Positions 1-57,433 of a stretch of DNA of 57,433 nt are shown here, one piece after another (position 1 is the stretch's first letter; the number at the start of each line of letters is the position of its first letter). The stretch is from Clostridia bacterium. Lineage in GTDB: Bacteria > Bacillota > Clostridia > Christensenellales > QALW01. The stretch covers positions 1 through 57,433 of the forward strand of contig JAZSPY010000089.1 in NCBI GenBank assembly GCA_045537705.1, read 5' to 3'. The notes beneath the pieces are model-generated. The model made no database searches, was not told where the DNA came from, and worked only from the letters and a program-made list of their open reading frames with translations. The translations under genes were made by a program, and so were the position numbers.

Positions 1-358
1 GCAGTTCCTTGATTTCTTTGGAATTATGCCTAAGGTTATTGATGAAGCATCACCGTTCCACGCAAGCGTATTTATTTCAAACCTTGGTTCTCTTGGTATT
101 CCACCTATTTATCACCACCTTTATTGCTTTGGTAACACCCCCGTTTTTATTACCTTTGGTGCAAAAAGAAGGGAAAACGTGTTGAACCTTGATGGTACGG
201 TAACCCAGAAAACTATGGTTGATTACACCGTTGTTACTGACGAAAGAACAACTGACGGTCACTACCTTGCAACAGCATTCAAGTGTCTTGAAAAGTTAAT
301 GAAAAACCCCGAAAAACTTGACACTCCACCTGAAACGGTTGTTGAAGACATAGATTAA
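1..358 (+). CDS. 2-oxoacid dehydrogenase acyltransferase (E2 catalytic-domain-like) protein, 5'-truncated by the window edge
   Basis: C-terminal part has ISNLGSLG and DERTTDG (DHRxxDG-like). The frame is open from the window start; TAA at 356-358. Confidence 0.7.
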   Translation, partial: QFLDFFGIMPKVIDEASPFHASVFISNLGSLGIPPIYHHLYCFGNTPVFITFGAKRRENVLNLDGTVTQKTMVDYTVVTDERTTDGHYLATAFKCLEKLMKNPEKLDTPPETVVEDID

Positions 359-382
359 GGCGGCAGTTTTGCCGCCTTTTTT
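357..382 (+). terminator. Intrinsic terminator
   Basis: AAGGCGGCA-GTTT-TGCCGCCTT followed by a T run. Confidence 0.75.
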
Positions 383-395
383 AAGGAGATTTTTT

Positions 396-1262
396 GTGAA
401 TTACAGTTTTGATAAATCTAAACTTTTAAATGCATCAAAAATTTTAAATAGAATCTGTCCCCATATTCAAAACGAGTTGTTTTCTTTAGATATTTATTGG
501 TGCAGGGTTGCTTATCAGGAATCCTGGAATTATTCTGCCCATAAACACTCGTTTTTTGAATTGCACATACCCATTGAAGGCAGTGCAGAATATTCAATAA
601 ATAAATCTGTTACGGTTAAAAGGGGCGACATGTTGCTTTTTGCCCCTGATACCGTTCATAAACTTGAATCAACCACTCCTGATTTTTCAGAATTTGTTTT
701 TTCTTTTGATATTCAATCTCCTTCTTCTTTAAAAGAAGAACTTTTATCAAAAATCAAGGGTTATTTCAGGACTAACGCCGCGGAATACACTTATCTTGCC
801 ATTGATAATATGCTTAAAACTGCCCTCAACGCCCACTTTGGCTTTACTCAATCAGTTACACACCAACTTTCAATTTTGTGTATTGAACTTTTCCAGGCAA
901 TTACAGGGCAATCAGGTGTTCAGGGTGAAACCATCACCAACGATATGCGCATAAAACTTGCCATAAAATACATTGATGATAATATATCTTCCCCTGTTTC
1001 TTCCCTTGACGTTGCCGATTGCGTACATATCAGTTTAAGGCATCTTAACCGCTTAACAGAAAACGCCCTTTCTTTAAGTGTTGCCGAACTTATTTTATCA
1101 AGAAAAATCCGCCGTGCAAAAAAACTGATGACCGATCCTGCTAAAAGCATTGCTTCTATTTCCGAGGCCACAGGATTTTCTTCACAACAGCAATTTTCCA
1201 AAGCATTTAAGCGCATTGAAGGCTTAACTCCATCCCAGTATAAGAAAGATTTAGGCAAATAA
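396..1262 (+). CDS. AraC family transcriptional regulator (cupin + HTH)
   Basis: HKHSFFELH cupin motif and C-terminal GFSSQQQFSKAFKRIEGLTPSQY. GTG at 396 follows an AAGGAG RBS. Confidence 0.9.
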   Translation: MNYSFDKSKLLNASKILNRICPHIQNELFSLDIYWCRVAYQESWNYSAHKHSFFELHIPIEGSAEYSINKSVTVKRGDMLLFAPDTVHKLESTTPDFSEFVFSFDIQSPSSLKEELLSKIKGYFRTNAAEYTYLAIDNMLKTALNAHFGFTQSVTHQLSILCIELFQAITGQSGVQGETITNDMRIKLAIKYIDDNISSPVSSLDVADCVHISLRHLNRLTENALSLSVAELILSRKIRRAKKLMTDPAKSIASISEATGFSSQQQFSKAFKRIEGLTPSQYKKDLGK

Positions 1263-1350
1263 TGTCCTGTTTAAACAAAACACAGTCCTATAATGATATT
1301 GCTTTAAAAGGCGTGATTTTGTAAAATATTATTATCGGAGGTGTTAAAAA

Positions 1351-2274
1351 ATGCATAATTTTCCCACAATGATAACCCCTTATAATCCTGATGGTTCTTT
1401 AGATCTTGAAACCGCTAAGAAGTACGTTCGTTTTTACTATGAAAACGGTTGCGATGGTGTTTTTGCTGTTTGCCAATCAAGCGAGATTGCATACCTTTCA
1501 GTTGAAGAACGTGTGCTTTTAAATAAAACCGTTTACGATTATGCAAAATCTTTAGATAAAAATTTTATTGTAGTTTCTTCAGGGCACGTTGCCGACAGTA
1601 TTGAAGCGCAGGCTGATGAACTTAATAAAATTGCTGCAAGCGGTACCGATGCTTTAATTTTTATTACTAACCGCCTTGATATCAATAACCAAGGGGATGA
1701 CGTTTTTATTAAAAACGCCGAAAAACTTATTTCCCTTTTGCCCCCTGATATTAAGCTTGGCTTATATGAATGCCCTATGCCCTATAAACGCCTGGTAACT
1801 GAAAAAATTCTTTCCTGGTGCGTTGAAACAGGCAGATTTTATTTTATGAAAGATACCTGTTGCGATATAGATATTATCAAAAAGCGCCTTGAAGTTTTAA
1901 AGGACAGTAATTTAAAACTGTTAAACGCTAATTGCCAGACGCTTTTAGAATCTATCCGCCTTGGCGCTAAAGGATACTGCGGAATTATGGATAACTTCCA
2001 CCCTGCCCTTTATTCCTGGCTTGTAAATAATTCTGATCATCCGGATGCCGAAAAGGTGCAGGGCTTATTAGGTTCATTAGGCTTTACGGAAACAGGCTTA
2101 CCTTACCCTTTAAGCGCAAAATACCATATGTGCTTAAACGGTATAAAAACCGAAAACCTTGCCCGCAACCGAAAAAAAGAAGAGCTTACGCCATACGTAA
2201 TGGATTCTGTTAAGCAAATGAAAACTTTAACGGATTTTGCACAGAAACTTATCTTAAAACAACTGAAATATTGA
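1351..2274 (+). CDS. Dihydrodipicolinate synthase/N-acetylneuraminate lyase family protein (class I aldolase fold)
   Basis: PTMITPY..DGSLD, GLYECP and MKDTC (Schiff-base Lys); GGAGG RBS. Confidence 0.8.
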   Translation: MHNFPTMITPYNPDGSLDLETAKKYVRFYYENGCDGVFAVCQSSEIAYLSVEERVLLNKTVYDYAKSLDKNFIVVSSGHVADSIEAQADELNKIAASGTDALIFITNRLDINNQGDDVFIKNAEKLISLLPPDIKLGLYECPMPYKRLVTEKILSWCVETGRFYFMKDTCCDIDIIKKRLEVLKDSNLKLLNANCQTLLESIRLGAKGYCGIMDNFHPALYSWLVNNSDHPDAEKVQGLLGSLGFTETGLPYPLSAKYHMCLNGIKTENLARNRKKEELTPYVMDSVKQMKTLTDFAQKLILKQLKY

Positions 2275-2299
2275 CTTTAACCCCGTTTGCAAGTATAAT
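2271..2299 (+). promoter_or_regulatory. sigma-A promoter
   Basis: TTGACT (2271-2276), 17 bp, TATAAT (2294-2299); the -35 box overlaps the upstream TGA. Confidence 0.75.
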
Positions 2300-2330
2300 A
2301 TTTATATATTTGCAAAGGGGGTTTGTTTTT

Positions 2331-3305
2331 TTGAAAAAATTACTTATTACAGTTTTATCCCTTTTGCTTATTTTTTCTTTTGCTACCATAAACGCTGTGC
2401 CAAGCGCACCAAACTATTTATTTGGGCTTGCTTGGAAAAAAGGGCATTCTTCAACTATACAAAAGGTGGACGGTCTTTACGTTGAAGCAACGAATCTAAC
2501 AAAATCTTATTCCACGCCTGCGCTTGATATTGCCCCCGCTTTAAAACAGGCTTTTTATGACCACGCCATGAGCAAGTATATTTCCGTAAGAATACAAGGC
2601 AAAATAAAGCTTGATTTTGAAGAGAATAAAAAAGAATCTGACTCTTTAAGGATAATTATTCGCGCCAAAACAAATCTGGCAAACTCTGATGCTTGGAAGG
2701 CAGATTACCTTGAATCTCTTAATAATGACGATCCGTTTTTTATGGTTTTGGACACTAATGTGTATGCCATTGTTTTAAAGGATTTTAGCGTTTCAACCAA
2801 TTGGGGTTCCTTTACGTGCACTGTTCCGTTAACGAAAAATAACGTTTTTTGTGAAATGACACCTACCTGGGACTTGTGTGTTGATGGGCTTGATATTAGC
2901 AAAAAGCCTAAAACCTTATACTTAAAAGATTTATCCTTGGACGTTGTTTCCGTTAGTAACAATACGCCCGGTATAACACCAACGGCAACACCAGCAGTAA
3001 CGCCAACGGCAACACCAACCCCGAACATTCCCCCGAGGCGCACCCCTGACGCACCCATAACGCAAACGCTTATTCCTTTTAGAACCCCTGTTAGCGATCT
3101 TATAATAACGCAGCCAACAGCAACGTTAAAACCTACCTTGGAACCTGAAAAAGATGAAGAAATTCGCGAAGAATTTATAAATCAGCCTGCATTTAAGGAT
3201 GCAAAAAATATATTTTCGTTAAGCATTAAAGGTGCTATAGTCATCATTATCTTTGCAGGATTTTTTGCAATTATCCTTAACCTTTTCAGGCGAAAAAAAG
3301 AATAA
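2331..3305 (+). CDS. Hypothetical secreted, C-terminally membrane-anchored protein with a Pro/Thr linker
   Basis: Signal peptide MKKLLITVLSLLLIFSFA (TTG at 2331 after AAGGGGG), TPTATPAVTPTATPTP linker, C-terminal TM helix and RRKKE. Confidence 0.8.
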   Translation: MKKLLITVLSLLLIFSFATINAVPSAPNYLFGLAWKKGHSSTIQKVDGLYVEATNLTKSYSTPALDIAPALKQAFYDHAMSKYISVRIQGKIKLDFEENKKESDSLRIIIRAKTNLANSDAWKADYLESLNNDDPFFMVLDTNVYAIVLKDFSVSTNWGSFTCTVPLTKNNVFCEMTPTWDLCVDGLDISKKPKTLYLKDLSLDVVSVSNNTPGITPTATPAVTPTATPTPNIPPRRTPDAPITQTLIPFRTPVSDLIITQPTATLKPTLEPEKDEEIREEFINQPAFKDAKNIFSLSIKGAIVIIIFAGFFAIILNLFRRKKE

Positions 3306-3349
3306 ATAAAAATGCCCCTTATTAATGAATGAGATTACTAAGGACAATA

Positions 3350-3387
3350 AAAAACTGTGCAGAAATAATCTGCACAGTTTTTCTTTT
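3350..3387 (+). terminator. Intrinsic terminator
   Basis: AAAAACTGTGCAGA / TCTGCACAGTTTTT stem followed by a T-rich tail. Confidence 0.75.
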
Positions 3388-3471
3388 GTCTTATTTCGCA
3401 ACAAGCAGGGAACCTGCACGGCAACTTCCACTTATTAGGACAACCTAAGACCCTTTAGCCACCTCAAAAAA

Positions 3472-3674
3472 AGTGATATTGTGAGACAAGTCTCACAGTG
3501 ATATTTGACCTTTCGGTCAAGTGATATTAAAACCTTTCGGTTTTAGTGATATTTTTTTCGCCCCTAAACAGCCAAAGGCAATACCACTTGTCGCAAGACA
3601 AATATAACTGCGAAGCAATATAACTCGCCGTATGGCGAATAAAACTAGCCAAGTGTCTTTAAGAACACTTGGCT
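3472..3674. repeat. Strand-symmetric 9-mer/hairpin ladder (REP/BIME-like element)
   Basis: AGTGATATT at 3472, 3497, 3520 and 3545, separated by hairpins. Reverse-complement-like AATACCACT/AATATAACT/AATATAACT/AATAAAACT at 3580, 3601, 3617 and 3638, separated by hairpins. Terminal stem at 3646-3674. Confidence 0.85.
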
Positions 3675-3691
3675 AAAATAAGAGGCTTTAT

Positions 3692-4579
3692 TTATTGTGG
3701 GCGTTCTTCTTCAATTAAGCGAATAAATCCTTTTGCAAATGGCGAAAGCCAACGGTTTTTGTGGCTTAAAATCTGGCTGAAATACGTTTGCTTAGGGTAA
3801 TCAACATCAATGATAGCAAGTTCCTTATCATTCATTTGTTTTTTTACTGCGTACCCCGGCAAAAAGGCTACGCCTATACCTTTTTTTACAAGTTCTATTA
3901 GTGCGGCAACGCTATCAATTTCAACGGTTGATAAAAGGTTAAGATTGTTTTTTGCGGCAATTTCCCTTAGTAAAGAAAAACAGATGCCTTCCTTTTCCGT
4001 AACAACAAATTCATATGAAAGCAATTCCTTTATGCTTACTTTTTTGCTTTTTGCAACTGCGTGATTATTTGCGCAAACAAAAACAAGTTGTTCTTCTTTT
4101 TGATAATAACATTTAATATCAGGATCAGTATTAAGGCTTTTTGAAATATAAATTATATCTAACTGATTTTGTTTTAACTGATCAACAAGTTCAAAAGTAT
4201 GCCCTGTTTTAATACTTATATTTAAGTTTTTGTATTCCTTTTTTAATTTAGGCAAAATATCATTAAAAACGCTGAACAACAGGGATTCGGAAATGCCGAT
4301 TCTTAAACTGCCTTTTATTTCCGTTGCGTTATTGCTGATGCTTTCTGCTTTTTCAACGATGTGCAACATTTCATAAGCATAATTAAGAAATTCCCTGCCC
4401 ATATCGGTTAAGGATATTTTTTTACCTACCCTATCAAAAAGTGAAAAGCCAAGTTCCTTTTCCAGCAACTGTATCTGCATGGTTACCGTTGATTGAACGT
4501 AGTTCATTTCCTGGGCGGCTTTAGTAAAATTTTTAAGTTCGGCAACACGCACAAAAGTTTTAATATTGCGAATATCCAT
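3692..4579 (-). CDS. LysR family transcriptional regulator
   Basis: MDIRNIKTFVRVAELKNFTKAAQEMNYVQSTVTMQIQLLEKELG HTH; AAGGTGA RBS before the ATG at 4579. Confidence 0.93.
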   Translation of the reverse strand: MDIRNIKTFVRVAELKNFTKAAQEMNYVQSTVTMQIQLLEKELGFSLFDRVGKKISLTDMGREFLNYAYEMLHIVEKAESISNNATEIKGSLRIGISESLLFSVFNDILPKLKKEYKNLNISIKTGHTFELVDQLKQNQLDIIYISKSLNTDPDIKCYYQKEEQLVFVCANNHAVAKSKKVSIKELLSYEFVVTEKEGICFSLLREIAAKNNLNLLSTVEIDSVAALIELVKKGIGVAFLPGYAVKKQMNDKELAIIDVDYPKQTYFSQILSHKNRWLSPFAKGFIRLIEEERPQ

Positions 4580-4696
4580 CTTTTCACCTTTAATCAAATT
4601 TTTTGATAGTATTAATCATTATTATTTGTTTTACAAATTAATAATAGCACATTATACTGTTACTGTAAATAAAAAATTAAAGGAAGTTAAATAAGA

Positions 4697-5578
4697 ATGA
4701 AGCCCATATTTAAAACCGTTTGCATTTATCTTACTATAATCGCACTTGCATTTTTACTTGCAATAAACTATCATTTTTTCATTGTTGAAAACGATTTTGC
4801 CCCTGCAGGTATAAACGGTATTTCAACCATGATACAGTATAAAACAGGATTCAGCATAAGCTATTCTTCGTTAATTATCAATATTCCCCTTTGTATTTTT
4901 GCATTCTTTTTTGTAAGCAAGGCTTACGGTATCAGAAGTCTTGTTTTTTCCCTTTGCTATTCATTCTTTTATCTTCTGTTGCAAAAACTTGGCCTTGATG
5001 AATTCAAATATGATGCTAAGGGGCATGACACCATTTTCCCTGTAATCATAAGCGGTGTTATTTCCTCCTTTGTTTGCGGAATCTGTTTTAAAAACGAAAC
5101 ATCTTCCGGCGGAACGGAAACAATTTCAAAATACATAAGCAAGAAAAAGCCTGATTTTAACTTTTTTATAGTTACCTTTGTTATAAATGCCTGCGTTGCT
5201 TTTGCTTCACTTTTTGTTTACTCAAAAGACGGCGTTTTAGATTATAAGCCCGTTGCTTTATGTATGACTTACTGCTTTATTACTTATTTTGTTGGCAACG
5301 TAATTATTAAGGGAACTAAAAACGCTTACAAGTTTACTGTAATTACAAGCCACCCTGATGAAATCATTAAAGAAATTACCTTAACCCTTAAACACAGCGC
5401 TACAAAAATTGAAGCCATGGGCGCTTACACAGAGCAAGATAAAACAATGCTTATTTGCGTTGTAAACAAGCATCAGTTAAATGATTTTAAAAATATAATT
5501 GCAAAATATGATTCAACCTTTGCTTTTTCTGAAACCGTAAACGAAACTTACGGAAACTTTAAATACATAAAAAAATAA
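4697..5578 (+). CDS. YitT family membrane protein (DUF161/DUF2179)
   Basis: FAPAGINGIS and SSGGTETIS motifs, multiple TMs, C-terminal soluble domain; divergent from LysR. Confidence 0.85.
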   Translation: MKPIFKTVCIYLTIIALAFLLAINYHFFIVENDFAPAGINGISTMIQYKTGFSISYSSLIINIPLCIFAFFFVSKAYGIRSLVFSLCYSFFYLLLQKLGLDEFKYDAKGHDTIFPVIISGVISSFVCGICFKNETSSGGTETISKYISKKKPDFNFFIVTFVINACVAFASLFVYSKDGVLDYKPVALCMTYCFITYFVGNVIIKGTKNAYKFTVITSHPDEIIKEITLTLKHSATKIEAMGAYTEQDKTMLICVVNKHQLNDFKNIIAKYDSTFAFSETVNETYGNFKYIKK

Positions 5579-5604
5579 AGAAGGTTTTTTAAACCTTCTT
5601 TTTT
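5577..5604. terminator. Bidirectional intrinsic terminator
   Basis: AAAGAAGGTTT-TTT-AAACCTTCTTT between convergent genes. Confidence 0.7.
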
Positions 5605-7012
5605 AATTTTCAAACATCATATTTTCAACAAACAAATCAGAAAACACTTTATCCTTAGAAAGATCAATATATTTTGCGTTTTCAACCATTTTACTGTAAT
5701 CATCGTTCTTTATAACGCTGTTTATAAGCCCTGATAATGAAGAATTATTTATAGCCTTGATCTTTTCCTTTTTACTGGGCAAAAGCCCTGTAACAATGGC
5801 GTTATCAACGTTTATAAAGGTTGAGAAGCCGCCTGAAATATATATTGTATCAATTTCATCAAAGGAAACGTTTGCTTGGTTCATTAAAGCCATAACCGCT
5901 GAAAAAACTGCGGATTTTGCCAGCTGAAACTGGCGTATATCCTTTTGTGAAAGATATACGTTTTCGGACAAATAAAAATCTTCTTCCATATATCCCGATT
6001 CATCAACAATGCCTTGCTTTATTAAATAGGCAATAGTATCAATAAGCCCTGTGCCGCAAATACCTTTGGGCTCAACTTCGCCAATAGTTTTATATCCGTT
6101 TTTATCAAAGAAACTGATTGCGCCAACAGTTGCACTCATACCGCATTCAATATTGGCACCCTCAAAACAAGGGCCTGCCGCAGCGGCGGTACAAAGCATT
6201 TTATCTTTTGAAAACAAAACTACTTCAGCATTAGTGCCAAGATCAATTAAAAAATTATATTTGTTTTCTTTAGGCATCCCGATAAAACCTAACCCCGAAA
6301 CAATATCTGCACCAACAAAAGCAGAAATATTTTTTAAAGAAGTTACTTTTTCAACCTTTTTAATGCCTAAACTTTGACCTGTTTCAGTTTTCTTTTCAAT
6401 AAAGGTTGGTGTGTATGGGCTTTGCCCCATGGAAGATGGATCAACGTTAAAAAACAAGTGAAGCATGGTGGTATTGCCTGCAACAAACATATCGTTTACT
6501 TTTTCTATTTTAAACTCATCTAAAATATCAGATATCATTTGGTTAACGCAGGAAATTATTGATTGATTAAGCTTTTGCTGTCCGTTTTTCATTGAATACT
6601 CAATTCGCGAAATAACGTCTGCCCCAAATGCCCTTTGGGGATTTGTTCTTGTTATAACCTTTGCAACCGTAAAATCATCCATTGAAACAAGGGCAAGGGC
6701 AAGAGTTGTTGTGCCGATATCAAGGCAAAGGCAGTTGTTTTTGCCCGATTTTCCTGTTTCACTAACCCCCGAAAAAGAAGAAATCTCATTTTTAAGCGTT
6801 TCTTCAACAACGATATCTTCATTTATAATGTATTTACAGGATAATTCCTGTTTACCATTAACAAGCACAGTACATTTTTTGCATAAACCAATGCCGCCGC
6901 AGAGATGTTCTACGGCGGTACTATTTTCTTTAAGCACCTCCATTAAAAGAGTGCCTTTTTCTACTGTTATTAACTTTTCATTTTTAGGAAAAATTATTTT
7001 AACGGTTGGCAT
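5603..7012 (-). CDS. Reductive activator of corrinoid proteins (RACo/ASKHA, DUF4445) with an N-terminal [2Fe-2S] domain
   Basis: CGGIGLCKKC Fe-S motif, DIGTTT, FGADVISRI, DLGTNAE, AAAGPCFEG, GICGTG. Confidence 0.92.
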   Translation of the reverse strand: MPTVKIIFPKNEKLITVEKGTLLMEVLKENSTAVEHLCGGIGLCKKCTVLVNGKQELSCKYIINEDIVVEETLKNEISSFSGVSETGKSGKNNCLCLDIGTTTLALALVSMDDFTVAKVITRTNPQRAFGADVISRIEYSMKNGQQKLNQSIISCVNQMISDILDEFKIEKVNDMFVAGNTTMLHLFFNVDPSSMGQSPYTPTFIEKKTETGQSLGIKKVEKVTSLKNISAFVGADIVSGLGFIGMPKENKYNFLIDLGTNAEVVLFSKDKMLCTAAAAGPCFEGANIECGMSATVGAISFFDKNGYKTIGEVEPKGICGTGLIDTIAYLIKQGIVDESGYMEEDFYLSENVYLSQKDIRQFQLAKSAVFSAVMALMNQANVSFDEIDTIYISGGFSTFINVDNAIVTGLLPSKKEKIKAINNSSLSGLINSVIKNDDYSKMVENAKYIDLSKDKVFSDLFVENMMFEN

Positions 7013-7991
7013 AAAGTTCCTTTACCTTATTAAAGTAAGCATCAATATTTTCCCACTTTGCCTGTGCCGGAATATCACAGCCTGATGAAATCATAAAGTT
7101 TTCAAACTGATTGCAATCGTTATAAACCTTTTCAACTTGAGCCATAATATCTTCAGGCGTTCCGTTTTTAAACATAACGGGATCAACGTTACCCATAACG
7201 ATAGAATCCTTTGGCATAAGGGGAATGATATCCTTAAGATCAATAGCATTGCCAAAGTGATAAATATCTGCATTAAGCTCTTTAATGGAATCAGCCATAC
7301 TTATAACTGCATTACCGCAATTATGATAACACAAAATAAAGTTTTCGTCATCTACCACATCAAAAATTTCTTTAACAAAAGGCGCAGAAAACTCAGCGTT
7401 TAATTTAGGTGAAAGCAAGCCTGCAGCCGGCTCAGCCATAACAACGCCATCAGCACCTGCATTTTTTAATGCTAAAACGTACTTCTTTAAAAATTCAGTA
7501 GCCTTTTCAAGAAGAATCTTTGTTTCATCCGGCGAATCGTAACATTCCATCATAAGTTCGGTCATATCAAAAAGCCTGCCTGCAAGAGAATACGGGCCGA
7601 TTATACCGCAAAAAACAGGAATATCCTTTATCTGTTCTTTCGCCTTTTTTACACCTTCAACGTAAATATTTGCGCGCATAGAAAGTTCGGGCACAACAAT
7701 GTTTTCTGCATCCATAATATTATCAATAACGCCCTTTGTTACTGTAGGAACATCATCTTCAGAAAAAAAGATTTGTGCACCAAAGGCTTCTGCCTCAACA
7801 GAAAGATCCATCATATTAAGTGATGCACCGATTGGGCATCTTTCCTTAATGGCAACCATACCTTTAGCCTGCATATCGCTTGAAGCGATTAAATCGTTAA
7901 CTGATACGCCTAAAAGTTGTGTTGAAGGAAAGGAAAGTACCGGAACGGTTTTTGATTTATCCTTTAAAATTTTCTTAACGGAATTCTTCAT
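6999..7991 (-). CDS. UroD-family (MtaA/CmuA-like) cobalamin-dependent methyltransferase
   Basis: DLSVEAEAFG, GPYSLAG, HNCG and SSGCDIP (HxC...C Zn motif), GNVDP; lies between the corrinoid protein and RACo. Confidence 0.88.
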   Translation of the reverse strand: MKNSVKKILKDKSKTVPVLSFPSTQLLGVSVNDLIASSDMQAKGMVAIKERCPIGASLNMMDLSVEAEAFGAQIFFSEDDVPTVTKGVIDNIMDAENIVVPELSMRANIYVEGVKKAKEQIKDIPVFCGIIGPYSLAGRLFDMTELMMECYDSPDETKILLEKATEFLKKYVLALKNAGADGVVMAEPAAGLLSPKLNAEFSAPFVKEIFDVVDDENFILCYHNCGNAVISMADSIKELNADIYHFGNAIDLKDIIPLMPKDSIVMGNVDPVMFKNGTPEDIMAQVEKVYNDCNQFENFMISSGCDIPAQAKWENIDAYFNKVKELYANR

Positions 7992-8000
7992 AAAATCACC

Positions 8001-8630
8001 TTATTTTACAAAAGAATATGCTCTTTCAGCGGCTTCTGAAGCATCTGAAGTATATGCATCGGCGCCAATCTTATCTGCAAATTCCTGGTTTACAGGTGCG
8101 CCACCGATCATAATTGTAACCTGATCGCGAAGCCCTGCTGCTTCAATAGCCTTAATAACGTCTTCCATAACGCCCATTGTGGTGGTTAAAAGTGCAGAAA
8201 GGCACACGATTTTGCAATCCTGTTCTTTAACTGCTGAAACAAAAGTTTCAGGCGCAACGTCAGTACCAAGGTCAACAACTTCAAAGCCCTTGCCTTCAAG
8301 CATCATTTTAACCAAGTTCTTGCCGATATCATGAAGGTCGCCCTGAACGGTACCTAACGCAATTTTGCCGATAGCTTCAACACCTTCAGCCTGTAAAATA
8401 GGCTTTAAAAGTGCTGCGCCCTGATTCATTGCGCGGGCTGCAACAAGAACTTCGGGTACGAAAATTTCGTTATTTCTGAACTGCTCACCAACAACGTTCA
8501 TACCTGCGATAAGACCTTCATTAAGAATTTTTTCTGCAGGAATACCTTCATCAATTGCTTGCTGAACCAGTTCTTTGACAACTTTAACCTTGCCATCTTG
8601 TAATTGCTGTGCAATTTCTTGTAAATTCAT
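8001..8630 (-). CDS. Corrinoid (B12-binding) protein, MtaC/MttC-like
   Basis: GDLHDIGKNLV B12-binding motif, SALLTTTM, IGGAPV, N-terminal cap domain. Confidence 0.95.
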   Translation of the reverse strand: MNLQEIAQQLQDGKVKVVKELVQQAIDEGIPAEKILNEGLIAGMNVVGEQFRNNEIFVPEVLVAARAMNQGAALLKPILQAEGVEAIGKIALGTVQGDLHDIGKNLVKMMLEGKGFEVVDLGTDVAPETFVSAVKEQDCKIVCLSALLTTTMGVMEDVIKAIEAAGLRDQVTIMIGGAPVNQEFADKIGADAYTSDASEAAERAYSFVK

Positions 8631-8756
8631 AATACTACTCCTTTTTTAGTAAAAATGTTAATTTTGCAACAATTTATTTTTTAATTTCTATGCCTGTGAT
8701 ACAATAATTTTGTTAAAAATTGCGCAACAAAACCATATTGCATCAAGTTCATATCT

Positions 8757-8785
8757 ATGCTAACATAAAAAAAAAGATTAGTCAA
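8757..8785 (-). promoter_or_regulatory. sigma-A promoter of the corrinoid operon
   Basis: TTGACT (8785-8780), 17 bp, TGn-extended TAGCAT (8762-8757). Confidence 0.55.
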
Positions 8786-8851
8786 TCCTGTAAAATTATA
8801 GCGATTATTTTTTGCAAGTACATGTTATTTTTTTGATACGGAGGTAAATAA

Positions 8852-9685
8852 ATGCATACAGTTAACTGCGAATTCGGTCAGATGCGCCTTGCCCACAGGG
8901 TAGATTCTGAAAAAACAACGAACCTTTTTTCTTTTAACAGCATCGGTTGGTTTAAATGTAACGACAAATACCGTACGTACCGCCCGCAAGGGATAAATTT
9001 GCACCTTTTAATCGTTACTATCGGCGGAATGGGTGTTTTAGAGATTGACAACGCACGTTATAACCTGCCTGCAGGCACAGTTGCTTTTATTCCAAAAAAC
9101 GTAAAAAATTGTTACTACACCCCTAAAAACGGCAAGTGGGAGTTTTACTGGATTCACACCGAAGGTCTTACCGATCTTTTTCTTGATGAAGTTCAAAAAA
9201 ACGGAATCTTTGTAAACAAGTTTTCAGCCCACCACAATTACACCGCTTTAATGGAAGACTTATTGGTGCTTGCCGAAACTCACACACCTAACAGTCAGTT
9301 GAAAATATCACATAAATTAAGCACAATTTTTCACCACGCCGCCAGCGACCTTTTAGAAAACAACGAAGCGGTTTCTTTGGCACAAAGGGCTATAACTTAT
9401 ATTGAGCAAAATTTTGATAGAAACATTTCCCTTGATGATATTTCTTCATCCCTTTATATTTCCACAACCCATTTAATAAGAATATTTAAAACGGAAGTGG
9501 GATGCACGCCTCACAAATATCTTATCAATTACCGCTTATTAACGGGGGCGCACTTTTTAAAATTCAGCCCATTAAGAGTGGATGAAATTGCGTTAAAGGT
9601 TGGTTTTTCTTCATCTTCCCAGTTTATAAGCTGTTTTAAATCTTTTTATGGCATTACGCCTAAACAATACAGAGACGAAAAATAA
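8852..9685 (+). CDS. AraC family transcriptional regulator
   Basis: AraC ligand-binding N-terminus (WEFYWIH) and GFSSSSQFISCFKSFYGITPKQYR; divergent from the corrinoid operon. Confidence 0.92.
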   Translation: MHTVNCEFGQMRLAHRVDSEKTTNLFSFNSIGWFKCNDKYRTYRPQGINLHLLIVTIGGMGVLEIDNARYNLPAGTVAFIPKNVKNCYYTPKNGKWEFYWIHTEGLTDLFLDEVQKNGIFVNKFSAHHNYTALMEDLLVLAETHTPNSQLKISHKLSTIFHHAASDLLENNEAVSLAQRAITYIEQNFDRNISLDDISSSLYISTTHLIRIFKTEVGCTPHKYLINYRLLTGAHFLKFSPLRVDEIALKVGFSSSSQFISCFKSFYGITPKQYRDEK

Positions 9686-9718
9686 AAAAAGCAGAACTCA
9701 AAACGAGTTCTGCTTTTT
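9686..9718. terminator. Bidirectional intrinsic terminator
   Basis: AAAAAGCAGAACTC-AAAAC-GAGTTCTGCTTTTT. Confidence 0.8.
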
Positions 9719-9720
9719 AT

Positions 9721-11976
9721 TTATTTCTTCTTAGGTTCTCTGATTTTTGAAAGTTTTTTATTAAGGGCTAAAAGTTCTTCCTTAGTAAAATTCATATCCA
9801 TCATTCCGCCCATAAGGGTGAACAATCTTAATACGGTAAAGCCGCCCATCATAGCCATCATTTCAGGTCCAACTTCAAAACCGGCCGCCTTTATTTTTCC
9901 GCCCTTGCCTTTCTTGTTGCCCATAACCTTTTTCATAAGGCCCATAAAGATAAGCTTTCCACGCAAGGTTGAAATAACTGCACTCATTTTTGAATTAAGG
10001 GAAAGGAATCCGGGTTTTTCTTCAATATCAAACCAGTTTAATACTGCGCCCTGTTCCTTTAAGCGATAATCTTCGTTAAAGGTTTCAACCTTTTTGATTA
10101 CGCTCTCATCTTTACATTCACCTGCAACTGCAAGAAGTTTTGTTTCGCCTTTATTTTCAACTTCAAAATAGAAGAAGTGGTCTTCTTTAGTTTTTTTGCC
10201 TAATGACACGCCGTTTGCAAAAAGTTCAACTTCAGGCAAGTTAGAATAAATAGTAACCTTTGTTACTTCTTCTACCCTATCAACATAACGTTTTGAGCAG
10301 ATGTGCACAAAAGGATCATCGGAAAGCCATGCTTTGTAAGCATAGAAAGCATCCTTTTTATATTTGCGATCAATAGTAACAAGGCCTTTATGGTTTTGTC
10401 CGTTTTCACCGCCTTCGCATCTTGCATCAGCGCCAAAATCAAACATGTTCCAAACGTGTGTTGCCCAAAGATATTTACGGGTAAAAAGCTGTTTAATAAG
10501 TTCTTCGTGATAATATGCCTGATATTCTTCAGTATAATCGCCCTGCATTGGTGTTGAAGTATGCCAGTTCAATGCTTCGCAACCATATTCTGAGCAACCG
10601 ATAGGAATGTTTGGATGGGTTTGGTGGAACTTATCAAACCAAGGACCGTTCATACTTGTTTCGCCACCATACCAGCCAAAGTAGTGGTTGTATGAAACAA
10701 CATCGGGAATCTGTAAATACGGATCATCCATTTTGCACATTGAAACTGCTGCAATAGTTGTTAAACGAGTGGGATCCATTTGGTGACACATATCGTTTAA
10801 AATATGATGATTTTCTAATAAATCATTATCGCTTCCGCCAATACCGATTTCATTTGAAAGACCCCAAACAACGATTGATGGATGGTTGTAATTTTGTGTA
10901 ACAAGTTCGGTCATTTGTTGTATGGTGTTTTCTCTACCATCAGGCATATGTTTTGAAATATAGGGGATTTCTGCCCAGATAACAAAACCGTATTCATCGC
11001 AAAGATCATAGAAATACTGATCGTGCTGATAGTGTGCAAGGCGGATAGTTGTTGCGCCTACTTCATAAATAAGTTCAATATCTTCCTTGTGATCTTCTTT
11101 TGAAAGCGCGTTACCCTTTTGCCAGCGATCCTGGTGGCGTGAAACACCCCTTAATGGATATTCTTCGCCGTTTAAGATAAAGCCGTTTTCAGAATCAATC
11201 TTAAAGGTACGGCAACCAAAGCGAGTACAAACGTTATCAATAACGGTTTCGCCTTCCAGCAATTCTGCTTCACAGCAATAAAGATATGGATTTTTTCTGC
11301 CGTGCCAAAGAATAACGTCAGGAATAGTTAATTCTGCTTTTGTTTCTTCTGTTTCAACTGTTGCAATAACCTTTTCTTCTTTATCATAAACAGTGTAACG
11401 GATAATCTGTCCGTCTTTTTTGTTTGTGATAAAGGTTTCAACTTTAATTAAAGCATCTTTATCCTTAATTTCAGGTGTAACCATAATGCCGGGGCCACCA
11501 AAGTAATCAAGATCAAAGTGACTATCGTTTACTGAAATAATATTTACGTCACGATAAAGTCCGCCGTAAAAAGTGAAGTCAGCCATCTGTGGATAAACCC
11601 TGTCGTTTGCTGAGTTATCTACCTTAATAACTAAAAGGTTTTCATCCTTTAAAGCGTCTGTAATATTTACACGCCAGGTAGAATATCCACCATCGTGATG
11701 CTTTAATTCCTGTCCGTTTAAAATAACGTCAGCCGAGGAGTTTGCACCGCGGATTTCAAGATACTGCTGATCAGCCTCAGGCAAATCGCTTTTATTAAAT
11801 TTCTTTACATAATAACAAGTACCGCGATAATAGTCGTTTCCGCCATCCTGACCGTCAATAGCATTCCAGCAATGTGGAAGATCTACTTTTTCGTAGCTAT
11901 CTAAAATTTCATTTGGTACTTCCTGAGCATCCTTTGTAAAAGCCCATTTTTCATTAAAGTTTAAAATATTTCGCAT
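9721..11976 (-). CDS. Glycoside hydrolase family 2 (beta-galactosidase/beta-glucuronidase-like)
   Basis: RGVSRHQD, IRLAHYQ, NHPSIVVWGLSNE (acid/base), SEYG (nucleophile), WNMFDF, NHKGLVT. Confidence 0.92.
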   Translation of the reverse strand: MRNILNFNEKWAFTKDAQEVPNEILDSYEKVDLPHCWNAIDGQDGGNDYYRGTCYYVKKFNKSDLPEADQQYLEIRGANSSADVILNGQELKHHDGGYSTWRVNITDALKDENLLVIKVDNSANDRVYPQMADFTFYGGLYRDVNIISVNDSHFDLDYFGGPGIMVTPEIKDKDALIKVETFITNKKDGQIIRYTVYDKEEKVIATVETEETKAELTIPDVILWHGRKNPYLYCCEAELLEGETVIDNVCTRFGCRTFKIDSENGFILNGEEYPLRGVSRHQDRWQKGNALSKEDHKEDIELIYEVGATTIRLAHYQHDQYFYDLCDEYGFVIWAEIPYISKHMPDGRENTIQQMTELVTQNYNHPSIVVWGLSNEIGIGGSDNDLLENHHILNDMCHQMDPTRLTTIAAVSMCKMDDPYLQIPDVVSYNHYFGWYGGETSMNGPWFDKFHQTHPNIPIGCSEYGCEALNWHTSTPMQGDYTEEYQAYYHEELIKQLFTRKYLWATHVWNMFDFGADARCEGGENGQNHKGLVTIDRKYKKDAFYAYKAWLSDDPFVHICSKRYVDRVEEVTKVTIYSNLPEVELFANGVSLGKKTKEDHFFYFEVENKGETKLLAVAGECKDESVIKKVETFNEDYRLKEQGAVLNWFDIEEKPGFLSLNSKMSAVISTLRGKLIFMGLMKKVMGNKKGKGGKIKAAGFEVGPEMMAMMGGFTVLRLFTLMGGMMDMNFTKEELLALNKKLSKIREPKKK

Positions 11977-12046
11977 TAAAAAAATACCTCCGTATCACTA
12001 TTTTAAAATATCACCCCGAAAAATTTCAGGGTGATATTGTTTTACA

Positions 12047-13633
12047 TTATTCAGCCTTTTGCGCGCGGCGAAGAGCAAGTTCTGTATTCATCTGGGTAAG
12101 TGTCTTTTTATCAAGATTATATACTACACCAAGACCAATAAACTGTACGATTGCACTGAACAGGTAAAGCCCTGCAACAAGCCAGCACATATTATGTGCC
12201 GTCTGTGCACTCTGACCAATTGTGCCATATTTGGAAACATAACCTAATGCACCCATTATAACAAGCACAATGGAAGGTCCAACGCCCTGTGCAAGCTTAC
12301 GGAAGAAAGAGTGAATAGAATATACTGTACCTTCTTCACGAGTGCCGAATTTCCATTCGTTGTAATCAATAGCATCACCCATCATTGCCCATGAAACACA
12401 AGTGTAAACGCCCATGCCTACACCAAAGATGGCAAGACCTATTAAATAAACCACAAGGGCTACGGTTGTGCTTTTCAAAAGCGGGAATATAAGCATTATT
12501 ACAGCGCCGATTAACGAGCCGATTGTTCCAACTACTGAAGCTTCCTTTTTGCCGTATTTATTAACTATCTTTGTAATAAAAGGCATGAAGATAAACATAG
12601 GAAGGAAACCTATCATTTGCACAACACCGGAAAGTTGAGCCATATTAAAATAGGTTGCAAACATAATTGTGTTTGCTGTTGTTGCTGCGTTCATACCAAG
12701 GAACATACCCATTGCTGCCAAGGTTGCACCAACTGCGGCACGGTTCTTCACAAACTTGCCAAAGGCATTTAAAATATTGAACTTTCCGCCGCCTTCGTTG
12801 GTTTTAACTGTGTTTTCATCAACGCGGATAGTAATGGTTTTAAGCATAAACATAAAAGCAATGAAACCGATAACACCCATTATAAGAGCAGTAAAGAACA
12901 CCCTGTTACCAAGAAGAACCTCTAACTGCTTGCCTGTTAAGGGGCTAAGTACCGGATCATCCATTTGATAGGCCTGGCCTGTTATGGGGTTTGCATGGAA
13001 TTTATCGGGGCTGAACATTTCCTGCGCATCCTGAGGAATTTCAATTTTATCAAGAAAGCTGGTTGTTCCATCATAAGTTACTTTTTGCCAGATAAGCATA
13101 GGAAGAAGAATGCTTGGCAAAATGTTACCTATCATTGAACCAATTGAACGCCAGGTTGAAAGCTGTGCGCGTTCACCTGCATCTTCTGTAACAAGTGATA
13201 ACATTGATCCGTAAGGCACGTTAGCAACAGTATAAAAGGCATCCCAGACAATATATCCAAGAACAAAAAGAACTGCCTTTACAAATACAGGAGCATTTGG
13301 GAATGGTAAAAACACTGCTGCGCCGCCAACTAACAGGCCGCATGCACCAATGAAAATGTAGGTTTTGAATTTACCTCTTTTATACTTTCTCTTATCGTTG
13401 TCTATCAATGAACCAATAAGCGGATCATTAACAGCATCCCATATCTGTACCAACAACAGAAGGATTGAAAGCAATCCCGTTTCCATCATCATAAAAACAA
13501 GCCAAAATGTTTGTACGGTACTTTTTAATGAGAAGCTCATATTGCAACCAAGGTCACCTGCTGCATAGGCAAGTTTATCGCGTATACCAAACTTGCGCTT
13601 GCCGTTTGCGTCTAATTTAACTTCTTTAGCCAT
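12047..13633 (-). CDS. Glycoside-pentoside-hexuronide (GPH/MelB-like) MFS symporter
   Basis: AYAAGDLG, WDAVNDPLIG, NVPYGSM and GTREEGTVYSIHSFFRKLAQG; AAAGGA RBS before the ATG at 13633. Confidence 0.9.
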   Translation of the reverse strand: MAKEVKLDANGKRKFGIRDKLAYAAGDLGCNMSFSLKSTVQTFWLVFMMMETGLLSILLLLVQIWDAVNDPLIGSLIDNDKRKYKRGKFKTYIFIGACGLLVGGAAVFLPFPNAPVFVKAVLFVLGYIVWDAFYTVANVPYGSMLSLVTEDAGERAQLSTWRSIGSMIGNILPSILLPMLIWQKVTYDGTTSFLDKIEIPQDAQEMFSPDKFHANPITGQAYQMDDPVLSPLTGKQLEVLLGNRVFFTALIMGVIGFIAFMFMLKTITIRVDENTVKTNEGGGKFNILNAFGKFVKNRAAVGATLAAMGMFLGMNAATTANTIMFATYFNMAQLSGVVQMIGFLPMFIFMPFITKIVNKYGKKEASVVGTIGSLIGAVIMLIFPLLKSTTVALVVYLIGLAIFGVGMGVYTCVSWAMMGDAIDYNEWKFGTREEGTVYSIHSFFRKLAQGVGPSIVLVIMGALGYVSKYGTIGQSAQTAHNMCWLVAGLYLFSAIVQFIGLGVVYNLDKKTLTQMNTELALRRAQKAE

Positions 13634-13823
13634 AAAAAACACGTTCCTTTCAAAATTAACTTTCTGTTCATTATTATATAATTTTAAATACCGTATTTGT
13701 TAGCATAAAATTAAGATTTTTTTGTATATTCTTAATATTTTAATAATATCAGGTATTGTATTTGTGAATTTTTTATTGTATAATTATTAAAGTAAAATAT
13801 GGTAAAAGGGGTAGTTTGGAATA

Positions 13824-15038
13824 ATGTTAAATCAACTTTATTATTTGCAGGAAATGCTTAATAAATGTCATTTACAGAATATTATTATTAACCCAAACGA
13901 CATCGTAGACCACCGCATTGATAAGGGTTTAAGAAAACTTTTAGGCGTAGACGATAAAAAACTTACTTTTTCTGATTATTATGATAATATAGAAGAAAAA
14001 ACCGTATATCGCGTTGTTGACGTTTTTTTATGCAGGTATATATTTTTTATGCTTCCCGTATCTCAAGATAAAAAAATTTTTCTTGTTGGGCCTTACTTAG
14101 ATAGGGATATAACAAGGCAAAACGTTTTTGAACAATGTGAAAAAATGCATCTTTCCCCTAAGTTATGGGAAAAAATTCAGGCGTTTTACAGTACTATTCC
14201 CATTATCAAGGAAGAAAACTATATTTTTGCAATGATACACACTTTCTGCGAATTTATCTGGCCCGATGGTTTTGAAAGTTGCGATATTTTAAGGGATATT
14301 GACGCCGCGTTTATAAAAGACGGATTTTCCCCTAAAATTGATGTTGATACCACACCTTTAAGTATTTCCCAGATGGAAGCGCGTTATGAATTTGAACAAA
14401 ATCTTTTATCTGCAATTTCCCAGGGTAATACCCACAAAGCAGAAACTATGCTTCACAGTTTTTCATCCCTTTCTTTTGAAAGCAGGATTCCCGATGAACT
14501 GAGAAATATGAAAAATTACTGCATCGTTATGAATACTCTTTTCAGAAAAGCGGCGCAGGAAGGTGGCGTTCACCCCATACATATTGATAAGATTTCATCT
14601 GATATTGCAAAAAGAATTGAAGGCATTACTTCCGTTTCGGCAATGCCTGATTTTATGCTTGAAATTTTGCGCACCTATTGCCGCTTAGTAAGAAGGCATT
14701 GTGTTAAAAACTTTTCGCCTTTAATACAAAAGGCAATAATTAAAATTGAAAGCGATCTTGCAGGGGATCTTTCTTTAACAACGCTTTCAAAGGAAGCCAA
14801 CGTAAGCCCCAACTATTTTTCGGCATTATTTAAAAAAGAAACCGGATTACCCCTTACGCAATACGTTAATAATAAACGTATAGAATACGCAAAACACTTG
14901 TTAAAATCAACTTCATTACAAATACAAACTATTGCACAGCACACAGGGGTTTTAGATTTACATTATTTTTGCAGGCTTTTTAAATCTGTTGCAGGCGTTT
15001 CGCCCTCAGACTACCGCAAAAATCTTAAATTAAACTGA
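13824..15038 (+). CDS. AraC family transcriptional regulator with a large N-terminal sensor domain
   Basis: C-terminal SPNYFSALFKKETG...YFCRLFKSVAGVSPSDYR. Confidence 0.9.
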   Translation: MLNQLYYLQEMLNKCHLQNIIINPNDIVDHRIDKGLRKLLGVDDKKLTFSDYYDNIEEKTVYRVVDVFLCRYIFFMLPVSQDKKIFLVGPYLDRDITRQNVFEQCEKMHLSPKLWEKIQAFYSTIPIIKEENYIFAMIHTFCEFIWPDGFESCDILRDIDAAFIKDGFSPKIDVDTTPLSISQMEARYEFEQNLLSAISQGNTHKAETMLHSFSSLSFESRIPDELRNMKNYCIVMNTLFRKAAQEGGVHPIHIDKISSDIAKRIEGITSVSAMPDFMLEILRTYCRLVRRHCVKNFSPLIQKAIIKIESDLAGDLSLTTLSKEANVSPNYFSALFKKETGLPLTQYVNNKRIEYAKHLLKSTSLQIQTIAQHTGVLDLHYFCRLFKSVAGVSPSDYRKNLKLN

Positions 15039-15072
15039 TACTGAATGTAAATACTATTTTATAGGTGATTTT

Positions 15073-16473
15073 ATGAAAAATTTTATGGATAAGAACTTTT
15101 TACTTAATACTGAAACAGCACAAAAACTCTATTTTAATTTTGCTGAAAATCAACCCATTATTGACTATCACTGCCACGTAAGCCCTAAAGAAATTTTTGA
15201 AGATAAAAAGTTTGAAAACTTATTTGAAGTATGGCTTTTCGGGGATCATTATAAATGGCGTATAATGCGTTCAAACGGTGTTTCTGAAGAATATATTACA
15301 GGCTCCGCTTCACCAAGGGATAAGTTTCAAAAATTTGCTGAAGCGTTGCCTAAAGCCATTGGCAATCCTATGTATCACTGGTGCCATCTTGAACTTAAAA
15401 AATACTTTGGCTATAACGGTGTTTTAAATGGCGAAACCGCACAAGAAGTTTGGGATAAAGCAAATGAAAAATTAAAGGATTCTTATTTATCTGTTCGGGG
15501 CATTATAAAATCAAGCAACGTTGAATTTATTGGCACCACCGATGATCCTGTTGATTCTTTAGAGTGGCATAAAAAGTTATTAAAAGATGATTCCTTTAAT
15601 TGTACCGTTGCGCCAACCTTCCGCCCTGATAAAGCTTTAAACCTTGATAAAGCAGGCTGGCTTGATTATATTTTGCAATTAGAAAAAGCGGCAAACGTAA
15701 AGATAAAAGATATGGCTTCACTTAAGGAAGCCTTAAGATTAAGAATGGATCACTTCGCCTCAGTTAACTGTAAAGCAAGCGACCACGGTCTTGATTATTT
15801 TATGTTTAATCTTCTTCCTTTAAACGAAACTGATAAAATTTTAAAAGACGCATTAAAAGGAAAAGACGTTGGCTTAAAGAATATTGAAGCAGTTAAAACC
15901 GAACTTTTATTATTCTGCGCAAAAGAATATGCAAAACGCGGTTGGATTTTGCAATTACACTATAACTGCTTAAGAAACCCCAACAGCAAGATGTTTGATT
16001 TAATCGGCGCTGATACAGGCTTTGACTGCATCGGCCCTAACCCATCAAGCGCTTCACTTCCTAAGTTCCTTGATACCCTTTATAAAGAAGACAGCTTACC
16101 TAAAACTATTATTTACAGTTTAGACGCAAGTGATAATGCGTTTATTGATACTATTATCGGTGCTTTCCAGGGTACAGAAATTGAAGGTAAAATTCAGCAC
16201 GGCAGCGCCTGGTGGTTTAACGATAACAAACAAGGTATGCTTGATCAATTAACAAGCCTTGCAAACTTAAGCCTTTTAGGTAATTTTGTTGGTATGCTTA
16301 CCGATTCGCGCAGTTTTCTTTCATACACCCGTCACGAATATTTCCGCCGAATTTTATGTTCTTTAATCGGCGCTTGGGTTGAAAACGGCGAGTATCCTGA
16401 TGATGAAAATGCACTTAAGGATATTATTGAAGGCATAACGTATAAAAACGCAAAAAAATATTTTAATCTCTAA
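15073..16473 (+). CDS. uxaC: Uronate isomerase
   Basis: PIIDYHCH, GDHYKWRIMR, TTDDPVDSL, GSAWWFND, GMLTDSRSFLSYTRHEYFRR. Confidence 0.96.
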   Translation: MKNFMDKNFLLNTETAQKLYFNFAENQPIIDYHCHVSPKEIFEDKKFENLFEVWLFGDHYKWRIMRSNGVSEEYITGSASPRDKFQKFAEALPKAIGNPMYHWCHLELKKYFGYNGVLNGETAQEVWDKANEKLKDSYLSVRGIIKSSNVEFIGTTDDPVDSLEWHKKLLKDDSFNCTVAPTFRPDKALNLDKAGWLDYILQLEKAANVKIKDMASLKEALRLRMDHFASVNCKASDHGLDYFMFNLLPLNETDKILKDALKGKDVGLKNIEAVKTELLLFCAKEYAKRGWILQLHYNCLRNPNSKMFDLIGADTGFDCIGPNPSSASLPKFLDTLYKEDSLPKTIIYSLDASDNAFIDTIIGAFQGTEIEGKIQHGSAWWFNDNKQGMLDQLTSLANLSLLGNFVGMLTDSRSFLSYTRHEYFRRILCSLIGAWVENGEYPDDENALKDIIEGITYKNAKKYFNL

Positions 16474-16489
16474 GGGGGTTTTTAGAAAA

Positions 16490-17569
16490 ATGAAAATGAC
16501 TTTTCGTTGGTATGGCGAAGGCAACGACAATATAAAGCTTTCGGATATCAAACAAATTCCCGGTGTTGAAGGCATTGTGTGGGCACTTCACCACAAGATG
16601 CCGGGCGAAATCTGGGAAAAAGATGAAATTGCACAAGTAAAAAAACAGTGCGATGAATACGGTTTTAATATTGACGTTGTTGAATCGGTAAACGTTCACG
16701 ATGATATTAAAATCGGGTTGCCCACAAGGGATAAATATATTGAAAATTATAAAACTACCATCAGAAACTTATCAGAGTTCGGCGTTAAAGTTATCTGCTA
16801 CAACTTTATGCCTATCTTTGACTGGACAAGGAGTGACCTTTTCCACCCTGTTGGCGATGGCTCAACTGCACTTTTCTATCAAAAGAATATGATTCAGGAT
16901 GATTACAATGCTATGGCAAAGTACATTCTTGATTTTACTGAAAAATACAATATGTCCTTTCCAGGCTGGGAACCTGAAAGAATGGCTAAGTTAGACGAAC
17001 TTTTTAAAGCGTACGAAGGCATTGACCACGAAAAACTGTGGGCAAATTTAAAATACTTTCTTGAAGCCATTATGCCTACCTGTCAGGAATGTGATATTAA
17101 AATGGCAATCCATATGGATGATCCGCCCTGGGATATTTTCGGGTTGCCAAGATTACTGGTTGATGAAAAAAGCATTGACCGTTTCTTAAAAATGGTTGAT
17201 GATGAATATAACTGCCTTACCCTTTGTTCAGGCTCACTTAACGCAAATCCCGATAACAACGTGGCTGAGATTGTAAGAAAGCACTGTGATCGCATTGCTT
17301 TTGCGCATATCCGCAACGTAAAACACTTTGAAAACGGTGATTTTTCTGAAGCAAGCCACCGCGACTGTGATGGCGATACAGGCATTTTAGAAATCTTAAA
17401 AGCCTATCACGATTGCGGTTTTTCAGGTTACATCCGCCCTGATCACGGAAGGCATCTTTGGGATGAAATTCCAGGAAAAGTTCGCCCTGGCTATGGGCTT
17501 TACGACCGCGCTTTAGGTATTATGTATATGCTTGGCGTTTGGGATAGTTTAGAAAAGTTTGATAAATAA
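16490..17569 (+). CDS. uxuA: Mannonate dehydratase
   Basis: MKMTFRWYG, CYNFMPIFDWTRS, HMDDPPW, RPDHGR, PGYGLYDRALG. Confidence 0.96.
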   Translation: MKMTFRWYGEGNDNIKLSDIKQIPGVEGIVWALHHKMPGEIWEKDEIAQVKKQCDEYGFNIDVVESVNVHDDIKIGLPTRDKYIENYKTTIRNLSEFGVKVICYNFMPIFDWTRSDLFHPVGDGSTALFYQKNMIQDDYNAMAKYILDFTEKYNMSFPGWEPERMAKLDELFKAYEGIDHEKLWANLKYFLEAIMPTCQECDIKMAIHMDDPPWDIFGLPRLLVDEKSIDRFLKMVDDEYNCLTLCSGSLNANPDNNVAEIVRKHCDRIAFAHIRNVKHFENGDFSEASHRDCDGDTGILEILKAYHDCGFSGYIRPDHGRHLWDEIPGKVRPGYGLYDRALGIMYMLGVWDSLEKFDK

Positions 17570-17584
17570 TTTAGGAGGCAAACA

Positions 17585-18430
17585 ATGAGTAATCTTCCAC
17601 TTAACATTGATTTTAGTAATAAAACAGTTGTTGTAACCGGCGCAGGCGGGCTTATCTGCGGTGCAATGGCAAAGGCTTTTGCTGTTTCCGGCGCACGTGT
17701 TGCAGCTTTAGATCTTAATGAAGACGCTGTTAAAAGTTTAGCAGATGAATTAACAAAAGAAGGTTATATTTGCTTTGGCTATAAAGCAAACGTTTTAGAT
17801 AAAGATGCTTTAGAAGAAGTTCACAAGCAAGTAAAAAAAGATCTTGGTGAATGTGATATTTTAATTAACGGCGCAGGTGGAAACAACCCCCGCGCTACCA
17901 CCGATAACGAATATCAGCATGAAGCTACGGAAAACAAAAAATCATTTTTTGATTTAGAGCAAGACGGTGTTGATTTTGTGTTTAAACTGAATTTTCAGGG
18001 CACACTTTTGCCAACACAGGTTTTTGCAAAAGATATGGTGAAAAAGAACAAGGGCTGCATTTTAAATATTTCTTCAATGAATGCTTTTACTCCCCTTACA
18101 AAGATTCCTGCATATTCTGCAGCAAAAGCAGGTATTTCTAACTTTACCCAATGGCTTGCAACACACTTTGCAGGCACAGGAATCCGTTGCAATGTTATTG
18201 TCTTTGGTTTCTTGGTTTCAGCGCAAAACAGAAGTTTACTGTTTAATGAAGATGGTACGCCAACTGCTCGTAGCGCAAAAATTTTAAGGAACACACCAAT
18301 GGACCGCTACGTTAACGCTGATGAACTGTTAGGCGCAACGCTTTTTCTTTGCGATGAAAAAAGTGCATCTGCAATTACAGGCGTTGTACTTCCAATTGAC
18401 TGTGGATTCAGCGCATATTCAGGAGTTTAA
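17585..18430 (+). CDS. uxuB: D-mannonate oxidoreductase (SDR family)
   Basis: TGAGGLIC, INGAGGN, PLTKIPAYSAAKAG; operon context. Confidence 0.85.
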   Translation: MSNLPLNIDFSNKTVVVTGAGGLICGAMAKAFAVSGARVAALDLNEDAVKSLADELTKEGYICFGYKANVLDKDALEEVHKQVKKDLGECDILINGAGGNNPRATTDNEYQHEATENKKSFFDLEQDGVDFVFKLNFQGTLLPTQVFAKDMVKKNKGCILNISSMNAFTPLTKIPAYSAAKAGISNFTQWLATHFAGTGIRCNVIVFGFLVSAQNRSLLFNEDGTPTARSAKILRNTPMDRYVNADELLGATLFLCDEKSASAITGVVLPIDCGFSAYSGV

Positions 18431-18448
18431 TTAAAGGAGATAAAATTT

Positions 18449-19003
18449 ATGGAAAAATTTATACCTGTTGTTGTTATTAAAGAACTTAGTGAAGTTGATA
18501 AGATTCTTCCTGCACTAAAAAATTCCGGCATTAACTGTGCAGAAATCACTTTCCGTACCGCTTGCGCTAAAGAAGCAATTGAATACGCTTCAAAAAAATA
18601 TCCCGATATGTTGGTGGGCGCAGGTACGGTTATTAACCTTAAACAATGCGAAGATGCTTTAAACGCAGGGGCAAAATTTATTGTTTCCCCCGGGCTCTCC
18701 GTTGCAGTTGCAAAACATTGTAAGGAAAAAGATATTCCCTACTACCCGGGTTGCGTTACACCAACTGAAATTATGCAGGCTTTGGAACTTGGTATTACTA
18801 CCATTAAATTCTTCCCTGCAAACGTTTATGGCGGATTAAAGGCTATGAAAGCCCTTGCAGGCCCATTCCCACAGATTAAATTTATCCCAACAGGCGGTAT
18901 TGACAGAAGCAATATTGATGAATATTTAGCTTTTGATAAGATCGTTGCAATTGGCGGAAGTTTCTTTATTCAGGAAGCATTAGATAAAATGGAGGAAAAA
19001 TAA
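18449..19003 (+). CDS. eda: KDPG/KHG aldolase
   Basis: EITFRT, GAGTV, FIVSPG, PGCVTPTE, KFFPA, PTGG. Confidence 0.93.
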   Translation: MEKFIPVVVIKELSEVDKILPALKNSGINCAEITFRTACAKEAIEYASKKYPDMLVGAGTVINLKQCEDALNAGAKFIVSPGLSVAVAKHCKEKDIPYYPGCVTPTEIMQALELGITTIKFFPANVYGGLKAMKALAGPFPQIKFIPTGGIDRSNIDEYLAFDKIVAIGGSFFIQEALDKMEEK

Positions 19004-19005
19004 TT

Positions 19006-20028
19006 ATGGCAAAAGTTGTTACATTTGGCGAGGTTATGTTGCGCCTTGCCCCTAACGGTTACTACAGATTTTTTCAAAACGATCAGATGCAGGCTACCTT
19101 TGGTGGCGGCGAAGCAAACGTTGCAGTAAGCCTTGCAAACTTTGGTTTGGATAGTGCTTACGTTACAAAATTGCCTGAACACGCTATCGGTCAGGCTGCA
19201 GTAGATTCATTAAGATACTTTGGGGTTGATACTTCAAAAATCGTTCGCGGCGGCGAAAGAGTTGGCATTTACTTCCTTGAAAAAGGCGCTTCACAAAGAG
19301 GTTCCGTTTGTATTTACGACCGTAAATATTCTGCTATTCAGCAGGCTAAAAAAGAAGATTTTGATTGGGCAAGCATTTTTGAAGGTGCCGATTGGTTCCA
19401 TTTTACAGGCATTACCCCTGCTTTAGGCGAAAACGTTGTTGAAATTTGCTTAATGGCTTGCAAAAAAGCAAAAGAGATGGGCGTTAAAATTTCTTGCGAT
19501 CTTAACTACCGTGGAAAACTTTGGACAAGGCAGGAAGCCAACAAGGCTATGACTGAACTTTGCAAGTATGTTGACGTTTGCATTTCTAACGAAGAAGATG
19601 CAAAAGACGTATTTGGTATTGAAGCAGAAGGCACCGATATTTACGGTGGCAAATTAAACCATGAAGGCTACAAGAGTGTTGCCAAGCAGTTAATGGATAA
19701 GTTTAACTTTGAAAAGGTTGCAATTACTTTAAGAACATCTATTTCAGCCAACGACAATGATTGGGCTGCTATGCTTTATGATGGAAGCGATTACCACTTC
19801 TCAAAGAGTTATCACCTTCATATCGTTGACCGTGTAGGCGGCGGCGATTCATTTGGCGCAGGGCTTATTTACGCTATCTTAAGCGGTAAAAGCAGTAAGG
19901 AAGCAATTGAGTTTGCAGTTGCCGCTTCAGCCCTTAAACACACCATTGAAGGCGATTACAACAGGGTTAGCGTTAAGGAAGTTGAAAAACTTGCAGGTGG
20001 CGATGGCTCCGGCAGAGTTCAAAGATAA
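19006..20028 (+). CDS. kdgK: 2-dehydro-3-deoxygluconokinase (PfkB family)
   Basis: FGEVMLRL, GGGEANVA, DLNYRGKLW, DRVGGGDSF. Confidence 0.92.
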   Translation: MAKVVTFGEVMLRLAPNGYYRFFQNDQMQATFGGGEANVAVSLANFGLDSAYVTKLPEHAIGQAAVDSLRYFGVDTSKIVRGGERVGIYFLEKGASQRGSVCIYDRKYSAIQQAKKEDFDWASIFEGADWFHFTGITPALGENVVEICLMACKKAKEMGVKISCDLNYRGKLWTRQEANKAMTELCKYVDVCISNEEDAKDVFGIEAEGTDIYGGKLNHEGYKSVAKQLMDKFNFEKVAITLRTSISANDNDWAAMLYDGSDYHFSKSYHLHIVDRVGGGDSFGAGLIYAILSGKSSKEAIEFAVAASALKHTIEGDYNRVSVKEVEKLAGGDGSGRVQR

Positions 20029-20040
20029 TTTTATAAAAAT

Positions 20041-20076
20041 AAAAAGACCGAGTCTTTTAGGCTCGGTCTTTTTTTA
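20041..20076. terminator. Bidirectional intrinsic terminator
   Basis: AAAAAGACCGAG...CTCGGTCTTTTTTTT. Confidence 0.8.
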
Positions 20077-20084
20077 ATATTTAT

Positions 20085-22121
20085 TTATCCGAACAAATAC
20101 CTGAAATAATCGTTATCCAAACACCAGGAGCAATATTTCATTTTGTTACGGACAATGGTTTTTATACTGTCAACGTAATTTTGCGGTAATTCCACCGCCG
20201 GATCTTTAGGGGTAAACTTACCGCCCGTATAGGTGCCGTAATCGGTTTTCCAATCATAGCCTGAAGTAAACACCAACGCAGGTGCTTCAGAAAAAACGTC
20301 TCTGCCAACAAACAGGCGGGAATCAAATTCTAACCCAAACAAATTAGAAAGGGTTGGCAAAATATCAAGGCTGAAAGTTGGCGAAGGAACAACTATAGGC
20401 TCTTCTTTTTCTAAGCTTCCACACCACAAAATAAGGCGGTTATGATCCCTTGTGAAAATATCGTTTACTTCTTTTCCGTATAGTTCGCTTAATGCAGGCA
20501 TTTCACCTAATTTACCGCTTCCTTGTAATCCGTAAGGGAAGTGATCGGTGCTTATGCAAATAACGGTATCATCTGCTATGCCTTTGTTTTCAAGTTCACT
20601 AACTAAATGCGCTAAAGCCTTTTCAAGCTCATAATTGGCGGCAAAATAGCCTTTAACTTCATCTGAATACGGTAAATCTTTAACTATATCCCAGTTTCTG
20701 TTGGTCATTGAGTTTCCCGTGCGACTGTATCCGCTATGCCCTGAAACCGACATATAATAAACATTAAAGGGCTGTTTATCAATATAGGTTGGTAATGTGC
20801 CTGCAATCATTTCGTAATCGCTTTGGGGCCACAGGCTTTTAACGTACTGTTCCATACCGTTGCCCTTGCCCATAAATCCATCGGAATAGCCTAAATTATT
20901 ATGGGTAATATTTCTATCATAATAGGTGTAAGAATTGTTGTGATATGCTTTACCGTAATATCCTGCACGATTAAGCTGACTACCCATTGTAAAATAGTTA
21001 AGATTATTGGCAGTATTTTTAAAACTTTTGCCCCCAGCAGTTGCAATCATACCGAAAACGTTTTGATATTCGCCACCTGTTGTGCCTGCGCTTGAAGGCT
21101 GATAATAATCTAAAAACTGTATTCCTTTTGTTGCAAGGCGGTATAATGTTGGGTTAATTTCAGGGTTTATTAATTCAGCCGAAAAGGCCTCTGCAGTAAT
21201 AAAAATAAGGTTTTTTTCTTTAAAAATACCTGTGTAATCGTTCTTTTTTGTGGCAGTTAAGGATGAAACATAACTATTAAGGTCTTTTATTCTACCCTGA
21301 CCCCCTGATAAATTAAGCTCCATTTTATTATATCCGTACACCTTTGGTGTAGGCGAAACAGTTGCGCTTGGAGTGGTTGTTTTTAAGGGTTCTGTTGCCA
21401 AAGGTATATTTGTTGGCACTATCGTAGGTAATATTGCGTCAGTTGCCTCAAAACCTTCTTCCTGTTTAAAGGCTAAATTATAAACGTCAAGCCCAAGCCC
21501 CGAAAGAAGCCCGAATCTATTAACAGAAGCTTGAAAATTATATTCTTTGCTTAAAAAAGCAGGGTTAACAACTGCAGTAAAACATAAAATCAGCAGTATC
21601 AAAACAGACAAAACCATAAGAGAAGCCGATGCCATTCTTTTTACAGCGTTTGCAAGCATATTTCTATGTGTTTTTTTAGAAAAAACAAGAAATAAAACAG
21701 GTGGCAAAAGATATAAAAACAGCTTTAACAAACCATCAAAACTGAATATCAACCTAAAAATGTCCTTGTAAAATCCGGCTATTGCATCGCTTGCCCCTGC
21801 AAAAACAGTATTTACATCATAGTATATCTGAAACTGGCGGAACACAAAGTATTCCACTAAAAACAAAACTGCGTTTAAGAACATAAAAACTGCGGTTATT
21901 ATCCTGATTATTTTAGGATTTTTTAGTATCGTAATAAGCAAATACAGAATACTTCCAAACACAATTGATCCTAATAATAAAAGCCACGTGCTTGCTTCAA
22001 AAAATTTGCCTGCTGTTGAAATTTTAAACACCGCTTCATAGTAAAAAAGAAGCATGGGAAACAAGCCGATAAACAAGAACGGCTTTATTTTGTTAAAAAA
22101 CGCTTTAAGTTTTTCGTTCAT
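20085..22121 (-). CDS. LTA synthase/sulfatase-like membrane phosphotransferase
   Basis: N-terminal TMs, NLIFITAEAF, GTTGGEY (catalytic Thr), SGHSGY, STDHFPYG. Confidence 0.85.
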   Translation of the reverse strand: MNEKLKAFFNKIKPFLFIGLFPMLLFYYEAVFKISTAGKFFEASTWLLLLGSIVFGSILYLLITILKNPKIIRIITAVFMFLNAVLFLVEYFVFRQFQIYYDVNTVFAGASDAIAGFYKDIFRLIFSFDGLLKLFLYLLPPVLFLVFSKKTHRNMLANAVKRMASASLMVLSVLILLILCFTAVVNPAFLSKEYNFQASVNRFGLLSGLGLDVYNLAFKQEEGFEATDAILPTIVPTNIPLATEPLKTTTPSATVSPTPKVYGYNKMELNLSGGQGRIKDLNSYVSSLTATKKNDYTGIFKEKNLIFITAEAFSAELINPEINPTLYRLATKGIQFLDYYQPSSAGTTGGEYQNVFGMIATAGGKSFKNTANNLNYFTMGSQLNRAGYYGKAYHNNSYTYYDRNITHNNLGYSDGFMGKGNGMEQYVKSLWPQSDYEMIAGTLPTYIDKQPFNVYYMSVSGHSGYSRTGNSMTNRNWDIVKDLPYSDEVKGYFAANYELEKALAHLVSELENKGIADDTVICISTDHFPYGLQGSGKLGEMPALSELYGKEVNDIFTRDHNRLILWCGSLEKEEPIVVPSPTFSLDILPTLSNLFGLEFDSRLFVGRDVFSEAPALVFTSGYDWKTDYGTYTGGKFTPKDPAVELPQNYVDSIKTIVRNKMKYCSWCLDNDYFRYLFG

Positions 22122-22258
22122 AATATCGTTCCTTTTGTTTTTTCAAAGGTAAACCCATTATACCAAATTGCTTTCTTGATTGCAATAGTTTAAAATGCTT
22201 GATTATTATCGCTTTTTATCATATAATATATATAAATCCATTTAATATAGGTGTTTTT

Positions 22259-23866
22259 ATGGCTTACGTTGCTCTTTATAGAAAATTCCGCCCCCAAAGT
22301 TTTGATGAACTTGTTGGGCAGGAACATATTAAACGTACACTTTCTAACCAGCTGGCTTCAGGAAGGATTGCCCACGCATACCTTTTTGCAGGGCCAAGGG
22401 GTACAGGAAAAACTTCAACTGCAAAACTTTTTGCAAAGGCTATTAACTGTGCTTCCCCTATTGGCTGTAATCCCTGCTTAAAGTGTGAAGCCTGTATTCA
22501 GGCAACTGCTGATGATAATATGGATATTATTGAAATTGACGCCGCTTCCAACAACGGTGTTGATAATATTCGCGATATCCGTGATAAAGTAATCTTTGCA
22601 CCAACCGTTGGCAAGTATAAAGTTTATATTATTGACGAAGTTCATATGCTTTCAGGGGGTGCCTTCAACGCGCTTTTAAAAACCTTGGAGGAACCGCCTA
22701 AACACGCTGTTTTTATTTTAGCAACAACTGAAATTCATAAACTTCCCGCAACGATTTTATCCCGTTGCCAGCGCTTTGATTTTAAACTTATTTCCTCTGA
22801 CGTTATCTTTAACCGATTAAAATACGTTTTAGAAGAAACAGGCGCTTCCTTTGAAGATGGCGCCATTGATTTAATTGCAAAAAGTGCTTCCGGCGGAATG
22901 CGTGATGCGCTTTCGTTAGCTGATGTTTGCCTTTCCTACTGTGGCAACAACGTTACTTATGAAGATGCTAAAAACGTGCTTGGTGTAAGCGATAGAAGTT
23001 TTGTTTTTTCCTTTGCTGATGCTATTTTTGATTCAAACGTTTCCCTTGCACTTGATCTTTGCAGGGAATTAGAACAGGAAGGAAAAGATATCGGCGTATT
23101 CGCTTTAGAACTTATGGCGCACATACGGGACGTTATGCTTGCTTCTTTTGCGCCAAACTGCGCCGAAATTACTGCGTTACCTAAAGATATTCAAGAAAAA
23201 TTATTTAATCAGGCAAAGAATGCGGATAAAGAACGGATTTTAAGAAGCCTTGAAATTCTTTCCGCCCTTGAAAGCGAAATAAAGATTCATTCCAAGCCTT
23301 ATATTCAACTTGAAACTGCAGTTGCCCGTATATGTTCGCCCCAATTAGAACAAGATATATCTGCTTTAATTGATAGGGTTAGCGTTTTAGAAAAACAACT
23401 TAAAGACGGTGTTCAGGTTAAAACAACAAAGGAACCTGTTATACAACCAAAAGAACAGGCGCCAAGCCCGGATATTCCGCCGTTTGATATAGGGGATATT
23501 CCAAAAAGAGAAGATCCTGTTCCTGTAAAAAAAGAAACACCAAAGGCTGAAAATCCTGCGCCTAAAAAGGCTCAGTCAGGCTCAGAATTTACGCTTTTAA
23601 TCAACAAAATTAAACAAGCGGATATTGCCCTTTATATGCAATTGCGTAATCTTGATGGTGCGGTAGAAAACGATAAGTTTGTTTTCTATTTGCCCGAAAG
23701 CGCACAAGCAAAAGAAGGTGTTATTTTAAAACAAGCATCTGTTCTTGCAGGCTACATTAAAGACGTTTTAGGCAAAGAACTTAGCGTTACTGTTAAAATA
23801 GGCGCAAGAAAAGCAAAAGAAGCAGATAATTCAAACTTAAATGCTGCATTTGATTTATTTTCATAA
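22259..23866 (+). CDS. dnaX: DNA polymerase III subunit gamma/tau
   Basis: YVALYRKFRPQSF, GPRGTGKT, EIDAASN, DEVHML, SRC. Confidence 0.97.
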   Translation: MAYVALYRKFRPQSFDELVGQEHIKRTLSNQLASGRIAHAYLFAGPRGTGKTSTAKLFAKAINCASPIGCNPCLKCEACIQATADDNMDIIEIDAASNNGVDNIRDIRDKVIFAPTVGKYKVYIIDEVHMLSGGAFNALLKTLEEPPKHAVFILATTEIHKLPATILSRCQRFDFKLISSDVIFNRLKYVLEETGASFEDGAIDLIAKSASGGMRDALSLADVCLSYCGNNVTYEDAKNVLGVSDRSFVFSFADAIFDSNVSLALDLCRELEQEGKDIGVFALELMAHIRDVMLASFAPNCAEITALPKDIQEKLFNQAKNADKERILRSLEILSALESEIKIHSKPYIQLETAVARICSPQLEQDISALIDRVSVLEKQLKDGVQVKTTKEPVIQPKEQAPSPDIPPFDIGDIPKREDPVPVKKETPKAENPAPKKAQSGSEFTLLINKIKQADIALYMQLRNLDGAVENDKFVFYLPESAQAKEGVILKQASVLAGYIKDVLGKELSVTVKIGARKAKEADNSNLNAAFDLFS

Positions 23867-23886
23867 TTTCTAAGGAGGATTTTATT

Positions 23887-24240
23887 ATGGGTAGAGGTGG
23901 ATTCCCGGGCGGCCACGGCGGTTTTGGCGGTGGTGCAAATATGCAACAATTATTAAGGCAGGCACAGAAAATGCAGGCCGATATGGAAAAGGCTCAGGCT
24001 GAACTTCAGGAAGCTGAACTTGAAGTTTCTTCCGGTGGCGGAATGGTTATTTGTAAAGTTACAGGCAAAGGTGAGCTTAAAAGCATTAAAATCAACCCTG
24101 AAATCGTTGATCCTGATGACGTTGAAATGCTTGAAGATACAGTTTGTGCCGCAGTTAAAGAAGCTTTAAGGCAGGCTAACGAACTTACAAACCAGAAAAT
24201 GAACAAAATCACAGGCGGTATGGGCGGAGGTCTGTTTTAA
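23887..24240 (+). CDS. ybaB: YbaB/EbfC nucleoid-associated protein
   Basis: QAQKMQ, SSGGGMV, DPDDVEMLED; dnaX-recR synteny. Confidence 0.95.
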   Translation: MGRGGFPGGHGGFGGGANMQQLLRQAQKMQADMEKAQAELQEAELEVSSGGGMVICKVTGKGELKSIKINPEIVDPDDVEMLEDTVCAAVKEALRQANELTNQKMNKITGGMGGGLF

Positions 24241-24834
24241 GTGAGTGTTTATATTGAGCCTTTGGCTAAACTTGTAAACGCATTTTCCAAACTTCCAGGA
24301 ATCGGCGGTAAAACGGCTTTGCGCCTTGCTTATCACGTTATAAGCGCGCCTGATGAAGACGTTGAAGAACTTAAAACCGCTTTAACGGAAGTTAAACAAA
24401 AAATTAAATACTGTTCTTGTTGCGGTAATTTTTCTGAAAACGACCTTTGTAATATTTGTAAAGACACAAGAAGGGATTCTTCTACCATTTGTGTTGTTAA
24501 AGATCCAAGGGATGTTATCGCTATGGAAAAAACAGGTTCATACAAGGGCGTTTACCACGTTTTGCACGGTACCATCTCCCCTATTGATAACGTTGGGCCT
24601 GATGATATCCGCATAAAAGAATTATTAACCCGACTTGATGGTGTTAATGAGATAATTCTTGCTACAAATCCTGACGTTGAGGGTGATGCCACTGCAGTTT
24701 ACATTGCACGGCTTTTAAAACCTTTTAACGTTAAAACCACAAGAATTGCCCACGGTATTCCTATTGGTGGGGATTTAGAATATATTGACGAAGTTACTCT
24801 TTCAAAAGCCATTGATGGCAGAAGGGAAATGTAA
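24241..24834 (+). CDS. recR: Recombination mediator RecR
   Basis: [14 protein letters not shown]4 zinc finger, YHVLHG, Toprim ATNPDVEG. Confidence 0.97.
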
Positions 24835-25595
24835 TGATAGCAGTTATAACAGGCGCTTCTTCCGGTATGGGCAGAGAGTTTTTTAAAAAACTTGACCAAG
24901 CGGAAAATTTAGATGAAATCTGGGTTATTGCAAGGCGTGAAAACCGCCTTAACGAATTAAAGGAAAATGCAAAAACTCCTGTTCGTGTAATTCCCTGCGA
25001 TTTAACACAAGAAGAAAGCATAAAAAGTTATGCTGAACTTCTTAAAAAAGAACAGCCCCAAATTAAAATTCTGGTAAACTGTTCAGGCTATGGCAAGTTT
25101 GGGCATAGCGATGTTGTCTCTTTAGAAGACAGCCTTGGTATGATTGATCTTAACTGTAAGGCTTTGGTTAGCATTACCCACGTTACCTTGCCTTATATGG
25201 CAAAAAACAGCCATATTGTTCAGCTTTGTTCCCTTTCATCATTTCAGCCTGTACCCTATCTTAACGTTTATGCTTCAACAAAAGCCTTTGTGCTTTCCTA
25301 TTCCCGTGGGCTTAACGCTGAATTAAAAAACAGAAAAATTCACGTTATGGCGGTTTGTCCCGGCTGGGTTGAAACGGAATTTTTCCTGCGGGCAGAAACA
25401 AAGCAAAAAGACGCAGTAACTTATTTTAATAAAATTTACAAGGCAAAAGACGTTATTGATACCGCCTATAAGGATATGCTTAAAAAGAAGCAGGTTTCAA
25501 TACACGGTTTTATGATTAAAGCTCAGGTTTTACTTGTTAAACTTTTACCCCATAGCCTTGTAATAAAAATATGGCTTAAGCAACAAAAACACTAA
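24834..25595 (+). CDS. Short-chain dehydrogenase/reductase (DltE-like)
   Basis: TGASSGMG, YASTK, VCPGWVET. Confidence 0.9.
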   Translation: MIAVITGASSGMGREFFKKLDQAENLDEIWVIARRENRLNELKENAKTPVRVIPCDLTQEESIKSYAELLKKEQPQIKILVNCSGYGKFGHSDVVSLEDSLGMIDLNCKALVSITHVTLPYMAKNSHIVQLCSLSSFQPVPYLNVYASTKAFVLSYSRGLNAELKNRKIHVMAVCPGWVETEFFLRAETKQKDAVTYFNKIYKAKDVIDTAYKDMLKKKQVSIHGFMIKAQVLLVKLLPHSLVIKIWLKQQKH

Positions 25596-25604
25596 GGAGC
25601 AACA

Positions 25605-26291
25605 ATGGGCATTCACGATGGACACAGGGAAAAATTAAGAAGAAATTTTATTGCTGTTGGCCTTGAAGGTAAATCAGACCATCAGATTCTTGAACTTTTA
25701 TTAACTTATGCTCTGCCTCGCATTGATGTTAACCCCCTTGCCCACGAACTTATAGATAAATTCGGTTCCCTTTCAGGTGTTCTTGATGCAGATATTTCCC
25801 AGCTTACTAAAATTAAATACGTTTCTGAAAACGTTGCGGTTTTAATTAAACTGATTCCGCAAATTTCTATGAAATATTATCAAAGCAAGCACGGTGAACG
25901 CATTCGCCTTAACACAGTTGATGCAATTAAAGATTATATGATACCTCAACTTGTTAGCGAAAAATCAGAAGTGTTTTTCGTTTTATGCTTAGATACCCAT
26001 CTTAACCTTATCCGCGCTATAAAGCATTCAGAAGGCTCACCATCAAAAACTGCTATTGATATCCGATCGCTTGCAAACCAGGTGCTTAATACCGGCACTG
26101 ACAGAATTATTCTTGTGCACAACCATTTATCCAATTCTGTTACGCCATCTGCACATGATATTCAAGCAACTAAAAGGATTGCTACAGCTTTTGAACTTAT
26201 TAACGTTACCGTTCTTGATCATATTATAATTTCAGGCGATAAATATTTTAGCTTTTTTGCAAATAAAGATATCCTTGAAAGCGCAAAATAG
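25605..26291 (+). CDS. radC: RadC-like JAB/MPN protein
   Basis: HDGHREKLR, ELLLTYALPR, HNHLS...PSAHD, LDHIII. Confidence 0.9.
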   Translation: MGIHDGHREKLRRNFIAVGLEGKSDHQILELLLTYALPRIDVNPLAHELIDKFGSLSGVLDADISQLTKIKYVSENVAVLIKLIPQISMKYYQSKHGERIRLNTVDAIKDYMIPQLVSEKSEVFFVLCLDTHLNLIRAIKHSEGSPSKTAIDIRSLANQVLNTGTDRIILVHNHLSNSVTPSAHDIQATKRIATAFELINVTVLDHIIISGDKYFSFFANKDILESAK

Positions 26292-26340
26292 CAAACGTTT
26301 TTATATATTTAAAAAATTCTTTTGTTTTTTTAAAAAACGC

Positions 26341-26369
26341 TTGACAGAATGTTTTTTATAAAATATAAT
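26341..26369 (+). promoter_or_regulatory. Consensus sigma-A promoter of the tRNA
   Basis: TTGACA (26341-26346), 17 bp, TATAAT (26364-26369). Confidence 0.9.
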
Positions 26370-26386
26370 TAGCCTTGTTAATAGAT

Positions 26387-26471
26387 GCGAGTGTGCTGGA
26401 ATTGGCAGACAGGCATGACTAAGGATCATGTGTCAACAGACGTAAGGGTTCAAGTCCCTTCATTCGCACCA
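26387..26471 (+). tRNA. tRNA-Leu(AAG)
   Basis: Acceptor GCGAGTG/CATTCGC + ACCA, D-loop TTGGCAGAC, anticodon arm CATGA-CT[AAG]GA-TCATG, long variable arm, T-arm AAGGG-TTCAAGT-CCCTT. Confidence 0.93.
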
Positions 26472-27114
26472 TGCTTTAAAGCCTTGTGATTACTGCTAGT
26501 CGGTGGTTGCAGGGCTTTTCTGTTTTTAAAAATGAAGGGACTTGAAGCCAAAGTGGGCGCGTAGGCGTAAAAAAACAGTTTAGTAAACTGTTTTTAGCCA
26601 AGCGTTGCGAGACGGGTACTGTTGCAAAGCAACGGTCGGCGAGCAAGTAAGGCGCGTAGCGACTGTGTCCCTTCATTCGCACCAGTGCTATATGCCCCTT
26701 GATTGCTGCTTTTCACAGTGGTTGAGGGGCATAACTGTTTTTGGAAAACCTCTTGGGACAAGTCCCTTCATTCGCACCGCGTCAGCAAAAAGTCCGTTCG
26801 CGGTGTTTCCCTTTAACAAGGAAAACTTTTGCTTACTCCCTTTTGCTTCCTTTCTCCCACAAAGGCACGCCTTTGCGGGAACCCTGTTTAATAAGCCTTG
26901 TGATTACTGCTAGTGAAGTGGTTGCAGGGCTTTTCTGTTTTTAAAAATGAAGGGGCTTGAAGCCAAAGTGGGCGCACAGGCGTTAAGAAAACAGTTTAGT
27001 AAACTGTTTTTAGCCAAGCGTTGCGAGACGGGTACTGTTGCAAGGCAACGGTCGGCGAGCAAGTAAGGCGCGTAAGCGACTGTGTCCCTTCATTCGCACC
27101 GCGTCAGCAAAAAG
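26454..27114 (+). repeat. tRNA-linked repeat array (four copies of the tRNA 3' end; about 205 bp direct repeat)
   Basis: GTCCCTTCATTCGCACC at 26454, 26667, 26762 and 27084; 26479-26683 is near-identical to 26893-27100. Confidence 0.9.
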
Positions 27115-27125
27115 ATGAGCATAAA

Positions 27126-27167
27126 AAAGGCAGATAGCTTGACACTATCTGCCTTTCTTGTTTTTTT
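27126..27167. terminator. Bidirectional intrinsic terminator closing the tRNA array
   Basis: AAAGGCAGATAG-CTTGACA-CTATCTGCCTTT followed by a T-rich tail. Confidence 0.75.
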
Positions 27168-27169
27168 AA

Positions 27170-27661
27170 TTATCTTAAGAAGTTAAGCTTCTTGATGATA
27201 GCGGGTTCCTTTGCCTGTCCGTTGCAGATCTGGAAGAAACAAATGATCTTTACAACAAAGAGTGTGATATAAAGAACCGTTGCCACAATAAGAGCAAGCC
27301 CATAAATAATTGTTCCAAGGATAGGAATGATATTTATAACCATACCAACGGCAAGAACAATAGGAACAAGTGTTTCAACAACAACAAACTTCAGCGCCTG
27401 ACGAACATGGAAGGCAGCATACTTTGAGGTGTTGCTACCTAAAAGCGCAAGCAAGATGCCGATCCAGCCCATAAGATAAACAAGCATTGAAATTACTTTG
27501 TTTTCAGAAATGTCTTTTGCATCAAATTCTGCAGTATGATCATAAGGATCAGGCTGGGGTGCATATTGCGTCTGCTGGGCCTGTGCGAACTGTACGCCAC
27601 AATTTGTGCAAAAAGCAGCATCATCATTAAGTTGAGTGTTACAATTAGGACAATATTTCAT
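27170..27661 (-). CDS. Zinc-ribbon + DUF4870-like membrane protein
   Basis: MKYCPNC...FCTNCG zinc ribbon, ENKVISMLVYL, FHVRQAL and three TMs. Confidence 0.8.
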   Translation of the reverse strand: MKYCPNCNTQLNDDAAFCTNCGVQFAQAQQTQYAPQPDPYDHTAEFDAKDISENKVISMLVYLMGWIGILLALLGSNTSKYAAFHVRQALKFVVVETLVPIVLAVGMVINIIPILGTIIYGLALIVATVLYITLFVVKIICFFQICNGQAKEPAIIKKLNFLR

Positions 27662-27761
27662 TTTAAGACCCTCTCTTTCGTTTTTCGCCAAAAAACAACT
27701 TTTTTCAGCTTATTCTGTAAAGATTCTAACATATTGGTCTTTGTTTGTCAATACTGCTGTT

Positions 27762-29441
27762 TTATTCGTTTAACTTATCAAAGATCATTTGATTTATTTT
27801 ACGGCGGATTTTAAGCATCGTTTGGGCATCACAAACGCATTTATTAAACTTAATTTCACCTGTAATTTCTTCTATTGCCTTAACTGTTTCTTCAAATGAA
27901 TACAGTTTTGCGCAATATTTCATAGCACGAACGTCTTCAAAGGCTTCGTAAAGGGCGCGGAATCGGTTGGATTCATAGGCTGTTCCATCAGGGGCAGGAT
28001 ATACCATACAGTTATCGCCGCCGGGCACAAAGCCTTCCGAATCCGTTGCAAGATACGGATTTATTCTATCATAACACCACTGGTTATTATAGAAGTTATA
28101 ACCCCAATGTAAAAATCCCTTTATATCGTATTTAAAAAGCTGAACGCCTAAATACCTTGTACGTGCCAAAGCCATTGAAAAATAACAGTTGCTTATGCCT
28201 TTAGCGTGCATACCACAATAATAGGCAAAAAGATTTTTTACGTTGTTTTTAATAAAAGGTTCTATGCTTAACGTTGCAGGCACGGGATTTGAAATTATAC
28301 CCTGTTCATAGAATTCATAATCTGAAATGGCATCCATTATAGGATAACCCTTTAAAATATCTTTTAACTTGCTATAGATTTCCTTATATCTTTCAAAATG
28401 CTCCTTTTCAGGCTCATCTGAAATATGGAAATAGCACTTTTTATCTTCGTTTCGTTCCAACATATACTTGATAAAGTTCTTTAAAAGCGCCCGAACAAAA
28501 GTGATGTATTCTTCACTTAACGAATCGGTGTTCCAATCAAAAATAACTTGTTCCTTGTTATCCACAATAGCCACAACCTTAGGTGCATGCATTGCGCCCC
28601 ATTGTGTGAACAGGTGGGAAATTTCGTAATACTTAACACCGCATCTGTTTGCCATATCAAGCCAAGTGCCAAGTTTATCAAAATTGAACTTATAATCGTT
28701 GCCTATTTTATAGATATCAACAAGCTGAGTGGTTGTTCTTTCACCATAGTGGTGTGTATCAAGGGGATAAGTTAAAAGCGGTGTTAAAAGCATATTTCTT
28801 CCGCCTTCAACAGCCTTTTTAATAAAGTTTTCGCAGATTTCAAAATGTTCCTTTGAAAAAACGGGAACGTTATAGTAATCAGCAAGGCAATCAGCATAAA
28901 ACCACTGTGTAATTTTTAAATCGTTTTCGGGCAAACTTGCGTTTTTAATGGTTAATTTTAAGGTTTGTTCCCCTAAAACTTCATCAGTTGCTTTTAAGCC
29001 TTCTTCGTAAGTTACCCGATAAATTTTAACTTTTATCTGGAATTCACCTGTAATTTCGCCTTTGGGATCAACGGTAATATAAATACCCCTTGCTTGATTG
29101 GGAACAATATTCATATTGCCATCATACTTCATTGGGCGTAAAAGTTCGGGAAACAGCCCCGGCTCAGTTCTTTCAAGCTGATCATCGTGATTGTGGGGCG
29201 CAGGCATTTCACACGGAAGCGGAACAACTTCCCTTATCGTTATATAATCATTGATTTCGCTTTCAATTTTAGGTGTAAAGCGGTACATTCTGTACATGCC
29301 CTTTAAATCTTCCGCTTCAACCAGCATCTGAAAGGAATAAATCTGATTTTTAAATATGGTTTCTTCTTTAAGTTCAGTAAAATTTTCAATTTTACTATCT
29401 AAAAAGCAACGTTCAAGAGATGAAACTATTCTTGTGTTCAT
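27762..29441 (-). CDS. DUF4091-domain protein (GH123-related putative glycosidase)
   Basis: QWFYADCLADYY, HLFTQWGA, HISDEP, GFLHWGYNFY, GDNCMVYP. Confidence 0.8.
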   Translation of the reverse strand: MNTRIVSSLERCFLDSKIENFTELKEETIFKNQIYSFQMLVEAEDLKGMYRMYRFTPKIESEINDYITIREVVPLPCEMPAPHNHDDQLERTEPGLFPELLRPMKYDGNMNIVPNQARGIYITVDPKGEITGEFQIKVKIYRVTYEEGLKATDEVLGEQTLKLTIKNASLPENDLKITQWFYADCLADYYNVPVFSKEHFEICENFIKKAVEGGRNMLLTPLLTYPLDTHHYGERTTTQLVDIYKIGNDYKFNFDKLGTWLDMANRCGVKYYEISHLFTQWGAMHAPKVVAIVDNKEQVIFDWNTDSLSEEYITFVRALLKNFIKYMLERNEDKKCYFHISDEPEKEHFERYKEIYSKLKDILKGYPIMDAISDYEFYEQGIISNPVPATLSIEPFIKNNVKNLFAYYCGMHAKGISNCYFSMALARTRYLGVQLFKYDIKGFLHWGYNFYNNQWCYDRINPYLATDSEGFVPGGDNCMVYPAPDGTAYESNRFRALYEAFEDVRAMKYCAKLYSFEETVKAIEEITGEIKFNKCVCDAQTMLKIRRKINQMIFDKLNE

Positions 29442-29454
29442 TTTTATTCCCTCC

Positions 29455-31125
29455 TTAATTTAATTTATCAAAAATCATTTTATTGATGGTTTTGCGAATC
29501 TTTAACATTGTTTCGGAATCGCAAATGCATTTATCAAAAAGAATCTCGCCTGTAATTTCTTCAATAGCTTTTATTGTTTCTTCAAAAGAATAAAGGCTTG
29601 CGCATAACTTCATTGCCCTTAAATCTTCAAAGGCTTCGTAAAGTGCAAAGAAGCGGGTGGATTCATAAGCCGTTCCATCAGGGGCAGGATAAACCATATA
29701 AGTATCGCCGCTGGCTGAGAAAAGTTCACCTGTTGAAGAAAGGTACGGATCAACGTGATCATAGGACCAACGGTTATTATAGAAGTTATATCCCCAGTTC
29801 ATAAAGCCTTTTATATTGTACTTAAAAAGTTGAACGCCTAAATACCTTGTGCGTGATAACGACATTGAAAAATGGCAGTTTGAAATGTTGATACAATGTC
29901 CGCCACAATAATAGCACAATAAATCCGGCACGTTATTTTCTAAAAACGGTTTAATCTCCATTATTGATGGAATCGGCCTTGTAACGATGCCCTGCTCATA
30001 AAAATCGTAAGTTGAAAGGGCATCAACCTGCTCATAGCCTTCAATAATATCGGCGATCATTTCTTTTAATGCTTTATACTGTTCAAGATGTTCCTTTTCA
30101 GGCTCGTCTGAAATATGGAAGAAGCACTTTTTATCTTCACCACGCTGTTTCATATGTTCAATAAACGCCTTTAAGAACTGCCTTAAAAAGTTCTTGTAAT
30201 CAGGGCTTAATGCAGGGGTATCCCAACCGAAAATGCGCTTATATTCGCCGTTTTCATAAGCCATTACCTTTGCAGTTGCTGTTGCGCCCCACTGTGAAAA
30301 AAGCGGGCAAACCTCATAATATTTAAAGCCGATTTCTTGGCACATATCAAGCCAACGATCTAAATTATCATATTTAAAGGTGTAGTTATCCCCTGTTTTA
30401 TAAACGTCAATTAACTGAACTGTTGTGCGGTAATGATGATGCCTTATATCAAGGGGAAGCGTTAAAAGTGGCAAAATTATCATATTTCTTCCGCCATCAT
30501 ATGCAGTTTGTAAAAAGTTTTTACAGATTTCAAAATGCTTATCGGAAAAAACGGGAACATTATAATAATCCGCAAGGCAATCAGCGTGGAACCACTGTGA
30601 AACCATAATATCGCTTTCAGGTAAAGAAACGTCTTTAATATCAATCTCTATTTCTTCGCTGGCTAAAATTTCGCCACTGCCCTTTAAGCCTTTTTCGTAA
30701 ACTACCTTTTCAAGCAAAAGGGTGATTTTATGTTTGCCTGTAATTTCGCCATTTGGCTCTAAAGAAATCCAGAACGCTTTTAAGCAACCGTGTGGGCAAC
30801 GTGCACTACCAACATATTTAAGGGGCCTGATTAAATCGGGATAAAGCCCCGGCTCCCTTCTTAAAAGGTTTTCATCAGAATGTGAATAAACAGCCATATC
30901 TGATGGAATATTTACAACTTCCCTGATTGTGATATATTCGTTAATATCGCTTTCTACCCTTGGTTTAACAAATAGGTTTGCGTTTTTTGGTGCTTCATAG
31001 ATAAACTGAAAATAATACTTCTGGTTTTTAAAGATTTGTTCGCTTGTTAAGGCGTTGAAATCTTCAACAGAATTATCTAAAAAGCACTTTTCAAGGGATG
31101 AAACGATTTTTGCTTTGATACTCAT
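29455..31125 (-). CDS. DUF4091-domain protein (GH123-related putative glycosidase), paralog
   Basis: QWFHADCLADYY, PLFSQWGA, HISDEP, GFMNWGYNFY, GDTYMVYP. Confidence 0.8.
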   Translation of the reverse strand: MSIKAKIVSSLEKCFLDNSVEDFNALTSEQIFKNQKYYFQFIYEAPKNANLFVKPRVESDINEYITIREVVNIPSDMAVYSHSDENLLRREPGLYPDLIRPLKYVGSARCPHGCLKAFWISLEPNGEITGKHKITLLLEKVVYEKGLKGSGEILASEEIEIDIKDVSLPESDIMVSQWFHADCLADYYNVPVFSDKHFEICKNFLQTAYDGGRNMIILPLLTLPLDIRHHHYRTTVQLIDVYKTGDNYTFKYDNLDRWLDMCQEIGFKYYEVCPLFSQWGATATAKVMAYENGEYKRIFGWDTPALSPDYKNFLRQFLKAFIEHMKQRGEDKKCFFHISDEPEKEHLEQYKALKEMIADIIEGYEQVDALSTYDFYEQGIVTRPIPSIMEIKPFLENNVPDLLCYYCGGHCINISNCHFSMSLSRTRYLGVQLFKYNIKGFMNWGYNFYNNRWSYDHVDPYLSSTGELFSASGDTYMVYPAPDGTAYESTRFFALYEAFEDLRAMKLCASLYSFEETIKAIEEITGEILFDKCICDSETMLKIRKTINKMIFDKLN

Positions 31126-31160
31126 TTTGTGCGACTCCTTATCTAAAATTTGCTAAAAAT

Positions 31161-31189
31161 ATTATAATTGTAAAAAGAGCAACTGTCAA
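31161..31189 (-). promoter_or_regulatory. Consensus sigma-A promoter of the DUF4091 operon
   Basis: TTGACA (31189-31184), 17 bp, TATAAT (31166-31161). Confidence 0.8.
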
Positions 31190-31242
31190 TATATAAACAA
31201 GCAGTATATACAACTATTTTTCCCGCTTTACTGCTGATTTTA

Positions 31243-31271
31243 TTGACTTTTACATAATTTTAATGTATTAT
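31243..31271 (+). promoter_or_regulatory. sigma-A promoter of the transporter
   Basis: TTGACT, 17 bp, TATTAT. Confidence 0.65.
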
Positions 31272-31310
31272 ATATCCATCAAAAATTATTGTTTTTCACC
31301 GGGAGTTTTT

Positions 31311-32699
31311 ATGCGCGAAAAATTAGGTTCTCGCCTTGGCTTTATTCTTTTAAGCGCAGGCTGCGCCATTGGCATCGGCAACGTATGGAAATTTCCATAT
31401 ATGGTAGGCCAATATGGTGGCGGAATTTTTGTTTTATGCTATATTTTCTTTTTGATTATTATGGGTGTGCCCGTTTTGACAATGGAATTTTCTTTAGGTC
31501 GCGCGGCGCAGAAAAGCCCTGTAAAAATGTATCAGGAATTACAGCCTAAAAATTCAAAATGGCATCTTCACGGATATACCGCGATGATCGGCAACTATCT
31601 TTTAATGATGTTTTATACTTGTGTTGCCGGTTGGATGCTTTCGTATTTCTTCTTCACTCTAAAAGGCGATTTATCGGGGCTTGATGCTAAAGGCGTTGAA
31701 AACTTCTTTAATAACGAAGTGCTTTTAAACCCTGTTTTAATGGTAATCTTCACCTTTATCGTAATAATTATGGGCTTTATGGTTTGCTCTTTTTCACTTC
31801 AGAAAGGCTTGGAGAGAATAACAAAAGTTATGATGCTTGCCCTTTTGGGCATAATGGTTGTTTTAGCCTGCAACAGCATCTTCTTAGACGGTGGTTTAGA
31901 AGGTTTAAAATTCTACCTTTTACCTAATATTGAAAGCATAAGAACCGTTGGTGACGGTAGCCTTTTAAAAGGTTTTTTTGACGTTATTGTTGGCGCAATG
32001 AACCAGGCGTTCTTTACCTTAAGCGTTGGCGTTGGCTCAATGGCGATTTTCGGAAGTTACTTAAACAAAGACCGTTCTCTTTTAGGCGAAGCGGTAAACG
32101 TTTCAGTTTTAGATACCTTTGTTGCAATAACGTCGGGGCTGATAATCTTCCCTGCCTGTTTTGCCTATGGGGTTAACGTTGAAAGCGGCCCCCCGCTTAT
32201 ATTTATCACTTTACCTAACATTTTTAATAAACTCTATTTAGGCAGGCTTTGGGGCAGTTTGTTCTTTATATTTATGTCCTTTGCGGCACTTTCAACCGTG
32301 TTTGCAGTATTTGAAAACATTATTGCTTGCACTATGGATCAGTTTAAATTAACACGTAAAAAAGCATGCTTGATTAACTGCGGTTTAATGCTTGTTTTAT
32401 GTTTGCCTTGTGTTTTAGGCTTTAACGTGCTTTCAGGGTTTACTCCTTTTAAAGCAGGTTCCAATATTCTTGATTTAGAGGACTTTTTAGTTAGCAATAT
32501 TCTTTTGCCTGTAGGCTCTTTAATATTTGTTATCTTCTGTACCTGCCGCTACGGTTGGGGCTTTGAAAAGTTTAAAAATGAAGCCAACCAAGGCAAAGGT
32601 TTAAAGGTAAAAAATTGGATGAAGCCTTATTTCACCTACGTTTTGCCTATTATGATATTTATAATTTTTGCAGTTGGATTATATAACTTTTTTAAATAA
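31311..32699 (+). CDS. Sodium-dependent transporter, NSS/SNF (LeuT-like) family
   Basis: SRLGFILLSAGCAIGIGNVWKFPY, QAFFTLSVG, GPPLIFITLP. Confidence 0.93.
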   Translation: MREKLGSRLGFILLSAGCAIGIGNVWKFPYMVGQYGGGIFVLCYIFFLIIMGVPVLTMEFSLGRAAQKSPVKMYQELQPKNSKWHLHGYTAMIGNYLLMMFYTCVAGWMLSYFFFTLKGDLSGLDAKGVENFFNNEVLLNPVLMVIFTFIVIIMGFMVCSFSLQKGLERITKVMMLALLGIMVVLACNSIFLDGGLEGLKFYLLPNIESIRTVGDGSLLKGFFDVIVGAMNQAFFTLSVGVGSMAIFGSYLNKDRSLLGEAVNVSVLDTFVAITSGLIIFPACFAYGVNVESGPPLIFITLPNIFNKLYLGRLWGSLFFIFMSFAALSTVFAVFENIIACTMDQFKLTRKKACLINCGLMLVLCLPCVLGFNVLSGFTPFKAGSNILDLEDFLVSNILLPVGSLIFVIFCTCRYGWGFEKFKNEANQGKGLKVKNWMKPYFTYVLPIMIFIIFAVGLYNFFK

Positions 32700-32704
32700 A
32701 AATT

Positions 32705-32737
32705 AAACGCGATTGAATTTCAATCGCGTTTTGTTTT
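32705..32737. terminator. Bidirectional intrinsic terminator
   Basis: AAACGCGATTGA-ATT-TCAATCGCGTTT. Confidence 0.75.
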
Positions 32738-33887
32738 ATTCATTTATTATATCAAAAACCATTGATTTTATATCGTTATGAATCTGTTTTGCAGGCTTGC
32801 ACATTAAAACATGTTGCATATAAATAATGGAAACCTTGCTTTCTTTATCCATAACCGCTAATGATCCTGCGGCGCCATCCCAACCAAATTCTTTTATCGG
32901 GGTTGAAAGTTTTGAAATATCGGGGTTCATATGAGTCCAAACACCTAAACCGTAGGAATATCCGGGCTTATGCATATGGGAAAAATAATCCTGTGCTCTT
33001 GGGCAAAGAGCAGGTGTTATCATTTTTTCTAAGGTTTCATCCTTTAATAAAACGTACCCATTTTCGCTTTTACCTGTTGCAAGGCAGGAAGCAAAAGTAG
33101 AATAATCTTTTAATGATGAAACTAACCCTGCGCCCCCTGATTCGTGATTTTTTGAAAGTTCAAAAATGCAAACGGGGGGAACGTTTTGTTTAAGTTCGTT
33201 AGTTTCAACAAAATAGTTGTACTGATTATGCATTCGTTTTAACTGGGTTTCATCAGGCAAAAAGAACGTATCTTTCATATTAAGGGGCTCAAAAATTTCT
33301 TCCTTTAAAAACTCATAAAATGTTTTGCCACTAATAACTTCACAAACTGCGGCTAAAATATCGTGGCTTAAACCGTATCGGAAGTTTTCCCCCGGCTGAA
33401 TCCAAAGCGGAATTTTTGAGATAACTTTTGCAACTTCCCTTGTGGAAGCCATAGGATTTTCTTTACGTAATTTTACAATCTGCGGATGCCCTAAATCGTA
33501 ACTGTAACCTGAAGCCATTGTAAACAGATGTTTAATTAACATCTTATTTTTTGCTTTTGGCAAAACCGTTGCATCAACGGTATCGTGGCAAACGCCCCAA
33601 TCGCCGCCAACGTATAACTCGTTAAATTCAGGCAGATATTTTGAAACGGGAGCATCTAAATCAAGCTGTCCCCTTTCGTAAAGGCGCATCGCACCTGTGC
33701 AGGTTATTACTTTTGAAAGGGAGAACAAATAATAAAGCTCTTTTTCCTTTTCTTCAAAATATAAATCTTCCCTTGCGGTGAAGTATTCAAAAAGCGTTTC
33801 GTTGCCCTTTTTTACGATAATTCTTGAAGAAGGAATTATATTTTTATCAATATTATCCATATAATCTTTTAGCCTTGTAAAATCCAT
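32736..33887 (-). CDS. Serine hydrolase, beta-lactamase/family VIII esterase-like
   Basis: FSLSK (SxxK), HLFTMASG, PGENFRYG, SGGAGLVS, FGWDGAAG; no signal peptide. Confidence 0.88.
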   Translation of the reverse strand: MDFTRLKDYMDNIDKNIIPSSRIIVKKGNETLFEYFTAREDLYFEEKEKELYYLFSLSKVITCTGAMRLYERGQLDLDAPVSKYLPEFNELYVGGDWGVCHDTVDATVLPKAKNKMLIKHLFTMASGYSYDLGHPQIVKLRKENPMASTREVAKVISKIPLWIQPGENFRYGLSHDILAAVCEVISGKTFYEFLKEEIFEPLNMKDTFFLPDETQLKRMHNQYNYFVETNELKQNVPPVCIFELSKNHESGGAGLVSSLKDYSTFASCLATGKSENGYVLLKDETLEKMITPALCPRAQDYFSHMHKPGYSYGLGVWTHMNPDISKLSTPIKEFGWDGAAGSLAVMDKESKVSIIYMQHVLMCKPAKQIHNDIKSMVFDIINE

Positions 33888-33911
33888 AAAAACACCTCGC
33901 AAACCAAAAAG

Positions 33912-33940
33912 ATTATACCAAACTTTTTTTGCACTGTCTA
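33912..33940 (-). promoter_or_regulatory. sigma-A promoter of the serine hydrolase
   Basis: TAGACA (overlapping the sigF TAG), 17 bp, TG-extended TATAAT. Confidence 0.65.
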
Positions 33941-34657
33941 CCCTAATTTTCGTTTTAATTTATCAAGAACTTTAGATTCTATCCTGGATATCTGCACCTG
34001 GGAAACCCCCATAATATCTGCAGTTTTCGTTTGGGTAAGGTTTTTAAAATAACGCAGTAGAATTATCTTTTTTTCCCTTTCTTCCAGCTGATCCAAACAT
34101 TGATATAAGGCAAGTTTATCAGTTAAATTTGCCTTATTCTTTTTATCAACAATAACTTCTTTTAAGGTTAAGCCCGCTTCATCCAAAATAGGTTCATCTA
34201 AGCTTTTTAAAGTTTGCATACTTTCCAAACACAAAAGCACGTCTTCAATAGACGCGTTTATTTCTTTTGCAATATCGTTGGCGCCGGGCTCACGGTTTAA
34301 TTTAACCGAAAGTTTTTGCCTTGCATAGCGTATTTTTTGTTGCATTTCTTTTAAAGACCTGGGCATTTTTACGCTGTTATTATCACGAATATACCTTTTA
34401 ACTTCGCCGTTTATTAAAGGCACCGCATAAGTTGAAAACCTTACGTTAAAATCGGGGCAGAAACCGTAAACCGCTTTAATTAAACCTAAGTTCCCTACCT
34501 GGAAAAGATCATCGTAATCGCATCCCCTGTTTAAGTAATGTTTGATTATTGATTTAACTAAGGGCGCGTTTTCTTTAATTAAAAATTCAAGGGCTTCTTT
34601 ATCTTTTTCTTGCGCTTTTTTTATTTTTATTATGGTGTTTTCCGTTTCCCACTTCAC
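33938..34657 (-). CDS. sigF: Sporulation sigma factor F
   Basis: DDLFQVGNLGLIKA, FSTYAVPLINGEVKRYIRD, SQVQISRIE; follows spoIIAA/AB. Confidence 0.88.
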   Translation of the reverse strand: MKWETENTIIKIKKAQEKDKEALEFLIKENAPLVKSIIKHYLNRGCDYDDLFQVGNLGLIKAVYGFCPDFNVRFSTYAVPLINGEVKRYIRDNNSVKMPRSLKEMQQKIRYARQKLSVKLNREPGANDIAKEINASIEDVLLCLESMQTLKSLDEPILDEAGLTLKEVIVDKKNKANLTDKLALYQCLDQLEEREKKIILLRYFKNLTQTKTADIMGVSQVQISRIESKVLDKLKRKLG

Positions 34658-35079
34658 TTTTTACCACCAAGCTTTTTAGTTAAAACTACCCTGGTACCTT
34701 CTTCAAAAGCAGAAACTACCTTCATTTCATCCATAAAACTTTCCATTACGGTAAAGCCCATACCTGAACGTGAGCCATCTAAGCAAGTGGTAAAAAAGGG
34801 TTCTTTTGCCTGTTCAATATCCTTAATGCCTACCCCATCATCCATAATTTCAATGTGCAGAACGTTTTTATCGTAGTTCATTCGCATTTCTATTTGCCCT
34901 ATTGTATCAGGGTACCCGTGAACAATAGCGTTGGTTACGCCTTCTGAAACCGCTGTTTTGATATCCGCAATCTCATCTAACGTAGGATTAAGCGGCGCAA
35001 TAAACGAAGAAACGCACATTCTTGCAAAGCTTTCATTTTGTGAAAGTGATAAAAATTTTATACTTGCGCTGTTTTTCAT
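34654..35079 (-). CDS. spoIIAB: Anti-sigma F factor
   Basis: NESFAR, DIKTAVSEGVTNAIVHGY, RSGMGFTVMESFMD. Confidence 0.95.
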   Translation of the reverse strand: MKNSASIKFLSLSQNESFARMCVSSFIAPLNPTLDEIADIKTAVSEGVTNAIVHGYPDTIGQIEMRMNYDKNVLHIEIMDDGVGIKDIEQAKEPFFTTCLDGSRSGMGFTVMESFMDEMKVVSAFEEGTRVVLTKKLGGKK

Positions 35080-35360
35080 ATAGCATCTCCTTTATATTCA
35101 GGCATTAAAGAATAAACTCCTGCAATCTTTAACACCCTGTTAATTGAATCCTTTGCACCAAAAAGATACAAATCTTTTGTGGCAAACAGTTTGTATCTGC
35201 CTAAAAGAACCCCTATTCCGCTTGAATCCATAAAAGTTAATTCCGATAAATCAAAAATTATGGTTTGTGCTTTAGAAGAAATTATTTCTTTATCAAGTTT
35301 TTTGCGAATTTTTTCTGCATTATGGTGATCAAGCTCGCCTGTTATTTTTAGTTTAAGCAT
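35076..35360 (-). CDS. spoIIAA: Anti-anti-sigma F factor (STAS domain)
   Basis: GELDHH and FMDSSGIGVLLGRYK; ATG at 35360 is 9 nt from AAGGAG. Confidence 0.9.
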   Translation of the reverse strand: MLKLKITGELDHHNAEKIRKKLDKEIISSKAQTIIFDLSELTFMDSSGIGVLLGRYKLFATKDLYLFGAKDSINRVLKIAGVYSLMPEYKGDAI

Positions 35361-35523
35361 TTTTTTCAACTCCTTAAAAATATCATACCAAACTTTTAAA
35401 AAAGTTGCCTTAACTAATAAAGGGGGATTATTTCTATTTTTGCCGAATAAAAAATCTTTGCTTATTTCGGCTTTTTATTATATAATATATTATATTATAT
35501 TAAATAGTGGGAGGCTTTACCCT

Positions 35524-36921
35524 TTGCAAGCAAGAACTGTACTTTCCTTTAAGGAGATGGAAGAAAAAGAATATCTTTTAAAGGTAAAAGAGTTTTTTAA
35601 TAATAAAAAACACACTTATTTTGTAGAAACCTACGGCTGCCAGATGAACGTTAGGGATTCACAAACACTTATGGGTATGTTTGAAGAAATGGGCTACGAA
35701 AAGTGTGATAGCCGCAACGAAGCCGATGCTGTTATCTTTAACACCTGCTGCGTGCGTGAAGGCGCTGAGGACAGACTTTTAGGAAATTTAGGCAAATTAA
35801 AGGGCGAAAAGAAAAAGCGCCCTGATATGCTTATAATGATCTGCGGCTGTATGATGCAAGAAGTTGGCTCATTAGAAAAAATCAAAAAACGTTTCCCTTT
35901 TGTTGACGTTGTATTTGGCACCCATAACACCTTTGAAATGCCAAAGTTAATGTTTAACTCTTTAAACAAAAACAAGCAGTATTCCCTTTTTGAAAAGGAA
36001 ACGGATATTATTGAAGATATGCCTGTTTTAAGGGAAAAGGATGCTTTTGCGTTTATCAACATAATGTACGGTTGCAATAACTTTTGTTCTTACTGCATTG
36101 TTCCTTACGTTCGTGGCAGGGAACGTTCAAGAAGAAGTGAAGATATCATAAAAGAAGCCTCTTCTTTAGCAGAAAACGGCGTTAAAGAGATAACTCTTTT
36201 AGGGCAGAGCGTAAATTCTTACGGCAAAAACTGCGATATTTCGTTCCCTGAACTTTTAAGGGAATTAAATAAAATTGATGGCTTAGTTCGTATCCGTTTT
36301 ATGACAAGCCATCCTAAAGACCTTTCTGATGATTTAATTAAAGCTATGGCAGAATGTGATAAGGTTTGTAAATATATTCACTTGCCTGTGCAATCAGGGT
36401 CAGACAGGATTTTAGAAAAAATGAACCGCCACTACACAAGGGAAGATTACTTAACCATCGTTAAAAAGCTTAAGGCGGCTATGCCTGAAATTGCAATAAC
36501 CACCGATATTATCGTAGGTTTCCCCGGTGAAACTGATGAAGATTTTCAAGACACCTACGATTTATATAAAGAAGTTTGTTTTAACTCTGCCTTTACATTT
36601 ATTTATTCAAAGCGTATCGGTACCCCTGCTGCAAAAATGCTTGATCAGGTTGATCCTGAAAAAAATAAAGAACGTATGGCGCGCTTAATTCAATTAAGCG
36701 AAGAATGTTCCTTAAAATCAAACGAAATTTACTTAAACAAAACTTATCCTGTGCTTGTTGAAGGCAAGGCTAAAAAAGATGAAAATCTTTTTGCAGGCAA
36801 AACCGATCAGGGTAGAACGGTTGTTTTTGCAGCAAACAAAGATTTAACAGGCGAAATCGTAAATGTAAAAATAACAAAAATCAAACTTAACGTTTTAATA
36901 GGAGAATTGGAGGAAGAATAA
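35524..36921 (+). CDS. miaB: tRNA-i6A37 methylthiotransferase
   Basis: TYGCQMN, NTCCVRE, GCNNFCSYC radical SAM motif, TRAM domain. Start uncertain (TTG 35524 after GGAGG, or ATG 35557). Confidence 0.94.
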   Translation: MQARTVLSFKEMEEKEYLLKVKEFFNNKKHTYFVETYGCQMNVRDSQTLMGMFEEMGYEKCDSRNEADAVIFNTCCVREGAEDRLLGNLGKLKGEKKKRPDMLIMICGCMMQEVGSLEKIKKRFPFVDVVFGTHNTFEMPKLMFNSLNKNKQYSLFEKETDIIEDMPVLREKDAFAFINIMYGCNNFCSYCIVPYVRGRERSRRSEDIIKEASSLAENGVKEITLLGQSVNSYGKNCDISFPELLRELNKIDGLVRIRFMTSHPKDLSDDLIKAMAECDKVCKYIHLPVQSGSDRILEKMNRHYTREDYLTIVKKLKAAMPEIAITTDIIVGFPGETDEDFQDTYDLYKEVCFNSAFTFIYSKRIGTPAAKMLDQVDPEKNKERMARLIQLSEECSLKSNEIYLNKTYPVLVEGKAKKDENLFAGKTDQGRTVVFAANKDLTGEIVNVKITKIKLNVLIGELEEE

Positions 36922-39503
36922 TGGGACTTTCACCGATGATGCAAAGATACGTTGAATTAAAGGAAAATTACAAGGACTGTCTTGTTTTTTACAGGCTTGG
37001 TGATTTTTATGAAATGTTCTTTGATGATGCAAAAATCGCATCCCGCGAACTGCAACTTACCTTAACAGGAAGGGATTGCGGTTTAAAAGAACGCGCCCCT
37101 ATGTGCGGCGTTCCACATCACAGTGTAAACACCTATATCAATAAACTTCTTGAAAAGAATTATAAAGTTGCCATTGTTGAACAACTTACCGATCCCAAGG
37201 CTTCAAAAGGGCTTGTGGAAAGAGACGTTGTTAGGGTTGTTACCCCCGGCACTATCATTGAAGATGATATGCTTAAAAATCAGAACAACAACTTTTTATT
37301 ATCCATCGCTTTAAACAAAAACAAGTGCGCACTTTCCTGGGCAGATGTTTCAACAGGCGAATTTAATATAACAAGTGTTGAAAGTGAACCCGGTTTTTCA
37401 AAGGTATGCGATCTTATTTTTGAGATTAATCCTAACGAAATCATCGTAAACGAAGAATTTTATAACGCTTCAAAATCCATACCCCAGCACATATTAAAAC
37501 AGTTTAAACCTTTTTCTTTAGCAAGCAGTGTTTTTGAGGCGCCACATATTACAAAAAACCTTTTTGCACGGTTTAAAAACGCAGAAAGTTTATCTAAAAA
37601 ACTGCCAATTGTTGCTGCTGCGGCTTTGTGGGAATACTTATCTTTAACACAAAAAAATCCGCTTCAGCATATGAATACACTTAATTACGTTGACAGTAAC
37701 GTTGGGCTTATTCTTGATTCTGCTGCAAGAAAAAATCTTGAAGTTTTTAAATCATTAGGGGATCACGGCACAAGAGGTTCGCTTTTATGGTTACTGAACA
37801 AAACAAGAACTCCTATGGGTTCGCGCAGGCTTACTTCCTGGCTTGAGCGCCCTTTAAATATTAAGCACGACATTGAGGAAAGGCTTGATGGCGTTCAGGA
37901 ATTATTTGAAAACTATGCTCTTTCACAGGATCTTTATTCTGCCCTTGAGCATATCTGCGATATTGAACGCATCTGCACCCGTGTTGCTTACGGCACCGTT
38001 TCACCTAAAGAAACTGTTTTTATGCGTAAGGCTTTAAAAAATCTTCCTGAAATTAAAGCTCTTTTATCAATGGCTAATAGCCCATTATTAAAATATTGCT
38101 ATGAAGATATTGACGTTTTAGAAGATATTTACGATCTTCTTAACCGCGCAATAGATGATAACCCATCAGAATCTATCCGCGATGGTGGTGTTATCCGTGA
38201 TGGCTTTAATGAAGATCTTGATAAATACCGTGATGCTGTTAAAAACGGCCAAAACTGGATTGCCCAGATTGAAGCACGTGAAAGAGAAAATACAGGCATC
38301 AAAACCTTAAAAATCAAATATAACAGAGTTTTCGGTTACTTTATTGAAGTTACCAACAGTTTTAAGGATAAAGTTCCTTATAACTACACACGCAGGCAAA
38401 CTCTTGCCGGCGCAGAACGATATACAACTGATGAATTAAAAGAAACTGAAGAACTTGTTACAGGTTCAGAAGAAAAGGCATTAAAGCTTGAACAGATTAT
38501 TTTTTCTGAAATCCGCCAGACCCTTCTTAACGCACTTTTCAGAATGCAAAACACTGCAAGGGCAATTTCGGTTATAGATGCTGTTTTATCTTTAGCTACC
38601 GTATCTTCTGAAAACAACTACGTTCGCCCATCCATCAATGAAGATGGAATATTAAATATTTCAGGGGGCAGGCACCCTGTTGTTGAAGTTATGCAACCTT
38701 CTATTCAGTTTGTGCCAAACGATGCTTTTCTTGATAAAGGCGAAAACCGTTTTATGCTGATTTCAGGGCCTAATATGGCGGGAAAAAGCACATATATGCG
38801 CCAGGTTGCGTTAATAACGCTTATGGCTCATTTAGGTTGCTTCGTTCCTTGTATTTCTGCTGATATTCCCGTTTGCGACCGTTTGTTTACCCGTGTTGGC
38901 GCTTCTGATGATCTTTCTGCAGGGCAAAGTACCTTTATGCTTGAAATGACTGAGGTTGCAACCATACTTAAACATGCAACAAGCAACAGTTTAATTATTT
39001 TAGATGAAATCGGCAGGGGTACTTCCACCTTTGATGGTCTTTCTATTGCCTGGGCAGTAACGGAATATATTGCCAACATAAATAACATTGGCGCAAAAAC
39101 ATTATTTGCTACCCATTACCATGAGTTAAGTGAACTAGAAGGTACTTTGGACGGCGTTAAAAACTATTCTATTACCGCAAAAGAATACGGCGATGACGTT
39201 ATATTCTTAAGAAAAATCGTTCGTGGCAGTGCTGATAAAAGTTACGGTATCCAAGTTGCAAATCTTGCCGGGGTACCAAAGCCTGTTTTAAAAAGGGCAA
39301 AGGAACTTTTAAAGGAACTTGAGCAGGCTGATATCGTAAACAATAAAAATCAGCCTAACGGAACACAAACCACACTTTTTACTTCAACAAATACCGAAAC
39401 AATTTTAGAAGAATTAAGAAACGTAGATATAAATACACTTACACCTATTGAAGCCATAAACGTTTTATGTGAATTAAGAGAAAAGGCGAAGCGTGAATTA
39501 TGA
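36921..39503 (+). CDS. mutS: DNA mismatch repair protein MutS
   Basis: SPMMQRY, GDFYEMF, GPNMAGKST, DEIGRGTST, ATHYHEL. Confidence 0.97.
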   Translation: MGLSPMMQRYVELKENYKDCLVFYRLGDFYEMFFDDAKIASRELQLTLTGRDCGLKERAPMCGVPHHSVNTYINKLLEKNYKVAIVEQLTDPKASKGLVERDVVRVVTPGTIIEDDMLKNQNNNFLLSIALNKNKCALSWADVSTGEFNITSVESEPGFSKVCDLIFEINPNEIIVNEEFYNASKSIPQHILKQFKPFSLASSVFEAPHITKNLFARFKNAESLSKKLPIVAAAALWEYLSLTQKNPLQHMNTLNYVDSNVGLILDSAARKNLEVFKSLGDHGTRGSLLWLLNKTRTPMGSRRLTSWLERPLNIKHDIEERLDGVQELFENYALSQDLYSALEHICDIERICTRVAYGTVSPKETVFMRKALKNLPEIKALLSMANSPLLKYCYEDIDVLEDIYDLLNRAIDDNPSESIRDGGVIRDGFNEDLDKYRDAVKNGQNWIAQIEARERENTGIKTLKIKYNRVFGYFIEVTNSFKDKVPYNYTRRQTLAGAERYTTDELKETEELVTGSEEKALKLEQIIFSEIRQTLLNALFRMQNTARAISVIDAVLSLATVSSENNYVRPSINEDGILNISGGRHPVVEVMQPSIQFVPNDAFLDKGENRFMLISGPNMAGKSTYMRQVALITLMAHLGCFVPCISADIPVCDRLFTRVGASDDLSAGQSTFMLEMTEVATILKHATSNSLIILDEIGRGTSTFDGLSIAWAVTEYIANINNIGAKTLFATHYHELSELEGTLDGVKNYSITAKEYGDDVIFLRKIVRGSADKSYGIQVANLAGVPKPVLKRAKELLKELEQADIVNNKNQPNGTQTTLFTSTNTETILEELRNVDINTLTPIEAINVLCELREKAKREL

Positions 39504-41329
39504 AAATAAAACTTCTTGATGCAAGCGTTGCCAATAAGATTGCCGCAGGCGAAGTTGTAGAAAGGCCTGCTTCAATCGTAAAGGAGCTTGTAGAAAACAG
39601 CATAGATGCAGGGGCAACAAATATCACCATTGAAATTAAAGATGGGGGTATTGCCTTTATCCGCATTACCGATAACGGATGCGGCATGGCAGAAGAAGAC
39701 GTAAAGAACGCCTTTTTGCGCCACGCAACAAGCAAAATCAGCGTTGCAGAAGATCTTAATGATATTATTACCCTTGGTTTCCGTGGGGAAGCATTGCCTT
39801 CCATAAGCGCAGTTTCCCGTGTTACCCTTTCAACAAGAACTAAAAACGCCCTTGAAGGCACACAGATTGAATTAACAGGCGGAGTTATTGATAGATTTTT
39901 CCCTTGCGGATGCGCTGAAGGCACTACCATTATTGTTGAAGATCTGTTTTTTAATACTCCTGCAAGGCGCAAGTTTTTAAAGCGCGCAAGCCAGGAAGCC
40001 TCTTACGTTTTTGAAGCGGTAAACCGCCTTGCGTTATCTAACCCCCAAATTTCTTTAAGATATGTTCAGGATGGTAAAACTCTTTTAAGAACACCCGGGG
40101 ATAGCAATCTGCTTTCTGCAATTCGTGCGGTATTTGGGGCAGATGTTGCTAAAAATATGATCCCTGTTGATGAAACCAAAAACGGTATTACCTTAAAAGG
40201 CTTTATCGGAAAGGCCGAAATTCAGCGCAACAACCGAACACGTCAGATTTTATTTGTAAACGGCAGAAGCGTTAAAAATGATCTTGTTTCTTCTGCAATT
40301 CTTCAAGGTTATCAGGGCAGGCTTAACATTGGCAAGTTCCCATTTTTTGTGCTTGAAATGCAGGTTTCAGGTAATCTTGTTGACGTTAACGTGCACCCAA
40401 CAAAACAGGAAGTTCGTTTTGCTGAAAGTTTACCAATTTATGATACGGTAAGCTCAATTATCTCAAAGGTTTTAAGGGAGAATCAAGAGATTCCTTCACT
40501 TTTTGCAAACGAAGGCAAAAAAGAAGAAGTTAAAATTATAGAAGTTGAAACGGTTTTACCTAAACAGGTTGAATACAAGCCTGAAGAATCTTTAAGCACG
40601 CAGAAATTCTTTGAAACAGTTAAAACTACTGAATTTTTTAAAGAAACGCCCCTTCAGGTAAAGGATACGCCAAGCCCTGTTTTTATAAACGAAACGATTG
40701 AAAAAGAAATTCAGACAGAACCTGTAAAAGAAGTAAAACAGGAAGAAATCACGTTAGAAATAAGTGATGAATATAAAGTTACAGGGGTTCTTTTTGATAC
40801 GTATATTGTGATTGAGCAAAATGATGATTGCTTTATTATTGATCAACACGCCGCCCACGAACGCTTGCTTTTTGAAAGGCTTAACGCTTCTTTAGAAGAA
40901 GAAGGCAAAAGCCAGATTTTATTATTCCCCCAGTTAGTAAAACTTTCGCCAAAGGAATTTGCTTGCGTTATTGATTTAATGCCTGACTTAGAAAAAATGG
41001 GCTTTATTATTGATGATATGGGCTTTAACACTTTAGGCATAAAAGAAGTGCCTGACGTTTTAAGTTCTATAAATGCTGAAAGATTTTTATCTTCTTTAGA
41101 AGAAAACGTTAAAAACGTGCGCACACAGGAATTAAAGCGCAACAAACTTATGCAAATGGCTTGCAAAAGCGCAATTAAGGGTGGCGATAAGTTATCCCAA
41201 AATGATATAACGCTTCTTTTAAAACTGATAAAAGAAGAGGGCGTTCCCCTTACCTGCCCCCACGGAAGACCGATTCTTATTCGTTTAACCAAGCACGAAC
41301 TTGAAGTTCGTTTTAAGAGGATACAATGA
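39500..41329 (+). CDS. mutL: DNA mismatch repair endonuclease MutL
   Basis: IAAGEVVERPAS, GFRGEAL, DQHAAHER, CPHGRP. Confidence 0.97.
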   Translation: MKIKLLDASVANKIAAGEVVERPASIVKELVENSIDAGATNITIEIKDGGIAFIRITDNGCGMAEEDVKNAFLRHATSKISVAEDLNDIITLGFRGEALPSISAVSRVTLSTRTKNALEGTQIELTGGVIDRFFPCGCAEGTTIIVEDLFFNTPARRKFLKRASQEASYVFEAVNRLALSNPQISLRYVQDGKTLLRTPGDSNLLSAIRAVFGADVAKNMIPVDETKNGITLKGFIGKAEIQRNNRTRQILFVNGRSVKNDLVSSAILQGYQGRLNIGKFPFFVLEMQVSGNLVDVNVHPTKQEVRFAESLPIYDTVSSIISKVLRENQEIPSLFANEGKKEEVKIIEVETVLPKQVEYKPEESLSTQKFFETVKTTEFFKETPLQVKDTPSPVFINETIEKEIQTEPVKEVKQEEITLEISDEYKVTGVLFDTYIVIEQNDDCFIIDQHAAHERLLFERLNASLEEEGKSQILLFPQLVKLSPKEFACVIDLMPDLEKMGFIIDDMGFNTLGIKEVPDVLSSINAERFLSSLEENVKNVRTQELKRNKLMQMACKSAIKGGDKLSQNDITLLLKLIKEEGVPLTCPHGRPILIRLTKHELEVRFKRIQ

Positions 41330-42204
41330 AAGTTATTGTTATTGCAGGGCCTACCGCATCAGGAAAAACTGCGTTAGGTGTAAAATTGGCGCAAAAATTA
41401 AACGGTGAAATAATCTCCTGCGATTCAATGCAGATCTATAAAGATATTCCCATTTGTTCTGCCCAACCTACAGAAGAAGAAAAACAAGGTATCCCCCATC
41501 ATTTAATGGGATTTCTTGATTTCAGCGGCCGTTTTACCGCCTACGATTACAGAATGATGGCGTTAGAAAAGATTCGCGATATTATTTCACGAAGGAAACA
41601 GCCTATTATCGTTGGCGGAACGGGAATGTATTTTCACTGGCTTATTTATAACCCTGATTTTATGCCTGAAGATACTTCTGATATTAGAAAAAATCTTGAA
41701 AAAGAAGAAACCAACGTTCTTTTTAATAAACTTTTAGGTTTAAACCTTGAAACTAAAATTAAAAGTGAAGATCGCAAAAGGATAATCCGCGCTTTAGAAG
41801 TTTACGCTTTAACAGGCAGTTTACCTAAAGATACAATTAAGGAAAAAGAAAAAAATACTGAATTTGATTTTAAACTTTTTTGCATTAGCCCACCGCGTGA
41901 AATTCTTTATGAAAGAATCAATAAGCGCGTTGATATTATGCTTGAACAGGGTATGTTAAAAGAAGTTAAAAACCTTTATAATTTAGGTTTAACCGAAGAT
42001 CATCAGCCATATAAAGCAATAGGTTGCAGGCAATTTATTGATTATTTTAAAGGGCTATGCTCTTTAGAAGAAGCAAAAGAAAAAGTCAAGCAAGAAAGCA
42101 GAAGATATGCAAAACGCCAAATAACATGGATGAAAAGCGAAGATGCCATCTGGTTGCAAGGCGATCTAAATGAAAACATTAACACTATTTTAGATAACAT
42201 TTAA
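41326..42204 (+). CDS. miaA: tRNA dimethylallyltransferase
   Basis: GPTASGKT, DSMQIY, VGGTGMY, YAKRQITW. Confidence 0.96.
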   Translation: MKVIVIAGPTASGKTALGVKLAQKLNGEIISCDSMQIYKDIPICSAQPTEEEKQGIPHHLMGFLDFSGRFTAYDYRMMALEKIRDIISRRKQPIIVGGTGMYFHWLIYNPDFMPEDTSDIRKNLEKEETNVLFNKLLGLNLETKIKSEDRKRIIRALEVYALTGSLPKDTIKEKEKNTEFDFKLFCISPPREILYERINKRVDIMLEQGMLKEVKNLYNLGLTEDHQPYKAIGCRQFIDYFKGLCSLEEAKEKVKQESRRYAKRQITWMKSEDAIWLQGDLNENINTILDNI

Positions 42205-42215
42205 AGGATATTTAT

Positions 42216-43475
42216 ATGAGCATTTTAACCACTAATTACGGTATAAGCCCCAAATTAGTTAAAAGGGCAGAAGAACTTGAACTTTCTTTAAAAGGCGAGT
42301 TTGAAAAAATTGAAAAAATACAGGAAAAAAATCAACTGTGGGTTCTTGATTGCTTCAGGGAAGAAAAGATTCAGCCTTCCCATTTTGCCGCAACCTACGG
42401 TTACGGATATGATGATACAGGCAGGGATAAATTAAAAACCTTGTTTGCAAGGATTTTTAAAGCAGAAGATGCCATTGTGCGCCCACAGATTGCTTCGGGT
42501 ACCCACGCACTTGCATTAGCACTGCAAGGTTTAACTAAAAAGGGCACCCGTATTCTTTCTGCTTCCGGTGCACCTTATGACACATTAGAAGGTATTATCG
42601 GCCATAAGGAAGAAACTGAAGGTTCCCTTTGTGATATGGGCGCAACATATCAAGAACTTCCCTTAAAAAATAAGCGCCTTGACTTAGAAGGCTTAAAGAA
42701 AGAAGCCGTAAACGCCGATTTAATTATGCTTCAGCGTTCCCGTGGTTATCAGGATAGACCAAGCCTTTTAGTTTCTGAAATCAAAGAGGCTTGCCAAGTT
42801 ATAAGAAGTGTAAACAAAAACGCAGTTATCTTTGTTGATAACTGCTACGGTGAATTTGTTGAAGAAATGGAACCTATTGAAGCAGGCGCCGATATAATCG
42901 TTGGCTCTTTAATAAAAAATGCAGGGGGCGGTATTGCCCCAACAGGCGCATATATTGCAGGAAAAAAAGATTTAATTGAAAGAATTGCTTACCGTATGAC
43001 CGCCCCCGGTATCGGTGAAGAAGTTGGTTCATACGCAGGTGGATATCTTCCATTCTTTCAAGGAATTTTCCTTGCCCCGCAAACAGTTGCACAGGCACTT
43101 AAAGGCGCTATCTTTGCTTCGCGGATTTTAGAAGAATACGGATATAATCCATCACCAAGATATAATGAACCAAGGGGTTGTATTATTCAGTCCGTTTGTT
43201 TAAAAAATAAGGAAAACCTTGTGGAATTCTGCAGGCAGATTCAGGCGGTTTCACCTGTTGAAGCCTTTGTTACCCCTGAACCCTGGGCGATGCCGGGATA
43301 CAGCGATGAAGTTATTATGGCAGCAGGCACCTTTATTCAGGGCGCTTCAATTGAACTAAGCGGTGATGCGCCTATCCGCGAGCCTTATATGTTTTATATG
43401 CAAGGCGGTATCGTTTACCATCAGGTCAAAGCGGCGATTTTATCCGCAGTACAAAAAATGAAAGGGGATTTATAA
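42216..43475 (+). CDS. Methionine gamma-lyase-like / YnbB 'aluminium resistance' PLP protein
   Basis: GYGYDDTGRD, SGTHAL, DNCYGEFVE, GSLIKNAGGG, AAGTFIQGASIELS. Confidence 0.9.
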   Translation: MSILTTNYGISPKLVKRAEELELSLKGEFEKIEKIQEKNQLWVLDCFREEKIQPSHFAATYGYGYDDTGRDKLKTLFARIFKAEDAIVRPQIASGTHALALALQGLTKKGTRILSASGAPYDTLEGIIGHKEETEGSLCDMGATYQELPLKNKRLDLEGLKKEAVNADLIMLQRSRGYQDRPSLLVSEIKEACQVIRSVNKNAVIFVDNCYGEFVEEMEPIEAGADIIVGSLIKNAGGGIAPTGAYIAGKKDLIERIAYRMTAPGIGEEVGSYAGGYLPFFQGIFLAPQTVAQALKGAIFASRILEEYGYNPSPRYNEPRGCIIQSVCLKNKENLVEFCRQIQAVSPVEAFVTPEPWAMPGYSDEVIMAAGTFIQGASIELSGDAPIREPYMFYMQGGIVYHQVKAAILSAVQKMKGDL

Positions 43476-44683
43476 TGACAACCGTTAAAGCGTGCAACGT
43501 TTTACTTCCTGAAAAAGATACTGATTTATTTAAATACTCCTGTGTTGCCTGCGATCAGTTTACAGGCGATAAAGAATACTGGAAACAGGTTGATGATCTT
43601 TCAAAAGATGCTTTTTCAACCTATAATCTTACTTTCCCTGAAATCTATTTAAGCGATGATAATTCAAAAAGAATTGAACAGATAAATAAAAATATGGTTT
43701 CGTATCTCAATAAAGGTTTGTTCAGGGAAATTAAAGATGCCGTTATTTATATTGAACGCACTTTACATAACGGTAAAGTTCGCAAAGGCTTTGTTTTAGC
43801 CTGTGATTTAGAAGAATATGAGTATAAAAAAGGCACAACTTCCTTAATCCGCCCAACTGAAGGCACTATTGAGGACCGCCTTCCGCCAAGGGTTAAAATC
43901 AGGGAAAATGCACCTTTGGAATTACCCCATATTATGCTTCTTGTAAACGATAGCGAAAACCTTTTGATTGAAAAGATTGATAAAAACAATCTTACTCTTT
44001 TATATGAAACTGATTTAATGCAAAATGGTGGCAGTATAAAGGGCTGGCTTATAAATAAAAATGAACAGGAACGCTTATTTGAAACTCTTTTAAAAACCGA
44101 TTGTAAAAAAGGCGATAACGTTATTCGCCTTGCAGTTGGTGACGGAAACCATTCACTTGCAACTGCAAAAAAATGCTGGGAAAACTTAAAGCCAACCTTA
44201 ACGGAAGAAGAAAAACTTACACACCCCGCGCGCTATGCTTTATGTGAAATCGTTAATCTTCACGATGAGGCGTTGGAATTTGAACCTATTCACAGGGTTC
44301 TTTATGATATCAACGTTGAAGAATTTTTAAAAATTTTGGAAGATAATTTTGATGAAAACGGTCAAAAAATAACTGTTGTTTTTGGCAAAATCCAAAAAGA
44401 TTTTTATATTTCGCCCTCACATTACTTGACGGTAGGCTCAATACAGAATATAATAGATGCATATTTATCAAAGAACACGGGCGTTGTTGATTATATTCAC
44501 GAGCCCCAGCAGGTTATTAAGAATGCGCAAAATGAAAATACCGTTGGCGTTTTAATACCAAGTTTAGATAAAAAAGACTTATTCCCTGCAGTTTTACAAA
44601 ACGGTGCTTTGCCAAGAAAAACTTTTTCAATGGGAATGGGCATTGATAAAAGATACTATTTTGAAGCAAGAAAAATTAAATAG
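43475..44683 (+). CDS. DUF1015 family protein
   Basis: VACDQFT, RPTEGT, AVGDGNHSLATAK, LPRKTFSMG. Confidence 0.85.
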   Translation: MTTVKACNVLLPEKDTDLFKYSCVACDQFTGDKEYWKQVDDLSKDAFSTYNLTFPEIYLSDDNSKRIEQINKNMVSYLNKGLFREIKDAVIYIERTLHNGKVRKGFVLACDLEEYEYKKGTTSLIRPTEGTIEDRLPPRVKIRENAPLELPHIMLLVNDSENLLIEKIDKNNLTLLYETDLMQNGGSIKGWLINKNEQERLFETLLKTDCKKGDNVIRLAVGDGNHSLATAKKCWENLKPTLTEEEKLTHPARYALCEIVNLHDEALEFEPIHRVLYDINVEEFLKILEDNFDENGQKITVVFGKIQKDFYISPSHYLTVGSIQNIIDAYLSKNTGVVDYIHEPQQVIKNAQNENTVGVLIPSLDKKDLFPAVLQNGALPRKTFSMGMGIDKRYYFEARKIK

Positions 44684-44693
44684 GAGATAAAAA

Positions 44694-46013
44694 ATGATCA
44701 AAATTGCAAAATTCGGCGGCAGTTCACTTGCAGATGCCAAACAGTTTAAAAAGGTAAAAGATATTATTATGGCTGATGAAGCCCGTAAGTTTGTTGTTCC
44801 TTCTGCCCCCGGCAAAAGAGATAAAAACGATGAAAAGGTTACCGATCTTTTATATAAGTGCTACGCTTTAGCAAGCGCTGAACAAGATACAACAGAAGTT
44901 TTTGATAAGATTTTTGAACGCTACGAAAGCATCCGTAAAGATCTTAACTTAAAAACTGACGTTAAGGCTTTAATCAGCGAAATTAAAGAAAAAGTTGATA
45001 ACGGTGCAACTATTGATTACACTGCTTCCCGCGGCGAATACCTTAACGGTATCTTATTGGCTGAATATCTTAATATAAAATTCATTGATGCCGCTGAAGT
45101 TGTTTTCTTTACAGGCCACGGTGTTTTAGATGCTGAAAAAACTAATACAGTTATGGCAAAGCGCCTTCAAAAATATGGCAGAGCAGTTATTCCGGGATTT
45201 TACGGTTCTCGCCCTGATGGAAACATTAAAACTTTCTCTCGTGGCGGCAGTGATATTACAGGCAGCCTTGTTGCACGTGCAATAAACGCTGATCTTTATG
45301 AAAACTGGACTGACGTTTCAGGCTTTATGGTAACTGATCCAAGAATCGTTCCTGAAACACAGGCTATTAAGTTTATTACATATAAGGAATTACGGGAACT
45401 TTCTTATATGGGCGCTGCAGTTTTACATCAGGATGCAGTTTTCCCTGTTCAGCAAAGCGGTATTCCCATCAACATTCGTAACACCAATGCGCCCCAGGAT
45501 GACGGCACTATGATCGTTAGCAAGCTTTCTGAAGATCAGAAGGTTGATACTATGAAGATTACCGGTATTGCAGGCCATAAGGGTTACTGTGCTATTACCA
45601 TTGAAAAGAGTATGATGAACTCTGAACTTGGTATCGGCAGAAGATTTTTGGAAATCTTTGAAAGAAACAACGTACTTTTTGAACATCTTCCCTCAGGTGT
45701 TGATACTATGACCGCTGTTTTAAACGAAAAGGCTATTAAGGGTAAATTAGACCACGTTTTACAAGCTATTCAGGATGAATTAAATCCCGATTCAGTTGAA
45801 TACGTTCCCGGTCTTGCGCTTTTAGCGGTGGTTGGTCATCGTATGGCAAAAAGCGCAGGTATTGCAGGTAAAATCTTTACCGCTTTAGGCAAAGAACACA
45901 TCAATATCCGCACCATTGATCAGGGTTCAAGTGAAATCAACATTATTATCGGTGTTGATGAAGAAAACCTTGAAAAAGCTATTCGCGTTATTTATGACGC
46001 TGTTAAAAACTGA
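44694..46013 (+). CDS. lysC: Aspartate kinase
   Basis: KFGGSSLAD, TFSRGGSDITG, WTDVSG, two ACT domains. Confidence 0.93.
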   Translation: MIKIAKFGGSSLADAKQFKKVKDIIMADEARKFVVPSAPGKRDKNDEKVTDLLYKCYALASAEQDTTEVFDKIFERYESIRKDLNLKTDVKALISEIKEKVDNGATIDYTASRGEYLNGILLAEYLNIKFIDAAEVVFFTGHGVLDAEKTNTVMAKRLQKYGRAVIPGFYGSRPDGNIKTFSRGGSDITGSLVARAINADLYENWTDVSGFMVTDPRIVPETQAIKFITYKELRELSYMGAAVLHQDAVFPVQQSGIPINIRNTNAPQDDGTMIVSKLSEDQKVDTMKITGIAGHKGYCAITIEKSMMNSELGIGRRFLEIFERNNVLFEHLPSGVDTMTAVLNEKAIKGKLDHVLQAIQDELNPDSVEYVPGLALLAVVGHRMAKSAGIAGKIFTALGKEHINIRTIDQGSSEINIIIGVDEENLEKAIRVIYDAVKN

Positions 46014-46849
46014 TGAAGAAAAGAATTTTTTCCCTAATCGCCTTATCTCTTGCTTTTATATTGGCTGTTTGTGGAATATTTTGCGTTATTACTTTACATA
46101 ATAACGCTTTCTTTTCACCTGTTTATGAAAAAACAGACCTTCTCCCCATTTTAGAAAAATCAGATTTTACCGAAGAAGACTATAAAGCGCTTTTTATTCA
46201 AACAGGGCTTGGCAAATGGGCTATTGACCAAATAAAAAACGATGAAAACTTTATTCCGCGCATTTTAAAATTTCAGGATAACTTTTTTAAGCAACATGAA
46301 ATTAAATGCGTTCGCGAAGCCTTTACCACTTCTATGGAATACAGTGTAACAGAATCGGGGGCTTACACCCGCGCTTTTGAGATGTTTGATGTTTTGCCCG
46401 GATACGTTTTAATAATGGAATCAAGCCATTCGTTTGCTTGGCGCCACGGCCATGCAGGGCTTGTGATTGATAAGTATTCTGTTTTAGAAGCACCTATTAT
46501 CTTTCAGCCTACCAGTATTTATGGTATTTCTTCCTGGGAATATTACCCTACTTTTATGATGCTTCGCCTAAAAAATACAACTGACGATCAATTAAAAGAA
46601 ATTGCAAAGGATGCAAAAGATGATTTAATGGGCATTACCTATTCGCCACTTGCAGGCGTGTTCAATAAAGAGCAAGGAAATGTTCCAAGAACAGTTCAAT
46701 GCGCCTATTTAGTATGGTATGCCTTTTACAAACAGGGTATCAATATAGATAAAAATGGTGATAGCATTGTTACGGTTCAAGATATAAAAAATTCCGATAT
46801 GTTTGAGATAGTTCAAATTTACGGTTATGACCCAATGTTATTTATTTAG
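46013..46849 (+). CDS. Exported permuted NlpC/P60 (YiiX/YebB-like) protein
   Basis: N-terminal TM/signal peptide; His before Cys (HGHAGLV...VLEA...QCAYLVWYAF). Confidence 0.65.
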   Translation: MKKRIFSLIALSLAFILAVCGIFCVITLHNNAFFSPVYEKTDLLPILEKSDFTEEDYKALFIQTGLGKWAIDQIKNDENFIPRILKFQDNFFKQHEIKCVREAFTTSMEYSVTESGAYTRAFEMFDVLPGYVLIMESSHSFAWRHGHAGLVIDKYSVLEAPIIFQPTSIYGISSWEYYPTFMMLRLKNTTDDQLKEIAKDAKDDLMGITYSPLAGVFNKEQGNVPRTVQCAYLVWYAFYKQGINIDKNGDSIVTVQDIKNSDMFEIVQIYGYDPMLFI

Positions 46850-46882
46850 TATCATTTTGTATAAATTTTATGAGGTTTTATT

Positions 46883-47803
46883 ATGAATACCAATTCATCT
46901 GCATTACAGCCTGTTGGCAATACTCCGTTAGTTGAATTGCGCCAAATAAAGCAGGAATTTAACTTAAAATCAAATATCTTTGCAAAAATTGAGGGCGTTA
47001 ATCCCGGCGGGAGCGCTAAAGATAGAATTGCAAAATACATTATTGATAGTTATGAATCCCAAGGCTTATTAAATAAGGATACCGTTTTTGTTGAAGCAAC
47101 AAGCGGTAACACAGGTATCGGCATCGCTTTAATTTCTTCAATTAAAGGTTATAAATCAATAATCGTTATGCCTGATAATATGAGCAAGGAACGGATTGAT
47201 TTAATAACTTCTTACGGTGGGGAAGTTGTTTTAACCCCCGGCGCACAAGGTATGCAAGGCGCAGTTGCAAAAGCGGAAGAAATAAAAAACGAAAACCCTG
47301 ATGCAATAATTTTTGATCAGTTTAATAACCCCCTTAACCCCCTTGCCCACTATTATTCAACAGGCCCTGAAATTTGGAACGAAAGAAACGGCAATATTGA
47401 CATATTTGTTGCGGGCATCGGCACAGGCGGAACTATTTCAGGCACAGGCAAGTTATTAAAGGAACGTAATAAAGACGTTCAGATTATAGGCGTTGAGCCT
47501 GAAAGTTCGCCCCTTTTAACAAAAGGTTATGCTTCTTCACATAAAATTCAAGGAATCGGCGCAAATTTTGTGCCAAACACTTTAAATAAAACAATTCTTG
47601 ATAAAGTTTTAACTGTTTCGGATAGTGATGCTTACTATTACACCAATCTTTTATATAAAAAAGAAAATATTTTAGCAGGAATCAGTTCAGGCGCAGCTTT
47701 AAAAGCAGCCATAGAAATAGCAAAACAGGAAGAAAACAAAAACATTGTTGTACTTTTCGCAGATTCAGGCAACAAGTATTTTTCAACGGGTGTTTTTGAT
47801 TAA
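46883..47803 (+). CDS. cysK: Cysteine synthase A
   Basis: GNTPLV, NPGGSAKDR, TSGNTG, GIGTGGT, HKIQGIG, GISSGA. Confidence 0.95.
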   Translation: MNTNSSALQPVGNTPLVELRQIKQEFNLKSNIFAKIEGVNPGGSAKDRIAKYIIDSYESQGLLNKDTVFVEATSGNTGIGIALISSIKGYKSIIVMPDNMSKERIDLITSYGGEVVLTPGAQGMQGAVAKAEEIKNENPDAIIFDQFNNPLNPLAHYYSTGPEIWNERNGNIDIFVAGIGTGGTISGTGKLLKERNKDVQIIGVEPESSPLLTKGYASSHKIQGIGANFVPNTLNKTILDKVLTVSDSDAYYYTNLLYKKENILAGISSGAALKAAIEIAKQEENKNIVVLFADSGNKYFSTGVFD

Positions 47804-47922
47804 AAAACTAAGGGCAAGTTTTTTGCCCTTTATTTTTTATCTAAAATGATACTAAATATATTTTTTATTATTGCTTTTTTTACGATTATCAGTATAATAT
47901 AAGTAAATAAGGTGGTGTTTTT

Positions 47923-48702
47923 TTGAAAAACTATTTATATGATTTGATAATACTTAACGTGCTTGCAGCAAACCGCATTTCTTTAAAAAAGGGCGCAAGT
48001 TCTAAAAAAATCAACCGGGAATATACAGGAATTTTAATTAAAACCCAGGGTTCAACAATATATAAGCAAAACGGAAAGGATTTTATTTTAGACCGTAACC
48101 ATATCGTTGTTTTGCCAAAGGGTTGTGATTATGAATACTCCTGTTTAGAAGAAGGCACCTGTTTTTTAATTGAATTTAATACCACAACAATTGAAAACAG
48201 TGAAATTCTTTCTATTCCGATAACAAATGTTGAAGAATTTATCAGTCTTTTTAAAAGAATAGAACACACCCTTAATTTTAATGAAATTGGGCAAAACGTT
48301 TTTTTACTTGCAGATGCCTACCGTTTTTTAACTAAACTGGTTGATCAGCTTACAAAAGATTACGTACCAAAGCAAAACACGTTGCTTTTAATGCCTGCTT
48401 TAACATATATTGAAGAAAATATTTCTTCCGCTATGCCATCAAACGAATTTTTAGCATCCCTTTGTAGTATAAGTTGTGTGTATTTCAGAAAGCTTTTTGT
48501 TAAAAATTTTGGTATGCCACCATCAAAATACATAACAATGCAAAAAATACAAAAAGCAAAAGGGTTAATAATAAGCGATTTTATTTCTTTTAATGATATT
48601 GCCCAATCTTGCGGTTTTACAAGCATATATCATTTTTCTAAAGTGTTTAAAAAAGAAACGGGAATGACCCCATCAGAATATAAACGTACAGCAAAACAAT
48701 AA
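47923..48702 (+). CDS. AraC family transcriptional regulator
   Basis: C-terminal GFTSIYHFSKVFKKETGMTPSEY; AAGGTGG RBS. Confidence 0.9.
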   Translation: MKNYLYDLIILNVLAANRISLKKGASSKKINREYTGILIKTQGSTIYKQNGKDFILDRNHIVVLPKGCDYEYSCLEEGTCFLIEFNTTTIENSEILSIPITNVEEFISLFKRIEHTLNFNEIGQNVFLLADAYRFLTKLVDQLTKDYVPKQNTLLLMPALTYIEENISSAMPSNEFLASLCSISCVYFRKLFVKNFGMPPSKYITMQKIQKAKGLIISDFISFNDIAQSCGFTSIYHFSKVFKKETGMTPSEYKRTAKQ

Positions 48703-48703
48703 A

Positions 48704-48732
48704 AAAACAGCGTTGTTTTTCAACGCTGTTTT
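48704..48732. terminator. Bidirectional intrinsic terminator
   Basis: AAAACAGCGTTG-TTTTT-CAACGCTGTTTT. Confidence 0.8.
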
Positions 48733-48735
48733 CTT

Positions 48736-50181
48736 TTAATTAAACATTTTTATTGCATTTTCAATTCGTTTTAAAGTTTCTTCCTTGCCTATAATATCAG
48801 CTAATTCAACTGCACCGCCGGGTGTTGAATCTAATCCGCAAAGAGCAACACGGGCAGGCCACATTATCATACCGTTCTTTTTGCCGGTTTCCTGTGCTAA
48901 GGAAATTAACGCATCGTGAATAGTTTCTTCGCTCCATTCTGTTAAGCTTTCATATTTAGCTAAAACCTGAATTAAGCTTTCCTTTGCGCCGGCACAATCT
49001 AACTTAAACTTTTTATGGCAGTACATTTCAGTTGAATGCTCTGCAACAACAGGTAAGAATTTTAATTTTTCAGGAATCTCAGATAGAATTTCAGTTCTTG
49101 ACTGTATAAGCTTTAATAACTTTCTGCTATCGTATTGTTTAAGGCTTTCTTCTTTTTCAAGCCACGGTTTTGCCATTTCGTAGAAAGTATCAAAATCCAT
49201 AGCCTTAATATATTCGCTATTCATCCAACGAAGCTTATTTATATCAAAAATTGATGGTGATTTACTGATGCCTTCTAAAGAAAATGCTTCAATTAACTCT
49301 TCTCTTGTATAGATTTCCTTGTTTGATCCATCGTTCCAGCCTAAAAGAGCAATGTAATTTACAACTGCATCCGTTAAGAAGCCATCATCTAATAAATCAT
49401 GGAAAGATTTATCACCGTGGCGTTTTGAAAGCTTATGTTGTGCATCGCGCATAATTAGGGGTAAATGCACGTAAATGGGGGGTTCCCAGCCAAAAGCTTC
49501 ATATAAAAGGTTGTATTTTGGTGTTGAAGAAAGATATTCGCATCCCCTTAAAACGTGGGTAATGCCCATTAAATGATCATCAACAACGTTTGCAAAGTTG
49601 TATGTGGGCAAGCCATCGCTTTTTAAAAGAATCATATCATCTAAATCGTTTGAATTTACTGTTACGTGGCCAAAAATTGCATCATCAAAAGAAACTTCTT
49701 TATTTTCAGGTGTGTTTTGACGGATAACGTACTTTTCCCCTGATGCGATTCTTTTTTCTATTTCTTCTTTACTTAAATTAAGGCAAGTTTTGGGATATTT
49801 ATATGTTTCGCCTTTTGCTTCAGCTGCTGCCCTATCATTTTCAAGCTGTTCATCAGTACAGAAGCAATAATATGCTGCGCCTTTTTCAATAAGTTTTTTT
49901 GCATATTCTAAATAAATAGGTCTTCTTTCTGACTGAAAATATGGGCCGCAATTCCCTTCTTTACCGGGACCTTCATCATAAGTTAAACCTGTCTGCTCCA
50001 AGGTTTTAAAAATAATCTCTGTTGCAGATTCCTGTAAACGAACCTGATCCGTATCTTCAATTCTTACTACAAAATCTCCACCTGTTTTTCTTGCAAAAAG
50101 GTAGCCGTAAAGCGCTGTACGAAGGTTACCGATATGCATATTACCTGTGGGGCTTGGTGCAAAACGAGTTCTGACTTTCAT
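48736..50181 (-). CDS. gltX: Glutamate--tRNA ligase
   Basis: RFAPSPTG, HIGN, RIEDTD, KLSKR. Confidence 0.97.
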   Translation of the reverse strand: MKVRTRFAPSPTGNMHIGNLRTALYGYLFARKTGGDFVVRIEDTDQVRLQESATEIIFKTLEQTGLTYDEGPGKEGNCGPYFQSERRPIYLEYAKKLIEKGAAYYCFCTDEQLENDRAAAEAKGETYKYPKTCLNLSKEEIEKRIASGEKYVIRQNTPENKEVSFDDAIFGHVTVNSNDLDDMILLKSDGLPTYNFANVVDDHLMGITHVLRGCEYLSSTPKYNLLYEAFGWEPPIYVHLPLIMRDAQHKLSKRHGDKSFHDLLDDGFLTDAVVNYIALLGWNDGSNKEIYTREELIEAFSLEGISKSPSIFDINKLRWMNSEYIKAMDFDTFYEMAKPWLEKEESLKQYDSRKLLKLIQSRTEILSEIPEKLKFLPVVAEHSTEMYCHKKFKLDCAGAKESLIQVLAKYESLTEWSEETIHDALISLAQETGKKNGMIMWPARVALCGLDSTPGGAVELADIIGKEETLKRIENAIKMFN

Positions 50182-50191
50182 TTTTATCTCC

Positions 50192-51133
50192 TTAAATTCC
50201 TTTTTCTAAAAAGTTTATCTCTTTTTCTGTTAATCTTATATGTATTCCTTTTTCTGCAATTAAAAGCTGTTCAACATTTGAAAAACCGCCGATAACTGAA
50301 GCGTTTAAGCCTTTTGAAAGCACGTAGCTAAGTAAAAGTGCCGGAATACTTACGTTTTTTTCATTTGATAATTGATTTATTCTATCAAACCGCCTGAAGT
50401 TTTCTTTTAGTGGCAAATATGATTTTTGCCCTGACGGTTTTAAAGTTTCACCTGTTATCTGCTTTGAAAAAAAGCCTTTTGCCTGTACTGAATACGCAAT
50501 TAAGGGAAATTTAGTCTCCTTATACCAACTATATTCAATATCATTCATAACAACGTGGGTTATATCCCCTGTTAATGCGGGGGTAGTTTGCGCTAAAGAA
50601 TAGTTTATCTGGCTTGCGCTAAATGGTTTTAGCCCGCTTTTTAAAGCGTATTCGTTTGCTGAATCTATCCTGCCTGCAGTCCAATTAGAAGCACCGATTT
50701 CTTTAACTTTACCCTGTTTAATAAATCCGTTTGCGATTTCAATAAGTTCTTCAGGTGATTTTGAAATATCATCCCTGTGTAAAAAATAAAGATCAATATA
50801 ATCTGTATTTAACGCTTTTAAAGAAGCATCAATATCCTTTTGAAGTTCATTTTTACTTAATCGTGGCAGATGCATTTTTGTTTTATCTTTAGGAAATCCG
50901 CCTTTTGAAATTAAAACAACTTTTTCCCTGTTTTTATTTTTAAGATATTCCCCTAAAAATTCTTCTGCTCTGCCTTCTTCATAACTTCTTGCAACATCCA
51001 AGGTATTATAACATAAATCAAGATATCTGTCTAAAATATTAAAACATTCTTTTTTATATTTTATATTCCCTAATCTGCCGGTGCCTAAAACAAAATTATT
51101 TATTTTTACGCTTCCAACGTCTATTCTTTCCAT
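50192..51133 (-). CDS. Aldo/keto reductase
   Basis: LDVARSY, SKGG, DYIDLYFLHRD, GKVKEIGASNW, SQINYSL. Confidence 0.9.
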   Translation of the reverse strand: MERIDVGSVKINNFVLGTGRLGNIKYKKECFNILDRYLDLCYNTLDVARSYEEGRAEEFLGEYLKNKNREKVVLISKGGFPKDKTKMHLPRLSKNELQKDIDASLKALNTDYIDLYFLHRDDISKSPEELIEIANGFIKQGKVKEIGASNWTAGRIDSANEYALKSGLKPFSASQINYSLAQTTPALTGDITHVVMNDIEYSWYKETKFPLIAYSVQAKGFFSKQITGETLKPSGQKSYLPLKENFRRFDRINQLSNEKNVSIPALLLSYVLSKGLNASVIGGFSNVEQLLIAEKGIHIRLTEKEINFLEKGI

Positions 51134-52200
51134 ACCTTGCCTTTTACTACCTTAAAGAAGTTTACATTCATATTTTTAAAGTAATCTACCGGTTGTGCAA
51201 CGGTAATAATCGTTTGTACATCCTTTATCTTATCTAAAAGCAGTTTTTGTCTAGTTGGGTCTAATTCAGAAAGCACATCATCAAGTAAAAGTACGGGATA
51301 TTCGCCTAAATCTTCTTTCATCATTTCAAGTTCAGAAAGTTTTAACGCTAGCGTTGCCGTTCTTTGTTGACCCTGTGAACCAAAATATCTTAAATCAATA
51401 TCCCCAAGTTTTATGATAATATCATCTTTATGGGGGCCAATTGTTGTAAAACCACGTTTAAGATCAGTTTCGTGATTTTTTTCTAAAAGTTCAAGCATTG
51501 CCTGTTCAATATCTTCCCTATTAAAAACTGAATCCTTATATATACAGTTAAGTTCTTCTTTATTAGAAGAAAGATATTGATGCATCTGATTAACTAAAGG
51601 TTGAAGACGTTTACAAAATTCCCGCCTTGCCTTAATAATAGGAACCGCCCTTTGTGCTAAAAGAGTATCCCAAACAAATAAATCGTTTGCTTTTGTGGTT
51701 TCCTTTAATAATGAATTACGCTGTTCTAAAACCTTATTATACTCGTTTAACGCATAAAAATAACTTTTAGAAACCTGCGAAAGTTCAATATCCATAAATC
51801 TACGGCGTTTTTGCGGGCCTTCTTTTACTAAATCAAGATCTTCCGGTGAAAAAATAACACCGCTTAATTGCCCTAATATTTCACTTATTCTTGAAATGGC
51901 AAGACCGTTAACTAAAATGCGCTTTTTTTGCCCCCGCGCCATAACCATATCAACAGTATGTCTACCATCTTTTTGAATATCTTCAATCCTTATTCTTGCC
52001 CAAGGCTTATCAAACTTTATCATATCGTATTCACGATTTGTACGATGACTTCTTCCTGTACATAAAAGGTAAATCGCTTCAACAATATTAGTTTTACCCT
52101 GACCGTTATCGCCATATAAAATTGTTATTCCATTAGGAAAATTAAGCTCCAGATTTTCATATGACCGAAAATTCCAGAGCTGTAATTTAGATAAATACAT
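51121..52200 (-). CDS. recF: DNA replication/repair protein RecF
   Basis: NFRSY, GDNGQGKTN, GSQGQQR, LLLDDVLSELD. Confidence 0.97.
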   Translation of the reverse strand: MYLSKLQLWNFRSYENLELNFPNGITILYGDNGQGKTNIVEAIYLLCTGRSHRTNREYDMIKFDKPWARIRIEDIQKDGRHTVDMVMARGQKKRILVNGLAISRISEILGQLSGVIFSPEDLDLVKEGPQKRRRFMDIELSQVSKSYFYALNEYNKVLEQRNSLLKETTKANDLFVWDTLLAQRAVPIIKARREFCKRLQPLVNQMHQYLSSNKEELNCIYKDSVFNREDIEQAMLELLEKNHETDLKRGFTTIGPHKDDIIIKLGDIDLRYFGSQGQQRTATLALKLSELEMMKEDLGEYPVLLLDDVLSELDPTRQKLLLDKIKDVQTIITVAQPVDYFKNMNVNFFKVVKGKVWKE

Positions 52201-52201
52201 A

Positions 52202-53302
52202 TTATAATCTTACCGGTAAAATTAAATATAAATACTTATCCCCATCAACAGGGGTTGTTACTGTGGGGCTTGTTGCTGTTGTATATGAAAACTTAATAAA
52301 TTCATCTTCAATGTTTTTAAGACATTCAACAAAATATCTTGGATTTACACCGATTTCAATAGGTGAAGCATTACCTTGAACGTTTACTTCTTCATAAGCG
52401 TTGCCTGTATCAGAACGTGAAGTAATAACAAGTTTATCTTCATTAAACTTAAATAAAATATAATTATTACGAACGTTTTCCCTAACAATAAGCCAGGCAC
52501 GGTCAATAGCTTCTAAAAGTTCAATACGATTAACTATAACCGAACTTGTCATATTAGTTGGAATAATAGGCCTGTACTTAACAAATTCACCTTCAATTAA
52601 GCGGGTCATAATCTTAGTTTCTTCAATTTCAACCATACAGAAGCTTTTTTGAATATAAATTCTTGCTAAATCATCACTATCGGAAATAATTTTAATAATT
52701 TCTGATAGTGCGCGAGCAGGAATAATTGCTTTAATAGGTTCTGCAATATCTTGTAAATATGAATTTCTTAAAGATAATCTGCAACCATCTAAAGCAACAA
52801 CTGTAATATTTTCTTTATCAATATCAAATAAACAACCTGTTAAAATAGGCCTTGATTCATCAGTTGCAGTTGCAAAGATAGTTTGGTTAATCATCTTCTT
52901 TAAATCGCCCTGTGGAATGGTAATAAAACTATCCCTGTCAATTACAGGAAGTGCAGGATATTCACTTGGATCCAGTGCAGAAATATTTATTTTTGTAAAG
53001 TTATTTGTAACTTCAATTCCGTTAGTAAAATCACCTTTAATTTTAATCATACCATCAGGCATTTTACGAATAACTTCATTAAAGAATTTACCGTTAATAA
53101 CAACCTGACCTTCTTCTTCAATATCTGCTGCAATTTTAGTTTGAATTGTTAATGAAGAATCTGTTGTTGTTAAAACAATATCTGAATTTCTTGCATTAAA
53201 TAAAATACCTTCATAAATAGGATTAACGCTTTTTGATGGAAGCGCTTTTGAAGCAATATTTAATCCGTTTAATAACGTGGCCTTATCGCATGAAAAAATC
53301 AT
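52202..53302 (-). CDS. dnaN: DNA polymerase III beta sliding clamp
   Basis: SRPILTG, VALDGCRL, RLIEGEF, C-terminal YLILPVRL. Confidence 0.96.
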   Translation of the reverse strand: MIFSCDKATLLNGLNIASKALPSKSVNPIYEGILFNARNSDIVLTTTDSSLTIQTKIAADIEEEGQVVINGKFFNEVIRKMPDGMIKIKGDFTNGIEVTNNFTKINISALDPSEYPALPVIDRDSFITIPQGDLKKMINQTIFATATDESRPILTGCLFDIDKENITVVALDGCRLSLRNSYLQDIAEPIKAIIPARALSEIIKIISDSDDLARIYIQKSFCMVEIEETKIMTRLIEGEFVKYRPIIPTNMTSSVIVNRIELLEAIDRAWLIVRENVRNNYILFKFNEDKLVITSRSDTGNAYEEVNVQGNASPIEIGVNPRYFVECLKNIEDEFIKFSYTTATSPTVTTPVDGDKYLYLILPVRL

Positions 53303-53742
53303 AATTTTTACCTCGCCTTAATATAATAATAAATGAATATATTTAATCATATTCATAATAAGCTATGTTTATAATATGGATAACTTTTAAAACCCTTATT
53401 ATAACTGAATTTTAACTAAAAAACGCCTGTGGACGAGCAGTTTTTTAATTGTTGACAGATTTTAATAACTTTTTTTAAAAAGTAAAAAAATCACGGATTT
53501 TACTAATATTATTATACCATTTTTAATGTTTTTTTGCAATAGTTATATATAAAATTGTAAAAAATATTTAAAAGTAAATAACAGGTATGTGGATAACTTA
53601 AAATTTGTAAATTTTATAAAAATATTGTTAACTAAGTGAATTTATTTATATGTGGATAAGTTGACAATTTTTAAAAAGCAAGCAAAATAAATACTTTATT
53701 AAATTAAGTTATCAACAACGTATGTTTATATAATGTGAAAAG
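53303..53742. other. Putative replication origin (oriC)
   Basis: Perfect DnaA boxes TGTGGATAA at 53588 and 53651. Near-matches at 53366, 53375, 53428 and 53709. Trio-like 18-mer at 53344-53361. Very AT-rich and directly upstream of dnaN. Confidence 0.8.
53511..53539 (-). promoter_or_regulatory. sigma-A promoter for dnaN-recF
   Basis: TTGCAA (53539-53534), 17 bp, TG-extended TATAAT (53516-53511). Confidence 0.65.
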
Positions 53743-53773
53743 AAAAAACTACTGAAAAAATCAGTAGTTTTTT
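53743..53773 (-). terminator. Intrinsic terminator after the GH99-like genes
   Basis: AAAAAACTACTGA-AAAAA-TCAGTAGTTTTTT. Confidence 0.75.
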
Positions 53774-53775
53774 TG

Positions 53776-54810
53776 TTATTTTATAATTGATTTTATTGCA
53801 TCAAGCCTACCTGTATCAATAAGTTTTTTACCAAAATCATCATAAAGTTGGTTACCGTTTTCATCAACTTTTAAAGTTGGGCAAAGCCAACCGCCTTCAT
53901 CATGTTCATTCCAGGCATAAATTATGCAGGTATTGGATATTGTAACATCAAAATTATCAGGATTTAATAAATATTCTTTTGCAAACTTATATTGTTCTTT
54001 AATTTCGTTTTCAGATGCATAACCAACATAATCGTTTTCTTCAACTTTCATCCAGGTAACAGGCGTATCAAATCTTGGATGTGGATGCCAGCCTGCAGAA
54101 AGCGGTAAAATATTATCAATACCTTCTTCTCTGCTTTCATTATGATGGCGCTGCCAAAGAGTATAAACGTCTTTATCCAAAAACTCTCTGAAAGTTTTAT
54201 TTGATCCGCCAATTGAATACCTTGAAATTGCATCTGCGCCCATTTCTTTAATGGTTTTAGGACCGATACCGCAAACAACAAAGAAAGGTGTAGGAATGTT
54301 TTCTTTTAAACAGGCTTCTTTATAAAAAGCAATATCCTGTTTAATTTTATCAACGGTGTGATGCCAGGCAAAGTAATAAACAAGAGGCCTATCATTTATT
54401 TTTTGATAATAATCTTCTTTAAAAAGCTGAAGTAATTCAACATGAGCATAATCTTTTAAAATTCCGTTATTATCTAAAAATGCACAGAGTTTAACTTGAT
54501 TTCTGTATTTACTTGTTTTGTGAAAATCACGTGCCATTCTTAATCCTGAATGACTATACCAAACGTAAGCAAAATAATCAATACCGGTATCTATTGCATA
54601 TTCCATTTCTTTATCAAAAATTTCTTGTGAATATTCAGGAATATAAACTTCGCCATTTTCATCAATTTCAGCAAAAAAAGGTGCGCGGAAATGATATTCG
54701 GGTTTAGATAATGCTTTTAAACTTTGGGCACTTGTATCAGTTGCTTCCCTTGCAGGGTACCATGCATCCCAACGAATTGCACCATAAGTAGTTTTATTCA
54801 CCCTGTTCAT
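53776..54810 (-). CDS. GH99/GH71-like glycoside hydrolase domain protein (catalytic domain only)
   Basis: GAIRWDAW, GIDYFAYVWY, RPLVYY, IYAWNEHDEGGW (WNExxEG); no signal peptide. Confidence 0.65.
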   Translation of the reverse strand: MNRVNKTTYGAIRWDAWYPAREATDTSAQSLKALSKPEYHFRAPFFAEIDENGEVYIPEYSQEIFDKEMEYAIDTGIDYFAYVWYSHSGLRMARDFHKTSKYRNQVKLCAFLDNNGILKDYAHVELLQLFKEDYYQKINDRPLVYYFAWHHTVDKIKQDIAFYKEACLKENIPTPFFVVCGIGPKTIKEMGADAISRYSIGGSNKTFREFLDKDVYTLWQRHHNESREEGIDNILPLSAGWHPHPRFDTPVTWMKVEENDYVGYASENEIKEQYKFAKEYLLNPDNFDVTISNTCIIYAWNEHDEGGWLCPTLKVDENGNQLYDDFGKKLIDTGRLDAIKSIIK

Positions 54811-57256
54811 TTTGTACTTCCTCTTTTTTATTTTTCTTTTTAATGATAATAATAGTTACTATAACTGCACCGCAAACAACCAGAGCACCTGCGGCAACAG
54901 CAATATATAAACCTAAAGAATTGTTATTATCTGGATTGTTATTATTACCATGGTTCTGTGTAGGTTTAACAGTTTGTGTGTTAACGTTTGAAATACCATC
55001 AACTATGATTTCAGTTCTTTTTCCTGCTTTAAAATCATCAATAGCCTGCTTTACAATTTTAACACGGCTATCATTGATTTTCTTTGTGCCATCATCATTA
55101 TAAAGCTGATTACCGTTTTCATCAACCGCAAGGGTGGGGCAAATCCAGGAACCTTCATCATGTTCATTCCAGGCATAGAAAATAACTGTATTTAATTTTG
55201 TTTTAAGCTGAACGTTGGGATGATCCATATATGAAAGAGCATAAGAAATATGATCATACATTTCTTCATCAGTTGGATAAGGAACCCAGGAATTTTCGTC
55301 AACCTTCATCCATTGAACAGGATTTTTATATCTTGGTTCAGCGTGCCAACCGAAAGTAAGGTTAGGAACGTACTGTACCTGTGAGGTATTATAACCAAAC
55401 CAGTTATTCTGAACGCCTGTAATAAATTCATTAAAGGATTTATCACTTGTTCCGCCAACAGAATATCTTGAGAAAGCATCACCGTAAATCTTTGTTGCTT
55501 CCTGACCACTCATATTCATAATAACAACGTAAGGTGCAGGAATACCAAGTTCTTCACATTTTGCACGATAATATTTGATTTCCTTTTGTGCAGCCTGTAA
55601 TTCAGAATTTTTATTACTTGTGGTAAGGTAATAATACATTAAAGGTCTGCCATCAAAAACCGTAAAATAGTAGGATTCTTTAAAATGTTCAATGATTTCA
55701 TTACGGGCAACAGTTTTATTAAAACTATTACTTGAAAGCATCATTACCATCTTAACGTCATCTTTATATTGGCTTGTGGGATGAAGTTTTCTTGCTGCAG
55801 ACATTTCACCATCATACCAAAGGTAAGCAAAGTAATCAATACCTGCTTCCTTTGCATAAAGCATTTCCTGATCAAAAATTTCCTGTGAAGGACGGGGCAG
55901 TGAAATATTTCCTTCTTCTGTGATAGTAGCAAAGAAGGGTGCACGGAAATGGTATTCACTAGGTGAAAGAGTTTTTTCTACCTGCATAACGTTACCTGCA
56001 GAAACACCTGTATTAAGCCAGCAGTCCCAACGGATTGCACCAAAGGTAAATTCTTCTTCCCTTGGTGAAGTTAAGGTTGTAATATGCTCCATTTTGTAAT
56101 CGGCATATTCTTCCTTTTGAACACTGTTAGGATCAACGCCTGAAACTGCCGAAGTTTTAATCAGTGAAAAATCATCAACAACAATATCGGGACATCCTTT
56201 TGTATAGAAGAAAATCTTTGCTTCTTCAAAGCCTGCGCCTGCTTCAAATTCCATTTCAGCATTTAAAGCAAACTGTTGCCATTCTGATTTTAAAACTTTC
56301 CAGGCACTTGAATGATATCTTGTGCCGGAGCCATCTTTCTTTCTGAAAATAACACGTAATTGACCTTCATATTCTTTTTCGCCGGGATCAAAATCTTCAG
56401 GAAGTTTTACCCAAACGCTTGCCCGATATGAGCCAGGACCGTAAAGAGTTAAAGCGTCTTCAAGGTTTTGTGAATGGGACATATCGTTGGATCTGCCTTT
56501 GATTACTAAACCAAAGTCACCGGAATGTGCGTAATCTTCGCTAATTTCAACATCGCCCCTACCATTAGCATCCCAGTCAGTTTCATCGCCTTCTTCAAAG
56601 CCGGGGTTTGAAAGCATTTCTTTTCCCTTTTGTGCAGATGAAGTGTTGTCCGGTGCGGCACCGCCTTCAACCTGATCTAACGGAACACCGTTTACTTCAT
56701 CTATTTTTACTAATGAAAAATCATCAACAAGAACGTTAGGCGCAACACCGCCTGAACCGTAACTTTGCTGATAAATTAAAGCAGTTTTAAAACCTTTGAT
56801 AGGATCAAATTCAATTTTGCCTTCAAAGGTGAACTGTTGCCACTGGGTAGTTAATTTCTTTTGGCCACTACCATAGTATTTTGCAGATTCTTGTTCGTTT
56901 GATTGAACGTTTAAAACAAGCATACAGTTAATGGGTGTATCGCTTTCTTCTTCAAGGCGAACCCAAACGCTTGCTTTATATTTACCGGGGCCGTTTAACG
57001 TAAGGATATTTCTGATATCCTGTGCAACGGTACCATATTGGCTTGTTCTTTCTTTAATCAAGATACCCTTGTTGCCTGAATGGGCATATTTTTTGCCAAT
57101 TTCATACGTTGCGGCGCCGTAAGGAGAATAACCTTTATCGCCATCTTCAATACCCGGGTTTTTTAAAAGTTCTTCTGTTTGAGCAAAGATAGTTATCCCT
57201 GATAAAGCAGAAAGTACAAAAATGAATACAAGAAATAATGATAAAAACTTTTTCAT
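54794..57256 (-). CDS. Surface-anchored protein: two CBM4/9/22-like modules + GH99-like domain + C-terminal TM
   Basis: Signal peptide. Two repeats (NPGIEDG/NPGFEEG, AHSG, YxASVWV, WQQF, VDDFSL). GAIRWD...WNEHDEG domain. C-terminal TM and KKKNKK. Confidence 0.75.
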   Translation of the reverse strand: MKKFLSLFLVFIFVLSALSGITIFAQTEELLKNPGIEDGDKGYSPYGAATYEIGKKYAHSGNKGILIKERTSQYGTVAQDIRNILTLNGPGKYKASVWVRLEEESDTPINCMLVLNVQSNEQESAKYYGSGQKKLTTQWQQFTFEGKIEFDPIKGFKTALIYQQSYGSGGVAPNVLVDDFSLVKIDEVNGVPLDQVEGGAAPDNTSSAQKGKEMLSNPGFEEGDETDWDANGRGDVEISEDYAHSGDFGLVIKGRSNDMSHSQNLEDALTLYGPGSYRASVWVKLPEDFDPGEKEYEGQLRVIFRKKDGSGTRYHSSAWKVLKSEWQQFALNAEMEFEAGAGFEEAKIFFYTKGCPDIVVDDFSLIKTSAVSGVDPNSVQKEEYADYKMEHITTLTSPREEEFTFGAIRWDCWLNTGVSAGNVMQVEKTLSPSEYHFRAPFFATITEEGNISLPRPSQEIFDQEMLYAKEAGIDYFAYLWYDGEMSAARKLHPTSQYKDDVKMVMMLSSNSFNKTVARNEIIEHFKESYYFTVFDGRPLMYYYLTTSNKNSELQAAQKEIKYYRAKCEELGIPAPYVVIMNMSGQEATKIYGDAFSRYSVGGTSDKSFNEFITGVQNNWFGYNTSQVQYVPNLTFGWHAEPRYKNPVQWMKVDENSWVPYPTDEEMYDHISYALSYMDHPNVQLKTKLNTVIFYAWNEHDEGSWICPTLAVDENGNQLYNDDGTKKINDSRVKIVKQAIDDFKAGKRTEIIVDGISNVNTQTVKPTQNHGNNNNPDNNNSLGLYIAVAAGALVVCGAVIVTIIIIKKKNKKEEVQNEQGE

Positions 57257-57387
57257 AATTTCCTCCATAATAATATTTTATATATACATAGTATATCATT
57301 ACGCGCTAAAAAAATCAATGTGCACAAAAAATAAAAACGCGCAATATTTAAAGATTTAGGCTTAATATTTAAAGAAGTTGTGGATTT

Positions 57388-57433
57388 TTAGCCATTCTTT
57401 TTCTTTTTAATGATGATTATTGCCACAATGCCA
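57388..57433 (-). CDS. 3' end of another C-terminally anchored protein (partial)
   Basis: Minus strand reads GIVAIIIIKKKKNG-stop, the same anchor type as the neighbouring gene. Confidence 0.55.
   Translation of the reverse strand, partial: GIVAIIIIKKKKNG

Follow-up and report, generated by a model that had tools for sequence, protein, structure and literature searches.

The tRNA-Leu(AAG) gene of this Clostridia bacterium is followed, on its own strand, by a stacked array of non-coding modules comprising two copies of a ~155-nt element that we call X, one Y module and three internal terminator-like hairpins. X belongs to a family found behind many tRNA and tmRNA genes, each copy of which is matched at both ends to its own host tRNA and folds around a covarying core, and the arrangement of the modules varies between related species at this same tRNA gene. 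We give an even chance to the reading that this array corresponds, in Clostridia, to the tRNA-linked repeats (TLRs) of E. coli, that is, a trailer RNA module amplified by homologous recombination between copies of a tRNA 3'-end 17-mer and its terminator. On this reading X would be transcribed and processed as an RNA, and the recombination steps by which we would derive the stack are reconstructed from comparison with relatives.

Anatomy of the tRNA-Leu array

Within the window (the whole 57,433-nt stretch of DNA analysed), the array has housekeeping genes for neighbours (dnaX, ybaB, recR, SDR, radC, a zinc-ribbon protein and GH123). Its features are as follows.

26341..26369, plus strand: sigma-70-type promoter-like site 5' of tRNA-Leu, TTGACA-17 nt-TATAAT, 12/12 consensus positions
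26387..26471, plus strand: tRNA-Leu(AAG) gene with encoded CCA (ARAGORN; Rfam tRNA, 49.2 bits; 19 related loci with the same tRNA)
26454-26470, plus strand: 17-mer copy 1, within the last 18 nt (positions 59-76) of tRNA-Leu(AAG)
26478..26518, plus strand: terminator-like hairpin B1, the native tRNA trailer, 18 pairs, T-rich tail TCTGTTTTTA
26531..26683, plus strand: X copy 1 (covariance model R1, 175.6 bits; consensus fold and covariation)
26531-26549: anti-T-arm segment of X copy 1, complementary to tRNA 26446-26464 (inverted repeat, 19 nt, 95%)
26667-26683, plus strand: 3' end of X copy 1, a copy of tRNA nt 59-75 and thus 17-mer copy 2
26691..26733, plus strand: terminator-like hairpin B2, the tRNA trailer in a second version
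26753-26761, plus strand: short anti-T segment y, TTGGGACAA, read from the sequence
26762-26778, plus strand: 17-mer copy 3, directly after y
26779..26892, plus strand: Y body, beginning GCGTCAGCAAAAAG, with two conserved hairpins and a pyrimidine-rich stretch
26893..26932, plus strand: terminator-like hairpin B1', a copy of B1 with altered loop (direct repeat, alignment)
26946..27100, plus strand: X copy 2 (R1, 173.3 bits; aligned with copy 1 and the single copy of relative G010)
27084-27100, plus strand: tRNA-end copy at the 3' end of X copy 2, 17-mer copy 4
27101..27114, plus strand: Y remnant, the first 14 nt of Y (GCGTCAGCAAAAAG), identical to 26779-26792
27126..27156, plus strand: final terminator-like hairpin, 12 pairs, tail CTTGTTTTTT, kept in G010

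What the first-pass annotation had observed in this region is borne out. The 17-mer GTCCCTTCATTCGCACC occurs four times on the plus strand, starting at 26454, 26667, 26762 and 27084 (0 expected; 0 in 100 shuffles), the tRNA-Leu(AAG) gene at 26387-26471 has the first copy as its 3' end, and the spacing gives units of 213, 95 and 322. Over its 3' ~208 bp, unit 3 repeats unit 1 in diverged form, visible as direct repeats of 91 nt at 98% and 73 nt at 93%, with about ten differences in the alignment, two of them indels. GCGTCAGCAAAAAG follows 17-mer copies 3 and 4 as part of a 31-nt stretch that is identical at 26762-26792 and 27084-27114. The promoter-like consensus site before the tRNA (12/12 match, 26341-26369) and the terminator-like hairpin at 27126-27156 are both present. 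The units are structured and contain no credible ORF: the three mechanically listed ORFs that overlap it (102, 68 and 67 aa) have no Pfam match at E ≤ 0.1. Of the Rfam 15 families run over 25800-27600, only tRNA passes, all others falling far below the gathering score.

The proposal of an array of small cassettes at the tRNA 3' end stands as far as the stacking goes and gives way on the point of three unrelated cassettes. Units 1 and 3 both hold X, so the count of at least three distinct elements fails, and unit 2 consists of a terminator copy plus a short 5' part of Y, the remainder of which opens unit 3. The hairpins at 26478-26518, 26691-26733 and 26893-26932 inside the array had been overlooked, as had the match of both ends of every X copy to its own tRNA. 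Because three terminator-like hairpins lie inside the array, the suggested co-transcription with the tRNA needs read-through.

Each module has relatives behind the same tRNA. The B1 hairpin is kept there in G010, G016, G006, G011 and other genomes, while B2 matches the hairpin after Y in G016 at 56/62 positions and resembles the native tRNA trailer of G018 over its first 15 nt. In X copy 1 a three-hairpin core is enclosed between the anti-T-arm segment and the 3' tRNA-end copy. The Y module as a whole (y, 17-mer and body; 26753-26892) is accessory to X. Judged from its sequence, its opening part (y plus 17-mer copy 3, 26753..26778) looks like a T-arm-like mini-hairpin followed by an acceptor 3' strand; the same junction is found in G016, G005 and G018 and folds as a hairpin in the four-sequence alignment, where the Y hairpins also carry compensatory changes. 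The Y body is 83% identical in G016, 81% in G005 and 69% in G018, all behind this tRNA, and the 14-nt Y remnant recurs 3' of the single X of G010. Y-like modules also lie 3' of X at other tRNAs.

The X family, its placement and its fold

Homologs do sit behind other tRNAs, the main unit being a dispersed family at many tRNA and tmRNA genes. In this genome the 7 strong R1 matches are all behind such genes, namely tRNA-Leu(aag) twice, Ser(cga), Glu(ctc), Pro(cgg) twice and tmRNA, and a downstream copy of a tRNA 3' 17-mer is found in this genome only at the five X loci. X is present in 12/21 genomes of the genus and in 22/151 sampled genomes of the order, with at most 9 copies per genome. Loci mostly carry a single X; tandem X occurs at C115 of this genome, which has two copies plus one partial, and in G006, G068 and G094. 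Other small repeat families occupy the same tRNA flanks.

Beyond these genomes, a GTDB-wide pattern scan listed at least 120 loci, many being chance matches in high-GC genomes, of which 44, chosen by Clostridia-like or unclear titles, were given to the model. L104 and L066, which duplicate L033 and L047, were excluded from the tree and counts; L129 (masked N) was excluded, and L091 and L065 (register problems) were excluded from some counts. For placement 44 copies were examined and L066 skipped, leaving 43 with a gene called within 200 nt upstream. X lies just 3' of the terminator of its host tRNA, on the tRNA strand, and starts 15-60 nt after the tRNA or tmRNA gene in the 43 copies (36-60 nt in 42/43), whose hosts comprise 17 tRNA anticodon species plus tmRNA. 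A terminator-like hairpin follows within 75 nt of X in 51/70 copies, compared with 37/500 control windows.

The ends of X are specific to the host. In every copy the 5' start is antisense to the T arm of its own tRNA and the 3' end copies tRNA nt 59-76. Over the 43 copies, the 3' copy agrees exactly with its cognate tRNA over a median of 18 nt and with non-cognate tRNAs over 5, while the 5' antisense matches over 14 nt versus 6. In the sequences read, the 3' copy has a sharp left boundary, at tRNA position 59. The antisense reaches further, following tRNA positions 51-58, which lie outside the 3' copy; position 57 is matched in 45/45 informative copies. Where the 3' copy has decayed (11/44), the antisense is nearer the tRNA in 10 and nearer its own partner in 0. 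This tracking of the tRNA over the partner is unexpected from a simple 'closing helix' role.

The X core has a four-way junction fold with strong covariation. In a set drawn from other species-level genomes (39 matches in 38 of the 44 loci that the model received), pairing holds in 95.9% of cells versus 80.3% in shuffles, 29/41 pairs show double-sided changes, and the covariation score is 0.436 versus ~0.05 for slid controls, in alignments fitted to the covariance model itself. The signal persists behind one kind of tRNA: among 8 copies ending in the tRNA-Arg(acg) 3' end, from 8 different records (7 with that tRNA called adjacent and L132 with none called), 16/41 pairs are double-changed, and 0/500 shuffles score as high. 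Paired cells include 165 G-U and 12 A-C, an excess from which the folded strand is therefore the tRNA's strand. A crude all-vs-all pair scan of X gave mostly noise, with one local covarying pair within the antisense/GAGAGGG stretch.

Trailer RNA, mobile element and the origin of the stack

X, as we read it, is a non-coding module of ~155 nt that follows a tRNA or tmRNA gene on the tRNA strand and has a terminator on either side. Its 5' anti-T-arm segment pairs with the 3' copy of tRNA nt 59-76 in a closing helix, leaving an unpaired ...NCCA tail. Because such a helix leaves a single-stranded ...NCCA, the ends of X imitate the acceptor/T-arm end of a tRNA. Most probably, polymerase reading through the first terminator would produce the X RNA, which tRNA end-maturation enzymes would then free and trim, a route shown or proposed for E. 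coli TLR RNAs. No internal promoter in the array was convincing by eye, and the first hairpins after the tRNA look like good terminators. Two contigs from the RNA libraries of two studies include the tRNA and stop at its 3' end (26469-26471), which hints weakly that read-through is not abundant; RNA runs X18 and X19 have no contig over X or Y, and as these are assembled contigs only, this does not show that such RNA is absent.

A live rival, possible if rather unlikely, is that X is instead a non-autonomous mobile element that targets the 3' ends of tRNA and tmRNA genes, with crossover at T-loop 58/59. Its own folded strand, RNA or ssDNA, would then be the specificity determinant, the antisense reading the target T arm and the 3' copy restoring or duplicating the tRNA end, and the mobiliser would be a host enzyme or an enzyme encoded outside the assembly. 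That one conserved core sits behind tmRNA and at least 17 tRNA species, and that its ends fit each host, would suit such an element, as would the sharp edge of the 3' copy at position 59 and an antisense that follows the tRNA rather than its own partner. The target (17-mer plus terminator) is duplicated, the two versions being at least 85% identical in 11/45 copies, 60-85% in 20 and below 60% in 14, and the presence or absence of X varies among species at the same tRNA. In L173, a large-serine-recombinase island ends at the same tRNA 3' site.

The tree of X cores, built without the tRNA-matched ends, bears on this reading in both directions. The Leu(aag) and Leu(caa) copies of G007 are sisters and the Ser(cga) copy of G010 groups with tmRNA copies: the conserved core has shifted, or been duplicated, from one tRNA locus to another in the same genome. 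In G139, an X-related repeat lies away from tRNAs in 8/9 copies, and such dispersal, like the movement of the core between tRNA loci, suits a mobile element. Against this, host type changes only 40 times on the tree, compared with 53.1 in shuffles (0/200 as low), and this clustering of copies mostly by tRNA type suggests that descent has been mainly vertical. Also telling against mobility are the compensatory changes between copies behind one tRNA and a ceiling of nine copies per genome, and we know of no transposon that alters its own ends to suit each target.

The searches for enzymes, over six chosen protein families, yielded no candidate. As the first-pass annotation had stated, no integrase accompanies the array: recombinase and reverse transcriptase genes are absent nearby and almost wholly absent genome-wide. 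This genome has no reverse transcriptase (RVT_1), serine recombinase/resolvase, IS110 transposase (PF01548) or Y1 transposase, and a single tyrosine recombinase match (PF00589), on another contig. Of the five genomes tested for Y1_Tnp, only G081 has it; G000, G010, G016 and G139 lack it. As a dedicated mobiliser, then, neither a tyrosine integrase nor a serine recombinase, IS110 or Y1 transposase fits. The stretch of 18 nt (59-76) is also the piece that reverse transcriptase copies from a tRNA primer. An origin by reverse transcription was nonetheless rejected as the lead idea, there being no reverse transcriptase here and no tracking of X within the genus, where 5/21 genomes encode one (3 with X, 2 without); it is further disfavoured by the E. 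coli TLRs behind 5S rRNA, which, according to PMC8144298, obey the same 18-nt rule. Compared with the criteria for a retroelement, an IS110-bridge RNA, a MITE/REPIN and an integrase-borne element, X could be assigned to none of them.

A wider proposition, which we regard as doubtful, would make X, and with it the TLRs as a class, a self-copying element that can be retargeted and encodes no protein of its own. The folded strand would carry an antisense that reads the T arm and a copy of the tRNA end, and by means of these, host recombination or repair enzymes would paste the conserved core behind a new tRNA or tmRNA gene, both ends being re-templated at each target. If true, this would be a nucleic-acid-guided insertion system directed at tRNA 3' ends.

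As for the stack itself, unit number and order differ among related species at this tRNA-Leu gene, as the first-pass annotation had thought they might, and comparison with these relatives suggests that it arose by homologous recombination rather than by serial integration. One allelic form would be tRNA-B1-X-17mer-Y14-terminator, as in G010, which has a single X at this tRNA-Leu site and the same downstream gene as here. The other, 17mer-B2-y-17mer-Y-B1, is one we deduce from the window; in the versions of it seen in G016 (B1-y-17mer-Y-B2), G005 and G018, the two hairpins occupy other places. Two exchanges, at the common 17-mer and the common B1 hairpin, would join the two forms. Repeated targeting of the tRNA, as formerly proposed, is thus not called for, since two homologous exchanges account for the layout and serial site-specific integration is unnecessary.

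The same joins could have been made by an assembler, and we consider it unlikely that the multiplicity of the array (the X family aside) is a chimera of two co-existing strain variants fused through their shared repeats. The assembly that contains the window is in 145 contigs, form alpha followed by form beta and again by form alpha can spell out the array, and a beta-like form exists as its own contig in a public run, the G016-type arrangement B1-y-17mer-Y-B2 being found in one public DNA run. The window-specific junctions X-17mer-B2 and Y-B1' are spanned by none of the listed public DNA contigs (runs X1/X4), an absence without evidential weight in assembled contigs, and two exact junction strings have no match among JGI metagenome contigs. 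Against a chimera, the public runs may not be the source sample. A chimera would also leave unexplained why the two X copies differ at about ten positions, why B1 and B1' differ in the loop, and why the 17mer-B2 junction has a trailer-like start of its own that is missing from the G016 form. Tandem X also occurs elsewhere (C115 here, G006, G068, G094).

We think it very unlikely that X acts at the DNA level only, as a signal for recombination or replication in the shape of a long palindrome or cruciform made up of the tRNA 3' end, terminator and inverted copy of the T arm, in which palindrome-templated correction would keep the antisense complementary and no RNA product would be of consequence. 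A 19-nt inverted repeat of 95% does flank the terminator, 'empty' tRNA-Leu sites in G011-like genomes keep an inverted tRNA 3' end after it, the antisense stays close to the tRNA also where decay has altered the direct copy, and G-T pairs are tolerated in folded ssDNA. The three core hairpins, however, lie outside the palindrome and yet covary strongly, X is followed by dedicated terminators, and the E. coli analogues are RNAs.

Least probable, and close to dismissible, is that the repeats are scars (att sites, arm remnants) of integrase-borne islands repeatedly entering and leaving this tRNA: such islands are usually marked by direct repeats identical to a tRNA 3' end, tmRNA is a classic target, and relative L173 has a serine-recombinase island abutting the same site, but the same core lies at many tRNAs with different repeats, which is not expected of the att remnants of one integrase, its strand-specific covariation indicates a folded single strand rather than protein-binding arms, and the genome has one tyrosine recombinase match, on another contig, and no serine recombinase.

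Relation to known systems and significance

The trailer RNA reading draws on a design known from E. coli. According to PMC8144298, TLRs, known since 1978, still lack an agreed function or origin; they directly follow a stable-RNA gene in the same orientation, number 1-5 per locus and end in 18-19 nt equal to the 3' end of the upstream stable RNA, and some are situated between two terminators and made by read-through. Those compared here are the tyrT 178-bp repeats/rtT RNA and RrA/RrB/RrF behind 5S rRNA. X likewise sits just 3' of a tRNA or tmRNA gene in the same orientation and ends in a median of 18 nt of its cognate tRNA, the two X of the window ending in the 17-mer; the window's two X plus one y/Y unit fall within the number seen at TLR loci. 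The E. coli tyrT unit, too, pairs an upstream antisense with its 3' copy, and in both it and X the left edge of that copy is at T-loop 58/59.

At the level of sequence or covariance model no homology is demonstrable. Rfam rtT has no match at E ≤ 10, R1 run on three E. coli tyrT units places its best three local matches exactly there with only 8 bits, R1 gives no match on the whole E. coli K-12 chromosome, and nhmmer gives none; the E. coli rrnB trailer and X have only a 15-nt hairpin in common. X and the E. coli TLRs thus show likeness of design, and homology is unproven. They also differ: the three-hairpin core of X is common to many tRNAs and genera, whereas the tyrT core looks, by its sequence, like a rearrangement of tRNA-Tyr; the X antisense spans the T loop and tracks the tRNA; X occurs at tmRNA; and X is found in Clostridia, TLRs in Enterobacteria.

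Other systems share single features with X. The tRNA-trailer sRNAs of the 3'ETS-leuZ type are, like the proposed X RNA, trailer non-coding RNAs freed by processing (PMC8144298). They lie before the terminator and have no copy of the tRNA end, whereas X lies after the terminator and forms a multi-locus family. MITEs, REPINs and BOX-type mosaic repeats resemble X in being small, structured, modular, non-coding and intergenic near terminators, and the G139 relatives are dispersed as they are, but the ends of X copy the neighbouring tRNA rather than being constant, the duplicated flank runs from 17 to more than 60 nt, and the Y1/RAYT transposase of REPINs is absent from 4/5 genomes tested. Integrative islands and cis-mobilisable elements share tRNA 3'-end direct repeats, use of tmRNA and tandem stacking with X, which differs in having no integrase, a length of 150 nt rather than kilobases, and one core combined with a different 'att' at each tRNA. 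X may also resemble the IS110 bridge RNA, the integron attC and the CTX phage attP, in which a folded strand has segments complementary to both target strands and a fixed crossover; here there is no IS110-type transposase and only one tyrosine recombinase, and guide lengths and layout differ.

The TLR design is now seen in distant gut Clostridia, as a well-conserved folded element. X supplies independent examples by the dozen, behind tmRNA and at least 17 tRNA species, with a depth of covariation absent in E. coli, and the antisense that follows the tRNA T arm beyond the duplicated part is a new fact. With this material it becomes testable whether such elements copy themselves in a guided manner or are RNAs processed by way of borrowed tRNA maturation. 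In metagenome assemblies, X-type arrays account for extra tRNA 3' fragments behind tRNA genes, and such fragments are not to be taken for integrase scars.

Layout of the array behind tRNA-Leu(AAG)

The 17-mer at the tRNA-Leu(AAG) gene's 3' end, GTCCCTTCATTCGCACC, occurs four times on the forward strand of the window, starting at 26454, 26667, 26762 and 27084 (0 in 100 shuffles), and a repeat finder returns the spacings of 213, 95 and 322 nt that the first-pass annotation had given for units 1, 2 and 3. Its reading of the end of unit 3 as a diverged unit 1 also holds (direct repeats, one of 91 nt at 98%, another of 73 nt at 93%; about ten differences when aligned), as does its claim of a common sequence after the third and fourth 17-mers, the 31 nt from copy 3 being identical to the 31 nt from copy 4. 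The promoter and final terminator it proposed were both recovered, the latter by a scan for terminator-like hairpins, but it had overlooked three such hairpins inside the array (B1, B2 and B1').

Features of the tRNA-Leu(AAG) locus (R1, covariance model of the folded element X)
5' of the tRNA: putative promoter, perfect consensus match
26387-26471, forward strand: tRNA-Leu(AAG), its 3' end being 17-mer copy 1
26478-26518: B1, terminator-like hairpin
26531-26683: X, first copy, R1 match
26691-26733: B2, terminator-like hairpin
26893-26932: B1', terminator-like hairpin
26946-27100: X', second copy of X, R1 match
27126-27156: closing terminator-like hairpin

The array reads tRNA, B1-X-17mer, B2-y-17mer, Y-B1'-X'-17mer, then the first 14 nt of Y and the terminator, y denoting a 9-nt antisense stub and Y a module of 114 nt that holds two covarying hairpins. 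Three related species also have Y at the same tRNA-Leu(aag), and Y-like modules lie 3' of X at a few other tRNAs. An Rfam search of the region returned the tRNA and no other family, and the three mechanical ORFs over the array have no Pfam match, in keeping with the earlier view that it holds no credible ORF. Neighbouring genes are ordinary: on the upstream side dnaX, ybaB, recR, a dehydrogenase gene and radC, and on the downstream side a zinc-ribbon protein gene and two GH123 genes. The GH123-family glycoside hydrolase genes are adjoining paralogues on the minus strand (27762-29441 and 29455-31125).

A family of modules matched to their tRNAs

BLAST of the array against its own genome, a check the first-pass annotation had proposed, matched four other contigs, each just 3' of a tRNA or tmRNA gene. 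These loci share one order: tRNA, terminator, a segment antisense to the T arm, a conserved core and a copy of the last 18 nt of the tRNA, often closed by a second terminator copy. We delimited X from the antisense segment through the tRNA-end copy and trained R1 on eight copies; this model, also proposed earlier, finds a family with strong covariation. The window's genome has seven strong copies, at the tRNA-Leu of the window and tRNA-Pro(cgg) (two each) and at tRNA-Ser(cga), tRNA-Glu(ctc) and tmRNA (one each), and nowhere else in the whole genome does a tRNA 3' 17-mer recur downstream than at these five loci. Within the genus, 12 of 21 genomes carry X (this one included); in the family-level group 13 of 30 do, and of 151 sampled evenly across the order, 22 (14 of 95 genera), with at most nine copies per genome; these frequencies are lower bounds, because R1 derives from one genus and some genomes are incomplete. 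A motif scan of species-representative genomes gave at least 120 loci, 44 of which were run against R1, yielding 39 matches in 38 loci from records titled Clostridia, Acutalibacteraceae, Oscillospiraceae, Ruminococcus and similar. The arrangement recurs in four genomes that belong to other families of that order.

Among 43 copies with an adjacent gene, the hosts comprise 17 tRNA anticodon species and tmRNA, and X begins 36-60 nt past the gene end in 42 (15 nt in the other). The median match to the cognate tRNA is 18 nt for the 3' copy (non-cognate, 5) and 14 nt for the 5' antisense (non-cognate, 6). The antisense complements the sense strand of the tRNA without a break from about position 51 to 67-70, a stretch that spans position 59, where the 3' copy has its left edge. 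Opposite position 57, its base fits the cognate tRNA in all 45 informative copies (25 G:C, 20 A:T), and opposite 51-53 all three bases match in 21 of 46 copies and two in 23. In 11 of 44 copies, some interrelated, the 3' copy has diverged from the tRNA; of these 11, ten have an antisense nearer to the tRNA and none has one nearer to its own partner. Because the antisense tracks the tRNA rather than its partner, either it base-pairs with the T arm itself, at the level of a read-through transcript or of DNA, or it is corrected by palindrome templating. Together the tRNA end, terminator and antisense make up a long inverted repeat, which in the window measures 19 nt at 95%. At tRNA-Leu(aag) sites lacking X (L015 of G011, a related genome; similarly L014 and L016-L019), the last 18 nt of the tRNA recur past the terminator in inverted and slightly decayed form, TGGCGAATGGGGGAT.

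The predicted consensus fold is a four-way junction, in which the antisense and the tRNA-end copy form the closing helix around three hairpins. In the 39 matches, from other species-level genomes, 95.9% of cells pair (80.3% when shuffled), both sides change in 29 of 41 pairs, and covariation scores 0.436, versus about 0.05 with partners slid, all in an alignment fitted to R1 and so biased toward the structure. Eight copies from eight records finish with the 3' end of tRNA-Arg(acg) (the tRNA is called adjacent in seven, and none at L132); among these, 16 of 41 pairs carry double changes (0 of 500 shuffles as high), and the fold has therefore been maintained over time at one same site. Paired cells hold 165 G-U against 12 A-C, an excess that assigns folding to the tRNA's strand.

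Other small elements also lie behind tRNA terminators. On contig C135 of the window's genome (about 10130-10457), some ten head-to-tail 20-nt units, each combining a small hairpin with a TATGTAATC-like spacer, directly follow the terminator of tRNA-Ala(cgc) (10458-10533, minus strand). A second type strings short unlike hairpins on a constant 8-10-nt spacer (TATATCATCA, ATGTAATC or GTGATGC types), followed by a mirror-image half to give one large palindrome (contigs C49 about 3150-3504, C78 about 19480-19717 and C96 about 10877-11100; also loci L035, L037, L039 and L051). The third, Z, is a CAACAAAAAGCAGAATTGCTTTTTGTTG hairpin followed by GAGAGGAG (L014 of G006, L016 of G012, two copies in L018 of G013; L024/L036 and L047 of G007); it is inserted behind the tRNA-Leu terminator, whose 3' half is duplicated (46 nt), and in G007 stands immediately 5' of X at two tRNAs.

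History of X and of the stack

On a tree built from core columns only, with the tRNA-matched ends excluded, X copies cluster by tRNA type (40 changes against 53.1 shuffled; 0 of 200 shuffles as low), so most copies kept their tRNA through speciation. The exceptions, sister Leu(aag) and Leu(caa) copies in G007 and a Ser(cga) copy of G010 that clusters with tmRNA copies, indicate that the core was sometimes copied between loci while the ends remained local. The 40 nt after X resemble the tRNA trailer/terminator at 85% or more in 11 of 45 copies, 60-85% in 20 and less in 14, and a terminator-like hairpin follows X in 51 of 70 copies against 37 of 500 control windows.

The make-up of the units varies among 19 related tRNA-Leu(aag) loci, as the first-pass annotation had thought worth checking.

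Contents of related tRNA-Leu(aag) loci
G010, closest relative: one X, decayed right repeat, downstream gene as in the window
G007: a different module, then X
G016, G005, G018: y-17mer-Y flanked by two terminator copies
G006, G012, G013: another small element with 46-nt terminator duplication
Ten loci: none of these modules in the readable part; in G002 and G022 sequence ends just past the tRNA

B2 equals the hairpin after Y in G016 at 56 of 62 positions, and its start is like the native trailer of G018; a contig with the G016-type order occurs in a public DNA run. Homologous exchange at two places, the 17-mer and B1, would have joined a G010-type form to one with B2-y-17mer-Y and then B1; this putative second form we infer from the window, related versions being present in G016, G005 and G018. 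Recombination between repeats of the locus itself best accounts for the stack. The observation of the first-pass annotation is real, and its interpretation, an accumulating cassette array, is half right.

Resemblance to E. coli repeats and the nature of X

PMC8144298 describes 22 tRNA-linked repeats (TLRs) in ten E. coli loci, one to five per locus, whose last 18-19 bp repeat the upstream tRNA's or rRNA's 3' end and to which it gives no known function; three behind 5S rRNA, between two terminators, are read through and then processed, and the repeated end is proposed as a processing signal. At K-12 tyrT, tRNA-Tyr positions 58-76 close each 178-bp unit, and an upstream GGGGAAGGAT pairs with that copy, which is the antisense and 3'-copy layout of X. 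The three best local R1 matches on tyrT fall on the three units, at just 8 bits; genome-wide R1 and profile searches for X-TLR homology gave no match, nor did the Rfam rtT model on X. By sequence layout X appears to be the same kind of element, with kinship unproven. In the E. coli rrnB trailer (L185:365-379, rrB region), the 15-nt hairpin GTTGCGAAGCAACGG of a 5S-linked TLR equals the second-hairpin sequence of some X copies, and is preceded by GCGGATTTGAAC, which resembles a T-arm antisense yet has no tRNA upstream. A preprint (10.1101/2024.07.17.603846) reports raised 'mobilome' coverage of tyrT/rttR after stress, cause unknown.

We put the chances of X being an RNA trailer at about even. 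RNA-library contigs (assembled, two libraries from two studies) contain upstream sequence and the tRNA and end at 26469-26471, a weak hint that most transcripts stop at the tRNA. The same contigs start 5' of the predicted -35 box and reach the tRNA (window 26312-26386), which suggests either that transcription begins further upstream in those relatives or that the libraries contain DNA.

That X is a mobile element guided to tRNA genes, as its matched ends might suggest, we consider rather unlikely. A co-occurring recombinase or reverse transcriptase was looked for, as proposed earlier: the window's genome (92% complete) has no match to RVT_1, resolvase, IS110 or Y1 transposase and a single tyrosine recombinase match, on another contig. 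Across the genus, five of the 21 genomes have a reverse transcriptase, and of these three carry X and two do not. A literature search found no guided tRNA-targeting element. In G139, a one-contig genome, nine near-identical repeats of about 110 nt (L186-L194) carry the first hairpin module of X and a closing helix of their own, and for eight of them the nearest 400 nt or so hold no tRNA; they resemble dispersed relatives of X that were copied recently. At L052 (G015), an insertion of about 250 nt within the terminator hairpin between tRNA-Ser(cga) and X is bounded by a 14-nt duplication, ACCTTTATGGTGTG.

Three further readings carry smaller weight. A role in DNA only would fit the inverted repeat. 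Scars left by islands would fit L173, from one relative, where a large serine recombinase gene (68-1702; 544 aa; Resolvase, Recombinase, Zn_ribbon_recom and DUF4368 domains) stops about 60 nt before a tRNA-Leu(cag) 3'-end copy, followed by terminator, X and a further copy (1766-1985); the same site is therefore also used by ordinary islands. L084 has a similar island edge. An assembly chimera is the third.

Among the papers listed by our literature search, none describes tRNA-linked repeats in a bacterium other than E. coli. X is a TLR-type family of structured, tRNA-matched modules, new for Clostridia.

Follow-up and report, generated by a model that had tools for sequence, protein, structure and literature searches.

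Transfer RNA genes are classic landing sites of mobile DNA, and to our knowledge the elements that use them are kilobase-sized and carry their own integrase. Integron attC sites consist of an inverse core site, a variable structure and a core site, with the consensus GTTRRRY / RYYYAAC. The attP(+) site of CTX phage has two inverted target copies about 100 nt apart that fold into a hairpin mimicking the chromosomal site, which the host XerCD then integrates (an IMEX). In IS200/IS605 ends, PATEs and IS110 bridge RNA a stretch within the element base-pairs with its target or flank, activity is confined to one strand, and there are small non-autonomous members. The Dehalococcoides ssrA islands lie in tandem arrays, are kilobases long, and carry cargo and an integration module with the serine recombinase DsiB (PMC3146451).

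The locus described here lies 3' of a tRNA-Leu(AAG) gene in a window of 57,433 bases (the whole stretch of Clostridia DNA that was analysed), and its features are collected in Table 1. A gene-less module of about 160 bases, R1, occurs there twice; its possession of both an inverted and a direct copy of the tRNA end suggests that it is an undescribed small insertion cassette that is matched to its target by base pairing. A full-text literature search, judged by titles and abstract openings, found no description of such tRNA-end cassettes.

Table 1. Features of the tRNA-Leu(AAG) locus, in window coordinates
Feature	Position	Strand	Remarks
tRNA gene promoter, TTGACA-17-TATAAT	26341-26369	+	12/12 consensus matches
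tRNA-Leu (anticodon AAG), host/target gene	26387-26471	+	ARAGORN and Rfam
Terminator hairpin, cassette 1	26478-26529	+	18 pairs, G-T rich, with T run
R1 module copy 1 (whole covariance-model match)	26527-26686	+	170.7 bits
Antisense segment copy 1	26531-26549	+	reverse complement of tRNA positions 51-69, 18/19 bases
Direct copy 1 of tRNA end (T3)	26667-26683	+	P1 3' strand; cassette 1/2 boundary
Cassette 2, short, core-less	26684-26761	+	terminator hairpin 26691-26733, then ...GGGACAA
Direct copy 2 of tRNA end	26762-26778	+	cassette 2/3 boundary
X module, non-coding, start of cassette 3	26779-26892	+	
Terminator hairpin, cassette 3	26893-26944	+	same type as cassette-1 hairpin
R1 module copy 2	26942-27103	+	167.1 bits; core 95% identical to copy 1
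Antisense segment copy 2	26946-26964	+	A>G at 26955 keeps G-T/G-U pair
Direct copy 3 of tRNA end	27084-27100	+	distal array boundary
Terminator, distal array end	27126-27166	+	precedes convergent gene 27170-27691

The repeated T3 segment is the last 17-18 bases of the tRNA gene (26454-26470/71) and comprises T-loop positions 59-60, the T-stem 3' strand, the acceptor 3' strand, the discriminator and CC. Its 17-nt form is present in four copies, at 26454, 26667, 26762 and 27084, so three cassettes are stacked here, where the initial annotation had counted two. The GGGACAA that closes cassette 2 directly adjoins the next T3 copy, the two together making a 5-bp palindrome, and a truncated X module of 14 bases (27101-27114) directly follows direct copy 3. 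The R1 cassettes contain zero genes, and each boundary in their stacked arrays is an exact 17-base repeat of the tRNA end, beginning at T-loop position 59. Of 21 genomes in the genus, 20 have the tRNA-Leu(AAG) gene at 98-100% identity, and in 20 genus genomes all nine copies of its end found downstream begin at G59, whatever the cassette type; (G)GAC, which is complementary to GTC(C), stands 0-3 nt in front of each. The 3' copies are perfect over positions 59-73 in 47 of 69 cases, with mismatches mostly at the left edge, and the tRNA-end repeats are sometimes longer (52 or 95 nt). The left ends of the cassettes are unrelated terminators and are not conserved; the hairpin type of cassette 1 also lies 3' of the tRNA in many genus relatives.

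That the cassette carries an antisense copy of the tRNA end, as first annotated, was confirmed: AATGAAGGGACTTGAA (26531-26546) is the exact reverse complement of tRNA bases 26449-26464, and the second copy (26946-26961) differs by one A>G. In a repeat search the complementarity between tRNA and antisense segment reaches 19 nt at 95% (26446-26464 with 26531-26549). The 16-mer has only three matches in the window at one mismatch or fewer (the tRNA minus strand and the two cassettes) and no match at all in any of 100 dinucleotide-preserving shuffles, so it is not a chance occurrence. The accompanying argument that simple att duplication does not give an inverted copy stands.

The initial annotation had proposed that homologues at other tRNAs be compared, and there the antisense segment follows the host tRNA and the core stays constant, behind at least 17 other tRNA species and tmRNA, with different tRNAs used in different genomes. 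This was measured position by position on 24 distinct tRNA segments with equal weights and 1000 shuffles, in place of a crude ranking of a segment's own tRNA against the others. Complementarity at positions 57, 59, 63, 64, 65 and 66 was 1.00, 1.00, 0.96, 0.89, 0.81 and 0.65, respectively (shuffled values 0.77, 0.64, 0.82, 0.44, 0.66 and 0.44), and the observed values were reached in 0, 0, 0, 0, 2 and 4 of the 1000 shuffles; at positions 67-69 complementarity was not above that of the shuffles in the same test. The crude rankings, which made the host's own tRNA the best partner in 31 of 61 cases (5 ties) and 13 of 49 cases (12 ties), carry little weight, since T arms resemble one another and deletions of 1-2 nt occur in some antisense segments. 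T-loop position 57 is complementary in 51 of 56 distinct cassettes, and forms G-T in one more; it lies outside most cassettes' own 3' copy, so self-pairing with the cassette end does not explain the whole match. Of the proposal that the target is specified by pairing, the co-variation with the tRNA holds good; the fading match at 67-69 and the two rankings speak against a guiding role.

The suggested pairing of the antisense segment with the cassette's own terminal copy, closing a multibranch fold, was also borne out. Bases 26531-26541, the 5' strand of the closing helix P1, pair over 11 nt with 26667-26677, within the tRNA-end copy that belongs to the cassette. The predicted fold of the 161 nt from 26525 to 26685 has an energy of -55.9 kcal/mol (z = -3.46), which none of 200 shuffles matched; the antisense segment and the 3' copy form its closing helix, and the AAAAACAGTTTA/TAAACTGTTTTT and GTTGC/GCAAC hairpins lie within it. 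Besides P1, R1 copy 1 contains a small hairpin (26547-26558), a P2 stem (26558-26566 with 26597-26604) that encloses an A/T-rich hairpin (26572-26594), a bulged rod (26606-26645) with conserved GGGTAC (26614-26619) and CGGTC (26633-26637), and a variable hairpin (26651-26663). This four-branch structure shows strong covariation: in an alignment that had been fitted to the model 94.3% of cells are paired, compared with 78.4% in shuffles, and 35 of 43 pairs have changes on both sides (values reached by 0 of 500 shuffles; slid controls gave 33-44%), and RNAalifold on an independent MAFFT alignment of seven copies found compensatory changes in 20 of 43 pairs. G-T pairs far exceed A-C pairs (117 to 17 in alignment A2 and 265 to 21 in A3), so the tRNA-sense single strand is the object of selection. 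The 52 distinct antisense segments depart from perfect complementarity 72 times; 47 of these departures retain a G-T/G-U pair and two give A-C, under a scoring that favoured wobble at alignment edges.

The fold contains tandem G-A pairs and a strictly kept GGU bulge, its middle holds the A/T-rich hairpin followed by T5, and its bulged-rod motif is circularly permuted in a variant behind tRNA-Ser(GCT). Docking of the GGU bulge on an RCCA end, in the style of RNase P or a T-box, was considered and set aside for want of covariation: nearly every copy has GGT in the bulge irrespective of the discriminator base, and two copies combine GGC with A73. A group II intron domain, a C/D-box-like guide, a K-turn and a single-strand origin were likewise dropped, their defining motifs being absent or not conserved. 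At gathering scores Rfam finds only tRNA, tmRNA and an unrelated pemK motif in 12 loci, and in the window it gives no match over R1 with an E-value below 0.17.

The resemblance of R1 to integron attC sites lies in inverted and direct copies of a crossover sequence that flank a variable structured segment, in a function that would reside in one folded single strand, and in head-to-tail stacking of cassettes with a repeated core at each boundary. The imperfect inverted repeats that bound the cassettes do fold in one strand (P1 and the strand-specific covariation), and at every cassette boundary of tRNA-Leu(AAG) the repeat faces its complement at a distance of 0-3 nt, or of about 125 nt in R1, so that the loop between the arms varies, much like the variable terminal structure of attC, from 0-3 nt in core-less cassettes to about 125 nt in R1. 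The GTTRRRY/RYYYAAC core is not found, however; the R1 arms are the tRNA's own sequence and differ between tRNAs, no integron integrase or attI lies beside the array, which starts at a tRNA gene instead, the cassettes are without genes, and their loop is a conserved four-branch core rather than free-form. The folded strand of R1 is the tRNA-sense strand, which also is unlike attC. With attP(+) sites of the CTX type R1 shares two inverted target copies that would form a site-mimicking hairpin, the lack of a recombinase of its own and the tandem arrays, but it has no dif-like XerC/XerD site and is not integrated at dif, its site being the tRNA T arm and 3' end, and unlike CTX phage it is a gene-less element of about 200 nt.

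Among elements that enter RNA genes, the Dehalococcoides ssrA islands come close in that the last 17-20 bases of the gene are directly repeated, the insertion point falls within the T loop, arrays extend downstream and each repeat has a short conserved motif beside it (PMC3146451). The R1 cassettes differ from them in being gene-less and folded and in having an inverted target copy; the word "inverted" does not occur in the main text of that paper. As in tRNA islands and CIMEs generally, R1 cassettes have a direct tRNA 3'-end repeat at the far boundary and accrete in tandem, but no autonomous relative with the same ends and a recombinase gene was found among 116 copies, part of which have long flanks. 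An internal pairing segment, one active strand and a small gene-less form are common to R1 and to IS200/IS605, PATEs and IS110 bridge RNA. The guide-like segment of R1 is 12-19 nt, not 4-5 nt as in those systems, and a 17-nt repeat flanks the cassette; the Y1 (HUH) transposase expected of an IS200/IS605-derived PATE is missing from half of the carriers, and the DEDD transposase that an IS110 element would encode beside its RNA scores above cut-off in just 1 of 21 genus genomes. Nor do the cassettes have the terminal inverted repeats of a parent IS and the fixed short target duplication of a MITE: the "inverted repeat" of R1 is target sequence that changes with the tRNA, the left ends are unrelated terminators and the repeats range from 17 to 95 nt.

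A total of 116 R1 copies from this genome, its genus relatives and gut metagenomes were examined. This genome has seven full copies behind five tRNA/tmRNA genes and divergent or truncated copies behind two more, making seven of its 43 tRNA/tmRNA genes, and of 61 related genomes 17 contain R1, among them 11 of the 20 that belong to the genus. The R1 model gave 18 matches in 80 GTDB loci and 84 in 80 metagenome loci; the first GTDB pattern was too loose and only 14 of the 80 loci hold true R1, their labels being Clostridia, Oscillospiraceae, Ruminococcaceae, Acutalibacteraceae or Eubacterium, with one bin labelled Bacteroides (label as recorded). A same-strand tRNA lies upstream of 76 of the 116 copies, within 60 nt for 59, at 61-500 nt for 15 (in arrays) and further away for two. 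Every copy has a terminator after it, and in the window an intrinsic terminator of 16-18 pairs stands directly upstream. A blastn search at "distant" settings with the 215-nt cassette matched nothing in 50,697 phage or 72,556 plasmid records, a pattern scan of IMG/VR gave one hit that was judged spurious because it falls in coding sequence and the R1 model does not recognise it, and 23 CRISPR spacer units from the two arrays near cas1 in R1-free relatives gave a single 16-nt chance match and none to R1.

The partner enzyme was sought both in this genome and by phyletic pattern. This genome (92% complete) has one tyrosine recombinase and no detected serine recombinase, Y1, IS110 transposase, Cas1 or reverse transcriptase; the Y2 transposase search carries no weight, as it had no match here and none in any control genome either. 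That sole tyrosine recombinase, P0001, lies on another contig, scores 91.5 bits against the integron-integrase model (cut-off 265), and at E <= 1e-10 finds homologues in no more than 2 of 20 genus genomes, an R1 carrier (27% identity, with an in-frame stop) and a non-carrier. Over 21 genomes the patterns of tyrosine recombinase, P0001, Y1, Y2, IS110, Cas1, reverse transcriptase and resolvase were compared, and no tested recombinase, transposase or reverse transcriptase tracks R1; tyrosine recombinases occur in all 21 and are not R1-specific. The Y1 transposase domain PF01797 is absent from 6 of the 12 R1 carriers of the genus (this genome, G005, G007, G010, G013 and G016, 75-96% complete), the IS110 domain PF01548 is above cut-off in 1 of 21 genomes and missing from 11 of the 12 carriers, and Cas1 and reverse transcriptase occur in 0 and 3 of the 12, respectively. 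None of the 116 copies, part of them with long flanks, could be placed inside a recombinase-encoding element; 17 have at least 1 kb of tRNA-free upstream sequence, and five of these loci were read closely. Neighbouring islands were considered as parents and rejected: those at L276 (tyrosine integrase, CRESS-type Rep and S24 repressor) and L291 (integrase) have junctions of their own, as do the serine recombinase islands at L263 and L338, and all four are separate insertions. The island junctions near R1 consist of a 45-nt repeat from the anticodon loop, or of a break in the terminator or the T loop.

The reading we prefer, with a confidence somewhat short of even, is that R1 is a folded insertion cassette of the attC/CTX kind that is served in trans. 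R1 would be the cis-acting core of gene-less cassettes of about 200 bp that accrete 3' of tRNA and tmRNA genes in gut Clostridia, each cassette running from a tRNA-end copy through a terminator and the antisense segment to the conserved core, after which the next tRNA-end copy follows. The tRNA-end copy, from T-loop position 59 to the 3' end, keeps the tRNA intact. On the tRNA-sense single strand the antisense segment would pair with the next tRNA-end copy and close the four-branch fold, and this closing helix would reproduce the target-site duplex. A recombinase supplied in trans could then join the folded site to the T loop of the tRNA gene at the 58|59 boundary, with replication afterwards fixing the insertion; new cassettes would enter beside the tRNA, and older ones would be pushed outward and decay by deletion. 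The architecture, the exact boundaries, the match of the antisense segment to its target, the strand-specific selection on structure, the arrays and the presence/absence polymorphism are observed; from these we infer a folded strand of DNA, its service as a recombination site and the existence of the trans-acting enzyme. A broader class of protein-less programmable insertion modules, in which a folded nucleic acid with antisense and sense copies of the T arm and 3' end directs a host or passing enzyme and is retargeted by changing those copies, with no link to a known guide-using enzyme family, seems doubtful.

Several observations sit awkwardly with this preferred attC/CTX-like reading, among them the failure to find a partner enzyme or a recombinase-encoding element around any copy, the poor discrimination of the antisense match in the crude rankings and the clustering of cores by tRNA. 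Conservative recombination at 58|59 would leave the target tRNA with a 3' end taken from the element, so that the element would have to change correspondingly before it could use another tRNA. Genome G007 has cassettes that are 93% alike at tRNA-Leu(CAA) and tRNA-Leu(AAG), both with local 3' copies and with T-loop complements that differ at the single base separating the two tRNAs, and this pair, its 3' copies being fully local, fits such recombination less easily. It is what might be expected if the antisense segment were a true guide, R1 as RNA or single-stranded DNA programming a trans-acting enzyme to tRNA genes by base pairing, with the repeated tRNA end as a target duplication. The tracking of position 57, which is missing from the cassette's own 3' copy, and the constancy of the core over so many tRNA species agree with such a guide, which we nevertheless consider quite improbable: the candidate enzymes (Y1, IS110, Cas1, reverse transcriptase) are missing from half or more of the carriers, the terminators at the left ends are not conserved as transposon ends would be, the fading at 67-69 leaves poor discrimination between similar T arms, and a fixed staggered cut would not give repeats of up to 52 or 95 nt. 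Another difficulty is the wobble content of the fold: G-T pairs account for 7-9% of cells, and 27 of 34 sequences retain one particular U-G pair; both count against a DNA fold and are more typical of RNA than of DNA hairpins.

R1 could accordingly be a functional structured RNA, made by read-through from the strong tRNA promoter, whose 5' segment would pair with the pre-tRNA T arm or with its own tRNA-like 3' end. It would influence how the tRNA matures, how stable it is, or an enzyme directed at tRNA, the arrays then arising by duplications and deletions between repeated tRNA ends. The wobble pairs, the restriction of the structure to the tRNA-sense strand, the G-A pairs and GGU bulge, a rod permuted as RNA motifs can be, the terminator after every copy, the match to position 57 of the tRNA itself and the failure of any mobility enzyme to track R1 all point that way. 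We regard this as unlikely, though, as the only strong promoter-like site in 26250-27250 is that of the tRNA, with none before either R1 copy, and the 16-18 pair terminator stands directly upstream; the A/T-rich hairpin with T5 interrupts the module, the distribution is patchy (11 of 20 genomes of one genus, at tRNAs that differ between genomes), and the exact G59 boundary is common to core-less cassettes. The missing promoter and the terminator between tRNA and module likewise tell against the switch on pre-tRNA folding that had been suggested in the initial annotation. Finally, direct tRNA-end repeats and tandem accretion are classic for islands and prophages that enter tRNA genes, and integrase- and serine-recombinase-bearing islands use the same tRNA genes here, so R1 might be a scar, the leftover attachment-site arm of such an element without present function. 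This is very improbable in view of the compensatory changes, the excess of G-T over A-C and the wobble bias of the antisense segments, which indicate continuing selection on a single-stranded fold; moreover, no copy lies inside a recombinase-encoding island, the neighbouring islands have other junctions, and phage and plasmid records hold no similar DNA.

What sets R1 apart is a gene-less module of about 160 nt that is sequence-matched to some 20 different tRNA targets, is under structural selection in one strand and forms arrays. If the fold is a recombination site, the attC/CTX principle would extend to tRNA genes and to Gram-positive gut bacteria and would point to a further trans-acting enzyme; a guide function of the antisense segment would make the choice of target programmable, and if R1 is an RNA, it would represent a new tRNA-linked class. 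Under every reading the cassettes explain a large share of the variable DNA without annotation that follows tRNA genes here, and they act as dispersed repeats that rearrange chromosomes.

The cassettes show presence/absence polymorphism. Relatives hold different cassette sets behind tRNA-Leu(AAG), and a public contig (run X17) joins 26453 to 26667, so that the 213-nt cassette-1 unit is precisely absent; this single absence could also have arisen by slippage or recombination between the 17-18-nt repeats. R1 cores at the same tRNA differ by 4-20%, and cores group by tRNA, identity across targets reaching at most 84% in that comparison, so retargeting is rare and the distribution may be largely due to vertical inheritance plus loss. 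The X module is found behind tRNA-Leu(AAG) in three other genomes of the genus (loci L068, L071 and L074), and the flank at the distal end of the array also follows the single cassette of the relative G010 (L066). Of four runs compared with the window, all as contigs, which carry no weight either way for transcription, the two on record as RNA (X18 and X19) have contigs that cover the tRNA. We note that short pieces near 26980-27018 are present in contigs of X19 and of X17 (probably DNA), the latter also covering 26667-26718.

The only tRNA gene in the window is that for tRNA-Leu with anticodon AAG, an anticodon (A34) that is unusual among bacterial tRNAs, tRNA-Arg(ACG) apart. As the initial annotation had described, a 16-mer behind this gene is the exact reverse complement of part of its 3' end and recurs once with a single A>G change, and the 161-nt stretch that contains the first copy folds in the manner proposed there (-55.9 kcal/mol, z -3.46). 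At no more than one mismatch the 16-mer has three matches in the window, the tRNA and the two antisense copies; no match arose in 100 shuffles. Complementarity to the tRNA extends to 19 nt (18 of 19), and the first 11 antisense bases also pair with the beginning of a downstream copy of the tRNA end. The array does contain antisense-bearing cassettes as claimed, but there are three stacked cassettes and not two, delimited by four copies of the 17-nt tRNA end: cassette 1 has a terminator, antisense segment and core, cassette 2 is short and core-less, and cassette 3 has an "X" module followed by a terminator, antisense segment and core. The terminators are unusually long hairpins (16–18 pairs, many of them G-T) with a common inner sequence, and the same type lies behind tRNA-Leu(AAG) in many relatives regardless of which cassette comes next. 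The X module represents a second family of non-coding cassettes, with hairpins of its own, and is also found behind tRNA-Leu(AAG) in three other genus genomes. The tRNA-Leu(AAG) gene itself is 98–100% identical in 20 of the 21 genus genomes.

Coordinates of features in the window, on other contigs of the same genome (C) and at other loci examined (L)
Location	Feature	Remark
26387-26471	tRNA-Leu(AAG)	16-mer target at 26449-26464
26454, 26667, 26762, 27084	17-nt tRNA end	
26478-26518, 26691-26733, 26893-26932	Terminators	one behind each tRNA-end copy
26531-26546	Antisense 16-mer	first 11 bases pair with 26667-26677
26779-26892	X module	
26946-26961	Second antisense copy	
27101-27114	First 14 bases of another X module	rest gone
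C66:518-1351	Tyrosine recombinase	277 aa, Xer-like
C78:775-1400	Two divergent cassettes, tRNA-Ser(GCT)	rod CGGTC ... GGGCAC permuted relative to R1; hairpin closes the other side
C78:19100-19791, L055:290-900, L338:6300-6500	Runs of short "GATGATA/GTGATGC"-type hairpin repeats	behind tRNA-Gln(CTG) and tRNA-Ser genes
L260 (reverse strand) 9860-10060	Truncated pseudo-tRNA fused to R1	degenerate tRNA-Arg fragment; 76-nt deletion
L274 (reverse strand) 6080-6700	Hybrid R1	metagenome contig
L276:680-4590	3.9-kb integrative element in tRNA-Arg(ACG)	tyrosine integrase, CRESS-type Rep (Viral_Rep + helicase), S24 repressor
L338:5780-5830, L055:1437-1470	Junction GGGGGTTCG..TTT.TGC.ACCCTTCCA	tRNA-Ser T arm broken in T loop

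The folded module with antisense segment, core and 3' copy of the tRNA end (R1), no copy of which contains a gene, lies behind four further genes of this genome (1.56 Mb, 145 contigs): tmRNA (a copy), tRNA-Pro(CGG) (two full and one truncated), tRNA-Ser(CGA) (a copy) and tRNA-Glu(CTC) (one full and one truncated). At each of these the 5' segment complements the local T arm and the 3' end copies the local gene end, so the check suggested in the initial annotation, whether in homologues behind different tRNAs the antisense segment varies with the host tRNA, has a positive outcome. A scan of all 43 tRNA and tmRNA genes of the genome added one truncated copy behind tRNA-Ser(GGA) and two divergent copies behind tRNA-Ser(GCT), in which the bulged rod is like that of R1 and circularly permuted. 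A covariance model built on seven copies recovered seven full copies in this genome and found R1 in 17 of 61 relatives (11 of 20 within the genus); it gave 18 matches in 80 GTDB loci, where one bin bore the label Bacteroides and the others were of Clostridia type, and 84 in 80 gut and rumen metagenome loci. A tRNA or tmRNA gene lies upstream on the same strand in 76 of the 116 copies examined, within 60 nt in 59 cases, at 61–500 nt in 15 (these are later array units) and beyond that in two; 23 of the other 40 had less than 1 kb of sequence to look at. The hosts of the examined copies include 16 tRNA species and tmRNA, with further species in the GTDB set.

R1 folds as a single strand, and the fold is conserved. 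In the structure predicted by RNAalifold from a MAFFT alignment of seven copies, the antisense segment pairs with the 3' copy to form a closing helix (P1). Inside this helix a stem that has an internal loop surrounds an A/T-rich hairpin; there is also a rod, whose conserved strands GGGTAC and CGGTC are accompanied by tandem G-A pairs and a GGU bulge, and one variable hairpin. Compensatory changes occur at 20 of the 43 pairs. When 39 sequences were aligned by fitting to the covariance model, 94.3% of cells were paired, compared with 78.4% in shuffles and 33–44% in slid controls, and both sides change in 35 of the 43 pairs, values that none of 500 shuffles reached. G-T pairs exceed A-C pairs in each of two alignments (117 to 17 and 265 to 21), which identifies the tRNA-sense strand as the one that folds. 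No Rfam family matches R1.

Crude rankings gave the cassette's own tRNA as best partner in 31 of 61 cassettes by identity score and in 13 of 49 by paired positions, weak results because T arms are alike and some antisense segments have small deletions. The match is clear at variable T-loop and T-stem positions when positions are taken singly (24 distinct tRNA segments, equally weighted, 1000 shuffles). The complementary fraction was 1.00 against 0.77 in shuffles at position 57, 1.00 against 0.64 at 59, 0.96 against 0.82 at 63 and 0.89 against 0.44 at 64, with no shuffle reaching the observed value, and 0.81 against 0.66 at 65 and 0.65 against 0.44 at 66, where two and four shuffles did so. At positions 67–69 complementarity was not above shuffles; the proposed covariation thus applies to 57, 59 and 63–66, and across the family the antisense segment accordingly spans the T loop plus the T-stem 3' strand. 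With its extension to position 69, the copy in the window ranks among the longest. Position 57 is outside the 3' copy that most cassettes carry, yet 51 of 56 distinct cassettes match it, and the segment therefore follows the tRNA itself and not just its cis partner. Among 52 distinct antisense segments there are 72 departures from perfect complementarity, 47 of them G-T/G-U and two A-C, a ratio somewhat inflated because scoring favoured wobble at alignment edges.

At tRNA-Leu(AAG) the 20 genus genomes differ in which small non-coding cassettes they carry; the types are R1, X, Y, Z and B. Each of the nine downstream copies of this tRNA end in the genus begins exactly at T-loop G59, and (G)GAC, the complement of the repeat's first bases, stands 0–3 nt before it, so every cassette end has a repeat/complement hairpin, the loop of which in R1 is the 125-nt core. 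Copies of the tRNA end on the 3' side are conserved, 47 of 69 being perfect over positions 59–73, in contrast to cores at one tRNA, which differ by 4–20%. In one public contig position 26453 is followed directly by 26667, and the 213-nt cassette 1 is thus exactly absent from it. In one genus genome (G007) the cassettes at tRNA-Leu(CAA) and tRNA-Leu(AAG) are 93% alike, each with a fully local 3' copy, and their T-loop complements differ at the single base that distinguishes the two tRNAs. The last array unit is often shortened on its 3' side, the pattern expected from deletions that occur at random while an essential tRNA gene anchors the other end. At L274 a tRNA-Ser(GGA) locus runs through a hybrid R1 into sequence that flanks tRNA-Arg(ACG); the 5' part of the hybrid is of the Ser(GGA) type, and its 3' part, like the repeat, is of the Arg(ACG) type. 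This arrangement indicates that R1 copies recombine with each other and that such recombination has rearranged the chromosome.

Among the enzyme families checked across the genus genomes, no mover of R1 cassettes was identified. One tyrosine recombinase was found in the window's own genome (92% complete), on another contig; about 20 nt separate the end of its gene from the 3' end of a tRNA-Val on the border of a tRNA cluster, the placement expected of an island integrase. Homologues (E <= 1e-10) occur in only two of the 20 genus genomes, a non-carrier of R1 and a carrier whose homologue is 27% identical and has an in-frame stop. Tyrosine recombinases as a whole are present in 21 of 21 genomes and are not R1-specific. 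No resolvase-type enzyme was found in the own genome, and four other carriers have one; Y1 transposase was not found in six of the 12 carriers, and IS110 transposase passed the cut-off in just one of the 21 genomes. Reverse transcriptase is found in three of 12 carriers and two of nine non-carriers, and Cas1 in none of 12 carriers and four of nine non-carriers (G002, G003, G009 and G017), although these numbers are small and the genomes related.

The exact DNA boundary common to several cassette types, the repeat/complement hairpin at every boundary, and the lack of a promoter before R1, which has a terminator upstream, favour R1 as a site that acts in cis in DNA turnover over R1 as an RNA gene of the usual kind. 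That selection falls on one strand speaks for a single-stranded form, and together these features give a model in which R1 is a folded insertion site served in trans, like integron attC sites or the CTX attP(+) hairpin: the folded tRNA-sense strand would present the target site in duplex form, a trans-acting enzyme would exchange a strand at 58|59, and replication would then fix the insertion. We hold this model at somewhat below even confidence because the enzyme is missing among the families searched, the high G-T/G-U share and a conserved U-G pair look more RNA-like, retargeting is difficult under conservative exchange, and the G007 pair with its local 3' copies better fits target duplication. 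The same wobble-rich pairing and U-G pair would suit an RNA function, which is nevertheless unlikely in view of the missing promoter, the upstream terminator and the shared boundary. That the antisense segment is a true guide is distinctly improbable, and that R1 copies are plain scars is slightly more so.

Of known systems, R1 would work most like attC sites or CTX attP(+), and it shares its location with tRNA and tmRNA islands, but it misses defining features of each. Passages of the report on Dehalococcoides ssrA islands describe a 20-bp repeat, T-loop insertion and tandem arrays, and do not mention an inverted copy (PMC3146451). A full-text literature search, judged by titles and the starts of abstracts, found nothing resembling R1 cassettes.

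Five loci where R1 sits kilobases from any tRNA were read, and in each a separate island with its own junction had been inserted between the tRNA and R1. Copies of a 45-nt repeat, beginning in the anticodon loop, flank the L276 element, a remnant of whose left end appears again beyond the R1 cassette; the integrase island at a second locus has a 45-nt repeat of this kind, and at a third the insertion of a serine-recombinase element has interrupted the terminator that precedes R1. The L260 deletion joins the T-stem GGG to the GGG in the antisense segment, with the result that the R1 core stands where the T loop would be; L268, L273 and L277 have the same module 5' and 3' ends. At L338 the end of a serine-recombinase cluster is a T-loop junction, directly behind three such genes and conserved at L055, which suggests that T-loop-directed serine recombinases may exist in the genus. 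The runs of short hairpin repeats are followed in two of three places by a small gene whose putative product, judged by eye, is a four-helix bundle.
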